Origin: Squalus acanthias
Taxonomy: Eukaryota
Length of the DNA: 64,000 nucleotides
Assembly: GCA_030390025.1 (NCBI GenBank)
Contig: CM059431.1
Span: forward strand, 133,178,001-133,242,000
Reading direction: 5' to 3'
Shown here piece by piece: positions 1-64,000 of this stretch. Position 1 is the stretch's first letter; the number at the start of each line of letters is the position of its first letter. The notes under the pieces are model-generated. The model worked only from the letters and a program-made list of their open reading frames with translations. It searched no databases and was not told the origin of the DNA. The position numbers and the translations under genes are program-made.

Positions 1-871
1 CTGGAACTCAGTAAGACACTTCTCAAGGTGCGCACAGATCTGTCCAATAAGGTGAAGTGTTGAAAATATAGATTTCACTGTATGACAACCATTACCAGAA
101 ACTTCACATGAACATTGGCTAAACCTCTCAAGTGCCTACCCTTGTGTGTTGTTAGTTGGTATGCTTGCATTAGGATGACGGTGAGTGTGAGGGGTAGCTA
201 GTGAGATGGGGATGTGATAATGTAGATAGCGAGGGATGGGTGGAGGTGCAAGGTAAGTTGGTGTGAGTAAGGATGTGCAGGAGTAGGGTAGAGAAGGCAG
301 AGTGATGGGGATGTGATGAGTGGCACAGCAGGGTGAGGTTGAGCGTGGCATTGCAGTAACATTTCGTGATCTACTGAGATCATTGAAAGGTTGGCGCCAC
401 TGCAGCCAGGGACTCCTGACGACATCCCTGCTTGTGCCCTCCTGTGCAATGTGCAACCAGACTACGTTGATCTCCTGTGGAGGTCTCTTCCGCCCATGGG
501 AAGGGAAGAGAATCTCCCTGCGTGCTGTGACTCCCGCCATAAGCATATGGAGGGAGTCATGGGAGAGCCGGAGTGCAGCCGTGCACCCTCTGTGCAGTGC
601 TTGTCAGTGTTTGCAGCACCTCAATGCTGTAGAATACTGACAGCACAAATGTCAAAATGAATGTGGCCGTGGTACCTTTAACGAAACCGGCTGATGACGC
701 GTCATCAAATGACGTCATCAGACCCGTGTCCTTTTAATTGGTCGGGAACACCGCTGGGCGGGCTTAACAAGGCCAATCTACGGAAAATCTTTTTCAGAGA
801 GCGGCTGGAGACGGGAGCGAGACCGGAACCCGCCAACCAGCTCTCCCGCCTCCACTGGGAAAATCCAGCCC
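1..871 (-). mobile_element. Non-autonomous Harbinger derivative (partial, runs off window start) with decayed Myb/SANT exon
   Basis: Right end reads GGGCTGGATTTTCCC on the minus strand. The minus-strand ORF has REILFPSHGRKRP..WLHIAQE..RSPWLQWRQPFNDL. Highly similar to 5840-6752, 14764-16305 and 37408-38967. Confidence 0.8.
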
Positions 872-917
872 ATAGTTTTTCTTTTGATTAACATTGTTAT
901 TGATTTTTCCCCCCAAA

Positions 918-1541
918 ATTAGCCAAGGCATAGAATACAAGAGCAGGGAGGTTATGCTTGAACTGTATAAAATGCTAGTTAGGCCACAGCTAGAGTACTG
1001 CGTGCAGTTCTGATCACCACATTACAGGAAAGATGTGATTGCACTAGAGAGGGTACAGAGGAGATTTACGAGGATGTTGCCAGGACTGGAGACTTTTAGC
1101 TGTGAGAAAAGTTTGGATAGGCTGGGGTTGTTTTCTTTGGCACAGAGGAGGCTGAGGGGAGACTTAATTGAGGTGTATAAAATTATGAGGGGCCTAGATA
1201 GAGTGGATAGGAAGGACCTATTTCCCCTAGCAGAGAGGTCAATAACCAGGGGGCATAGATTTAAAGGAACTGGTAGAAGGATTATAGGGGAGTTGAGGAG
1301 AGCTTTTTTCACCCAGAGGGTGGTGGGGGGTCTGAAACACACTGCCTGACAGGGTGGTAGAGGCAGAAACCCTCATCACATTTAAAAGGTCTTTGGATAT
1401 GCACTTGAAGTGCCGTAACCTACAGGGCTACGGACCAAGCGTTGGGAAGTGGGATTCAGCTGGATAGCTCTTTTTCGGCCGGCACAGACACGATGGGCTG
1501 AATGGCCTCCTTCTGTGCCATAAATTTCTATGATTCTATGA
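918..1541 (+). mobile_element. CR1-type LINE, 3' fragment
   Basis: ORF 1035..1349 matches the CR1 ORF2 C-terminus (LERVQRRFTRMLPG..RRLRGDLIEVYKIM); ends in a TTCTATGA repeat tail. Confidence 0.9.
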
Positions 1542-2489
1542 AAATCACATTTAGGAATGTCACAGTAAGACCATTATATTCAACAAAGAAAGAATATAAT
1601 GTAGCAATAAGCATCATCTTAATCAATATAGATTTAGATCTACATCTTCTTTGCCTCTTAAGAGAAATTAGATATCTGGGTTTGATTTGCACTGGCTTCA
1701 ATTCAACAGAACTACTCTGATACCATCACAAACTGAGAGCTTATCAGCTTAAATAACACCCTTCAGACGTCTCATGGACATCTATTTCATCTGAAATAAA
1801 ATGAACTTATTCTATATTTATTTGACTTCCATGTGTACCTAAATAACAACAATCGCCCCTTCAAAGTAACTCGCTGTATGTGAAGTGCTTTGAGCCATTT
1901 CTGATATATAACGCACTATTGAAAAGGAAGCTAGCTGGTCCCTCACTTACTTTGACAGTTTCGTAAATTGCAGTGTCCTTTGGAAATATACAAAATCATA
2001 GATGGTACCATGTGGCAGTTCTCATGAGATTATGATGAAGTGGCCCCTCACCAGAATATTCAATACAGCACCACAACCTGTATTATAATGCATTATAATA
2101 CTGTACATGTTGATGTCTTGTTTGCCACACAGAAACTCTGCTTCTTTTACATACCTATTCTAGAGTATGCTTTTTGTGTGGCTCCCAAAGGGTTTACACA
2201 GAAGGCTCCATTATACTTTGTGCTGCTAATGATGGCGACTGTGGTGGTTGCATCATTAAAAATCTAACAGAAGCCAGTACTGCGACTGAATTGAGATCTG
2301 AATTCTTGTACAGTTTTGTGTGGTGCCAGTAAAATATGAGCAGATCTTAAGCAATATGTGATGTTGAAATCATACGCTGGTCAATCTAGCATATGCCTAG
2401 GGTACTATTCATTATTTGAAATAACCACTTAAGTTGCACACTCAACCATTCAGCACACAAGAAAAGTTGCTGCAAGAATGCGATATCCA

Positions 2490-2890
2490 ACTCCCTCGAT
2501 GGCTCAATTGGTAAATGCACTACACAATGTGGTAATGAGCCATACAGACCGGGAATGTCTATGGTTTCATCTGTATTGAGTTAGGTGACTTCATCCAGGG
2601 TGCCAAAACAGATTACAATAGGCCTCAGCCTCTCTGGTTGAGGGAGAGGAAAATTAGCCAGAGTTGCTCTTTAGCTTGCTATTCAGTGGCCCCTGCTGGA
2701 AAGTGCCTGTGTGGACATTAAATTAAGGTGGGATCAGGCTACATGGAGATGCCCCTCATGATTCAATAGTCAACTGTCTAGGTTCACACATTAAGAATGA
2801 ATATTTGGGTTAAGTGCTGGAGGGCTATTGCTGGTTGTGGAACTGTACCCCAGTATGAAATAGTATCTCAGGAGAGGAGGGAAGGAAACT
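2490..2890 (+). repeat. Old tRNA-derived SINE-like repeat (family not assigned)
   Basis: A-box-like TGGCTCAATTGG at the 5' end; diverged similarity to about 30705-31045 and 63845-63925. Boundaries approximate. Confidence 0.4.
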
Positions 2891-2989
2891 GGAAGAAAGA
2901 AAATTGAATGTGATGTTTTTTCAGTCTGAAGTCAACTGAATCATCAAGAGCCTGAGATAAGGTTTCTGACTACACTGAAATAAGTTTCA

Positions 2990-3353
2990 GGGGGCAAAAT
3001 TCGGTTGCTTTGCGCATCCCGTTAGTGCCCTAAGAGGGCACTAATGGAGCGCAAAGCAACTAGCGCCCGGGCGCGGCGATGTTTGCGCCGCTCATGAAAT
3101 TGACCAGACATTTTGCGGCGGTGCTAAACACTACCACCACGATCTCCCGTGCCCGCAGATTGTGACGTCAGTCGAGGGTGCAACGCCCCGGTAGCGCCCG
3201 GACCGGATATTGAGTGGCGCCCCCTGCCTTTCTGCCTGCTGCTAGCAACAACAGGTAGAGGGGAACGTTTTGCAGTCGGGGACTGGGGGAGCGCTATTTA
3301 AAGGCAACCGCTTCCTGCCTTTTTTTGTCGGCGATATTTTTGCACCACGCATT

Positions 3354-3394
<41 letters not shown>

Positions 3395-3881
3395 CTGGAG
3401 AGATTCAACGCTGTGTGAAGGAGTTTTGGGTACTGAACAGCACTTTGCAGGTTCATTTTGATTTGACATTCCTTGCATCGATTTAGAAGAGACTATGGGG
3501 GCTGCACTCTGAGCTCTTTCCCTGGGCCTCTCCATTGTTCTTTCCAGCAGAATTGATGTACAGGTCTCCCCAGGCCAAGATTCAAGGCTGCAATGAGCAG
3601 GGTGTGGATGGAAAGCAAAATCGAGCCTCCCCTTTAAGAACTGGCTGGCGCCAGTGTGTCTGTGTTCCATTGCTGACTGACATCACATGAGCTTCGCCAG
3701 CACTCTGAGGTAGCATTAGCACCTTAAGAGAGGTGTGTAGCGCCTGATTTAGCGCTCCAATCACCTCCAGCGGCGATAGAAGCCAAGTTTGCAGTCGGAG
3801 GCAATAATTAGCGCCAGGCGCTAAACTTTGCGCCCGGCCGATAATTGCGCCCCAAACGGGGTGATACCGAATTTCTCCCCC
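2990..3881. mobile_element. Harbinger-type MITE with TIRs and TCA target-site duplication
   Basis: Ends GGGGGCAAAATTCGGT ... ACCGAATTTCTCCCCC, flanked by tca on both sides. Many subterminal TAGCGCC/GGCGCTA motifs. Confidence 0.85.
3356..3391. repeat. (GA)18 microsatellite inside the MITE
   Basis: Perfect GA dinucleotide run. Confidence 0.95.
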
Positions 3882-4920
3882 TCAGTCTTTTAGCTACTTT
3901 CTTTTGTCTATTTGTGTCGCTGTAGCAGGTGTCCCCAGAGGTGAGCTGAAGCCGTGGTTGTACTGCCCACTTCATTTACTCTGACATAGAGAAAGGCAGA
4001 TTCTGTGCATGTATATTCAAAAGAATGTATGGAGTGATGATTACAAACCTCTGGTTGCAAGTGAAGTTTCTAATGATTGAAAAAAGTGGACCAGATAGTC
4101 CTCTCCTTTCAAATTATTAACTGAATAGTGATACAGTAGAACACCAGAGTTGAAAACATTTTTTTAAATGGTGTAAATTTTAAAAGAACAATGCAAACCA
4201 ACCCCAGATGATCAGTACGAATGGTACAAGACCAACTCTCTTCCATAATCTTGTCCCGAGCATTAAACTTCCACTTCCTCAAAAAGTATCAGAATTATAC
4301 TAACATATGTGGCATAGTTGGGTCATTAATGCTCAAAATCTTAAGGTGGAAAATCAACTGTGCAACTCATATGCATGAACGATATTAGAAAAATGGAGCA
4401 CATGCATTGTGCATTAACCATCAACCGATATTTTGGCGACATTTAATCAATTGTGCACATCACAAGATCATATCTGTATGCTGTACCAGATAATACCCTC
4501 TGGACCCGAGGCAAAAAAAATCAGTTTCAAATTCAGTTGTACAGGTATTAGGACAGGCCTTAATGACCAGGGTTGAGTGTTAAGGAGCATTTAGTACATA
4601 CAAAGTCCTCTCTAGTGTTAGCTTGTCAGTGGTTGTATTTCTTTCAAAATATATATTTTTTAATGTTTTCATCCCTTATTTGCACAGCTGTGTTCTTTGA
4701 CAGCTAGATCAAAGAAATTGTCAGCAAAAAACTGTTTAGCAAGAACAATTCAAAACTGGCGAATTTCAGGATGTTTTGAAGCCAGTTGTGTTATAAAACA
4801 CAGCTTATACTATTGATTTTAAAACAAGTATGAAAAACGCTCCAATTAATCTTCATGTGTAACTTAAATTTGTGAAGGAAATGCAAAACAGACTTACTGA
4901 TTTTTCGTATACAACCTTAC

Positions 4921-5055
4921 CTCTTTGGCTATCTTGGTCAGAGCAGCTGTTTCAGCCTTGCCCAATTGTTGCACCATCTTGTAGAACAGACCATCTTTGT
5001 TCTCAAGAAGAATGTAGGGTTCTTCATACTCTGCAACTCTTCCTGCATCCAGTAC
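4921..5055 (-). CDS. ABCC4: ABCC4-like exon (135 bp), probably the penultimate coding exon
   Basis: Manual translation [45 protein letters not shown]. ctatag acceptor, gtaagg donor, phase 0/0. No stop codon, so the gene continues toward lower coordinates. Confidence 0.93.
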
Positions 5056-5297
5056 CTATAGCCAACATTTAAAGCAAAAGCGCTCAAGTTGCATTGTCCA
5101 CCATGCTGTGTTTTCAGGGTTTATGTGAGTATTAATTTAAAAACAGAAGGTGGCTCATAGAATGAGAAAGGAAGAAAGACAGACAGACAGACAGAAAGAC
5201 CCAAATGTGGAGTCTCTTTGGCAACTGTTTTTTGCATGCCATTTAATTTGTTTTGAGAGGCTGGATTTCAGATATGATCTGAACTCTGAAACACCGT

Positions 5298-5817
5298 GGG
5301 GGAAAAATTGGGTCGCGCCCCCTTTGGGGCGCTAACTTCGCCAGGGCGCTACTTTTAGCGTCCCGAAAAAAATAGCACCTCCCACGCCCAAAATTCACTG
5401 GTAGCGCCCCAAGAGGGAGGTGGGGCGCTACTGGAAGCCCCCTGGGGGGCTGCACAGAAGGCTGGGAACAGCAACGGGGGCAGGTGCTGGCAGGTGGCCA
5501 GCAACAAAAATGGCCGCCCCGGCACCTCCCCTTTAATGTGCGCCGCCCCGGCCACAGGTAGTCCGCCCTGACCCTGTCGGACATAGGGTCCGGCGGTAAG
5601 TCAGGGGGCACTACCCAAGATTGCGGCCGGGGTCCTGCGCACGGCGATGACATCATCGCCAGTGGCGCAGCGCCGCGGGGCGCTAATGGTTACCTGCCGC
5701 TGCTAACCTCCCGCTGAATTTCGCGGGAGGCGTTGGCGGCGCCGCACCCAGGCGCTAGTTGCTTTGCGGCCCGTTAGCGCCCTAACGGGAGGCGCAAATC
5801 AACTGAATATTTCCCCC
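5298..5817. mobile_element. MITE of the same family as 2990-3881, inverted orientation
   Basis: Ends GGGGGAAAAATTGGGT ... CTGAATATTTCCCCC. The reverse complement of its right end aligns with the left end of 2990-3881 (cccgttag..gcaaagcaactagcgcc). No clean TSD. Confidence 0.75.
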
Positions 5818-5839
5818 AGCATCTTCAGATTGATTTATA

Positions 5840-6752
5840 GGGCTGAATTTTGCCGGCGCTCAGAGTGCGGGTTTGGAGCCGGGTCCGCTGTCAAAATTAC
5901 AAAGATCCCGCTGTAAACCCGCCTCCTTTTCAGTTTCCCAAATGTCGGGTCTGTCATCCCTGAACAGACCCGACACCAAGCGGCGGGTCAGCCAATTTAG
6001 ATTGTTAAAAGCTTATTTAAAGGTAGTTAAGAACCATTTCACCATTCACTGGAACTCACTAACTCACTAACACACTTTCAAAGTTCACATGAACATTGGC
6101 TAAAACACCCAAGTGCCTACCCTTGTGTGTTGTTAGTTGGTATGATTTGACTAAGATGAGGGGGAGTGTGAGGGGTGACTAGTGAGATGTGGAAGTGATG
6201 ATGTAGATAGAGAGGGATGGGTGGAGGTGCAAGGTAAGTTGGTGTGAATAAGGATGTGCAGGAGTAGGGTAGGGAAGGCAAAGTGATGGGGATGTGATGA
6301 ATGGCACAGGAGGATGAGGTTGAGTGTGGCTTTGCAGTAACTTTCGTGATCTACTGAGATCATTGAAAGGTTTGCGCCACTGCAGCCTGGTCCTCCTGAC
6401 CACATCCCTGCTTGTGTCCTCCTGTGCAATGTGCAACCAGGCTGCGTTGGTCTCCTGGGGAGGTCTCTTCCGCCCATTGGAAGGGAAGATGATCTCCCTG
6501 TGTGCTGTGACTCTCTCCATAAGCAAATGGAGGGAGTCATGGGAGAGCCTGGATGCAGCCGTGCACCTTTGTGCAGTGCTTGTCAGTGTTTGCAGCACCT
6601 CAATGCTTCCTTTTAATTGGCCGTGAACCTCGCAGGGCGGGCTTAACAAGCCCAATCAGGGCAAAATCACTTGGAGGAGGCGGGATGAAGACGGGAGCGA
6701 GTTTGTGGCTGCTGTCTGCTCCGGACTCGCCACGGCTGGCAAAATTGCGGCC
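5840..6752 (-). mobile_element. Non-autonomous Harbinger derivative with decayed Myb/SANT exon, ATA TSD
   Basis: TIRs GGGCTGAATTTTGCC / GGCAAAATTGCGGCC with ata on both flanks. ORF 6179..6655 has SLHLLMERV..REIIFP..AWLHIAQE..QWRKPFNDL. Confidence 0.88.
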
Positions 6753-8573
6753 ATACAATCTGAATTGGAGCTGGTGTAAAAGACTTCAGGTTTGATTCCT
6801 CAATGGCACACCTTATGACAAATTATTACTTCATCCCCTGTGGCATTGCACTTCGGGAGTCAGAGGAAGTGGTATTTTATGAGGAAGTGGATATGTCATA
6901 GCATTGGTTGTGGTAGGTGAGACAATGTTGTTTGTTGACGCAGGTTATTTGGTTTGTAAGGATTTCAGAGGGGTGTGGGATGAATTAAATGGGCAGGGTG
7001 AATAAGTATCAGTAAAGAAAATATTGAGGATTTTTTTTGAGAGGCAGTGATACTCAGGGTACAGTAGTGAAGGGGAAAGCAGGGGTAAATAAGTAGTTGA
7101 GGGGATCGAGGATGTCGTGGGGTGACTAATACAGCGAAACCTGTAAATTAGGGACACTTAAGGGACTTGCATCAGGTGTGCTTTATTTGTAGGCGTCCTT
7201 ATTTTCAAAACGGTCACTGTATGTACAGTATACTGGATGAGCCAAATATCCCAGGATTGGCTGCATCTCCTGCAGCGTTCCTTCAATTTTTCCTCGCTCA
7301 CCTGGGATTGTGCCCAATTCTGGAGCCCTGCCAGCAGGATGTGATTTCATTCTCTATTCTTTGGATTTCTCAGTTCATTGCCATCCCAGGGTCCTTTTCC
7401 ATTGAGGGAGGGATGTCCATCTCTCCCCTCAGATCCCATTCCCAACCTCCATCTTCCCCCGAGCCCACGTTCCCCAGTCTCCCTCTAACTGAGCCCCCTC
7501 CCCCATACAATTTCAGGCACCTCCCCACTCCCCGCGATTTCAGTGCACCACCACATGATTTCAGACCTCCTTCACCCCCCCAACCCCTCACCATGTTTTT
7601 CATGTGGGCGCACTGCCGTGGGAAATTAAATTGCTGGTGGCAGCAGTCCGGATAGGAATCCCCAATTCCGGGAAACTGTGGAGTGAGATGTGATGTTGCA
7701 TGGAGCACTTCCGGAATGGGGAGTTCTTTACCCAGCATTCATAGCGGCAGAGAAACCGCTTTATTCCCGGGATAGTGCTGTGCAAGCATTCAATCCCAGA
7801 GATAGAGTGGTTTCTCTGTCGCTATGGACGCTGGGTAAAGAGATCTCCATTCCACAAAAGCCATTTCTTTCACCGGCTGCCGCCTTGCTCTTATCCTGTG
7901 TGTCCCATGTTTTAAGTTGTAAAGGTACTTGGTGCATTAAAGGCCACCCATAGTTCGTAATTTGCGAGTGTCCATGATTTCAAGGTGCAGTTTGTATCGA
8001 TTACAATGTAAATTACTTGTGACTGTGAATAAGTATCCAATTTTTGCTGGTGTCCTTTTTGGGGGAGGGGGGGCTGTCCATTTGTAAGGTTTCAACCTAA
8101 TTGGGGGCAGAGTTGGGGTGCATGGGATGCTTACATTTTGGGTTGGTGGATGGAGAAAAAAACAGTGGCATTAGGAAAAACAGAAAAAAGATGAATTTTT
8201 TTTGACGGTCCATGCTCTTTCCCCCCCCAGCCCCCCGCCCAAGGTCTGTTGCCCATTCTGTTTTTTCCCAGTATCATTTCAATAGCCCTGCTGTGCCGTG
8301 TACTTATTCATTCCTTGCTGTTTTTTTAAATAGCCTGTTATGTTGTGTTTTTTATTTCCTGTTTTTAAATACCTTGCTTATTCTGTATGTTTTCTTTCCC
8401 TGCTTTATAATGAATAGTCTCATTGTGTTGTGTGTTTTGTGTCCCCACTCTTCTTACCTATTATCCATTGTTTGTTTTTTTTCCTTCCCTGTACTTTTTA
8501 AGAGCCCATTACATTTTTGGAATTTTACTGTGGTGTTATTTTTTTTTTTGAGTTGAGCCTCTTAGATCACTCC

Positions 8574-11500
8574 CATAGAATCATAGAAAGTTACAGCACG
8601 GAAGGAGGCCATTTCGGCCCATCGTATCCGCACCGGCCAACAAAGAGCTATCCAGCTTAATCCCACTTCCCAGCTCTTGGTCCATAGCCCTGCAGGTTAG
8701 AGCATCCCAAGTGCACATCCAAGTACTTTTTAAATGTGGTTAGGGTTCCTGCCTCTACCACCCTTTCAGGCAGTGAGTTCCAGACCCCCACAACCCTCTG
8801 GGTGAAGAAATTTCCCCTCAAATCCCCTCTAAACCTTCCACCAATTACTTTAAATCTGTGCCCCCTGGTTTCTGACCCCTCTGTTAAGGGAAATAGGTCC
8901 TTTCTATCCACTTTATCTATGCCCCTCATAATTTTATACACCTCAATAAGGTCTCCCCTCAGCCTCCTCTGTTCCAAGGAAAACAGACCCAGCCTATCCA
9001 GTCTTTCCTCATAGCTAAGATTCTCTACTCCCGGCAACATCCTTGTAAATCTCCTCTGTACCCTCTCTAGTTCAATCACATCTTTCCTATAAGGTGGTGA
9101 CCAGAACTGTACGCAGTACTCTAGCCGAGGCCTAACTTAGTGTTTTATACAGTTGAAGCATAACCCCACCTGCTCTTATATTCTATGTCATGGCTAATAA
9201 AGGCAAGCATTCCGTATGCCTTCTTAACCACCTTATCTACTTGGCCTGCTACATTCAGGGATCTGTGGACATGCACTCCAAGGTTCCTTTGTTCCTCTAC
9301 ACTACTCAGTGTCCTACCATTTAATGTGTATTCCCTTTCCTTGTTAGCCCTCCCCAAATGCATTACCTCACACTTCTCCGGATTGAATTCCATTTGCCAC
9401 TGTTCTGCCCACCTGACCAATTTACTGATATCTTCCTGCAGTCTACAGCTTCCTTCTTCAGTATCAACCACACAGCCGATTTTAGTATCATCTGCAAACT
9501 TCTTAATCATACCCCCTATATTCAAGTCAAGATCGTTGATATATACCACAAAAAGCAAGGGACCTAGTACTGAGCCCTGCGGAACCCCACTGGAAACAGC
9601 CTTCCAGTCAGAAAAACACCCATCAACCATTACCCTCTGCTTCCTGTCTCCGAGCCAGTTTTGAATCCAACTTGACACTTTGCCCTGGATCCCATGGGCT
9701 TTTAACTTTGTGACCAGTCTGCCATGTGGAACCTTATCAAAAGACTTGCTAAAGTCCATATACACTACATCAAACGCACTACCCTCATTACCTCAAAAAA
9801 TTCAATAAAGTTTGTCAGACACGACCTTCCCTTAACAAATCCGTGCTGACTATCCTTGATTAATCCGTGTCTTTCTAAATAAAGATTTATCCTGTCCTTC
9901 AGAATTCTTTCCAGTAATTTTCCCACCACCAAGGTTAGGCTGACTGGCCTGTAATTACTCCATCTATCCTTTTCTCCCTTTTTAAACAAGGATACCACAT
10001 TAGCAGTCCTCCAGCACCACACCTGAAGCCAGAGGGGATTGAAAAATGATGGTCAGAGCCTCTGCTATTTCCTCTTTTGCTTCGCTTAACAGCCTGGGAT
10101 ACATTTCATCCGGGCCTGGTGATTTATCCACTTTTAAAGCTGCTAAACCCCTTAATACTTCCTCTCTCACTATGTTTATTTCATCGAATATTTCACACTC
10201 CCCCCCTCTGATAGCAATGTCTGCTTCGCCCCTCTTCTTTGTGAAAACAGACGCAAAGTATTCATTAAGAACCCTACTGACGTCTCCCGCCTCCACACAC
10301 AGATTACCCTCATGATCTCGAATAGGCCCTACCCTTTCTTTAGTTATCCTCTTACTCTTAATATATTTATAAAACATCTTTGGGTTTTCCTTGATTTTAC
10401 TTGCCAAGAATTTTTCATGCTCTCTCTTTGCTTTCCTAATATCATTTTTAATTGCACCCCTGTACCTTCTGTACTCCTCTAAAGATTCTGGAGTATTTAG
10501 CCCTCGGTATCTGTCATACGCCTCCCTTTTTTTCTTTATCCTACCCTGTATGGCTCTAGACATCCAGGGGGCTCTAGATTTGTTAGTCCCACCTTTTTTC
10601 TTTAAGGGCATATGTTTGGTCTGAACCCTCTGGATCTCCTCCTTGAATGCCTCCCACTGCTCTGACACTGATTTACCTTCAAGTAGCTGTTTCCAGTCCA
10701 CTATGGCTAAATCCCCTCTGAGCTTAGCAAAATTTGCTTTTCCCCAATTTAGAATTTTTATTCCTGGTCTATCCTTGTCCTTTTCCATAACTACCTTAAA
10801 TATAACAGAATTATGGTCACTAGCACCAAAATGCTCCCCCACTGATACTCCTTCTACCTGCCCAGCTTCATTCCTTAAAACTAAGTCCTGCAGTCTACAG
10901 CTTCCTTCTTCAGTATCAACCACACAGCTGATTTTAGTATCATCTGCAAACTTCTTAATCATACCTCCTATATTCAAGTCAAGATCGTTGATATATACCA
11001 CAAAAAGCCTTTGTTGGGCTTGCTACATACTGGCTAAAAAAGTTCTCCTGGATGCATTTTAGGAATTCCGCACCTTCTATACCCTTCACACTAATTTTAT
11101 CCCAGTTAATATTGGGGTAGTTGAAATCCCCTACTATTACTGCCCTATAGTTTTTGCACTTCTCAGAAATTTGTCTGCATATTTGTTCTTCTATCTCCCT
11201 CTCACTGTTTGGGGGTCCGTAGTATACTCCCAGCAGTGTGATCGCCCCTTTTTTGTTTTTCAATTCGACCCATATGGCCTCGTTTGATGATTCCTCCAAC
11301 ATAGCAGACCTCCTCACAGCTGTAATAGTTTCTTCAATCAATACCGCGACCCCCCCTCCCATTTTACTGCCCTCTCTATCCCGTCTGAAAATCCTGTAAC
11401 CAGGAATGTTCAGCTGCCATACCTGCCCCTCTTTCAGCCACGTCTCTGTAATAGCTATAATATCATAGTCCCAAGTATCTACCTGTGCCCTCAGCTCATC

Positions 11501-11897
11501 TGCCTTGTTCGCTATACTCCTTGCATTGAAGTATATACCATTTAGTACAGGCAAACCTCCTTGTTGACTACTATCTAGCCCTTGATTCCTCTGTCCTTCC
11601 AATTTACTTTCTACGTTTTTGTTTTCCAATTCCAGTTTTTCTTCCCTCCCTATTGACTCTATACTTAGGTTCCCATCCCCCTGCCAAGCTAGTTTAAACC
11701 CTCCTCAACAGCACTAGCAAACCCTCCCGCGAGGATATTGGTCCCATTCCTGTTGAAGTGCAACCCGACTGGCTTGTAGAGGTCCCACCTCCCCCAGAAA
11801 CGGTTCCAATTCCTCAGGAATCTAAAGCCCTCCCTCCTACACCATCTCTCCAGCCACGCTCTATCTGCTCTATCTTCCTATTTCTGAACTCACTAGC
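8574..11897 (-). mobile_element. CR1-type LINE: end of ORF1 plus nearly whole ORF2 (APE endonuclease and RT), frameshifted
   Basis: ORF fragments show the endonuclease motifs YFNARSI, ITETWL and GDFNYP and the RT motifs GVPQGSVLGP and KFADD. TTCTATG tail at 8574. 5' boundary approximate. Confidence 0.92.
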
Positions 11898-13551
11898 TGA
11901 GCACTCACTTGCTATAACCCAGAGTGTGCCTTTACCTGCCAATATCTAGGTATTATAGCGAGCCCAGGAATCGAACAGAAAACTCTCATTACTGTATTTT
12001 GGCTTACTGGTTATACCATGTGCTCTCACATAATCTTCCTCACCTTCAGAAGGTGGAAGAAGAAACACTTCACCAGATCATGGCATAGGCTTAAAACTGG
12101 CGATAGAAAGAAAGAAGCCAAAATCATGATACGCCATAGATAAAGATGTTTCATCTTTCTCACAGCCGCACTGTGTTATATATTTTCTTTCCTCACTCTC
12201 TCACCCACCCACCCCTAATAGCCTTTTATACTATATTTTAGTTGTGCAATTAAGGGACATCTAAACTTCATGTATATTGGAATATTGCAGGTGCTGTGAC
12301 AGGTTGTAGGAGAAGTTCACAAAGTAAAATTTTCAGGACACTCCAATGCTTTGTTGCTCATTCGGTTCAATGTTCTGCATGTGTGCAATGACTCAAAAAT
12401 CCCTGGATCACAAATAAGATTGCTTGTATATTTCATTTTCAGTCAATGAGAGAGAAATTGAAACCCCATGCATGATATAAAAAAGGCAATAGTATCATGC
12501 TCAAAACAAGTTAATATTCAAACAGAATGGCAGGTACAGGTTTTTTTTGTTGAAAATCCAGTCAATATTAGTTGAGGAAGATATTTAGAAGGGAAATTTT
12601 CTGACGTGCTAATGGAAGCTCAATGTATTTAAAATTAGTTGTGCTTACAGGGAAATTTGATAAATAGGATAATTTAATTTCCACTTGGGCAAGCTACTTA
12701 ATGAACTTCAACTGTAGAACTATTTTACCAATAAGACCTTCCAAAGCACACAGATGTCAGGCAGCTGCACAGGAGAAGAACAGCATTTAGAGGGAAAAGT
12801 TCCTCTTAATGATTCTATGAGTAACACATTGGGCCGATACTGTTCTAAACACAGATGTCTTTTTCACGTTTCGGAAACAGAGGCAAACAAATGCACAAAT
12901 GTAATGTATGTGATTTGCCCATGAAAATCAAGTTACAGCTCATTCAGTGATTCATTGCAGGTTAAAGTACATGTCCCTACACTTCAGGCAGCATAAATAA
13001 ACAGTGCAAAATTCCTCAGCTAACCAATGAACTTAGCAACTGCATCAGCTGATTTTAATTACTGCACATTTAACTCTCTTGTCACACTTACTTGCACACT
13101 TCATTACCAAGCAATAGTCAGTCAGTTTTTTCAGTTTTAGAAAACTCCACCTTCTCAATAGCACAAAGAGCACAACTGCAACTGGGGAAGATTCCTCATA
13201 TTGTGAATTACTATTTAAAAGGCATATTATTGCATGCCTACTTCAATATTTCCTTCATAAAACATAAAATTAGATCGTTGCTGCAATCGTTTGCCCAATG
13301 CATCAGTGAAATATTTAAATTTAAATGCGTTAGCTGAAGTCAAGAGTTAAAATGTAAATTTGAAAAATTATATTTGTTCTGCTTTCAATTTGTGTATTGA
13401 AGTGTCAAGTAAATTTAAAAACAAAGTTAAATGTCAAAATACAAATGATCGGTATCTTCAGATACAAAGTACAAACAAAAGCTGAAAAATAATTAAATAC
13501 CCTAGCCTGCAGGCACCATTATGCTTGCAGAAGAGGCAATTAAAGCTGCTA

Positions 13552-14044
13552 GGCCCGGAATTTGCAGTGGGTAATAACAGCGTTCGTCGTTATTATCCTT
13601 TGAAACTGACCACAACTTCAGGATTTAGCGCATGCACATCCCAATGCGGAAATCCTGAAGTTGCGGTCAGTCATTCACTTCTCCGACACTGGCTGCATTA
13701 TATTTTTTTTAAAGTTTGTTCATATTTATTTCAGATTTACCTTTTCCCCCCATGTGAGAGCCCCAATCTTTGTTTTGCTCTCTAACATTTTTAAAAAGTT
13801 AGAATAAAAGGAGCTTCTTCACTTCCTGGTTCCCTGTCTGTGAGAATTCTGCATTGTGATTGGCTGTTTAGACAGCTTGTTGACATCACAGCAGCTATGG
13901 AATTCCCACTAAACTGCACTGATCTCAACTGAATGTCGAAAATCCAACCTTCTCGCCACAGAGATCGCAAGGTCTTTGTGGGCAGCTTTCCTCGGGGCCA
14001 GCGGCGAACGCTTTGGCTTCGCCGCTGACCGCAAATTACGGGCC
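13552..14044. mobile_element. Harbinger-like MITE
   Basis: TIRs GGCCCGGAATTTGC / GCAAATTACGGGCC; TSD not clean. Confidence 0.7.
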
Positions 14045-14382
14045 TTTATATTGCTCTTCAGCCTCCAGCTCCCATGTAGGTTTTGTGCAGCAAGCAACAT
14101 CAAGATTAACCTGCTGGATTTTTTTTTAAGAAAGACCAGGAGCCCAGAAGATTAATTTTTTTCCACTGCGTTTTCCTGTGGACAGTAAACGTACTGACCT
14201 GGCCATGTCAGTGGACACTGGTAGTGAAGTTAGGATGCCACTATTTTTTCATGCACACTGACCAAAAAATGTCACATTCAGTCTGTGGAATTTCAATCCC
14301 CAAGTACAACCAACTACAGGAAGACCGTCTGCTCTATTCACATCTAAATGTGTGACAGTGGCACATCTAGCTTACCCTCCTA

Positions 14383-14616
<234 letters not shown>

Positions 14617-14763
14617 TTATAGATCAAAAGACAGTATCCAAACCCCAATTTTGTACATGACCTTTTCAGGTCATGCCCATGGAAACCTTTCATGGCATCC
14701 TGCACCCCAATAGCTATGGTTATTGGTAACAGTAAACCTGGAAAACTGTGGAGAGAACACAGA

Positions 14764-16305
14764 GGGCTGGATTTTGCCAGCGGAGACGGGTTCACAGCGG
14801 GAGAGGTAGTTGCCGGGTTCCGGACCCGCTCCGGCTGCAGCCTCTCTGTGAAAAGGATTTTCCGTTAATAGGGCTCGTTAAGCCCGTCCTGCGGTGTTTT
14901 CGGCCAATTAAAAGGAAGCGGGTCTGATGATGTCATTTGATGCCGGTTTCCTTAAAGGGACCATGGCCGCATTCATTTTGACAGTTGTGCTGTCAGTGTT
15001 CTGCAGCATTGAGGTGCTGCAAACACTGACAAGCACTGCACAAAGGTGCACGGCTGCACCCAGGCTCTCCCATGACTTTCTTCACATGCTTATGGAGGGA
15101 GTCACAGCACGCAGGGAGGTTCTCTTCCCTTCCAAGGGCGGGAGAGACCTCCCCAGGACACCAACGCAGCCTGGTTGCACATTGCACAGGAGGGCAAAAG
15201 CAGGGATGTCATCAGGAGGACCAGGCTGTATGGCGCAAACCTTTCAATAATCTCAGAAGATCACGAAACGTTACTGCCAAGCCACACTCAACCTCATCCT
15301 GCTGTGCCACTCATCACATCTCCATCACTCTGCCTTCCCAACCCTACTCCTGCACATCCTTACTCACACCAACTTAACTTGCACCTCCACCCATCCTTCT
15401 CTATCTACATTATCACTTCCCCATCTCACTAGCCACCCCTCACACTCACCCTCAGCCTAGTCCAATCATACCAACTAACAATACACAAGGGTAGACACTT
15501 GGGTGTTTTATGCAATGTTCATGTAAAATTTCTATTAATGTGGTGACAGATTTGTGTGCACCTTTGGAAGTGGCTTAGTGAGTTGCAGTGAATGGTGAGA
15601 CATAAGGGTACCGCCCCCGCAATGGTGATGAGTGTGAAAGGAATGGCTTGGATAGTGTAGGGATGCTTTATGGTATTGGTGTGGGGTGGTGCCAACCTGG
15701 CGCATCATGTGGCAGCCAGGGTGTACAGTGTCAAGTGAAGCAAATCTGGCCATGGTAATACCATTGCTGGCCACCCGGGCAGCAATGTTGTCAGGTGCTG
15801 ATGCCCTGTGCAGCATCAGGTGATTGCGGAGAAGGTTGGTATTGTTGTTGGTGATGTTGGTTTGCCTGGGGCTGCATTCAGCTCAAAAGTGCCTTCCAAG
15901 TCCTGAAGGCTCAAGCTTCTGACATTGGAAAGTGACCAGCTGTGAAATGGTAGCTTTCATACCACTTTTGCAGCTGTCACCTATTCACAGCAATGGGGAG
16001 ACATAGAGAACCCGACCTACTTACCTGACGTGATCTCCGAACGACGTGAACCCCGTTAAAAATGTGGTAAAATAGAAAAAGGCTGGCAAAATAGTAGGTA
16101 ACAAGCACTTAACAAGCAGTTAAGTATCTTAAATGCCTCCCCCACCGCTTGGTGTTGGGTCTGTTCTGAAATCGCAGACCCAACACTTTGGAAACTTACA
16201 TGGAGGCGGGTTCGCAGCGGGTTCCCAACCTGCTGTCAATCATTTCGATTTTGACAGCGGACCAGCCTCCAAACCTGCCCTCTGAGCGCTGGCAAAATCA
16301 CGGCC
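14764..16305 (+). mobile_element. Non-autonomous Harbinger derivative, AGA TSD
   Basis: TIRs GGGCTGGATTTTGCCAG / CTGGCAAAATCACGGCC with aga on both flanks. Decayed Myb exon at about 15000-15270 (+) and a remnant of the nuclease 5' region (-) near 15790-15870. Confidence 0.88.
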
Positions 16306-17744
16306 AGAGACTCTATTGCATATAATGAAACAACTTTTTACAGGATTCCTAACAATTTAAAGATCCTATAAATTTACTTTGGACTTTTGAATTCAGAGTG
16401 CATATAACACAGAAAGACTAAGAAGCTCATTCCAACAAGTGGACTGATCACACTTTTTCTGGAGAGTTGCCATGTGTCACTCTTTAGGAGTAACAGCTGG
16501 TCAATCACTAACATTGATTTGAAATTGTGATCAATTTTGACCGGTTTTATTCTTAAAATAAATATAGCTCCCTAATGGATTTGCAACCTGGGTAGTATAA
16601 TTTCACTGAATACACTGATATTAACGGCTCTGCATACAATTATGCTGAGTGGCTCTATAAGACAAACCTAACGGTGTGGCCTAGAATTTCTTTGATGTGA
16701 TTTACACCACTATTGCCCCTCTAAGAAAAATATTGTGCCCGCCATGGCCTGCAGAGGAAGCTACACACAAGTTTTCTGGGTATGTTCATTTGCACACCTA
16801 TTGGTGTAAAGCCAGTCTAAAACTGTTGCCAGCAGCTGAAACTTCTGTGCAGCATTTTAAAAGCACTGTCCAGCCTGTACCTATCAGCGGCACGCTGGGA
16901 GACAAGCACACAAGACAGGAACAGCGCTGCTCTTTCATTCCTCTTGCAAATTACTTCAATGCATGCCGTAACAAGATTTGCCCTTGTGTGACTCTGCAAG
17001 GTCATCTCATTATACCAATTCAAACATATTCCCTACAGATGACACGGTTTGGGGGGGGGGGGGGGGGGTTGGTGGTGGGTGGTAACTGAATGAAGCAGCA
17101 ACTCGGATCGGATCCAGATCTAGCAGAATTCATAGAAGATCAAGGTCTCGCAGCACTCCACATAGTGGGGAGCTGGCAGCATTCAAGGGTGGGTAGTAGC
17201 CTGTGTGGGGCGGAAGGGAGGGGAGACCTGGGGTTTGGCAGCTTTCAGGAGGGGTCTGGAGTCTGGCAGCACTTCTAGAGTGGTGAGATTTTGGAAACAA
17301 TTGGACAACCAATGGGTTCTATAAACAATCCGGGGTTGGGGGGGGGGGGGGAAGGGTGGCAACACGAATGGGGCATTTTGAGATCTGTCAGACTGAGAAG
17401 GGGGACCTTGCTTGTTAAATAGGTAACTGAAAGCCCAAACACTTGCACAGTTTAAAAACAGGAAATAAAGCCAATACCAATGGAGATCCCCATGTCATTT
17501 GTAACTACAACTTGCCTGTAATTTGCTCATCATAGTTAAGGGTGAAACAGTAGGACTGGTGAGTCCAGGGAGCGAGAGTGGGACCGCGAGTCAAGACATT
17601 GGTAAACATGAGAACTCTTGAACCATTTTCTTTAGGTTTTCTTTGGAGCCAGCTAGACAAAGACTGGAAACCCATGAGTTCAAATTTGCCACCTCTACCG
17701 TTCAAGGTGAAACAATCTTTAAAAAAAAATTCATTCTCAGGATG

Positions 17745-18013
17745 TGCGCTGGCATTTATTGCTCATTAACTGAGGGGCTTGCTAGGCTACTTCAGAGGGC
17801 AATTACGAGTCAACCACATTGGGCAAGGACGGCAGGTTTCCTTCCCTAAAGGAAGAACAATCTGACAGCTTCATGGTCACATTTACTGATACTAACTTTT
17901 TATTTCAAACTGAATTTAAATTCTCAAACTGTCATGATGGGATTTTCTCTGAATGATTAGTTCAGGCCTCTAGATTACTAGTCCAGTAATGTAACCACTA
18001 CACTACCGTACCC
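17745..18013 (-). repeat. Decayed tRNA-derived SINE
   Basis: The minus strand starts gggtacggtagtgtagtggttacattactggactagtaatc (tRNA-like head) and ends in a gcaataaatgcc tail similar to the LINE 3' end at about 19640-19830. Confidence 0.5.
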
Positions 18014-19149
18014 TTCTCACAATACAACTTGGATTGGTGCTGCAGTCCAGCTTGCTGCTTATGCTATTTTTAAAAATTTGACCAGGCCCCGAAACAGGAG
18101 AGTCTGGGCCTGGGAGCAGGAGAGTGTTCAAGTCAGGCAGAATCTGGGCCTGGGTGTATTCGCGGTTGAAGTGGACACTTGAAAACCAGCACTGAGGAAA
18201 GGGCCAAGTTTTGGCATAGTACTCAAATCCAAGGCCCTAAAGAAGCCTATGAGGAGAAAACTGCTCAAGTCATTTCCAAGATTAAATTGGTAACTTTATA
18301 GGGTAAGTTTAACATTTACTTTCTCAGAATTGTGTAATTTTTGTACATTTGTTATGTTGCAAACTTTATTTTTAGGACTGTTCAATGTAGACATGATTCA
18401 GGTAATAAATCCTTAAACTGTTTGTTTCAGCTAAGCTAGGGATTGGCCAGGACGTGCACAAAAAAGTTCTTACTCTCAACTGGGATTTGAAGAGGGTATT
18501 TCAAATGTTTTTCCACAGCAGTATAAACTATTGCCTGAGGGCCATGATTCCTGCATGCTCTGGCTACTGAGTCCATGACTTGGGTTGGGAATTTTCTTGG
18601 AGTCGCTCCCGCTCTATAACCATCGTAACTTTGCTGGAAGTGCAGCGGAAACCCCATTTGAGTGTGTAAACGGGGTTTCCACTGTAGGTTTGGCAAAATT
18701 ACGGAGACTGAGCAATTTAGCTTGGAGTAAGGGGGAACATTTCTATGTATATTTATTGAACTTAAGTGTTTTGTATTGCAATTCTTTTTCTGTGGCCTGC
18801 AATGGTTTATCGTACATATCCTTGGTATAAGGGTTGTCAGCAGATACCATGTAAACAAGCCCTTCATTTTAGTGTTCTGTTACACCACACTTTTTTTTTA
18901 CAACTTTCTGTAGAAAGAATCGATATGAAAAAATATTACATTTTAATAGGACACAGAGACAGGTTTAAAGCGAGTACACGGTTTTACAACATATGCTATT
19001 GCTGAAATTCCCCTGTAATTGTCTATAAACTTATTTACTAATAAATCTGAAGTAATGTTATCAAAAAGGAGCTCGCCAGCCTTCTTGTGTATAAAATAAC
19101 AAATGCAGCATGTTAAAGGCTATAAACTGATTCTGGTGTTCAGGTAACT

Positions 19150-19625
19150 AATCATAACAACAAATTCATATAGTGCTATTAACGTAGATAAACATCCTAA
19201 GACACTTCACAGAAGCGTAATCATATAAAAATAGATGCTGAGCCAGAGAAGGAGATATAAGGAGAGGTAACTAAAAGTTTGGTTAAAGAGGTGGGTTTTA
19301 AGGAGGGTCTTAAAGGAGAGGAAGGTGGAGAGAGGTTTAGGGAGGAATTCCAGAGCGTAGGGCCGAGATGACTTAAGGCATGATGTCCAGTGGTGGGGCA
19401 AAATGGGGGATGCACAAGAGACCAGAATCGTACTTACAGGATGTTACAGAATGGGGAAGGGCAAGGCCATGAAAGGATTTAAACACGAGGATGAGAATTT
19501 TAAATTAGGGGACTTGGGGCCAATGTAGGTTAGCAAGAGCAGGGATGGTGGGTGAGGAGGACTTGGTGCAGGATAGAATACGGGCAATTTTGAATGAGCT
19601 GGAGTTTATGGAGAGTTGAGGTTGA
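19150..19625 (-). repeat. L2-like LINE 3' remnant
   Basis: Minus strand gives PTLWNSSLN..SFKTLLKTHLFNQ, the typical L2 ORF2 C-terminus; related to 60230-60500 (+). Boundaries approximate. Confidence 0.55.
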
Positions 19626-19904
19626 CAAGACACAAAGTTCGCCTCTAAGTCACACACCATCCTGACTTCATTGTCACTAGAATTCCCTATCTACCACCAC
19701 TGTGGGAGTGGCATCACCACAAGGACTGCAGCAATTCAAGGTGAAGCCCACTATCACCATCACTACCGCAGGGCAACGGGGGATGGGCAATAAATGTGGC
19801 CATGTCAGCGTCTACTGAGAACAATTTTTAAAAAATGATTCACTGCAGCAGAACAAGAGGCCAGATGTTCAGGATTATGAAGAGTACGTTTAGGACAGAC
19901 ACCA

Positions 19905-22214
19905 CAGAATCATAGAAAAATTACAACACAGGAGGCCATTCAGCCCATCGTGTCCGTGCCGGTCGGAAAAGAGCTAAACCAGCCTAATCCCATCTTCCAG
20001 TACTAGGTCCGTAGCCCTGTAGGTTACGGCTCTTCAAGTGCACATCCAAGTACTTTTTAAATGTGATGAGGGTTTCTGCCTCTACCACCCTTTCGGGCAG
20101 TGAGTTCCAGACCCCCACCAACCTCTGGGTGAAATTTTTTTTCCTCATCTCCCCTCTAATCCTTCTACCAACTACTTTAAATCTATGCCCCCTGGTTCTT
20201 GACCCCTCTGCTAAGGGAAATAGGTCCTTCCTATCCACTCTATCTAGGCCCCTCATAATTTTATACATCTCAATTAAATCTCCCCTCAGCCTCCTCTGTT
20301 CCAAGGAAAACAACCCCAGCCTATCCAAACTTTCCTCATAGCTAAAATTCTCCAGTCCAGGCAACATCCTCGTAAATATCCTCTGCGCACTCTCCAGTGC
20401 AATCACATCCTTCCTGTAATGTGGTGACCAGAACTGCACGCAGTACTCAAGCTGTGGCCTAACTAGTGTTTTATACAGTTCTAGCATAACTTCCCTGCTC
20501 TTATATTCTATGCCTCGGCTAATAAAGGAAAGCATTCCATATGCCTTTTTAACTACTTTATCGACCTGTCCTGCTACCTTTAAGGATCTGTGGACATACA
20601 CTCCAAGGTCCCTCTGTTCCTCCACACCTCTCAGTATCCTCCCATTAATTGTGTATTCCCTTGCCTTGTTGCTCCTCCCCAAATGCATTACCTCACACTT
20701 TTCCGGATTGAATTCCATTTGCCACTTTTCTGCCCAACTGACCAGTTCATCGATATCTTCCTGCAGTCTAAAGCTTTCCTCCTCACTGTCAACCACACGG
20801 CCAATTTTTGTATCATCTGCAAATTTCTTTATCATGCCCCCTACATTTAAGTCTAAATCGTTAATATATACTACAAAAAGTAAGGGACCGAGTACTGAGC
20901 CCTGTAGAGCCCCACTGGAAACAGCCTTCCAGTCGCAAAAACTCCCCTCAACCACTACCCTTTGCTTCCTGCCACTGAGACAATTTTGGATCCAGTTTGC
21001 CACTCTCCCTTGGATCCCATGGGCTTTTACCTTTTTGATCAGCCTGCCATGTGGGACCTTGTCAAAAGCCTTGCTAAAATCCATGTAGACTACATCAAAC
21101 ACACTACCCTCATCGACCCTCCTTGTTGCCTCCTCAAAGAATTCAATCAAGTTAGTCAGATACGACCTTCCCTTAACAAAACCATGCTGACTGTCCTTGA
21201 TTAATCTGTGTCTTTCTAAATGAAGGTTTATACTGTCCCTCAGAATTGATTCCAGTAATTTACCTACCACCGAGGTTAAACTAACTGGCCTGTAATTGCT
21301 TGGTTTATCCCTTCCTCCCTTTTTAAACAATGGTACAACGTTAGCAGTTCTCCAATCCTCTGGCACCACACCTGTAGCCAGGGAGGATTGGAAAATGATG
21401 GTCAGAGCCTCTGCTATTTCCTCACTTGCTTCTTTTAATAGCCTCAAATATATTTCATCTGGCCCTGGCGATTTATCTACTTTCAAGGATGCTAAACCCC
21501 TTAATACTTCCTCTCTTACTATGTTTATCCCGTCCAATATTTCACTATCTTCAACGTCGGCATTGTCCCCCTCTTTTGTGAATACAGCTGCAAAGTATTC
21601 ATTAAGTACCTTACCCACATCCTCCGCCTCCACACATAGATCACCATTTTGGTCCCTGATAGGCCCTACTCTTTCCTTAGTTATCCTCTTGCTCTTTATG
21701 TAATTATAAAAGATCTTTGGGTTTTCTTTGATTCTACTTGCCAGTATTTTTTCATGCCCTCTTTTTGCTTTCCTAATTTCCTTCTTAATTTCACCCTTAC
21801 ACTTTCTATACTCTTCTCGGCTTTCTGCAGTATTGAGCTCACGATATCTGATATAGGCTTCCCTTTTTTGCCTTATCTTACCCTGTATGCACCTGGTCAT
21901 CCAGGGGGCTCTAAATTTGGCAGATCGACCCTTTTTCTTTTTGGGAACATGTTTACCCTGAACTCCATGTATCTCCCTCTTGAATGCCTCCCACTGCTCT
22001 GACACTGATTTACCTTCAAGTAACCGTTTCCAGTCCACTTTTGCTAAATCACTTCTCAACCTAGTAAAATTGGCCTTCCCCCAATTTAGAACCCTTACTC
22101 CTGTTTTTTCTTTGTCCTTATCCATAATTATGCTAAAATTAACTGAATTATGATCACTACCACAAAAATGCTCTCCCACTGATACTCCTTCCACCTGCCC
22201 AGCTTCATTCCCTA
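19905..22214 (-). mobile_element. 5'-truncated CR1-type LINE with uninterrupted RT reading frame
   Basis: ORF 19984..22392 (802 aa) has no stop through the RT (PVSLTS, QHGF, DFSKAFD, QGSVLGP, FADD) to the C-terminus. Candidate 8-bp TSD agacacca at 19897-19904 and 22215-22222. Confidence 0.93.
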
Positions 22215-23529
22215 AGACACCAGGGTTTATTTCTTTACACATAGGATGATCAACAGCTGCAATTGGTTTACAGGAAGAGTAGTTGAGATCAGGACACTGA
22301 CTCATTCCAGAAACATTCAATACTGTAATGGAAATATGATCAGGTTGGTCATTCTCTGGGAGAATGAGATCAAACGAGCATTCTTCACCCAAAACTATCT
22401 TGTGATCTTGTACTGGATGTCATTCAAGGGATCAACTAATTTGTGATGTATTTGCCATCATGTGATTAACAGGATATTACAGTTTCAGTAGTAGGTGAAG
22501 AATTAGTCACTGTGTACGCATATAACTGCATCATCAACCACCGATTCCTACTAATTTTGCCACGTGTTGTGCAACATAATGACTTTGGCCTGTGCAATGT
22601 GTTGAATGATAGACAAACAATGTAATACATTGTTTGTACCTATGTTTTCAAGTGCTTTAAAAGGAAGGCACGTTTATGGGGAATACTTTTTCTTCCAAGT
22701 ATTCCCCTATTTTCTAAAGAAATGTAAGGGTACATTTTGTGAGGCTTGGCTCTGAGCTCTGATTGAAATCAAGAGCGAAGGACGGTGCTCCAATTTTCTA
22801 AGCAGTCATGAATCAGATGTGCTGACCTGTAGCCCTGATTCTCCAATCCATACTCTCATCAAGCAAAGCTCCACACTCTCAAAACGGACCCATAATGTAC
22901 TCACAAGAATATGATTTCACGTTTTTTATAAAAATGTAGAATTTATTACCGGCAACAATTAAAATAGCATCTCCGAGTGGTAACGTAATTTCTTGACCTG
23001 CTGTGCTACAAGAACAATACTCAGTCCGATGTCACAGTCTGTTTACTGTTGAGGCACCATCAGAAATTACCAGTCAGTGACAATCACTGGATTGGCCTAG
23101 TAGGTATGGCGAACCAACTCTGTGCACAATAACATTTACATTTAAAAAAATAAAAAGCTTGAATTGGATTCTTAAGTATATTTTTTTCGCTAAAAAGCAA
23201 TCCTCAACTTTCTTCCCATCACCCCTGTCCTCACTGACCTATATTGGCTCCCAGTCACCCAAAGCTTCCATTATAAAATTCTCATCCTTGGCTGCGATTT
23301 TATCATTGGTGGCGGGTTGGGTGCGGGTCAGGGTCCCGCCTCCGCTTTCAGCCGGTCAGAAATTGAAATGTTACATTAATTGCTCTATTGAATCCCTGCG
23401 TGTGCGCAACCCGGCCCAATTAGTGGTTTCAGGTCTGCTGCTCGCCTCTGCTGACGTCTGTCAGCCAGCTGCATTTAAGGGGCCTATGCAGCCTTGTTTC
23501 ATTCTCATCCTTTTCTGCTGGTTTTCGTG

Positions 23530-25480
23530 TTGGCAACTATACCAGACTGCTGCAAGATCCAAGGCCTCTCCCCGCTTTGATGACTCCCCCCTCCATGCTC
23601 TTGTGGATGGAGTGAGAGGGCGCAAGGAGGTACTCTTCCCATTCTCTGGATGGAGGAAGCCTCCTCAGCAAAGCAAAGCAGCCTGGCTGCAAATTGCTGA
23701 GGAGGTCAGCTCCAGATCGTTGTGTGCTCGCTCCTGGGTCCAGTGCAGGAAAAGGTTTAATGACCTGATATGCTCAGGAAAAGTGAGTATAACATCACAC
23801 TTACCCTCAATCTGCTCCCCATCTCCTCTCATCACCAGCACTCTGCATTGTCAACCTACTCCTGCACATCCCACTTTACCCATACATCCCTTGCCCCCTT
23901 AACCATCCCTCTCTCTCTATGTACAGAATCACTTCACTATTCGACTATGCAGCCCTCATACTCGCTATCACTGTTATGCAATGCCAACAACTAACAACGC
24001 ACAGGGAGGACCCTTGGTATTGGCACCTCACTCCATCTTTGTCTCCTTCTATGCATCTATGCTATGGATTCTCTACACTCACTCCAACATTCTCACTCAA
24101 ACTCCACTTGTGTCCCTCATTGCAGGAAAAGAGAGCCCACAATAAGAGGGAGGGAGCCAGGACAGGAGGAGGTCCACCTTCCATTGCCCATATGACCACC
24201 GCTGAGGAGGCTGCTCTCGAAATCATCGGAGGTGCTGAGGATCTGGAAGTGGGGGACGGTCAGACGGGCGCAGCAGATCAAGCTGGTGACAGAATAGATT
24301 TGCATCTCTCTCATTTACATTGCATGGGTGACTGATATGGCATCTGATGCTCATACAGATTGAGTTATGATCATCTGCACAATTCGATGTGCATGCTACG
24401 TTAATATCACATGTCTAACTCATGCCTTTACTCCCCCACAGGACCATCGAGAGCCCCCCTCCCCACAGTCCAGGAGGAAGAGCCTGAAGATTCCTCAGAG
24501 GAAGCTGCAACCTCTGAGGGCGCAGCGTCAGCAGAATTAAGCGCACCCAGCACCAGCGCAGATACGCACACCTCGGTAAGACCTTCGCGAGACAGAGTAG
24601 TGTTGTCACCTGGTGTATCACATCTCACAAGTGAGCATCAGCAGATGGTGGAGATAGGGTCAGCAGTGGAGAGTCCTCGTCGGAGGCCACAGGGCGCTCC
24701 CAGCTCTGCTCAGCTGCATGTTGACCCTGTGCCTCTGGGGCCATCCAGAAAGAGAGCGGTGCTGGAAATCCAGGAACAAGTGCAGGAGTCTCTGGCAGGT
24801 TTTGCATCCAGGGTTACTGCGAGTGTGAGAGGATGGAGGAATCCATGTCTAACATGAGCAGTGCCTTTGTGGAGGCAATGGTGCATGAACGCACCACCAC
24901 GGAAAGGATGGCAACCTCCGTGGAAAGGCTGGCTACGGTCATGGAGGAAATAAGTCGCCAGAGTCAGGAAAACATGGTGAATGTTCAGAATAGATTGACA
25001 TCTCTGGTGGAGCAATGGGCAGCTATTGAGCAGAGAAACCAGAGCTTCATGGAAGTCCTTTTGAGGAGGACTGCCAGTGCAGATACGGGTCCTCATGGCC
25101 CCTCTGATGTGCAGCAAGGTGCTCTCCAGCCACTTGCTAGCACTGAAGTGCGGCTGACCCATGAGAGGGATGTTGGTGGCAGGCAACAAGGAAGTGTGGG
25201 CCCCTCTCCAAGCGCTCACACTCCCATGCCACTGTGGAGCCCTTGGTCAGAGCCCCACCAGAGTCCTCACCCAACTGAGATGGGCGTCTCAGCCCCTGCA
25301 CAGCCGCAGGAGGAGCAGACTGTTGCCGAACCCTCACAGGCTCGCAAACCCAGAGGATGCCCGCCAAAGGTGTCGAAGCAGGAGCAGCATGAAAGTGAGC
25401 AAGGTGCCTCCACATCTGCTGAAGCCACAGGGGAAGTGCCACGTAGAAGTATGCATAAGAGGAAGATAAAGGGCAATTAG
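23530..25480 (+). pseudogene. Harbinger Myb/SANT-like DNA-binding gene, three exons (about 23530-23782, 24126-24285, 24442-25480), frameshift near 24830
   Basis: Exon 1 PRFDDSPLHALVDGVRGRKEVLF..AWLQIAEEV..RSWVQCRKRFNDL ends at gtgagt. Exon 2 follows ttgcag (EKRAHNKREGARTGGG). Exon 3 follows ccacag in matching phase 1. Start codon not identified. Confidence 0.8.
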
Positions 25481-25754
25481 TCACAAGGGTAGTCACTTGG
25501 GTGTTCTGTTCTGTTGTCTTTTGTTATGTTTAATATTTGGCATTGTCATCCTTTTGTGTATGTATTAAACAAAAGTGATGGGAAACAGTTGAAGGTTTGG
25601 CCTTTGTGTTCTGGGAAATGGAAGTTGCACGTTGAGGGCTCAGGGCGACTTGCATTTGTAATGATGGTGGTCAGAGTGATAGGAACCCACAGGTTCTTGT
25701 ACATTGTGTATGGTGTGATAAGAAGGTGCAGCCACGTGTGTTTGATTCATCTAC

Positions 25755-26962
25755 CTAAGCGAATCTGGCAAAGATTAGTGCATCCCTTGCATCACGGGCA
25801 GCAATGAGCTCGCGTGCTGCTGGAGCTGGCGCATCCGCCTCCGCAAGGTCTTCCTCCTCCTCCTCCTCCTCCTCATCTGAGGAGGCTATGCGCTGAGCCA
25901 CTTGTCCCTCAGGCAGCTGGAAGCCACGATGCTGTGTGATGTTGTGCAGTGCACAGCAGACCACGATGATTCTGGAGACCCTGGCTGCTGAGTACTGTAG
26001 GGCTCCACCTGATCTGTCAAGGCATCTGAATTGCATTTTGAGCAAGCCGATGGTTTGCTCGATGATGGCTCTGGTGGAAACATGGCTGGCATTGTAGCGC
26101 TCCTCTGCTTCGTTTGATGGCCTCCTCAACGGCGTCATTAGCCACGTCTTCAGGGGATAGCCCTTGTCTCCAAGTAGCCATCTGGAAAGTTGGGTTGGCG
26201 GATTGAAGAGCGGAGGCACAGTAGACTGCCACAGGATGAACGAGTCATGGCAACTGCCAGGGTACTTTGCGCAAACATGCATAATGTCCTTCCTGTGGTT
26301 ACACATCAGCTGGACGTTAACGGAGTGGAAGCCCTTGCGTTTGACAAATACAGCTGGGCTGTGATGGGGTGCCCTAATGGCCACATGTGTGCAGTCTACG
26401 ACGTCCTGCACCCTTGGCAAGCCTGCCATCTTTGCAAAGCCAACCGTATGTGCGGTTACACTTGCTTCATCCATGGAGAAGTGGATGTAATTGTGCGCCT
26501 TTGCAAAGAGGGCATCGGTAACCTGCGTGATGCAAGTGTGTGCGGCCGACTGGGAGATGCCGCTGATGAGCCCTGGAAGGAACCTGAAGCAAACAAATTG
26601 AGGGCGGTGGTTACTTTGACAGCCACTGGTAAGGGGTGTCCACCTGCTCCTCTTGGCTCCAGGTGTTGGTGCAGCATTGCGCAGATGTCAGCGACTACCT
26701 CTCGCGAAAGTCTCAGCCTCCTTTGGCACTGCTGCTCAGTCATGTTGAGGAAGCGCATCCTCGGCCTGTAAACCCTGTGTTGGGGGTATCTCCTGCGGCG
26801 ACGTGCAGGCCTGCGCTGATGTCCTCTGCCCTGTGCAGCATCAGGTGGCTGAGGAGGAAGTTGGCGCTCCTGTTGTTGCTGCTGCTGTTGTTCCTGGTTC
26901 TGCTGCTGCTGCTCTTCCTCCGAATCTGAGGACCAGGATGACAGGGTATAAATGGTTCCCAT
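25755..26962 (-). pseudogene. Harbinger (HARBI1-like) DDE transposase with one frameshift near 26565
   Basis: N-terminal part has [35 protein letters not shown]. After the shift, [18 protein letters not shown] leads into ORF 25755..26474 with DCTH, YPGSCHD, GDKGYP and IEQTIGLLK. Confidence 0.9.
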
Positions 26963-27639
26963 GCTGCTGGTAGATATGTCAGTTGAGGACTAGAAGTTAT
27001 ACGCACTCAGTCAATGTGGGGAGAGGGTTTTCTCAGGAGGTCACAGTGGAGATGAATCTCAGCTTCACCACTTACAAGCTCAGTAGACCTGCAAAAAGTG
27101 TTCCAACACCTCAAAAAACAAAGTTCTGTCATCTGTAAGTCAGCCATGTTAGAGCTCTGCTTTTATGCTGGAGTTGCAGCTTTCAAGAAGTCAGGCACTT
27201 GCTGAACCCGGCACAATCAGCTAGTGTGGTTTGGGAACGGCATGGAACACGCAGAAAATGTGCAAAAATCGGAAAACCCTGTTAAAATCGGCTTATCCAG
27301 ACAGTTAACAAGCTGTTAACTGCCTTAAGGGCCTCTCGGTGGCGGGACCAATTGGGACTCCCAGAGCCGGTATTTGGCAAAGTGGCGTAGAGGCAGGTTG
27401 ACGGTGGGATCGCAACCCGCCGTCAATCAAAACGATTTTAACACTTGACCCGTCTCCAAACCCGCCTCTCAGTGCCGATAAAATTGCGGCCCTTGTGTTT
27501 AAATTCTGTGCATCACCCCACTCCCTTTGCCCCACCATAGATTTCCAGATAGAGTAATGGAGGTAAAAACCCTTTTATATCATTTAAGAAACAATTGGAA
27601 GGTACAATGGGTGAGGGAACGGAAAGCTAGGTATCATCA

Positions 27640-27990
27640 GCACACTTGTGGATGCTGATCCCAAGTTTGCAGATGATGTTACCAAGGCACAGCATAGAGA
27701 TAAGGAAGAGAAGGGGGCCAAGGATGGATCCTTGGAGGTTCCTGAGATGACAGTGCAAAGGTAGGAAGAAAAACCATTGGTATATATGTTTCAGCTGCAA
27801 TTAGATAGGCATGAGTAGAATCAAGCGAGGATAGTCCCACCAAGCTGGACAACGGAGCCTAGGCACTGGAGGCGGATGGCGTGGCCAACAACCGTGTCAA
27901 AGGCTGCAGAAAGGTCAAGGCACCAAGGTCACAGTCACAAAGAACGTTGTTCATGGTTTGGTTAGGGCTGTTTCAGTGCTGTGGAAGAGA
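27640..27990 (-). repeat. L2-like RT remnant
   Basis: Minus strand gives degenerate DLSAAFDTV and GSILGPLLFLISML motifs. Boundaries approximate. Confidence 0.45.
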
Positions 27991-29054
27991 CAGAAACATG
28001 ATTCCTATGATGGCCTCTACCTTGGTAACAAAGAAGTCCATGAGCTTCTCGCACTTTTTAGAGGTGAGGCTGGAAGGGGCTGGGGAGTGTGATTTAAGAT
28101 TGGTAGTGGAGAAAAGAAGTGGGGGGTTATTTTGGCCTCCAGGGTGATCCTGGAGTAGTGGATAGTTTGGCAGAGGAAAGTGAGGCGCGATAGAGCTTGA
28201 TGTGGTTCAGCCAGATCTGGTGATGAAAGGTTAATCCAGATATGCTCTGGCTGCTTGCACTCAACACTATCAGACTATGGCATAGGCTATAAACTACAGA
28301 ATAGGTTTATAAAAACAACATAAGAATTTACAATAAATAGAGAAGTTTACAGAACTTAGCTATGCCTCCTCGATACAAAGCTAATAAATGGCAAGACACT
28401 TTGTTAGTTCTCTCAGTAATTTTATAGATTTGGGATAGTGTCCTTAAAGTAACTTGTATGTGGGGTTTCATTGGACTCATGAGTCTCCAGCCTCCCTAGC
28501 TCAATGGCCTTAGAAGCACTGTTACAAGGCTGTCTGAGATATAAGGACCAATATTACAAATGTGCACTCCAAATGGGGAGCCTCGCCTACCAGAAGCACG
28601 ATTTTGTAAAATTGGTCCTTAGGTCTCCATCACCTTTGAAGTTCGACATGGAAGAAGGAAATCAAACAAGTATCTTTTAAAATCAAATAAATCTGCTAAT
28701 CACGTGCAGAATTAGAAACACAGAGAATGTCTGCAGACACGGGATCTACTCTCTGGAGAGTCAGTACATTCCATCCATTTGTCACTTTTGTGCAAACCCT
28801 ATTTGACTAAATTGACCCCCATGCAGAATAAAGCAAGAAGTTACCATGAAGTGCTTCTGGTAAGATCAATCTAAATAGTTTTTCCATTAACACGTATTAA
28901 GATACGTCGGTTTGTCTTTGGGAGTGGATACATTGGTTTAATGAAATGTGCATCTCTCAAACTGGATTATTCAAAAGAAGTTTCTTTAAATCAACAAAAT
29001 GCTGTAATAAAGATAGAACAAAAATATACCAACTGCAACATACTCCATTTCGTC

Positions 29055-29240
29055 ACAGTGACATAATCCGGAAGCATTGGGTCAGCTTCCACTTGTATGT
29101 GGACGACACCCAGCTCCAGCTTTCTGCCTCCTCCATTGACCCAACTGCTGCTGCGACACCCCCTAAATCTTTGCCTGACATCATGATCCAGGTGAGTCAA
29201 GATTTCCTGCAGCTCAATGTTGGCAAAAAGTCAGCCATCC
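29055..29240 (+). repeat. L2-like RT remnant
   Basis: DIIRKHWVSFHLYVDDTQLQLS..FLQLNVGK, a decayed YADD region. Confidence 0.55.
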
Positions 29241-29284
29241 TTTCGACTCTCTGCTACCGGTGTAACCTAGCATCCTGCTTGCTT

Positions 29285-30045
29285 GATGCAACACCTGCCC
29301 TTTCACCTCCTCCCTTCCCACCGTCTAGGGCCCCAAACACTCCTTCCAGGTGAAACAGCAATATACTTGTACTTCTTTCAATTTAGGATACTGTATTTGC
29401 TGCTCAGATGCGGTCTCCTCTACATTGGGGAGACCAAACGTAGATTGGGTGACCGCTTTGCGGAACACCTCCATTCAGTCGCAAGCGGGACCCTTAGTTT
29501 CTGGTCGCCTGTCACTTTAATTTCATGCTCCACTCTGAACTCGGCCTCCTACACTGTTCCAATGAAGCTCAACATAAGCTCGAGGACCAGCACCTTATCT
29601 TTCGATTAGGCACTTTACAGCCTTCCGGACTCAATATTGAGTTCAACAATTTCAGATCATAACCTCTGCCCCCATTTTGTCAGACGGCAGCTATTGATGA
29701 TTCTGCTATTCCCATTTATACCTGCTTTAGACCCATCTTTTGTTTCTTTACTTGTCCCATTACCACCCCCTTTTGCCTTGCACCATCATCCCTTTTGTCA
29801 TTCAATCTCTCCTGCTTTCCACCCTATCACAGACCTTCCCCTTTGTTCTTTCCTCCCTCCCCCCATTCCCTGCCTCTGTACTTGCTTAAAACTTGTTACA
29901 TAACATTTTCCAGTTCTGATGAAAGGTCATCAACCTGAAACATTAACTGTTTCTCTCTCCGCAAATGCTGCCTGACCTGCTGAGTATTTCCAGCATTTTC
30001 GGTTTTTATTTCAGATTTCCAGAATCCGCAATATTTTGCTTTTGT
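29285..30045 (+). mobile_element. Penelope-like retroelement 3' fragment (GIY-YIG remnant and terminal region), 13-bp TSD
   Basis: RCGLLYIGETKRRLGDRFAEHL is the GIY-YIG core. atcctgcttgctt flanks both sides (29272-29284, 30046-30058). Hammerhead motif near the 3' end. Confidence 0.85.
29911..29949 (+). ncRNA. Minimal type I hammerhead ribozyme motif (helix III mutated)
   Basis: cagtt-CTGATGA-a-aggt(catca)acct-GAAA-catt-aactg. Helix I is cagtt/aactg and helix II aggt/acct. It has ACAT instead of the ACGT palindrome of the 58939 copy. Confidence 0.7.
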
Positions 30046-31940
30046 ATCCTGCTTGCTTTGCTTATTGCTGCCTCACAAGTGTTTGGATATGGTAAATGAT
30101 GAGCCAACTAACTAGGTTTCTTTCAACTTCCCCATGGAACATTTTATCCCACTCACGGAGCACTTGTGCCTCCTATCTTAATTTCCAATGTGCAGAATGT
30201 TGCACTTATCTGTATTGAACTTCATTTGCCACTAATTAGCCCACATACAAATCCTGTTGAGGTTTCTTTGTAGAATCTTGGCTGGCTCATCTGAATCCAG
30301 ATTTTTGCCCGCTGGCCCAGTGGCATCTTCAAATTTGACTACCTTGGACTATGAATCTAAGACATATATGTATATATACACACACCAGGATTATGAGAGC
30401 TCCCTGGGGATTGCTTTCAGGCTGCGTAATGTCAACCTTCAGCTGAGCAGTTATTCTAATTTTATTTTAAATTCCAACTAAGACACTGTATATATACATT
30501 GTATAAAATGACAACATGAGGGAATTAAATCCCAAACAAAAACTTTGGCCTTATGTGATCTTTCTCATTTACAGACTTCAATCCTGCATTTCATGATCTA
30601 ATTTGAATCCTTTGATAAGCTTTCAACTTTTATTAAAAATAATCAGGCTACCCAATAGATGTGTTAATAACAGAAACATTTAACGGAGCCATAAAGACTA
30701 AAATTTCCCAGGTTTGATTCCTGGCCTGTGTTGAATGAGCGGATCTCAGCCTTGATGATGGTAGGGACATCAATGTTGACCACAGCACCTGTGGGCTAGG
30801 GAAGGGAAAATAATTCCTTACTTTGGTTGCTATGCAGTGATCTCTATTGGAAATGCTTGTGTGTGCTTATCGGATAAAGATGGAATCAGGCCTGACAGTA
30901 ATACTCCTGGTTATAGAGCCTGCTCAGACTCACAGTCAAGGCACAGACATGAATAATGGCTGCTTAAACAATGTACTTGGTGCCGAGAGCCAACCAACCC
31001 TCAGCAAAGAATCAATGCCTTCAAGAGATGATAGGAAAAAATGTTGAGATTAAAAAAATAGATTACACCCTCTTTCGAAAGATCTCTTTGGATGTCCTAC
31101 AAAACATTTTATAAGATTTTTATATGGTCCTTTCATATAAAACCATAAGTAAGGCACAGTATATCAGTGTGCTGTAGTGAGGAACTAGTTTACATAGTAT
31201 CTACTCAAATCCAATGTTGTACTAAAGAAAACACATTTGTGATACCCACTGCCAGCTGGTGGAAATGAGTTAAAAGTAAAGTTAGAATAAATTTCATGGA
31301 CAAAATAGAATTTTCCCATCCCCTACTTTCTCAAATTCCTATGACTTTATTATGTGAAGAGGTTACAATTAATCATCTAATCACTCTACTGTTCATCGTA
31401 AGTTATTAAGCTTGAGTTATTAAGCTTATTTACACATCTAGAATGTTACAAGAATTCAAGGCAATACTACATGAAATCCGGATGGACAGTTACGGGCTCC
31501 ATAAATTTCCACTGTTGTGTTGAATGGCACTAGTAGAGTCTTATATGATTTATTCCAACATCTACTCTTTTTTTAAAAAAAGGCTATTAATCCACTCTTG
31601 CATAGGTTAAAAAATACACTGTACTTCTAGACAAGCTTAAATAATGGTAGATTTACAAAGGTGTGGCAGCTGTTTCTGTTCAGTGTGTAGTGCTACATGA
31701 ATGCTAAAATCAAAATATCTATTAGCACAATCCAACTTAAATTACAATACTATACTTTTAAATATGTGCCTCTATGTTCTTGGTTGCTTATGACCAAAAA
31801 AGTTAAATAAGTCATCACATAAAACCTGGTTTGAAGATATCACTGTTGATACACACTCTCATAGCAGCATCTACAGTGCTGTTACAACACCAGTGTAGGA
31901 TCACTTATAGTACTCATTGCACTTGAAATACAAGAAATTA

Positions 31941-32114
<174 letters not shown>

Positions 32115-32559
32115 CTATAAAGTGAATCATACAATGTAACAAAGAAAGACTGACTTGCATTTATATAGCTCCTTTCACGACCACTGGATGTCCCAAAGCA
32201 CGTTACAGCCAAGGAAGTACTTTTTGAAATGTAGTCACTGTTGTAATGTAGGAAACACGGAAGCTAATTTGTGCTCAGCAAGCTCCTACAAACAGCAATG
32301 TGATAGTGACCAGATAATCTGTTTTAGTGATGTTGGTTGAGGGATAAATATTCAGAGTGATTATGTGCATTAACATCTTTTTGGCCTTCGGCACATGTGC
32401 GCCGTATCCCGGCCCCACACATGCACACTCGATCCCTCTCTGCGTATGTGTGCTGTTTACCGAAGCCGCACATGCGCAGTACCCAACAGGTGCCGCCTGC
32501 ATCACGGCTCATGCTGTCCTCGGCTCCGTGAGGAAAGGTCACTGGATCCCTTGGTGGCC

Positions 32560-32960
32560 GGGGGAAGAGAGACGGAGAAGTAGGGAAGAGAGACCATCGA
32601 AAGGGGAGAGAGAGGGATTCGGAGGGGGGAGAGAGAGGATTGGAGGGGGGAGAGAGAGAGGAGAGATAGGAGGGGGAAAGAGAGGGAGGGGTAAGAGAGG
32701 AGGGGAGAGAGAGAGGAAGGGGAGACAGACAGGAAAGGGAGAGAGAGGGGGAGGGGGAAGGGGAGAGAAAGGAGGAGGGAGAGAGAGAGAGGAAGAGAGA
32801 GGAAGAAGGGGAGAGGGAGAGAGAGGTGGGTGGAGAAAGTGGGGGAGAGGGAGAGAGCAGCGGGAGAGAGAGCAGGGGGAAGGAGGAGGAGGTCAGGAAC
32901 TCGGGGGGGGAGGGGGGGGGGAGAGAAGAGCACGGAGTGCACAGTGGGGATGGGGGAAGA
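32560..32960 (+). repeat. G/A-rich polypurine low-complexity tract
   Basis: About 400 bp of nearly pure GGA/GAG/GGG sequence. Confidence 0.9.
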
Positions 32961-33237
32961 ACGTGATCATGGTCTAAAGAAGGGGGGAATGAGAGCGAGA
33001 ATGTGATCCAGATGGCAAGACGGATCACGTTCTTCCAACCTCACCCCTTTTACACCCGCACCACGTTCTCCCTCTCCTCCCCATAGACCTAGTTGATTTC
33101 TCAGAAAGCTCGATACATGTGTGACAAGTGACATCGTTGAACTGGATGAAATCCAGAAGTCATGACACTGTCACTATTCACTTCACACCCAATAAACCTG
33201 TTAACAATCTGTGACCCCCACACAATGCCCCATCTAT

Positions 33238-33602
33238 TGGGGGGGGGGGGGGGGAGAGGGAGAGGGAAGGTCAGGAACTTGGGCGGGGGGGGGGGGGGGG
33301 GGGGGGAGAGAGATAAGGTCAGAATCTTGTCGGCGGCAGGGGAGGGGGGGGGGAGGTCAGAAACTTGTGGGTGGGGGGAGGTCAGGAACTTGGGCAGGGG
33401 GAGAAGGTCAGGAACTTGTGGGGGGGCGGGCGGGCAAGGTCAGGAACTTGGGCGGGGGGGGGGAAGGGAAGGTCAGGAACTTGGGGGTGGGGGAAAGGTC
33501 AGGAACTTGGGCAAGAGGAGAAGGTCAGAAACTTGAGGGGGGGCGGGGGAGAGGCTAGGAACCCGGGGGGTGGGAGGAAGGTTAGGAACTTGTTTGGGGG
33601 GG
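33238..33602 (+). repeat. Minisatellite with core AGGTCAGGAACTT separated by G-runs
   Basis: Roughly ten imperfect copies of aggtcaggaactt followed by variable poly-G; another copy lies at about 32890. Confidence 0.85.
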
Positions 33603-34050
33603 TGGAAGAAGCTCTTAACCCGTGAGGGTGAGCCCTATCTGTTCTATGTGAGCTCTGTTCTGTCTGGAGCCTGGCAGTCAGAATGGCTCGAATTACACTT
33701 TGCAAAGTAATTGATTACTTTCAGTAGGCAGGATCTAATTACACATTCCAGATAAACTGCTGGATGTGTCTTGTCCTCCAAGGTGACCAATCAGAAATCT
33801 GGTGTTGGAAATAAACACGACCATAAATATTGGCCAGGATACCTGGGATAACTCCCCTGTGCTTCTTTGAAATAGTGCCATGGGATCTTTTACGTCCACC
33901 TGAGAGAGCAGACGGGGCCTCGGTTTAACATCTCATCCGAAAGACGGCACCTCCGACAGTGCAGCAGTCCCTCAGTACTGCACTGGAGTGTCAGCCTAGA
34001 TTTTTGTGTTCAAGTCTCTGGAGTGGGACTTGAACCCACAACCTTCTGAG

Positions 34051-34081
<31 letters not shown>

Positions 34082-34745
34082 AGCTGACACATCATAGTAT
34101 TAATATTTTACACCAATTTAAAGAAGATCAAAAAATATTTGCAGTGCAGTTTACTTTTGGCCTTTTCACAACTATCAGAATTTGAAAAGTAATACAATTT
34201 CATTCACACCTACTCATTAAAGGTGAGGGTTTCCAGCACTGGAGAAGTGGGATTTTTTTTTCATTTTCATTACATCAAATACCCCTAGATTAGTTATAGG
34301 GACCACTGCCAATTCAGAGCTCAGTTAATTCATAAATAACACCCTACTTTAAAAAAAAATCACAATACACTTCTATCTCAGTAAAAACATTAGGACTAAA
34401 TATGGGAGCAGTTTTATGTTATGTACTCTGGTTCAGTGAATTGGATTAGAAGTGACTCCAGTACACTTCTTCAACCAATGTTCATGAAGTCTGCACTGTT
34501 CCTTTCCTTGAACTTTAGAATTCAGTTGCTGAAATGGACAGCCGACTTCTGTCCTTGGGGAAAAGGCAAGTATCCAATGTCAGAAAAACCACCAGGAATT
34601 GACTGGCTTGCTTTTATTTGAATTTTTTACATTTTGAAGTGCGATAACTAGGGATAGACTTTCCTCTACTATCCCACCTAAAAATCATGCAGGATCAGAT
34701 AGAAAGGAGCTCGCTAGAGGATCCTATCCTTCCATTTGTCACATG

Positions 34746-36544
34746 AGGCCGGAGTCGGGAGGAGCAGAGAGTGGCGGTTCAAGGCTTACCAATCTCACAG
34801 ACTGGCGGCAGCGTTCCAGAGCCACGTCACGATTCAGAAAGTGACGCGGGCAAGAGGAAGCAGCTGATTGGGTGAGTACGGCCAGGTGAGTATTTATACT
34901 ACTCTATAGTTGGACAGTTAAGGTTAATAGTTTATAAAGTTTAGAAGATCTTAATTTTGTAGTTATAGTTTCTAAGGTCTCTGTTGTGAAGCGGGGAGTG
35001 CTAGTAAACAAGGGCCCTTGAGTATAACATTTAATTGTCGTGTAATTGGTGGTATTGATTTGATTTAATTTAATTTAAATTAAATTAATTAAAGGGTAAG
35101 TCATGGCAGCACAGCTCGGCCCCGTGGTATGCTCCTCCTGCGCTATGTGGGAAATCAGGGACACTTCCTGTGTCCCTGACGACCATGTGTGCAGGAAGTG
35201 TATCCAGCTGCAGCTACTGGCAGACCGCATTGCTGCGAATGGATGCATACTGGAGCATTCGCGATGCTGAGGACGTCGTGGATATCACGTTTAATGAGTT
35301 GGTCACACCGCAGGTAAAGACAGCACAGGCAGGAAGGGAATAGGTGACCACCAGGCAGAGTAGTAGGCACAGGCAGGTAGCGGGCACAGGCAGGTAGCGC
35401 AGGGGTCCCCTGTGGCTATCCCCCTCTCAAACAGATTTACCACTTTGGATATTGTTGAGGGGGATGGCTTATCGGGGGAAGGCAGCAGCAACCAACTTCC
35501 TGGCACTATGGGTGGTTCTGCTGCACAGGAGGGGAGGAAAAACAGCGGGAGAGCTATAGTGATAGGGGATTCCATTGTAAGGAGAATAGATAGGCATTTC
35601 TGCGGCCGCAAACGAGACTCCAGGATGGTATGTTGCCTCCCTGATGCAAGGGTCAAGGATGTCTCGGAGTGGCTGCAGGGCATTCTGGAGGGGGCGGGTG
35701 AACAGCCAGTTGTCGTGGTGCATATAGGTAAAAAACGGGATGAGGTCCTAAAAGCTGAATATAGGGAGTTAGGAGGTAAATTAAAAAATAGGACCTCAAA
35801 GGTAGTAATCTCAGGATTGCTACCAGTGCCATGTACTAGTCAGAGTAGAAATAGAAGGATATTTCAGATGAATACGTGGCTAGAAGAATGGTGCAAGGGG
35901 GAGGGATTCAAATTCCTGGGACATTGGAACCGGTTCTGGGGGAGGTGGGACCAGTACAAAATGGACGGTTTGTACCTGGGCAGGACCGGGACCGAAGTCC
36001 TAGGGGGAGTGTTTGCTAGTGCTGTTGGGGAGGGTTTAAACTAAAATGGCAGGGGGTTGGGAACCTGTGCAGGGAGACAGAGGAAAGGGAAGCAAGGATA
36101 GAAACACAAGACAAGACAGGAAGGAGAAAAGTAAAACTGGAAGGCAGAGAAATCAAGGGTGTAAATCAAACATGGCCACAGTAAACAATAATTCTAAATG
36201 GTCTAAGAGTGTTAAAAAAACAAGCCTGAAGGCTCTGTGTCTTAATGCGAGGAGCATTTGTAATAAGGTGGATGAATTAGCTGCGCAAATAGATGTAAAC
36301 GGATATGATATAATTGGGATTACGGAGACATGGCTCCAGGGTGACCAAGGCTGGGAATTCAACATCCAGGGGTATTCAATATTCAGGAAGGACAGGCAAA
36401 AAGGAAAAGGAGGATCAAGGGATATGGGGAGAAAGCAGGGACAGGGTACTGAATTTGGATGATCAGCCATGATCGCATTGAATGGCGGAGCAGGCTCGAG
36501 GGGCCGAATGGCCTACTCCGGCTCCTATCTTCTATGTTTCTATG
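34746..36544 (+). mobile_element. CR1-type LINE with 5' UTR, ORF1 and 3' tail but a large internal ORF2 deletion
   Basis: ORF1 starts at ATG 35103 (CxxC..CxxC finger), then SGNH-esterase-like VIGDSIVR..CLPDARV..DGLYL..GEGLN* ending 36044. ORF2 start (LNARSI, ITETWL) jumps near 36413 straight to the 3' end with a TTCTATG tail. Confidence 0.88.
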
Positions 36545-37011
36545 TGGGACCATTCCCACCGCTACCCTGAACCTACTGCCATGGTTTATCTGACAGTTCC
36601 AGAAAGTGATGGGAACAGGAGCAGACGAGAGGGAAAAGGCGTCAAAATGGGGCGGTGACGCCTACTACTGCCTCACTGTCCCAACCTCAATTTCCTTTCC
36701 CCAGCCCCCGCTGCTGCCTGCTCCAACCCCATCCACCACATGCAAATGCTGGAGGGTGAAGGCTTGGGTTCCCAGTCCATTTCCCTCTCATCTGCTCCTG
36801 TTCCCATCACTTCCTGAAATTGTCAGGTAAACCATGGCGCTAGGTCAAGGCTAGCTGTGGGAATGGTCCCACATGTGACAAATGGAGGGATCGGATCCTC
36901 TAGAGACCTCCTTTCATCCGATCGCTTCCCTGATAAAGTCCAGGATGGGATAAAGTCCTGCTCTGACCTTTATAGGGCAGGACTAGGAATGTCCATATGA
37001 TGGTATGCTTC

Positions 37012-39039
37012 TACGAAAGCAAAATACTGCAAATGCTGGAAATCTGAAATAAAAACAGAAAATGCTGGAAATATTAGCAGGTCAGGCAGCATCTGTGGAG
37101 AGAGAAACAGAGATCATAACCTCTGCCCCCATTTTTTCAGATGGCAGCTGTTGATGATTCTGCCATTCCCATTTACACCTCCTCTATACCAATCTTTTGT
37201 TCCTTTACTTGCCCCTATTAACATCTGCTTTTGCCTGGCACCATCATCCCTTTTGTCTTTTAATCTGTGTTGCCCTTCCATCCTATCACAGACCTTCCCT
37301 TTGGTTCTTTCCTCCCCTCCCCCCAGCCCCTGCCTCTGCACTTGTTTCAACCTGTTGTGTCTCTAACTTTTTTCAGATCTGACGAAAAGTCATCGACCTG
37401 AAACATTGGCCGCGATTTTGCCAGCGCTCAGAGGGCGGGTTTGGAGGCGGGTCAGAGGTTAAAGTCGTTTTGATTGACAGTGGGTTCCGCACCCGGTCAT
37501 CCCGCCTCCACACAACCTTCCCAAGTGTCGGGTCCCCGATTTGCAAATGGACCCGACACCTAGCGGCGGGAAACAGATTAAAGGCAATTAACTGCCTATT
37601 AACAGGTACTTGTGAGCAGTTTTCAGGTTTTTTTTTCGATTTTCCAGCTTCTGGGTCGGGTTTTACGACATCCGGACAACACGCCAGGTAAGTGTGGCGT
37701 GTTGAGAGTCTGGTCTGATGTTTGTGAAAAGATGACAGCTGCAGAAGTGGTGTGAAGGATGCCATGTTGCACATGGTGAGTTTCAGAGCAAAGAAAATGT
37801 TGGTTACTGCATTTTTAATACATATACAGATTTCTTTAGCTTACAAGTTTTTAAATCCAACTGTATGTCCAGTGCCACCTCATTGGGAGAACCTCTCTCA
37901 CCAGTGACAGATCGCTTCTGTTATCTCACCTGCAGCTGCCATCTATTCCAGTAACATCGAAGCCAATGAAACAATCAGACCTTGGTCCTCCGAATCCTTC
38001 CACGATCAGCCCCAACACCAACATCACCAACCTTCGCCGCCATCACATGATGCTGCACTGGACACAGGGCATCAGCCCCTGACAAAATTACTGGCCGGGA
38101 GGCCAGCGATGGCATCACCATGGCCAGACTTTCTTCACTTGATGCTGTAAACCCTGGCTGCCACATTATGCGCCAGGTTGACACCATCCCACACCAGCAC
38201 TGTGAAGCATCCCTTTAATGTCCAAGCCATTCCATGCACACTCATCACTATTGCGGGGCGGGGGACAGGGGGGTGGAGTTATGACTGAACAATCACTGGA
38301 ACTCAGGAAGACACTTCTCAAGGTGCGCTCAGATCTGTCCTATAAGGGGCACTTTTTGAAAAAGAGATTTCACTGTATGACAACACATAACCAGAAACTT
38401 CACGTGGACATTGGCTAAACCTCTCAAGTGCCCACCCTTGTGTGTTGTTAGTTAGTATGCTTGCAGTAGGATGAGGGTGAGTGTGAGGGGTGGCTAGTGA
38501 GATGGGCAAGTGATAAAGTAGATAGAGAGGGTTGGGTATAGGTGCAAGGTAAGTTGGTGTCCTGGGGAGGTTTCTTCTGCCCTTGGAAGGGAAGAGAACC
38601 TCCCTGCATGCTGTGACTCCCTCCATAAGCATATGGAGGGAGTCATTGGAGATCCTGGGTGCAAGTTTTCACCGTTGTGCAGTGATTGTCAGTGTTTTCA
38701 GCACCTCAATGCTGTCAAACACTGAAAAATCAACTGTCAAAATAAAATTGTGCATGATCCCTTTAAGGAAACCGGCAGATGACACGTCATCAAATGACAT
38801 CATCAGACCCGCTTCCTGTTAATTGGCCGGTAAGCCCACAGGGCGGGCTTAACAAGGCCAATCAAGGGAAAATCATGTCTGCAGAGCGGAGGCAGCTGGG
38901 GGTGGGACTGGAACCCGGAAACCAGCTGACCCGCCCCCATCCCGACACCGATGAGAAAATCGCGGCCATTAACTCAGTTTCTCTCTCCACAGATGCTGCC
39001 TGACCTGCTGAATATTTCCAGCATTTTCTGTTTTTATTT
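37012..39039 (+). mobile_element. Penelope-like terminal fragment with inverted 5' piece, 16-bp TSD, interrupted by a Harbinger derivative
   Basis: tatgatggtatgcttc at 36996-37011 and 39040-39055. 37016-37112 is an inverted copy of the terminal sequence. 37113-37407 and 38968-39039 match about 29655-30010. Confidence 0.85.
37408..38967 (-). mobile_element. Non-autonomous Harbinger derivative, ATT TSD
   Basis: TIRs GGCCGCGATTTT / AAAATCGCGGCC with att on both flanks. Its left end aligns with the reverse complement of the 27491 end of the full-length element. Confidence 0.9.
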
Positions 39040-39146
39040 TATGATGGTATGCTTCATCTGATGGAGACTCCACACTGTCCGAAGACAAACAGTATAGGTC
39101 AAAGCTAGCATCCAACGTTACACGTGAACCATAGGTGTGAATTCAT

Positions 39147-39928
39147 GGCCTCTATTTTTACAGGGAGGGCGGGAAGGGTGTGCAGGAGTCCGGTACTGGG
39201 CGACAAACCCAGCAAGGTCGGGACGTGGAGGCCCTGACAATATTAATGGCAGGGCCTCATTTAAATAAATCACGGTAGAGTCCCGTCTGACATCCGGCCA
39301 GATTGACTACCTGGCGGGCAAGAGTGGAAATTTGGCCGCTGCTGGGGACCCGTGGGAACGGTCCCCAGCAGTCAGTGGCTGGAGGGGATTCCATCGAATC
39401 ACAATGGGAGGGGGGCTAGTTTTAAAAAATGCAGCAATTAGGGCAGGCTGTTGATGGGGAATCCTCAAAGATCGTGGGGATGCTGGTGCTGGGGATTCCC
39501 CGAAGCTCGGGTGCGGAGGCCAAAGGACTCCTTGATGGGCCTGGGGGAGCATTCCTGGCTCCTCCAGGACAACATGGAGCTCAAAAACAGGCAAAGTTTT
39601 AAAACTTACCTGGGCCTCTTCTGGCCAGTCTGCTCCTCCTGCCGTGTTGCTGCTGCTGGGCATCAGACAACACTGGCCTCTGCCTGCGTGGACCTTAAAT
39701 TTACATCGCAGTGCCGATGACATCATCAGGCTGAGACTTTTCAATGTTAATTAGGCTCCCGCCTGCTTTTAGCGGGAGGCTTGTCCAAGGCCTCAATCGG
39801 CGCTGTTAATATTATCGCGGCCAGGAATGCGGCGGGTTGGAGGCAGAATCTCAATTTTTAGGATTTTCATCCCTCGCCCAACCCTTTTGTGCCCATCAGG
39901 GAGGGTGGTTGGATTTAAAATCAAGACC
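39147..39928. mobile_element. Probable Harbinger-like MITE
   Basis: Degenerate TIRs GGCCTCTATTTT / AAAATCAAGACC, with cat on both flanks; GC-rich interior. Confidence 0.55.
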
Positions 39929-41981
39929 CATGGTTCTGCACTTCCAGCAGGGAGCTGCATTCAACAGAACCAGGGATCTAACACTGTAGCTCCAATTCCC
40001 CAACCTGCACTCTCATTGAGCACAGCTTCTTGCTAGGAGCATTCAATCATCCCTCATACTTATACTGCGTATATACTAAAACCCACATCTAGGGAATGTC
40101 TGTATCAGTTCATCACTGATGTGTAGTATTTATATTGTCATGTTTGAGTACTGAGTTCACTTCAGAGCAAAATATGTGAGAATGAGGATTTGCTTTACTT
40201 TATTTGCTCTACCCAGACAGAGTTTAAACCAGGGACTAAAGAGATGAAAGGGTAACTTTGTACCATTAATAATTCAATTTGTGTCTTAAAAAATCAAATT
40301 GGAAGACATTAGCCTTCTGTGTGATGTAGCCAGAACATTCTTCAATTATTTGCCAAAAAACTGAAAAGCTGTTGAGGAACTGTTTACTGCTATTCATACA
40401 CAAAGCCACAAAAAGCTTTTGTGAGAATGAGCAAAAGGGTATGCTATTCACTTAGAGTGAAGTTGTGGTGCAATCATTTTTTGAACAGCCTCTTCCACAC
40501 TTTGAATTGAGTCCAAAGACTGGAGAAATGTTTTGTCTGCTCCAGTAAGAATATATATATTGAAACACACATGGCCATGCTTTATATACTATCATTATCT
40601 TTCCGTGCAGCAATAAAAGCTACATTTTATACTCCAGTGAGCAGAACACCAAAAGGAATTCTGTTATGACTGCAGTCAAACATGGATATTTACAACATCA
40701 ACACCGGTATCACTTTTTAAAACATTACAAAACATGAACAAATTAGGATCATATTAATTATTTCCCACTTTTTACTTTATATATATTTTTCTTTAAATAG
40801 TGAATGCCGATAGGATTAGATGTACTTTAGACAATGTCGGGTGGTGGTGGTGGTGACAGAAACTGAGCTTCCGGTCTATATTTGATAAGATTTTAGATAA
40901 TCAGGCTAAAGCCAAATTAAAAAGAAAATGAACTGGGCTTTTTCTAAGAAATTCCTTTCTTCTGTGGTTGCATGGTAATTATTTGTCTGACTCACTGCCA
41001 AAGAACTCACTTTGTTCTGTGTGGAGCTGTTACTTGCATTGCCTCCTTGGATAATGGGGCAGATGTAGAATGTAATTTCAAATACATTGTGGGTGGGGGG
41101 GGGCGTTGTTTAAGGCTCATTTGTTCTGAAGGTGTGATCATCACCGGGATTATATTAAAAGCTCTGCTTTTTCATTTAAAGATATACTTTTAAAACCCAG
41201 ACTTTCTTTGGGATTCAAGTCTCCTGCTTTATTCTGTTTTTCCATGTGAGGCATCTCCCATGTAACATTCCCAAACTTACACCCAGAAACTACTGAAAAG
41301 AACTGCAAGAATTTCAGAATTCTGAAATTGTGGTATTAACAGGGAGCTTTGCAGGGAGCCCAATTTAGTAATATATTGTGTCTTTCTACTTCTATGCATT
41401 ATTACTTGTAAATTTAGCCAAATAGTTTCAGCGTGTATATATTGCTCTGTTGCCATATTATTGTCTGCCTTTGGAAGTGACGGAAAGAGAGAAAGAAAGG
41501 GGGAGTGAGAAATGGATGCGGCGATTGGGTGGGGGGGGTGGAAGAGGAAGCGTAGCGGTGGTTTGAATATGGGGTGATGAGGAGCATTCCTGCACCTCCC
41601 GGCTCCACATTCAGGTACGTGTTTTAAAAATCTTACCTCTGCGGTAGCGACCTGCATCAGCCCTTTAAGGACCACTCGTTGGGCTGCATGCAGTCGGTGC
41701 CAGGCCAGCTGCATTTAGGGCAACCTGAACCAGAGTCAGGCCCCTTACTGGTGTATGCCTATACCATTATGGCAGGCACTGACCTCTGGTTCGTAATAAG
41801 GCACTTCCTGCCTGCCACTTGGAAGCTTAAGAGGTTGTGTAGCTGCACGGTCTCTAGTTCAAGCTTTCTACACAAAATGTACTGGTAGCATATTTAATAG
41901 CTTGTATACTGCAAACATTTAGGAGCTAAGTACATTTTAAAGCAAACTATAAGTTATAAAAACAAGATTGGGCAAATGCTA

Positions 41982-42158
<177 letters not shown>

Positions 42159-42373
42159 CTACTAATAATTGGTAATAGGTGCATAAGATTTTCACATTGT
42201 GCTTTCATTTCTTGGACTTGGGGTTGAATATACACAGGATAATGGAATAAAAGGGTATTCTCTCTGCTTGCTAGAGCTCCAGCACAAAACTGCTGATTCA
42301 GTATTAAGTCTCAGTGAAAGGTTACAAGAATGAATGGTGTGGGAAATGGGAAAACAGGTAAGTCAGTCGACTC

Positions 42374-42461
42374 GGTCATCAACCTGAAATGTTATCTCTG
42401 TTTCTCTCTCCGCAGATGCTGTCTGACCTGCTGAGTGTTTCCAGCATTTTCTGTTTTTATT
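42374..42461 (+). mobile_element. Short Penelope-like terminal fragment (3' half of hammerhead plus tail)
   Basis: ggtcatcaacctgaaatgttatctctgtttctctctccgcagatgctg..ccagcattttctgtttttatt matches about 29925-30010; lacks the CTGANGA box. Confidence 0.7.
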
Positions 42462-44329
42462 ACAGTAGTCAGTACTCTTGAGAATTAAGGCACCACATTA
42501 CACTAGCACAGAAGAAACTTTACCCTTAGCCATGACTTACCAATTTTAGATGAATGTCAAAAGTTTTGTTTCATGTTTAGCCTCTTATTGTACCTTCAAA
42601 TGTAAAACTGCTGTGTGTTGTTTTATACTAACAGTAACTGATAAGAATACATAGTCTGGTCAATATGTAAATTGAAATGGATACTTAAAAAATTGTATGT
42701 AATTTTCTTCATGTAAAATTTCTAAACAGTCCCTGATTTAATTTTAAACAAAGAAAGATATTTTAAACAAGCACAAATTAGGACGGCAATTACACTAACA
42801 GAACCTGCATAATAAATTCATCTATTTTTATGAACAACGTGCTTGGTAAATAAAACACTGATGTCTATATGGATGTTGAATTGCTGGAAAAATGACCATT
42901 CCAACATGCTGCAGTACTTATAACAAACCTGTTATACAGCTTGCTCAGAGTTGTCTTTGTCAAGAACTTAATCATGGGCCATAATAGAATATAAATATAT
43001 ATGTAGAAACTCCATTTTAAAAGCGCCATAACCTTTGTATACTTAAATGAAATGAACTAATGTTCAGGCAATAAACAAGACAGGTCATAAACATGGGCAT
43101 TTTAATTTCCATTGTGGGATTTGTTAGCTTATTGTAAAGTAATTACCTTGTATTACACTCCAATACAATACAATACAAAAAATCCTTAACCATCTTATCA
43201 AGAGCAGCTTCAGTGTACGTGGCACTGACATTGGAGTGATGCATGTTTTATAGTCCAGTAATACCAGATAAGTATGTCAGGCTATTTGGATTAGATAAGG
43301 GTAGTTAAAGATAAAAACAAAGTTACTGTCTCTAAGACACACATTGAGGTTATATTTAGGACTACTACAATAATTACAAGAAATCTGTTGACTATTTATG
43401 CCTTGCCAATACAAATAAATTGGACAATTAACTCATATTACTGCTACTTTCTGTGTGGCTTTAAGTCATTCAAAACTCTGATGTCAGTTCTGCAGATAAG
43501 CAAAGGTTTAAGGGGCATAAGTTCATTTGTTGATTAACTTTAGAGCAAAAGCTATGAGTAAGGAGTAGTGTTCCTTGTTTGATATTTGTGTTTGTGTTTT
43601 CTTTAAATTAGTAAATGGAGGAAAACATTTCTCCAGGATCTGCGCATAAATGCAGCAGGAGAGTTTCCTTCCCGGCCTGATCGGTGCCGACCCAGCTGAC
43701 CTGTCAAAGTTTTCAGGCTCAGCCTTAGGTAGATATTTGGGGGGAGGGTTCCAGTGGGATTCTCATCTGCACTTGGGAGCTCATCACTGAGGAGGCAGGC
43801 TGCTGGTGCAGGAGACAGCCACCTGTATAAAGGACCAGGCAGCCTCACATTAATTACAAAGTTTGCAGACTTCAATGAATTGGGAAATTCTGCTGATGTT
43901 AAACTGCCAATCCACTGATACTGACGTATGGCATTTACCATATTCCTTTGGTCCTATGATCACTAGTACGTCTCCTAGTATGCTGGACGCCTCTAGAATG
44001 CTGGCATTGCCGAGGAAGTAATTACATCACCCTGTCGTTATTCTTACATTTAATATCACCCGCCTGTATTTACATCTGGTGGAAGTGATGCTGGGGGGCA
44101 GAAATGGACAAGGATCCAGCATAACAGGTCCCCACCTAATGTTGTATCCCTGACTGTTCCGGCAGGAAAAATGTAGAAAGTCCTGCCTAACGACTGGTAT
44201 ATGCATGATTTAAAATATGTGTCTAAAACAGCTATACAGAGAACAATTATGTTCTCAGAAAGATGGTAGTTGATTACCCCTTAAACCTGAGCCTAGAAAG
44301 GCTAAGGGAGTCAACGTTGAACCTTATCA

Positions 44330-44735
44330 ACTCGCCCTGTCACCTTTATGGATGTGTGTATATGGACCCCAAGGTCACTTTACTTAGTTACACTTTTCAA
44401 AATTGTATCATTTGTGGTCTACTGTCTTTCCATATTAGTTCTCCCAAAGTGCATCACTTCACACTTCCCCACATTGAATTCCATCTGCCATGCTTCTGCC
44501 CATTTCACCATCCTGTCTATGTCATGCTGAAGTCTACAAGTATCCTCATCAATATCTACCACATTGCCAAGTTTCATATCATCTGCAAACTTTATAATGC
44601 TGCTCCCTACACCCGAGTCTAGGTTGTTTATAAAAATTGAAGAGTAATGGACCCAAAACTGACCCTTGGGGAACAGCACTGCAAACCACCTCCCAGTCTG
44701 AAAAACATCCATCCACCACCGCCTTCTGCTTCCCC
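44330..44735 (-). mobile_element. CR1 RT fragment
   Basis: VPQGSVLGPLLF and KFADDMKLG..WQMEFNVGKCEVMHFGR across frameshifts. Confidence 0.8.
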
Positions 44736-44744
44736 AACAAAATG

Positions 44745-46887
44745 GCCAACTTTATGTCACAAGCGCAAACTTCAACCCTAGCGCTGAATTCAGTGCTGGG
44801 TCCTAAGCACACCAGGTTAACCCTATTTTAAAATAACATTCCATTTCTACAAAATCTCATCCAAAAATGAAATCCATACAGTTGGGTCCACGGTGAATGT
44901 AGTTTTTGTACGCTGTTAATGTGTACATTGCAGCTGCACACAAGTTCCGTAGTCTGATGTTAGGAGCCAGGTTACCCTGGCGTGCAAGCAGGCTGACAGT
45001 GGCGATGTCTGGACCTCTTAAAGGGACACATACATCGTTCAGGTAAGTTTGGATTTAAAGTTTTGGACTGGGTTTTATTGATTTTATTGAAGTGGTGGCT
45101 TACTGCAATAGACGTGTGAAGTTTTTTAAGTGTGTAGGGAGTGCTGCTGGTCGCTAGAAAGGGCTCGGATGGTAAATGAAGGCCTTTGTGAAGACAGAAT
45201 ACTCAGCAGGTCATGCAACATCCATAGAGAGAAAAACGGAATTTACGTCTCAGGTTGAGATGCTGCCTGACCAGCTGAGTATTTCCAGAATTTTATGCTG
45301 TAATTTCACATTTACATCATCTGCTTGCATAAGAAAGAGGAAGACACAGAAGAGGAGGAATCAGATGGAAGGATGCATCCCAGACAGCCCCTTTGTGGCC
45401 GGGATGGAATCATCCGCCTGCAGTACCAGTGACCACAACCCCAATTACCCTTTCATCATTAGTCCCACACCTTACCTTCCATCTGTTACTGACCATCACA
45501 ATGTCCTCTTGGCCACGATGCTGAAATAAAAGCCATCACAAAACAAACTTTCCAATCCACCTATATACTTCTATCCATCCAATGTGACATCAAGAAATCA
45601 ACTCATCACCCATATGCATTCTCTTAGTGAGTGTCTTGTGTGTGCCTTTGCTTATCCTACTGATGTCACGCAGTGTTACCCCAGTGGCTGCAGCATGGCT
45701 GGTGGAAGGCTGCTGACTTTCAGTGGGGGACACTGCAAATGTCCTTGCTGGTTGACCTTGAGGAGCTGCTGGCTGAGAGTGTCATATCAATCTTCTTCTT
45801 GTTCTTCTTCAGTCTCCTCTCCCTCTTCTTGGTCACCCACTGGCTGCATTTCTTGGGTGTGTGAAATGAGGAAGGCACAAGGGTGGAGTTATGGTGATGG
45901 GAGGGCAGGAAAGCATGAGGTGCATGCCAGAAGGAGGATAACGTAAGAGGATACCAGCATCTTATATCCTTTCAGCCCTGCCGCTGGTCAAGGGCTCAGC
46001 CATGCCCCTGCCAAGAATGGCCAGCACTGTCTCCTCCAAGGGGGGGGGGGGGTGAGGTGAGGCTACGAATGGGAGATGTACCTCGTGATTGGTGCAGATT
46101 ATTGATACGTGAGTGATTGGGGGTGGGGGCCGTGCATTGAGCAGTGTGTAAGGCTAGTGATGCAGCTGGTAGGAGATGGTTTTTGAAGATGCATTCACTG
46201 ATCCTGGCCAGTGGTCTGAGGTCATGAAGCTTCTTTGGGCACTGGAGCCTGGTGGTGGGGATGACACTGCTGGCAGTGACGGCCTCGGTGATGTGGTCCC
46301 ACATCGTTCTTTCTGGAGGGCTTCCTGGCCCCTGTGGGTAGAGGACCTGTCTTGTAGTGTTGACGCCCTGCACAAAGCTGGAGTGCTGCGTGTGAGACCC
46401 TGGGTGCCCCTTCCCTGGCTTGCTGAACCATTTGTGTTAGTGCTGAGGCAGTTTTCCCATTTTTTGAGGTTAGGAAGGGAATTCAGCTTTAGGAGCTGAA
46501 TATTCACATTTGGGACTTCTTTTTAATGTAAAATAATTTTTACAAAAGCTGCAAGGGCTGAAAACTGCATTGTTTCACTTCATTTTAATTTGTATCGCTT
46601 CACTGTGCATGGCCCCTTTAATTCTCAGATCTCTTCATTGCCCACAATTCCGCGCGAGCTCCACAGCCTCGCTTCCAGAGGCTGTGGGAAGCTGCAACGC
46701 CGGACCTGGACAAGAACTTCGCATTCGCCACCAGGATGGCGTTGTGCAGCAGGTAAGCCCTGCGCCAACAATCTCCATCCCCCCAGATGAATTTTGCTCC
46801 GTTAGCGTTGTGGTCATTTTCAGTGGCCGTTAACCCCAGTTGCCGACGACACCGGTAACTTTACTGGCTAAAACGTATTTCTCCCCC
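44745..46887. mobile_element. Heavily decayed, internally deleted Harbinger remnant
   Basis: Myb-like exon on the minus strand at about 46195-46400 (WDHITEAVTASSVIPTTRLQCPKKLHDL, then gtgaat). The intergenic segment 45470-45740 resembles 53280-53560. Right end ATTTCTCCCCC; left boundary uncertain. Confidence 0.6.
45198..45323. mobile_element. Inverted pair of Penelope-like terminal fragments
   Basis: aatactcagcaggtcatgcaacatc ... gatgctgcctgaccagctgagtatt form an inverted repeat of the same tail sequence seen at about 29965-29990. Confidence 0.6.
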
Positions 46888-46904
46888 ATAGACTTTTAAG
46901 CAAA

Positions 46905-48575
46905 ATGATGGGATAGCTGAGACCCGTTGCCTGCAATTTCCTGAAAATAGCTGGAGCGCATGTGGTGGTCACCCTGTAGCTACAGAGAGTTCAGGAGGAT
47001 AGTAAGTGGGTGGCTGTCCAGCAGGATAGCAAGACGCAGGTAGTGCAGGAATCCGCCGGGAGTGTGGCACCATGAAACCAGGTTTCAGTGCTGAATACTG
47101 GTGAGGGTGACAATACCTTGCGGGGAGTGCAGTCTAGAGCACATCCACAGCACTGTGGAGCAAATGACTGCACGAGGGGCACAGAAAAGTGTAGAAATGC
47201 AGTGGTGATAGGGGATTTGATAGTCGGGGGATAGACAGGTGTTTCTGCAACCGCCAACGTGAGTCCCGCATGGTGTGTTGCCTCCCTGGTGCCAGGGTAA
47301 GGGACATCACTGAGAGGGTGCAGAACATTTTTGTGGGGAGTGGCGGGGGATGGGGGTGATGGCGGAGGGGAACAGCCAAGTTATGGGAACCAATGACATC
47401 GGAAGGAAAAGGGTTGAGGTCCTGCAGTCAGAGTTTCAGGAGCTAGGTAGGAAATTAAAGAGCAGGACCTCAAAGGTCTCTGGATTACTCCCAGTGCCAC
47501 ACGCTAGTGAGTATAGGAATAGCAGGATAAAACAGGTTACCGCGTGGCTGGAGAAATGGTGCAGGAGGACTTCAGATAGCTACGGCATTGGGACCATTTT
47601 TGGGGCTGGAAGGACCTGTTCAAGATGGAGGGGTTGCACCTCAACATAGCTGGGACCAATGTCCTCACGGGGAGATTAACTAGTGCTGTGGGGGAGGATT
47701 TAAACTAATTTGGCAGGGGGGTGGGCACCAGGATGAAACATTAGAGAGGAGAAACAAGGTGCACAGAGGACTGGGAGAGAGAAATAGCACTGGAGTGAAG
47801 AATAGTTCAGAAATAGGAGGGATCAAACAGGCGGCAAATGCAACACAGTCTAAGATGGGTTTGGAGTGCATGTGTGTAAATATACGTAGCATGGTAAATA
47901 AGGTTGATGAGCTGGAGGCACAAGTCGCCACATGGGACTATGATATAGTGGCAATAGAGACCTGGCTCAAAGAAGGGGAGGATTGGAAACGTCATATTCC
48001 TGGCTACAAGGTATTCAGGAAAGATAGGGAGGAAAATAGAGGGGGTGGCAGTATTAATCAAAGAAACTATTATAGCACTGGAGAGGGATGATTTAGTTGA
48101 GGGGTCAAAGACAAAATCTATTTGGTTAGAATTAAGGAATAAAGGAGTTATTACCCTACTGGGTGTATACTATAGGCCACCAAATAGTGGGAAGGAGATT
48201 GAGGAGCAAATTTCCAGGCAAATTAACATAAAGATGCAAGAACTATAGAGCAGTGATAATGGCAATCTTCAATTATCCTAATATAGACTGGGATAGTAAC
48301 AGTCTAAAGGGCAAAGAGGGGGAGGAATTCCTGAAACGTGTACAAGAGAACTTTGTTGATCAGTGTGTTTCCAAGAAGGAATCAGTGCTGTATCTAGTTC
48401 TGGGGAATGAAGTGGGGCAAGTGGAGCATGTTTTAGTAGGGGAGTATTTGGGAAACAGTGATCACAATATCAGGTTTAGAATAGTTATAGAAAAGGACAA
48501 GGAAAAATCAAATGTGAAAATACTTAACTGGAGGAAAGCTAATTTCAGTGAGTTGAAAAGGGATCTGGCCCAGGT
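46905..48575 (+). mobile_element. Old CR1 5' portion (decayed ORF1 esterase and endonuclease)
   Basis: GTNDIGRKRVEVLQSEFQELGRKLKSRTSKV, VNIRSMVNKVDEL..IETWL, GVYYRPPNS and SDHN in broken frames. Confidence 0.8.
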
Positions 48576-48984
48576 TGTTTACGCTGGTTTAAAAAACATC
48601 AGGCTGGTCCTGTCGACAAAATTGACCACATCCTCAGATCTAATTAATTAGCATGATGAGTTTCCGCTAATTGCACTCATTTGTGGCCCTTCGAAGATAC
48701 TCTTATAGTTAAGCTGCTTTTTTTTGGGTGCAAGGGCACTAATAGACACCTTATAAAAGTTTTTAAATATTAAAAAATGTTTAATTTACTAAGAAACTGA
48801 CTACTGTACACCAACAAAACGAGTAAAAATAGTTCTATATAGCTTTTTAAAAGTCATTTTCAGTTCTTTAAAATCAGGTTACTCACAGGTGCTGAACTAG
48901 ACTCTATTATTAAAAATGCTTATTTTTTGTGATAAATGTATTTCCAGCTGTATTAATAAAACTGCACCAGGTTACTTCTCTTAA

Positions 48985-50140
48985 GGTGCCACACAAGAGG
49001 TTATTAAACAAAATTAGGGCTCATGGGATTGGGGGTAATATACTAGCATGGATTTAGGATTGGTTAACGGACAGAAAACAGAGAGTAGGAATAAACGCGT
49101 CATTTTCGGGTTGGCAGGCTGTAACTAGTGGGGTACCGCAAGGATCATTGCTTGGGCCTCAGATATTCACAATCTATAGCAATGATTTCCATGAGGGGAC
49201 CAAATGTAATATATCCAAGTTTGCTGATGATACAAAGCTAGGTGGGAATGTAAGTTATGAGGAGGATGCAAAGAGGCTTCAAGGGGATATAGACAAGCTA
49301 AGTGAGTGGGCAAGAACATGGCAAATGGAATATAATGTGGAGAAATATGAAGTTATCCACTTTGGTAGGAAATTAGAAAAGCAGAGTATTTTTTAAATGG
49401 TGAGAGATTGGGAAATGTTGGTGTTCAGAGGGACCTGGGTGTCCTTGTACATGAATCACTGAAAGTTAACATGCAGGTACAGCAAGCAATTAGGAAAGCA
49501 AATGGTATGTTGGCCTTTATTACAAGAGAATTTGAGTATACGAGTAAAGACGCCTTACTGCAATTATACAGAGCCCTGGTGAGACCACACCTGGAGTATT
49601 GGGTACAGTTTTGGTCTCCTTACCTAAGGAAGGATATACTTGCCATAGAGGGAGTGCAATGAAGGTTCACCAGACCGGTTCCTGGGATAGGGGGATTGTT
49701 CTATGAGGAGAGACTGAGTAGACTAGGCCGATATTCGCTAGAGTTTAGAAGAATGAGAGGTGATCTCATTGAAACATACAAAATTCTTACCGGGCTTGAC
49801 AGGGTAGATGCAGGGAGGATGTGTCCCCTGGCTGGGGAGTCTGGAACCAGGGGTCACAGTCTCAGAATAAGGGGTCGGCCATTTAGGACTGAGATGAGAA
49901 GAAATTTCTTCACTCAGAGGGTGGTGAATCTTTGATATTCTCTACCCCAGAGGGCTGTGGAGGCTCAGTTGTTGAGTATATTCAAGACAGAGATCGATTT
50001 TTGGATATTAAGGGAATCAAGGGATTTGGGGATAGTTCAGGAAAGTGGAGTTGAGATAGAAGATCAGCCACAATCTTACTGAATGGTGGAGCAGGCTCGA
50101 TGGGCTGAATGGCCTATTCCTGCTCCTGTTTCTTATGTTC
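48985..50140 (+). mobile_element. CR1 RT and 3' end (different subfamily, similar to 58066-59330)
   Basis: KFADDTKLGG, LVRPHLEYWVQFWSP, RRMRGDLIETYK; ends in a tcttatgttctta tail. Confidence 0.85.
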
Positions 50141-50340
50141 TTAAATATCAAGGAATATTTTTAAATGAAAGGAAAAACAAACAATTACATTCTAAACGCT
50201 GCCTGATTGCCCTGGTTCATGTTACGTTTGTGATTAAGCAAATGAGTTTGAGCGGAAACTTGAACCATAACTTCACTTCGGAAAACTAGCGCAATTTGTG
50301 CCCGGTTTGCCGATTGCACCCAAAGCAGAAACTTTACCCC

Positions 50341-51595
50341 ATAGAGATTAGAGTGAAGCAGAAAAATGAGGCTTATGACAAATGTAAAGTTCCTGATACA
50401 GTAGAGAACCAAGCTGAATATAGAGGAGACCTAACAAAGGGAATAAGAGGAACAAAGAGAGCTACAGGAATAGATTAGCGGCTAACATAAAAGTGAACCC
50501 AAAATATTATAAACATAAATAGTAAAAGTGTATTCAAAGGAAGAGTGGGACCAAAAAAGAGATATTCTTGTGGAGGCAGGGAGCATGGCTGAGGTACAAA
50601 ATGAGGACTTTGCATCTGGTTTCATTGGAGCGGAGGATGCTGCCAACATAGCAGTAAAGGAGGAGGCAGTAGATATTGGATAGGATAAAATAGATAAAGA
50701 GGTACTTAAAAGGTTAGCAGTGCTCAAAGCAGAAAAGTCACGCAGCCGAATGCAATGCATCCTAAGTTACTGAGGGAAGTAAGGTTGGAAATTGCTGAGG
50801 CTCCGGCCACTATCTTCCAATCCTCATTGGATATGGGGGTGGTGCCAGAGGACCGGAGGATTGCAAATGTTATGCCCCTGTTCAAAAAAGGAGAGAGGGA
50901 TAAACCTGGCAATTACAGGCCAGTCAGCCTAACGTCGATGGTAGGAAACTTTTAGAGGCGATAATCTGGGGCAAATTTAATTAGCACTTGGAAAAGTAGG
51001 GGCTAATAAATGAATGTCAGCACAGACTTGTTAAAGGCAAATCGTGTTTGGCTAACTTGAAATTTTTTGATGAAGTAACGGAGAGGGTTGATGAGGGTAG
51101 TGCCATTGATGTTGTGTATATGGACTTTCAAAGGGTGTTTGATAAAGTACCACATAATAGACTTGTTAGCAAAATTAAAGCCCATGGGATTAAAGGGATA
51201 GTGGCAGCGAGGTTACAAAATTTGCTGAGGGACAGAAAACAGATGACACGAAACTCTGAAAAATAGTAACTGTGAGGAGGATAGTAGCAGACATAAGACA
51301 TAGACTGGTGAAATGGGCAGACACATGGCAGATGAAATTTAACGCAGCGAAGTATGAGGTGATGCATTTCGGAAGGACGAATGAAGACTAAATGGTACAA
51401 TTTTAATAGAAGTGCAGCAACAGAGAGACCTGGAGGTTCATATTCATAAATCTTTGACGATGGCAGGACAAGTTGAGAAGGCTCTTAAAAAGGCATATGG
51501 GATACTTGGCTTTATTAATAGAGGCATAGAGTACAAAAGCAAGGAAGTTATGCTAAACCTTTATAAAACACTGGGTGGGCCTCAGCTGAAATATT
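50341..51595 (+). mobile_element. Decayed CR1 ORF2 segment, interrupted by the Harbinger at 51596 and resuming at 55582-55840
   Basis: HPKLLREV..NYRPVSLTS, YMDFQRVFDKVPH and LYKTL..PQL. The sequence after 55581 continues with ttctgggcaccacactttaggaag (FWAPHFRK). Confidence 0.8.
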
Positions 51596-52080
51596 GGCCT
51601 AGAACTTCGGGGGTTTAGCGCCACCTGTTACCGCCAGATATGGGTGACAAAATGACGGCCATTGGTCTTCCGCCCACTGCCAGCGGGTCCCGCAGCAGCC
51701 GGCATTTTCAGATGGCCAGCAGCGCTGCTGATGTCAGCGATCGCTAAAATGATGTAGATGACGCAGATCGTGACATCAGTAAGTGTGCAACGCTCACTTG
51801 ACGCCCGATCTGTGAGTTTAGAGTTAACCGTTTAACTTACCGTGCGAAGAGCTGAGCAAGCGTTGACAAGCAGGAAGGAGGCTCCAGCAGCGGTATTTAA
51901 TAGGATCATCAGCAACTACTTGCAGCTGACATGTTTGTTCAGTTTGACTGGCTCTGTGGAACTTGCTGCAACTCCAACAGCTTCATAAACTTCTTTCAAG
52001 GTTCTAAGGTAACAGGTAGTGTTGTTGCAAGTGAAGAATGTCTTCATAAAGGCTTCTGCTCACAACACTTGCGCACAGTC

Positions 52081-53214
52081 ATGGGGGCTCTACTGGCAGT
52101 CCCCTTCACGCTCGAGTATCTTCGGGAGAGAGAGTGGAGGCAGCAAAGACGATGAGAAGATGCATACAAAGGGAGGAGGAGGGGGGCCAGGAGGGCTCTT
52201 GACAGGAGGCCTTACCCACCTAGGGTCTTCGAGAGCACTTCTCATATCTATTTAAGCGAGGAGCAGTGTATTAGGAGGCTACACTTCACCAAGGAGGTGG
52301 TCACAGAACTCTGCCACCTCCTGCAACCAGATCTGCAGCCTGACAGCAGGGTGAACACGACTCTCCCAGTGACAGTCAAGGTCACCGTGGCCCTCAATTT
52401 CTTCGCCAGCGGATCCTTCCAGTCTGCAGCAGGAGACAGAGCGAACATCTCCTAGTTCGCTGTCCATCGCTGCATTTGGGAGGTCACTGAGGCTCTCTAC
52501 ACCAGGAGATGTGACTATGTTGTCTTCTCTCTGAGCAGAGAGGAGCAGGACAAGCACGAATGTCGCTTTGCCAGGATAGCGGGCTTTCCCATGGTGCAGG
52601 GCGCCATCGACTGCACCCATGTGGTTTTGCCGGCGCTGTATAACAATCCTGAGATCTTCTATAGCCGCAAAGGCTACCACTCACTTAATGTGCAGTTGGT
52701 AAGTGACCACGCCCAGCGCTTCCTGATAGCCAATGCCCGCTATCCTGGCAGCAGCCATGATGCCTTCATCCCGCGTCAGGCCGGTGTGCCAGTAATCTTC
52801 CAGCTACCACATGAAACTCGAGGGTGGCTGCTTGGAGACAGGAGCTATCCGCTCTACACCTGGATGATGACTCCCCTCCGCAACTCCAACACTCGTATCC
52901 AGCACGCATATAATGAGAGCCACGCTGCCACCAGGAACATCATCGAGCAGACCATCGGGCTGCTGAAGCAACGGTTCCGCTGCCTTGACCACTCGGGAGG
53001 AGCCCTCCAGTACTCGGCTGAGCGGGTGTCCCATTTCGTGGTGGTCTGTTGCATGCTCCACAACTTGGTCATCATGAGGGTGCAGCCCTTGCCAGCAGGT
53101 ATTGTGGGGCCACCTCAGGAGGAGGACGAGGGAGAGGAGGAGGAGGAAAAGGAGCGAGATGAAGAAGAAAAGGAGGCAGGCAGCCAATCCCAATTCCGGA
53201 CGGGCTGTCTGTGA
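52081..53214 (+). pseudogene. Harbinger (HARBI1-like) DDE transposase with in-frame stops
   Basis: Starts MGALLAVPFTLE; stops near 52153 and 52453. Retains AIDCTHV, YPGSSHD, GDRSYP and [16 protein letters not shown] plus an acidic tail. Confidence 0.88.
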
Positions 53215-53429
53215 ATGCCTCATGAAACTCTGATTCCAATGAATGAAACCCCAGATCCCTGTTGCTTACCACATCCCCATCATACCATCTTTCTGTCACA
53301 GCGTTCTCTTGGGCACAAAGCTGAAATGAGAGCCACCACAAAAGATTCCAAACAAAATTAATAAATTGATCCAAAATCACCTCACACATATTTACACTTA
53401 CGACATGAACTGATCACCCTTGTGCAATC

Positions 53430-55279
53430 CCTTAGTGCCTGTCATTTGGGTGCCTTTTCCTGTCCAAGTGCTCCTAGGAAGTGCTCCCCTAGTAGCTGCA
53501 GCATGGCTGGTGGAAGGCTGCTGAGTTTCCATGGGGGAGACTTCAGATGGCCTTGCAGGACAACCTTGGCAGCAGTCTGGGCTGGCTGGCTGACAGGCAG
53601 TGGTAACGGCAATGGCGGAGTGGGAGTGGTGGGAACAGGAATGCTGTCATCTGAGAGAGGACAGCAGGGTCCTGCTCCACTGACCCAGTGCCACTCCCGT
53701 GGGGCGGCCCCTCAGCATTCCTAGTATCTGTTGGAGCAGATTGCTCGGCTGCTGCGACACCCTGCAAGCCCTGGTCAACAGTGGTAAACCCAGCCACAAT
53801 GGCAGCAATCTTGAGCTTGGGTGGCATCAAGCCGAGACTGCATGAGAGCAGTCTGCGCTTCTGCTGCAGCACTAAGATGTTGGGTCGCTTCCGCCTGTGC
53901 TGCAATGGCAGCCGCAACATCGCCCATCACACGCACCATCATGTCTGGGTCTCTTCGGGATTCCGCCATCATTTCCAGCCTGGAAATCCTGGGCTCCAAG
54001 CTCTGTGCAGAGCCCCGTCCAATGTTGGAGTGGGACTCCTCCATGCTCCTTGACATTGCCAAGAGGCTCTCTGGCAGGCTTGCCATTGCACCTAGCAATT
54101 CAGTGTGCATGTTCATCACCCTTTATCTGAAGGCCGCTCTGTCGAGGTCCTCATCCGAGTCTTGTGCCGCAGAACTCGCACACGAACTGGCCCTCCGGGG
54201 AGCTGGCCCCCGAGCTACCCTTTCCCCCTGGCCTTGTTGCGGCCCACACGTGCCAGATGCCTCACCCTGTGCAGATCCCGCTTCTACACGAGCCTCCAAA
54301 GTACGTGCAGTGCCAGTTTCTGAGCTGGTGTCTGCGAGTGACAGATGCAGTGATGCTGTGTCTTCTTCTTCCCCCTCGCTCTCGTGCATTGTTTCAGGGA
54401 CCGGCTGCTCGGGTTGCTTGTTCTTGATTATCTGAAAGCAGAAAGGCACAAGAGTTAGGTTATGGTGAGGGAAGGGACCGGGAAGCAAGATATGTATGCA
54501 TACAGCATCAGCAGCTTGAAAGTGAGAAGAGATTGTGGGAAGGGGGGGAATTGGGATGTGAGAAGGAGGGTTAGGAATGAGCATACCATTGTTGTTCCCA
54601 AGGGCTTCAAGCTCATCGGTTGCTATGGCCTCCATTATCTGCCACCCAATGATCTCCAGCACTCTCTCCTCCAGCTGGCTGAGGTCGTGGATGGCAGCTT
54701 GCCCCCCACCTGTCTGCCGCTGCTCCCTCTGATTATGCACAACCTTGGCATACAAGAGAAAGTGAAGTGTGTGAGTGAGTGTGAGCAATGTGTTTGGGTG
54801 ATGTGTCTGCCATAGTTGAATAGCTGTCAGTGTGTGAGATGTGGGTGTGAGTGTTGCAGCAGTGGTAAGGTTGTGAGGGTGAAGTGAAGCTATGATTGTG
54901 AGGTGTCAGTGGTGATAGGTAAAGCTTGTTGGTAGGTGAGTGCTGGGGGTGTGGTGCATTGAGCAGTGTGAGAGGCTTGTGGTGCAGATGATGGGATATG
55001 GCATTTGCTGAAGCCTTCACTCACCTTGATCTGCCGTGTGAGGTCATTAAACTTCTTTTGGCACTGCATGGCCGACCTTGGGACCACAGTGCTGGCCGTC
55101 ACATGGGCAGCTATCTCCTGCCAGAGCCTTCGAGAGGTGTGTGGCGAGGGCGTCCTGCCAGTGTGTAGGAAGAGGACAGCCCGTCTCCTCTCCATGGCCA
55201 CGACCAGTGCCTCAAGAGCCGAGTTGGAGAATTTTTGGGCGCTGTCTCTCTGTGCTGAGGCAGTTTGCACTGCCGTCAT
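53430..55279 (-). pseudogene. Harbinger Myb/SANT-like gene, three exons (55025-55279, 54587-54749, about 53430-54431), disabled
   Basis: Exon 1 KFSNSALEALV..LWQEIAAHV..RSAMQCQKKFNDL ends at gtgagt. Exon 2 AKVVHNQREQRQTGGG has a mutated acceptor (tgtat) and gtatgc donor. Exon 3 follows tttcag and contains frameshifts; 3' end approximate. Confidence 0.8.
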
Positions 55280-55840
55280 CTTCCAGGTGAAGTTGTGATT
55301 GGCTTGACAATGAGGTGCTGCAGCATCAATGCACCTCCCCTTTAAATATTGAATAAAGCCTGTGGCAAACAACTGAGAATTATACTGGACCCGATATTGG
55401 CCCACTTGTTGAGCGTTAAGCCAATGAGCAGCGCTTTCAACGCTGAAATCAAGACTACAATCATGTTAATGAGGACTGAGCACGAATTTTGCGTGCTACC
55501 TGGACCATTTTGACCTGACGCAGCTTAACATGGTTGGGCCGCAACACTGCCCGTTTCGTGGCCATATCCAATTTCTAGGCCATGTGTTTAATTCTGGGCA
55601 CCACACTTTAGGAAGGACGTCAAGGCTTTAGAGAGGGTGCAGAAGAGATTTACTAGAATGGTACAAGGGATGAGGGATTTCAGTTACGTGGAGAGACTGC
55701 AGAAGCTGAAGTTGCTCTCCTTAGAGCAGAAAAGGTTAAGAGGAGGTTTGATAGAGGCGTTCAAAATAATGAAGGGTTTTGATAGAATAAATAAGGAGAA
55801 ACGGTTTCCAGTGGCAGAAGGGTCAGTAACCAGAGGACAC

Positions 55841-56820
55841 TAGGACTGCTAACGTTGTACAGGACTGCCATTGTTTAAAAAGGGAGAAAGGAATAGACCA
55901 AGTAATTACAGGCCAGTCAGCCTAACCTCGGTGATGGGCAAATTATTGGAAAAAATTCTGAGGGACAGTATTAATCGTCATTTAGAAAGGCACGAATTAA
56001 TCATGGACAGTCAGCATGGATTTGTTAAGGGAAGGTTGTGTCTGACTAACTTGACTGAATTTTTTGAGGAGGTAACAAGGAGGTTAGCGCGTTTGATTTA
56101 GTCTACATAGATTTTACCAAGGCCTTTGACAAGGTCCCGCATCACAGACTGGTCAGAAAAGTAAAAGCCCATGGGATCCAAGGGACAGTGGCAAGTTGGA
56201 TCAAAAATTGGCTCAGAGGCAGGAAGCAAAGGGTAAAGGTCGACGGGTGTTTTTGTGATTGGAAGGCTGTTTCCAGTGGGGTTCCGTAGGGCTCAGTACT
56301 AAGTGCCTTGCTTTTTGTGGTATATATCAATGATTTAGACTTCAATGTAATGGGCATGATTAAGAAGTTTGCAGATGATACAAAAATTGGCTGTGTGGTT
56401 GATAGTGAGGGAGAAAGCTGTAGACTGTAGGAAGATATGTTTGGACTGGTCAGGTGGGCAGAAAAGTGGCAAATAGAATTCAATCTGGAGAAGTGTGAGG
56501 ATTTGGGGACCCTTAGCACAGAGGTCAATAACCAGGGGGCATAGATTTAAAGTAATTGGTAGAAGGATTAGAGGGGAGTTGAGGGGAGATCTTTTCACCC
56601 AGAGGGTGATGAGGGTCTGGACCTCACTGCCTGAAAGGGTGGTAGAGGTAGACACCCTCATCACATTTAAAAAGTACTTGGATATGCAGTTGAAGTGCTG
56701 CAACCTACAAGGCTATGGACCAAGAGCTGGAAAGTGGGATTAGGCTGGCTAGCCCTTTTTCAGCTGGCACAGGCACGATGGGCCGAATGGCCTCCTTCTG
56801 TGCTGTATCATTCTATGATA
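55841..56820 (+). mobile_element. CR1 RT and 3' end with internal deletion near 56500
   Basis: NYRPVSLTS, QHGFVKGR and KFADD, then a jump to ITRGHRFKV..GYGPRAGKWD* and a ttctatga tail. Confidence 0.85.
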
Positions 56821-58838
56821 ACTCGGCATATGATCTTTAACAAATACTGTCTTCTAGCTGAAAACTGTACATTGGATGCTAGGATAGTCAGAACAACTAA
56901 AGTAGACACTGATGGGTGAGTGCTTTGATATCAACCATTACATAGCAGTGCCATTCAACTTGCCTGATTATTTTGAAACACTAATAACGTAACATGCAGA
57001 AAAATCCTTATTTTGAAACAAAGGGACAAAGTCTCAAAGATAATTTGAACAAGCCCAACCATTATGTGGATTCAGATCGACTTATCTGTTCAGCAGTATC
57101 TAAAATGTATATGCTCTTGGCCATATAAAATGTGCAAGCATGTGAAATACAAATGGGTATGAGCTAAAAGATTTTAGTGGCCATCATCAGTCACTGAATA
57201 TAGATAGTTATCAAACCACCGAAAGATTTGTTCAAATTATAAGTTATCAAATAATCATCTTAGCTATCTTTCCAACTGATGGAATACTTCTCCAATAGAA
57301 CATCACACCCTTTTAAAAACCTCAGAACATTAGGGAAAGTTCTTTTTCGCCCAGCTTGGTTTCAGGACTGTATATCTAACATGAACACTTTACTTTAAAC
57401 TTCTGACAAAATAGTTTGTGTGCTTTACAGCACCAGAATTAAGCAGGTCTATTCAGTTGATCAAACCTAAAGACCATAAGTTTCTTGAAACTGAAATCAA
57501 ACAACAAACTGACACACCCCATCTCATTCTGTGCTCGTTTATCCCTGAAATATTTAGTGAAGTAAAGATCAACCAATCAGACCTCTAAATACTTAATGAT
57601 TAACTAAAGGAAGGTCCAGCCAGGACAATAGATGTTTTTACAGCATGATAAGACTATACTTGCTCTACATTAGTACAGAAACAAACCATATTTTCAAAAT
57701 TTAGGCATGGTCACAAGCAAGTAATTGCCACTCTCCTATGAATCATACAATAGTGGTATGAGCTTCTTTCCCATTTAACTGTGATGTACCTTGCCGTCAG
57801 AGAATATGTGCCTATATGATCGTACAAGTACAAATTTAAATTTTAATAGTAATTTCTAGGTAACAGCTCAATTTCTTGACAAGACATGCATAACAGATCT
57901 ATTAAACAAACAACTATACAAATTCCAGGGAGGGAGGCATAAAGAGAAGTGAAATTAAACTTATCCAGAGCATTTACTGAACACAAGTCTTCCTTTATAT
58001 ACAAGGGAAACCTTACCTGCCAACCCCTGACACAAGGAAACCGAAACAGCCAAAATCAACTTGTTCATAAGAACATATGAAATAGGAGCAGGAGAAGGCC
58101 ATTCGGCCCCTCGAGCCTGCTCCGCCATCCAATAAGATCATGGCTGATCTTCTACCTCAACTCCACTTTCCTGCACTATCCCCATATCCCTTGATTCCCT
58201 TAATGTCCAAAGATCTATCGATCTCTGTCTTGAATATACTCAACGACTGAGCCTCCACAGCCGTCTGGGGTAGAGAATTCCAAAGATTCACCACCCTCCG
58301 AGTGAAGAAATTTCTCCTCATCTCAGTCCTAAATGGTTAAACCCTTAACCCCTGGTTCTAGACTCCCCAGCCAGGGGAAACATCTTCCCTGCATCTACCC
58401 TGTCAAGCCCTGTAAGAATTTTGTATGTTTCAATGAGATCACCTCTCATTCTTCTAAACTCCAGAGAATATAGGCCTAGTCTACTCAATCTCTCCTCATA
58501 GGACAATCCCCCCATCCCAGGAATCAGTCTGGTGAACCTTCATTGAGCTCCCTCTATGGCAAGTATATCCTTCCTTAGGTAAGGAGACCAAAACTGTACA
58601 CAATACTCCAGGTGTGGTCTCACTAGGGCCCTATATAATTGCAGTAAGGCGTCTTTACTCTTATACTCAAATCCTCTTGTAATAAAGGCCAACATACCAT
58701 TTGCTTTCCTAATTGCTTGCTGTACCTGCATGTTAACTTTCAGTGATTCATGTACAAGGACACCCAGGTCCCTCTGAACACTAACAATTCCCAATCTCTC
58801 ACCATTTAAAAAATACTCTGCTTTTTATGAGCCCTAAT

Positions 58839-58974
58839 ACAATAGCAAAATACTGTGGATGCTGGAAATCAGAAATAAGAACAGAAAATGCTGGAAACAC
58901 TCAGCAGGTCAGGCAGTATCTATGGAGAGAGAAACAGAGTTAACGTTTCAGGTCGATGACCCTTCGTCAGAACC
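58839..58974 (-). mobile_element. 136-bp Penelope-derived unit (hammerhead plus tail), 12-bp TSD
   Basis: atgagccctaat at 58827-58838 and 58975-58986; the body is the reverse complement of the region 29912-30045. Confidence 0.85.
58939..58973 (-). ncRNA. Minimal type I hammerhead ribozyme motif, core intact
   Basis: Minus strand gtt-CTGACGA-a-gggtc(atc)gacct-GAAA-CG-TT-aac. Both conserved boxes, helix II, loopless palindromic helix III (ACGT), GUU cleavage triplet and a short helix I gtt/aac are present. Confidence 0.78.
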
Positions 58975-60229
58975 ATGAGCCCTAATTTTATTTAATAACC
59001 TCTTGTGTGGCACCTTATCGAATGCCTTCTAAAAATCTAAATACACCACATCCACTGGTTCCCCCATATCTATTCTGCTAGTTACAACCTAAAAAAACGG
59101 TAACAGATTCGTCAAACATGATTTCCCTTTCATAAATCCGGGTTGACTCTGCCCAATCCTATTATTATTTTCTAAGTGCCCTGTTACCACGTCTTTAATA
59201 GATTCTAGCATTTTCCCTACTACTGATGTCAGGCTAACTGGTCTATAGTTCCCCGTTTTCTCTCTCCCTCCTTTCTTAAATAGTGGGGTTACATTTGCTA
59301 CCTTCCAATCCGTGGGACCGTTCTAGAATCATAATCCTCACAACATTGAAAATTAAAAGTAACTTTAGACAAAATAGCATTCAGACATGGGTCAGACAAT
59401 ACAAAAAAATGATTCCTATCTAAGTTGTGATTATACTAAGGTATGGTGTCTTAGTTCATCCAGTGGAGTTTCCTGCACTAATCTCTGAAAGCAGCATTTT
59501 TTAAAAATGGGATCAGATTTGCAAAATGTGGAATTCACCTCAAATTGGTTTCTAAGACCAAAATCCTAAATCAACTGTTCACCAGCAGCTGTTGGGAGAG
59601 GAAGACATTGTACATGGACAATGGAAAGAACTTAAGTCTATGTAAAATCCTCTTTTAAATCCAAAAGGTCATGGACTCCAGTGAGTAGCACCATTGTGTA
59701 CAACTGAAGCACAGAGAAAGTGCAGAAACAAAAGGAGCCTGCATTAGGTTTAAACACTGGTGCCTGCAGTAACATTCCTGCATCATAACTAGGGAGTGGG
59801 AAAATTTACTGTCACTTGAGTCTGAAAATATTGCAGATTATAAAATGTTTTATTGTTCCACACACTTCATCAACATTAGAAATGTATCCTAAATCATAAT
59901 ATGTGGAAAACATTCATTTCTCTCATCTCTCTTCCATTTATAGCTTTTAGCAAAACTTTAAAAATGTCTGCCTGACTACCATCAGCAATGCAGGGAGATG
60001 ATTAGGACCTCCCACATCAAAACAAAATGCATATGTGTGTTCTACAACACAGTTTACCTTCCCAACATCCACACAGTCGTATTTTCCAGCTAGATACACA
60101 GGACAGCTATCAGAAACTGGAACCGTGGCTGAATTTACCCCTCCCTAATCTAGGAACATGGAGCCCAATGCTGCTCGGTATTAGTTAAGTTAACTTAGCA
60201 GAGTGCAGAGATCAAACACAGGACCGCCC

Positions 60230-60500
60230 TGGGCTGCAACTTCCTTCAATCTTACAATCTTCCGCGATCTCGGCGCTCCTCTAATTCTTGCCTATTGTGC
60301 ATCCCCAATTTTCATCACTTCATCATTGGTGGCCGTGCCTTCAGCAGCCTCGGCCCCAAGCTCCCTAATTCCCTCACTAAACCTCTCCGCCTCTCTCTCC
60401 TCTTCTAAGACGCACCTTAAAACCTAACCCTTTGACCAAGCTGTCCCAATATCTCCTTATGTGGCTCGGTACCAAATTTTACTATGTTCAAGTGTTGTTG
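60230..60500 (+). repeat. L2-like LINE 3' remnant
   Basis: attggtggccgtgccttcagc..cctaattccctc..ccttaaaacct (GGRAFS..NSL..LKT). Boundaries approximate. Confidence 0.55.
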
Positions 60501-61415
60501 TTATTTGACTCAGTTCCATGCTCACCATTGCATTTATCCACTGAACCATCAGTGTGGAAATTTAATTTAATTATAAAATCACAGCAATATGGAAATTGAA
60601 AAGATGGGAGATTTCATACGCTCAGGTGATGGATGGTTTGGTGACAAAAATCAGGCTAACAGGATGTTCAAAATGGAATCTGAAGAGAAGTTTAAATATA
60701 ATAGGACTTAAATTAACAAGAGCACTAGATCATAAGACTGTATCCATGAACTGGTTGAAATTGCAAATTGTACCCGATTCAGATCAATACTACACCCTTC
60801 TTGGGAGTGTTGGTAATTCTCCTATCCAATTCCTCTGAGTGAAATATTGCACTTTAGGCAGTAGGTGTAAATGTTGTAGAATGTTTGCAATGTTTCTGGA
60901 TGGTTCCAGGCAAATATTAAGCAACGTGCAACTATACTAAAGTAAAACAAAACTTTAGTGTAACAAATATATCGGCACAAATAATGTACAAAACTGGCCA
61001 AAGTTATCTCATTATAATTTGTTTTCAATGGTTTTAACAATGTTATTAAGATGCTCGTAACCAACTGAGGCTAGGTCTTAAAGACTGGCACAGCTGAGTA
61101 TATCCCAAGGTTGGAGATTGTATTTTTCATAGTTTAAAAAAAAAACAGTCTTTGCTGGGAGTCATTCTATATTGAAAGCCTGGGTGATGTTTTTCCTTTG
61201 TCAATCCCATAACAACTTATTCACCAACAAACTGATTCCAGATAAATGTCTTTTTATGAGCAAAGATTAATTTCCTCTAAAATAAAAAAATGGACAAAAA
61301 TGCAGTTTTCATAATGTAAACAAAGGTTTGTTTTCTTCATCTTCTACTGGACTTAATAAAAAATAAAAATAAATTAATATATCAATTGAATTTCAGCAAA
61401 CAATGGTTAGACAAT

Positions 61416-62160
61416 GGGCCAGAAATTAGGCACTTGCCGGGTGAGTACGCACTGTGTACTCACCCGTAAGGCCTCCTGAAGTGCCGGTTTCCTGCATGCA
61501 CTGTGCATGCGCGGGAAACCGAAACTTCCGGTTTCGTGAAGGGAGGGGTTGTGAGGTGAACCGCGTGCGCGGGAGAGGCTGCGCGCACGCAGCGAACTTA
61601 GGTTTTTTTTCAGGTTTCTCCGGGAAGGTAAGTATGGAAGAAGCTGCGCTTTTAAAAAGGAGGCGCAAGACCCGTTTTTAACAAGGTAAGTGGTTAATTA
61701 ATTACAATTTAAATTTTTTTTCAACAGGTTTATCTTTTTTCGATACTTTAAAGAAAGGTAAGTTTATTTTTAGCACTGTTAAAAAGTATTTTAATTTTGT
61801 CAAAAATTTAAATTTTTGTTTAAAGTAGTTAATTTATTTAACTTATAGTTATTTTAAAAATGTGATGTTTAAAAAAAATTTATTTGAAGTTTAGGTGTTG
61901 TTTTGGGGCCGATTTCAATTCATAGATTTGACAGGTCTTCCTGTCAAATCTATGAATGAAAGATGGTCTGCTGCCATTGGCTCTCCATGGCCCACGTGAT
62001 CCCAGGGGACGCATCGCACTAACTACGCCCCTGGGATACACAAGCACTGCGCTGCAGGAGGTCCAGGAGCTGAAGTCCCCGTGGGCCCAGAGGTCAACGG
62101 CAGGCGCGGTAGGTAGGTGCGCGCGCGATCATTGCACCCGCGGGAAGCCAGGGAGCCTAG
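61416..62160. mobile_element. Probable Harbinger-like non-autonomous element rich in palindromes
   Basis: Starts GGGCCAGAAATT like other TIRs in the window; CpG-rich ends around an AT-rich core. Right TIR not found. Confidence 0.45.
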
Positions 62161-62912
62161 TATACAGTACTCACTTATAAAGGACAGAATTGGAGTCAGC
62201 TGACTAATGTACCAAATACCAGTAAACATTAGTTAAGCTCCAACACAACTGAAGATCAAATTAGTATTGTACTAAAAAAAAAGGACATATCAACAATTTC
62301 CACACTGTGCAAATGAAAATATGTTTCACAATTAATCAAAAAACATGTCTGGCTGTGGACTGCGACAAAAGGGGTGCACTATAAGCTATGTTAAATTAAA
62401 ACAGAATCAACACAGTATTTTAGCATGGTATTTGTAGTTCCGCCGCCCCCCCCCCCACCCCCACCTGCCCCAGTTGGATGTGATTTAGTCAGTTAGTGTT
62501 CAGTGAGAAATAGACAGTGCCATAATTGATCTCAGTTTCCAGCAGCACGTCTGATTAAAAAAGACTTCTCTCCGTTAGTCTCTATTTGATTTTTCAACCA
62601 ACTGTTTTGTTAAAGACAAACATAGGAACAAGTCTATGCTATTTGGCCCATCAAGTCTGCTTCACCATTTTGTTAGGCAGCAAGAAATGTTGATGAGATT
62701 ATAATAATAAATAATGCCTTTAACAATCACATGATCCAAGTCTTGCATTGTGATTGGCTGATATGTCACAGGTTTATCAGTAAATAATTGTCAAGTCACA
62801 TACCCTATCCTTTCTGTGGTATGGCTAGCAAAGTATTGATATTTAAGTTATTTTGGCATCATCTAAAACTTTGAATTATGTGTTGTTAAGCTTGCGCCTT
62901 GGAATGAACACA

Positions 62913-63170
62913 CATAGAATCATAGAATAGTACAGCACGGAAGGAGGCAATTCAGCCCGTCAAGTCTGTGCCCGCTCTTTCGAAGAGCAATCCAGTTAGT
63001 CCCACTCCCCCACTCTTTCCCTATATCCCTGTTATTTTTTCTCCTTCAAGTATTTATCCAATTCCCTTTTGAAGGCTACTATTGAATCTGTATTCACCAC
63101 CCTATCAGTGCATTCCAAATCCTAACCACTCGTTGCGTAAGTAAGTTTTTCCTCATGTCGCCTCTGGTTC
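62913..63170 (-). mobile_element. CR1 3' end
   Basis: catagaatcatagaat tail and a 3' UTR hairpin region similar to 8574-8700. Confidence 0.8.
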
Positions 63171-63523
63171 ACCTTCCCCTCCACATGCATACAAAATATT
63201 ACAAATGACAAGGTAGTTTGCTTATATAACTGTCATTGCACTTCTAAAAAAAAAAAAATCATTCATTAGGTAAAAAGCACTTTGAGATGTTTTGATGTGA
63301 AAGGCACTCATATTGTTTAGTTCACTTGTCAATCTATTGAAGGCAAGCTTACATTTAGCATAAAAGTGGTGGCAATACATTAACAATTTATAACAGCAGG
63401 GAAAACAAAAAAAGTTGATTTTAATTCTATTCCGTACAATAAGTTTAAGTTTAGATATAAAAGAATCAGTGCTTCATGATCAATACTATGGGCACTTATT
63501 AAACCAGCTCACCATAAGGCTCA

Positions 63524-63757
<234 letters not shown>

Positions 63758-64000
63758 TCATCATACATTGTACTATGCAAGTCAAAATCAGAAACAGCTT
63801 GTCAATGACACATTCTAAACAATATTTCAAAAAAACAGCACTACTGGGTTAGGGAGGGAGAAAACAAATCAGTTGCTGATAGGTATTCAGTGACTCTGAT
63901 GGAAAGTGACTCTGATGGAAAGTAGTTATGTGTGGAAACAGGTTAAAACAGAATGAAGCATTATTGCAATGCTCCCTATGCTCAAACTCCCTCTCTGTCT

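Follow-up and report, generated by a model that had tools for sequence, protein, structure and literature searches.

Minimal hammerhead ribozymes have been described in metazoan Penelope-like elements (PLEs), including the fish Neptune, Poseidon, and Xena elements, where those found solo on truncated copies are reported to be the majority (Cervera and De la Pena 2014, PMC4209133). As described there, the motifs combine a 4-bp helix I with a palindromic 15.2–16.2 segment in place of a real helix III, carry an unpaired base separating position 9 from position 10.1, and occur as single dispersed copies related to a PLE end. Truncated insertions with a hammerhead reach thousands of copies in other vertebrates, and the motifs were found not to cleave as monomers and to cleave little as dimers (PMC4209133). 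Sharks are not known to be among the hosts that this account names for the set.

Two further bodies of work bear on the elements themselves. In the classification of Craig et al. (2021, PMC8557442), PLE endonucleases are defined by cysteines between GIY and YIG, and an extra linker finger marks Neptune and Nematis, not Penelope or Poseidon. The Neptune elements of that study show heavy 5′ truncation, inverted truncated copies, an optional tail of 30–40 bp, and a hammerhead behind the open reading frame (ORF). PAc, a Poseidon-type PLE of Anolis carolinensis (Frangieh et al. 2024, PMC11167929), prefers ATT as its cut motif and starts reverse transcription at two points that bound the tail; uncleaved RNA is its main template, cleavage is not needed for insertion, and its hammerhead cleaved solely with added protein. 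Animal non-LTR retrozymes (Cervera and De la Pena 2020, PMC7229834; Li et al. 2026 bioRxiv) are likewise short, noncoding, and PLE-related, with a type I hammerhead. They are tandem, with a hammerhead in each unit, and yield cleaved or circular monomers, and their monomers also occur dispersed.

We analyzed a 64-kb stretch of Squalus acanthias DNA (hereafter the window), in which a 136-bp unit at 58,839–58,974 contains a hammerhead motif and a tail. The unit most likely belongs with the solo minimal hammerheads of truncated PLEs, a known kind as set out in PMC4209133: it shares their short helix I, their palindrome, and their extra unpaired nucleotide, and like them it stands alone, dispersed, with a relation to the end of a PLE. 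It differs from them in a helix II of 5 bp, against 7–8 bp in the schistosome motifs, and in a G.U at 10.1–11.1 (A-U in its own family) where the described motifs have a conserved G-C. The family in the window resembles the endonuclease-bearing (EN+) Neptune elements of PMC8557442 in a C-terminal GIY-YIG domain with two cysteines and an upstream CxxC linker remnant, as well as in its truncation, inverted copy, optional tail, and hammerhead position; it has no reverse transcriptase (RT) domain in the window, and its clade is read from linker and endonuclease alone. With PAc (PMC11167929) it shares two 3′ start points bounding a tail and an ATT-rich target, and by analogy may share an uncleaved template; the linker motif places it in a different clade, and its hammerhead is known from sequence. 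Unlike the retrozymes described in PMC7229834 and by Li et al. (2026), the focal unit is single and ends away from the cleavage site.

Target duplication and host LINE

The unit is bracketed by a 12-bp direct repeat, ATGAGCCCTAAT, at 58,827–58,838 and 58,975–58,986 (spacing 136 bp). This bears out the repeat proposed in the initial annotation: the match is a perfect 12-mer and lies directly at both junctions. Among 3000 random position pairs with the same spacing and the same loose spans, seven had an exact match of at least 12. A chance repeat was rejected.

The insertion lies in a minus-strand LINE, which we take to be CR1-like. Its left part (58,068–58,825) holds a reverse transcriptase frame and is 91.6% identical to a paralog at 49,377–50,143, and its right part (58,987–59,322) gives an RVT_1 match (E 7.5e-6 for 59,092–59,322). 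Measured against the paralog (48,982–50,143, 92% identical), the host LINE lacks 352 bp at 58,825–58,827, the RT catalytic region among them; the gap lies at the left edge of the duplication, directly before its left copy. The loss at the left repeat means that the insertion was not clean, and the deletion probably arose within the repair event of the insertion or just after it. It lies on the priming side of the insert, where simple target-primed insertion does not predict one; we found no description of PLE target-site deletions of this kind in the openly accessible literature that we searched.

Both junctions share bases between element and target. On the left, the last two nucleotides of the duplication copy (AT) are common to the 3′ terminus of the element, and the target reads ATT at this 3′ junction. 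On the right, the CC at 58,973–58,974 also matches the host LINE, which would extend the right copy to 58,973–58,986, and 58,973 is a 1-nt microhomology between element and host. In the family, CCAG precedes the two helix I Us, which makes 58,973 the microhomology and 58,974 most simply a host base; on the right, the match to the host extends over the CC at 58,973–58,974. Because both bases match the host LINE in the 92%-identical paralog, the outer G of helix I (58,974) is probably host DNA, and the next G (58,973) possibly too. The unit had been annotated as starting at helix I: the helix I arm does lie at the unit's edge, but with its outer G, and possibly its next G, derived from the host, the coincidence would be partly accidental.

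A longer copy of the same family

The element-derived sequence (58,837–58,973, minus strand) comprises the 3′-terminal 135–137 nt of a PLE. Over 137 columns it shares 86.9% identity with 29,913–30,047, the last 135 bp of a longer copy 29 kb away. Of the 136-bp unit, ∼100 nt are tail, lying behind the hammerhead on the minus strand. They include an optional 3′ extension of ∼35 nt (58,837–58,872, minus strand), which is also present in the copies ending at 30,047 and 37,012 and absent from those ending at 39,039 and 42,465.

The longer copy (29,285–30,047, 764 bp, plus strand) lies between 13-bp duplications at 29,272–29,284 and 30,046–30,058. It consists of a linker CxxC, the frameshifted C terminus of a GIY-YIG endonuclease (to 29,662) with two cysteines inside the motif, ∼250 bp of 3′ UTR, the hammerhead (core 29,916), and the tail. 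The endonuclease remnant in this copy thus supports the link to Penelope-like elements, first made from the hammerhead. Both the focal and the longer copy have a 12–13-bp duplication beginning with the AT common to the same 3′ terminus, in agreement with the ATT preference of the anole PLE.

Domain searches were consistent with this reading of the remnant. Its 30-aa GIY-YIG piece matched Pfam at E 0.058, below cutoff, and a 54-aa C-terminal piece of the longer copy found 53 relatives. Of 12 relatives scanned, four gave GIY-YIG matches (E 0.0009–0.008, all below the curated cutoff) and eight gave none, several being chimeric gene models; two of the relatives with such matches align back over the whole remnant (E 6.6e-30 and 8.6e-20). 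The endonuclease that defines EN+ PLEs is thus represented by the remnant in the longer copy together with these relatives. As to the CX2-5CxxC linker finger, the CxxC part stands at the start of the longer copy and the full motif in relative P0032. A word-based protein search returned one uninformative match, P0002, without a Pfam family, and two degenerate-pattern scans of metagenome contigs gave zero loci each. No RT domain of the family lies within the window, in which the longest copy begins in the linker. Linker and endonuclease together suggest a Neptune-type PLE (Nematis shares the linker). The openly accessible literature that we searched on shark PLEs does not describe the family; it may be cataloged already in Repbase, Dfam, or subscription journals.

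A minimal hammerhead on the sense strand of ABCC4

A minimal type I hammerhead motif occupies 58,938–58,974 on the minus strand. Its parts are the helix I 5′ arm (58,974–58,971), CUGACGA (58,970–58,964), an unpaired A (58,963), helix II (58,962–58,950), GAAA (58,949–58,946), a palindromic ACGU (58,946–58,943), a GUU triplet ending at 58,942, and the helix I 3′ arm (58,941–58,938), with predicted cleavage between 58,942 and 58,941. No core nucleotide is missing; helix I is 4 bp long, and helix II is 5 bp long with a closing G.U. This manual anatomy confirms the minimal hammerhead with palindromic helix III previously annotated on this strand. The motif has the CUGANGA, GAAA, and NUH elements, helices I and II, a palindromic 15.2–16.2 segment, and the extra nucleotide at 9/10.1. 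The conserved G10.1-C11.1 pair is absent: the focal copy has G.U, and the two window copies that keep the position, as well as the loose-end consensus from public sequencing runs, have A-U. Rfam gave no match at the gathering threshold across the whole window and, at E ≤ 10, five weak, unrelated matches with no hammerhead family among them. As Rfam does not recognize the motif, the hammerhead call rests on manual anatomy.

Predictions of secondary structure did not favor the hammerhead fold. The monomer in hammerhead form was predicted at −6.0 kcal/mol, 3.8 above the minimum free energy (MFE) of −9.8, and the double hammerhead of a dimer at −8.7 versus a cofold MFE of −25.2 kcal/mol. Predicted pairing probabilities were 0.02–0.18 for helix I and 0.15–0.70 for helix II, and single-strand folding compared with shuffles gave no signal for the focal motif (z −0.49, −0.34, and +0.41). 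No second intact core that could serve as a dimer partner in cis lies on the focal strand in the 64-kb window. The hammerhead is probably a passenger from the terminal repeat of the element and, as a single monomer within an intron, probably has little activity or none.

The unit was said to lie in the sense orientation of ABCC4, and it does. An ABCC4-like intron of ∼21.5 kb (42,114–63,565, minus strand) holds it in sense; the flanking exons (∼63,566–63,721 and 42,024–42,113) are both on the minus strand, are bounded by AG and GT, and have ABCC4 as their best match in PDB (E 8.5e-25 and E 2.5e-15). Consecutive ABCC4-like exons of the second nucleotide-binding domain lie in five minus-strand frames (4,897–5,055, 14,383–14,616, 31,941–32,114, 41,982–42,158, and 63,524–63,757) separated by introns of 10–21 kb. 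Two of these frames are the ones confirmed against PDB; those at ∼32.0, 14.5, and 5.0 kb we take by eye to be ABCC-like.

Related copies in the window and in public runs

Eight related segments occur in five loci of the window. Their seven countable starts, measured from core C3, are −631, −262, −3 (the focal unit), +9, +14, +31, and +49; all differ. A start at +25 (38,967) was left out of the count because an unrelated insertion caused it. Five of the seven cluster over 52 nt (−3 to +49), at the ribozyme or just behind it; of these five, two mark the inner ends of inverted pieces. The uneven pattern could also come from a bias to short copies. On the 3′ side there are three ends at positions 0 to −2, a pair at −34 and −37, and two from old copies at −19 and −60. 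Those of the first two sets agree with the optional 30–40-bp PLE tail, whose spacing is attributed to two start points of reverse transcription (PMC11167929; tail also PMC8557442).

One locus is a composite (36,996–39,055, mixed strands) with a 16-bp duplication. An inverted tail (37,012–37,110, minus strand) lies inside the duplication and is followed by a direct piece of 3′ UTR and hammerhead (37,111–37,407). At the cleavage triplet this piece is broken by 1.56 kb of unrelated inserted sequence, beyond which the remainder of the tail stands (38,967–39,039). Inverted tails within the duplication have been described for rotifer PLEs (PMC3846280). Together, the copies in the window show the 5′ truncation, inverted truncated copy, optional tail, and variable duplications (12, 13, and 16 bp) by which PLE copies are recognized. 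The copies at 42.4 kb and 45.2 kb have 7-bp repeats, which we did not take for duplications because matches of at least 7 occurred in 248 of 3000 random pairs.

Two of these loci have features of their own. The insertion in the composite copy is a 1.56-kb element (37,408–38,966) with inverted ends GGCCGCGATTTT, placed exactly at the cleavage triplet and flanked by a 3–4-bp ATT/CATT repeat. At 45,198–45,324 lies an old fold-back PLE tail with a degenerate core; its diverged halves, placed back to back, share 77% and 82% identity with the long copy.

Public sequencing data were searched with the 781-bp long copy. Two runs yielded 39,633 (X3) and 70,189 (X10) aligned contigs, with 29 of 29 bins covered, body included; the best-matching runs share 0.69 of words, no RNA run is among those listed, and their species may not be that of the window. 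Peak depth was 5.4 million over the tail versus 2.2 million over the body in X3 (∼2.4-fold) and 3.6 versus 2.0 million in X10 (∼1.8-fold), figures for depth and not for copy number. The body is thus abundant too, not just the tail, and the higher tail depth leaves room for a short subfamily. At the variable sites in its range, among the 40 of 310 rows listed, the focal unit carries the alternative letter at six out of six; among the rows listed, that letter is the majority at six out of six sites in X3 and five out of six in X10. Loose ends behind 30,045 were AT-rich. The 14 of 2118 loose-end rows listed include none at helix I; a 2-bp gap in the reference at 29,946 breaks alignments just behind the ribozyme and could hide a helix I peak. 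The raw-read runs X21 and X22 were uninformative, with just 33 and one reads on the long copy. One X10 contig (depth 148) joins the 3′ terminus at 30,047 back to 29,955, just behind the cleavage site, and may represent a tandem tail unit.

Origin of the 5′ end

The focal unit is very probably a severely 5′-truncated, dead-on-arrival insertion of an abundant Neptune-type PLE, and presumably without function. The initial annotation had left the choice between extreme 5′ truncation and a tiny ribozyme retroposon. The longer copy and the differing starts speak for truncation, and the discrete retroposon found no positive support in the window.

From the junctions we infer the following steps, in this order. 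The PLE endonuclease would have nicked the host LINE at an ATT site, and the nicked 3′ end, ending in AT, would have primed reverse transcription at the outer of the two 3′ start points of the element. Synthesis of cDNA would then have crossed the tail and an uncleaved hammerhead and stopped 3 nt past the catalytic core, after ∼135 nt. The cDNA may have been joined to the target through the 1-nt G microhomology, and a staggered second nick would account for a 12–14-bp duplication. The 352-bp host deletion abutting the left copy would belong to the same repair event or have followed shortly after. The unit retains 33 nt upstream of the cleavage site, so the ribozyme did not create its 5′ end; a cleavage-defined 5′ end was accordingly rejected, with sequence upstream of the GUU site kept. 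A tandem retrozyme was also rejected, the locus being a single unit between duplications with ends 33 nt upstream and ∼104 nt downstream of the site.

Truncation need not have been random. Compatible with it, and a possibility we hold tentatively, is that the hammerhead makes reverse transcription stall or switch template, so that 5′ ends concentrate in a zone along the front edge of the motif. The cluster of five out of seven starts at −3 to +49 fits this, as does the fact that both inverted pieces turn inside that zone; against it, no two starts coincide, the hammerhead helices are weakly populated in predictions, the 14 of 2118 loose-end rows listed hold none at helix I, and in any retroelement prone to truncation most copies are short. 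A fixed 5′ end at helix I would instead make the unit a discrete non-autonomous mini-retroposon of hammerhead and tail (∼135 nt), copied in trans by PLE protein. We consider this improbable even though the unit has its own target duplication, an intact core, and the family's common letter at six out of six variable sites among the rows listed, tail depth exceeds body depth, and the terminal repeats of rotifer PLEs are reported to suffice in cis for mobilization (PMC3846280). A start at helix I is common to none of the six other window segments, the outer base of helix I matches the host, and nothing in the unit defines a 5′ end: a cleaved RNA would start at 58,941, 33 nt inside. Nor is the unit tandem, unlike non-LTR retrozymes. 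Least probable is a retrozyme-type monomer, copied from an RNA excised by two hammerheads and perhaps circularized. Its type I hammerhead with palindromic helix III, the derivation of animal retrozymes from PLE terminal repeats (bioRxiv 10.64898/2026.07.22.740005), and the X10 contig with the joint from 30,047 to 29,955 would suit such an origin. A doubly cleaved unit, however, should have the cleavage site at both of its ends or else form a tandem, whereas this one starts 33 nt upstream of the site and ends at the standard PLE 3′ terminus, common to the ORF-bearing copy; these end positions largely refute it.

A programmed 5′ end could also come from RNA processing. Directly before the 2 nt preceding the core, two longer copies carry a splice-acceptor-like context (29,895–29,913 and 37,358–37,376, plus strand; both of the copies that keep upstream sequence) that is pyrimidine-rich, AG-free for 40 nt, and ends in CAG. 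The unambiguous element sequence of the focal unit begins on the first base after the position of that AG, and in Drosophila virilis Penelope the 3′ end of an intron is likewise reported to map to the 5′ end of helix I (PMC4209133). Shark-type PLEs might then shed mini-copies, hammerhead first, from spliced or otherwise processed RNA, and these would make up a discrete family of non-autonomous elements. Copies that lie in sense within introns, as the focal one does, could pair in trans with the abundant transcripts of PLEs and so cleave the pre-mRNA of the host. We regard this as very doubtful: pyrimidines make up just 11 of 17 and 13 of 17 positions, such contexts occur once per ∼1,100 window positions, and none of the 15 of 569 joints listed ends at the acceptor-like AG. 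Both carriers of the AG run antisense to ABCC4, and it is absent from all three pieces on the sense strand, although these numbers are tiny. A separate question concerns the order of events at the target. The host deletion may have come before the insertion, leaving a plain 12-bp duplication and two helix I Gs that both belong to the insert, one of them substituted or untemplated. The perfect 12-mer at both junctions suits this sequence of events, and the two readings differ by one base (58,974); yet the deletion breakpoint would have to meet the edge of the duplication by chance, and the CC at 58,973–58,974 continues both the host match and the host reading frame. An older deletion is therefore unlikely.

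Read as a truncated insertion, the unit has little import as it stands, being one more PLE fragment with a passenger hammerhead. It is a tidy example of PLE insertion mechanics because the target has a close paralog in which the sequence before insertion can be read, revealing an ATT-type nick, AT and G microhomologies, and the adjacent 352-bp loss. Were 5′ ends to peak at helix I or at the candidate acceptor, PLE copying would be connected with the ribozyme or with splicing, and the unit would matter more.

Other elements in the window

The window holds further mobile elements. A CR1-like LINE ORF2 has an 811-codon open stretch at 19,984–22,419 (minus strand), with relatives at 8.6–11.9, 47.5–51.6, and 55.8–56.8 kb. 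Two minus-strand frames at 25,755–26,989 and 52,456–53,214, with neighboring Myb-like frames, are presumably Harbinger-like transposases.
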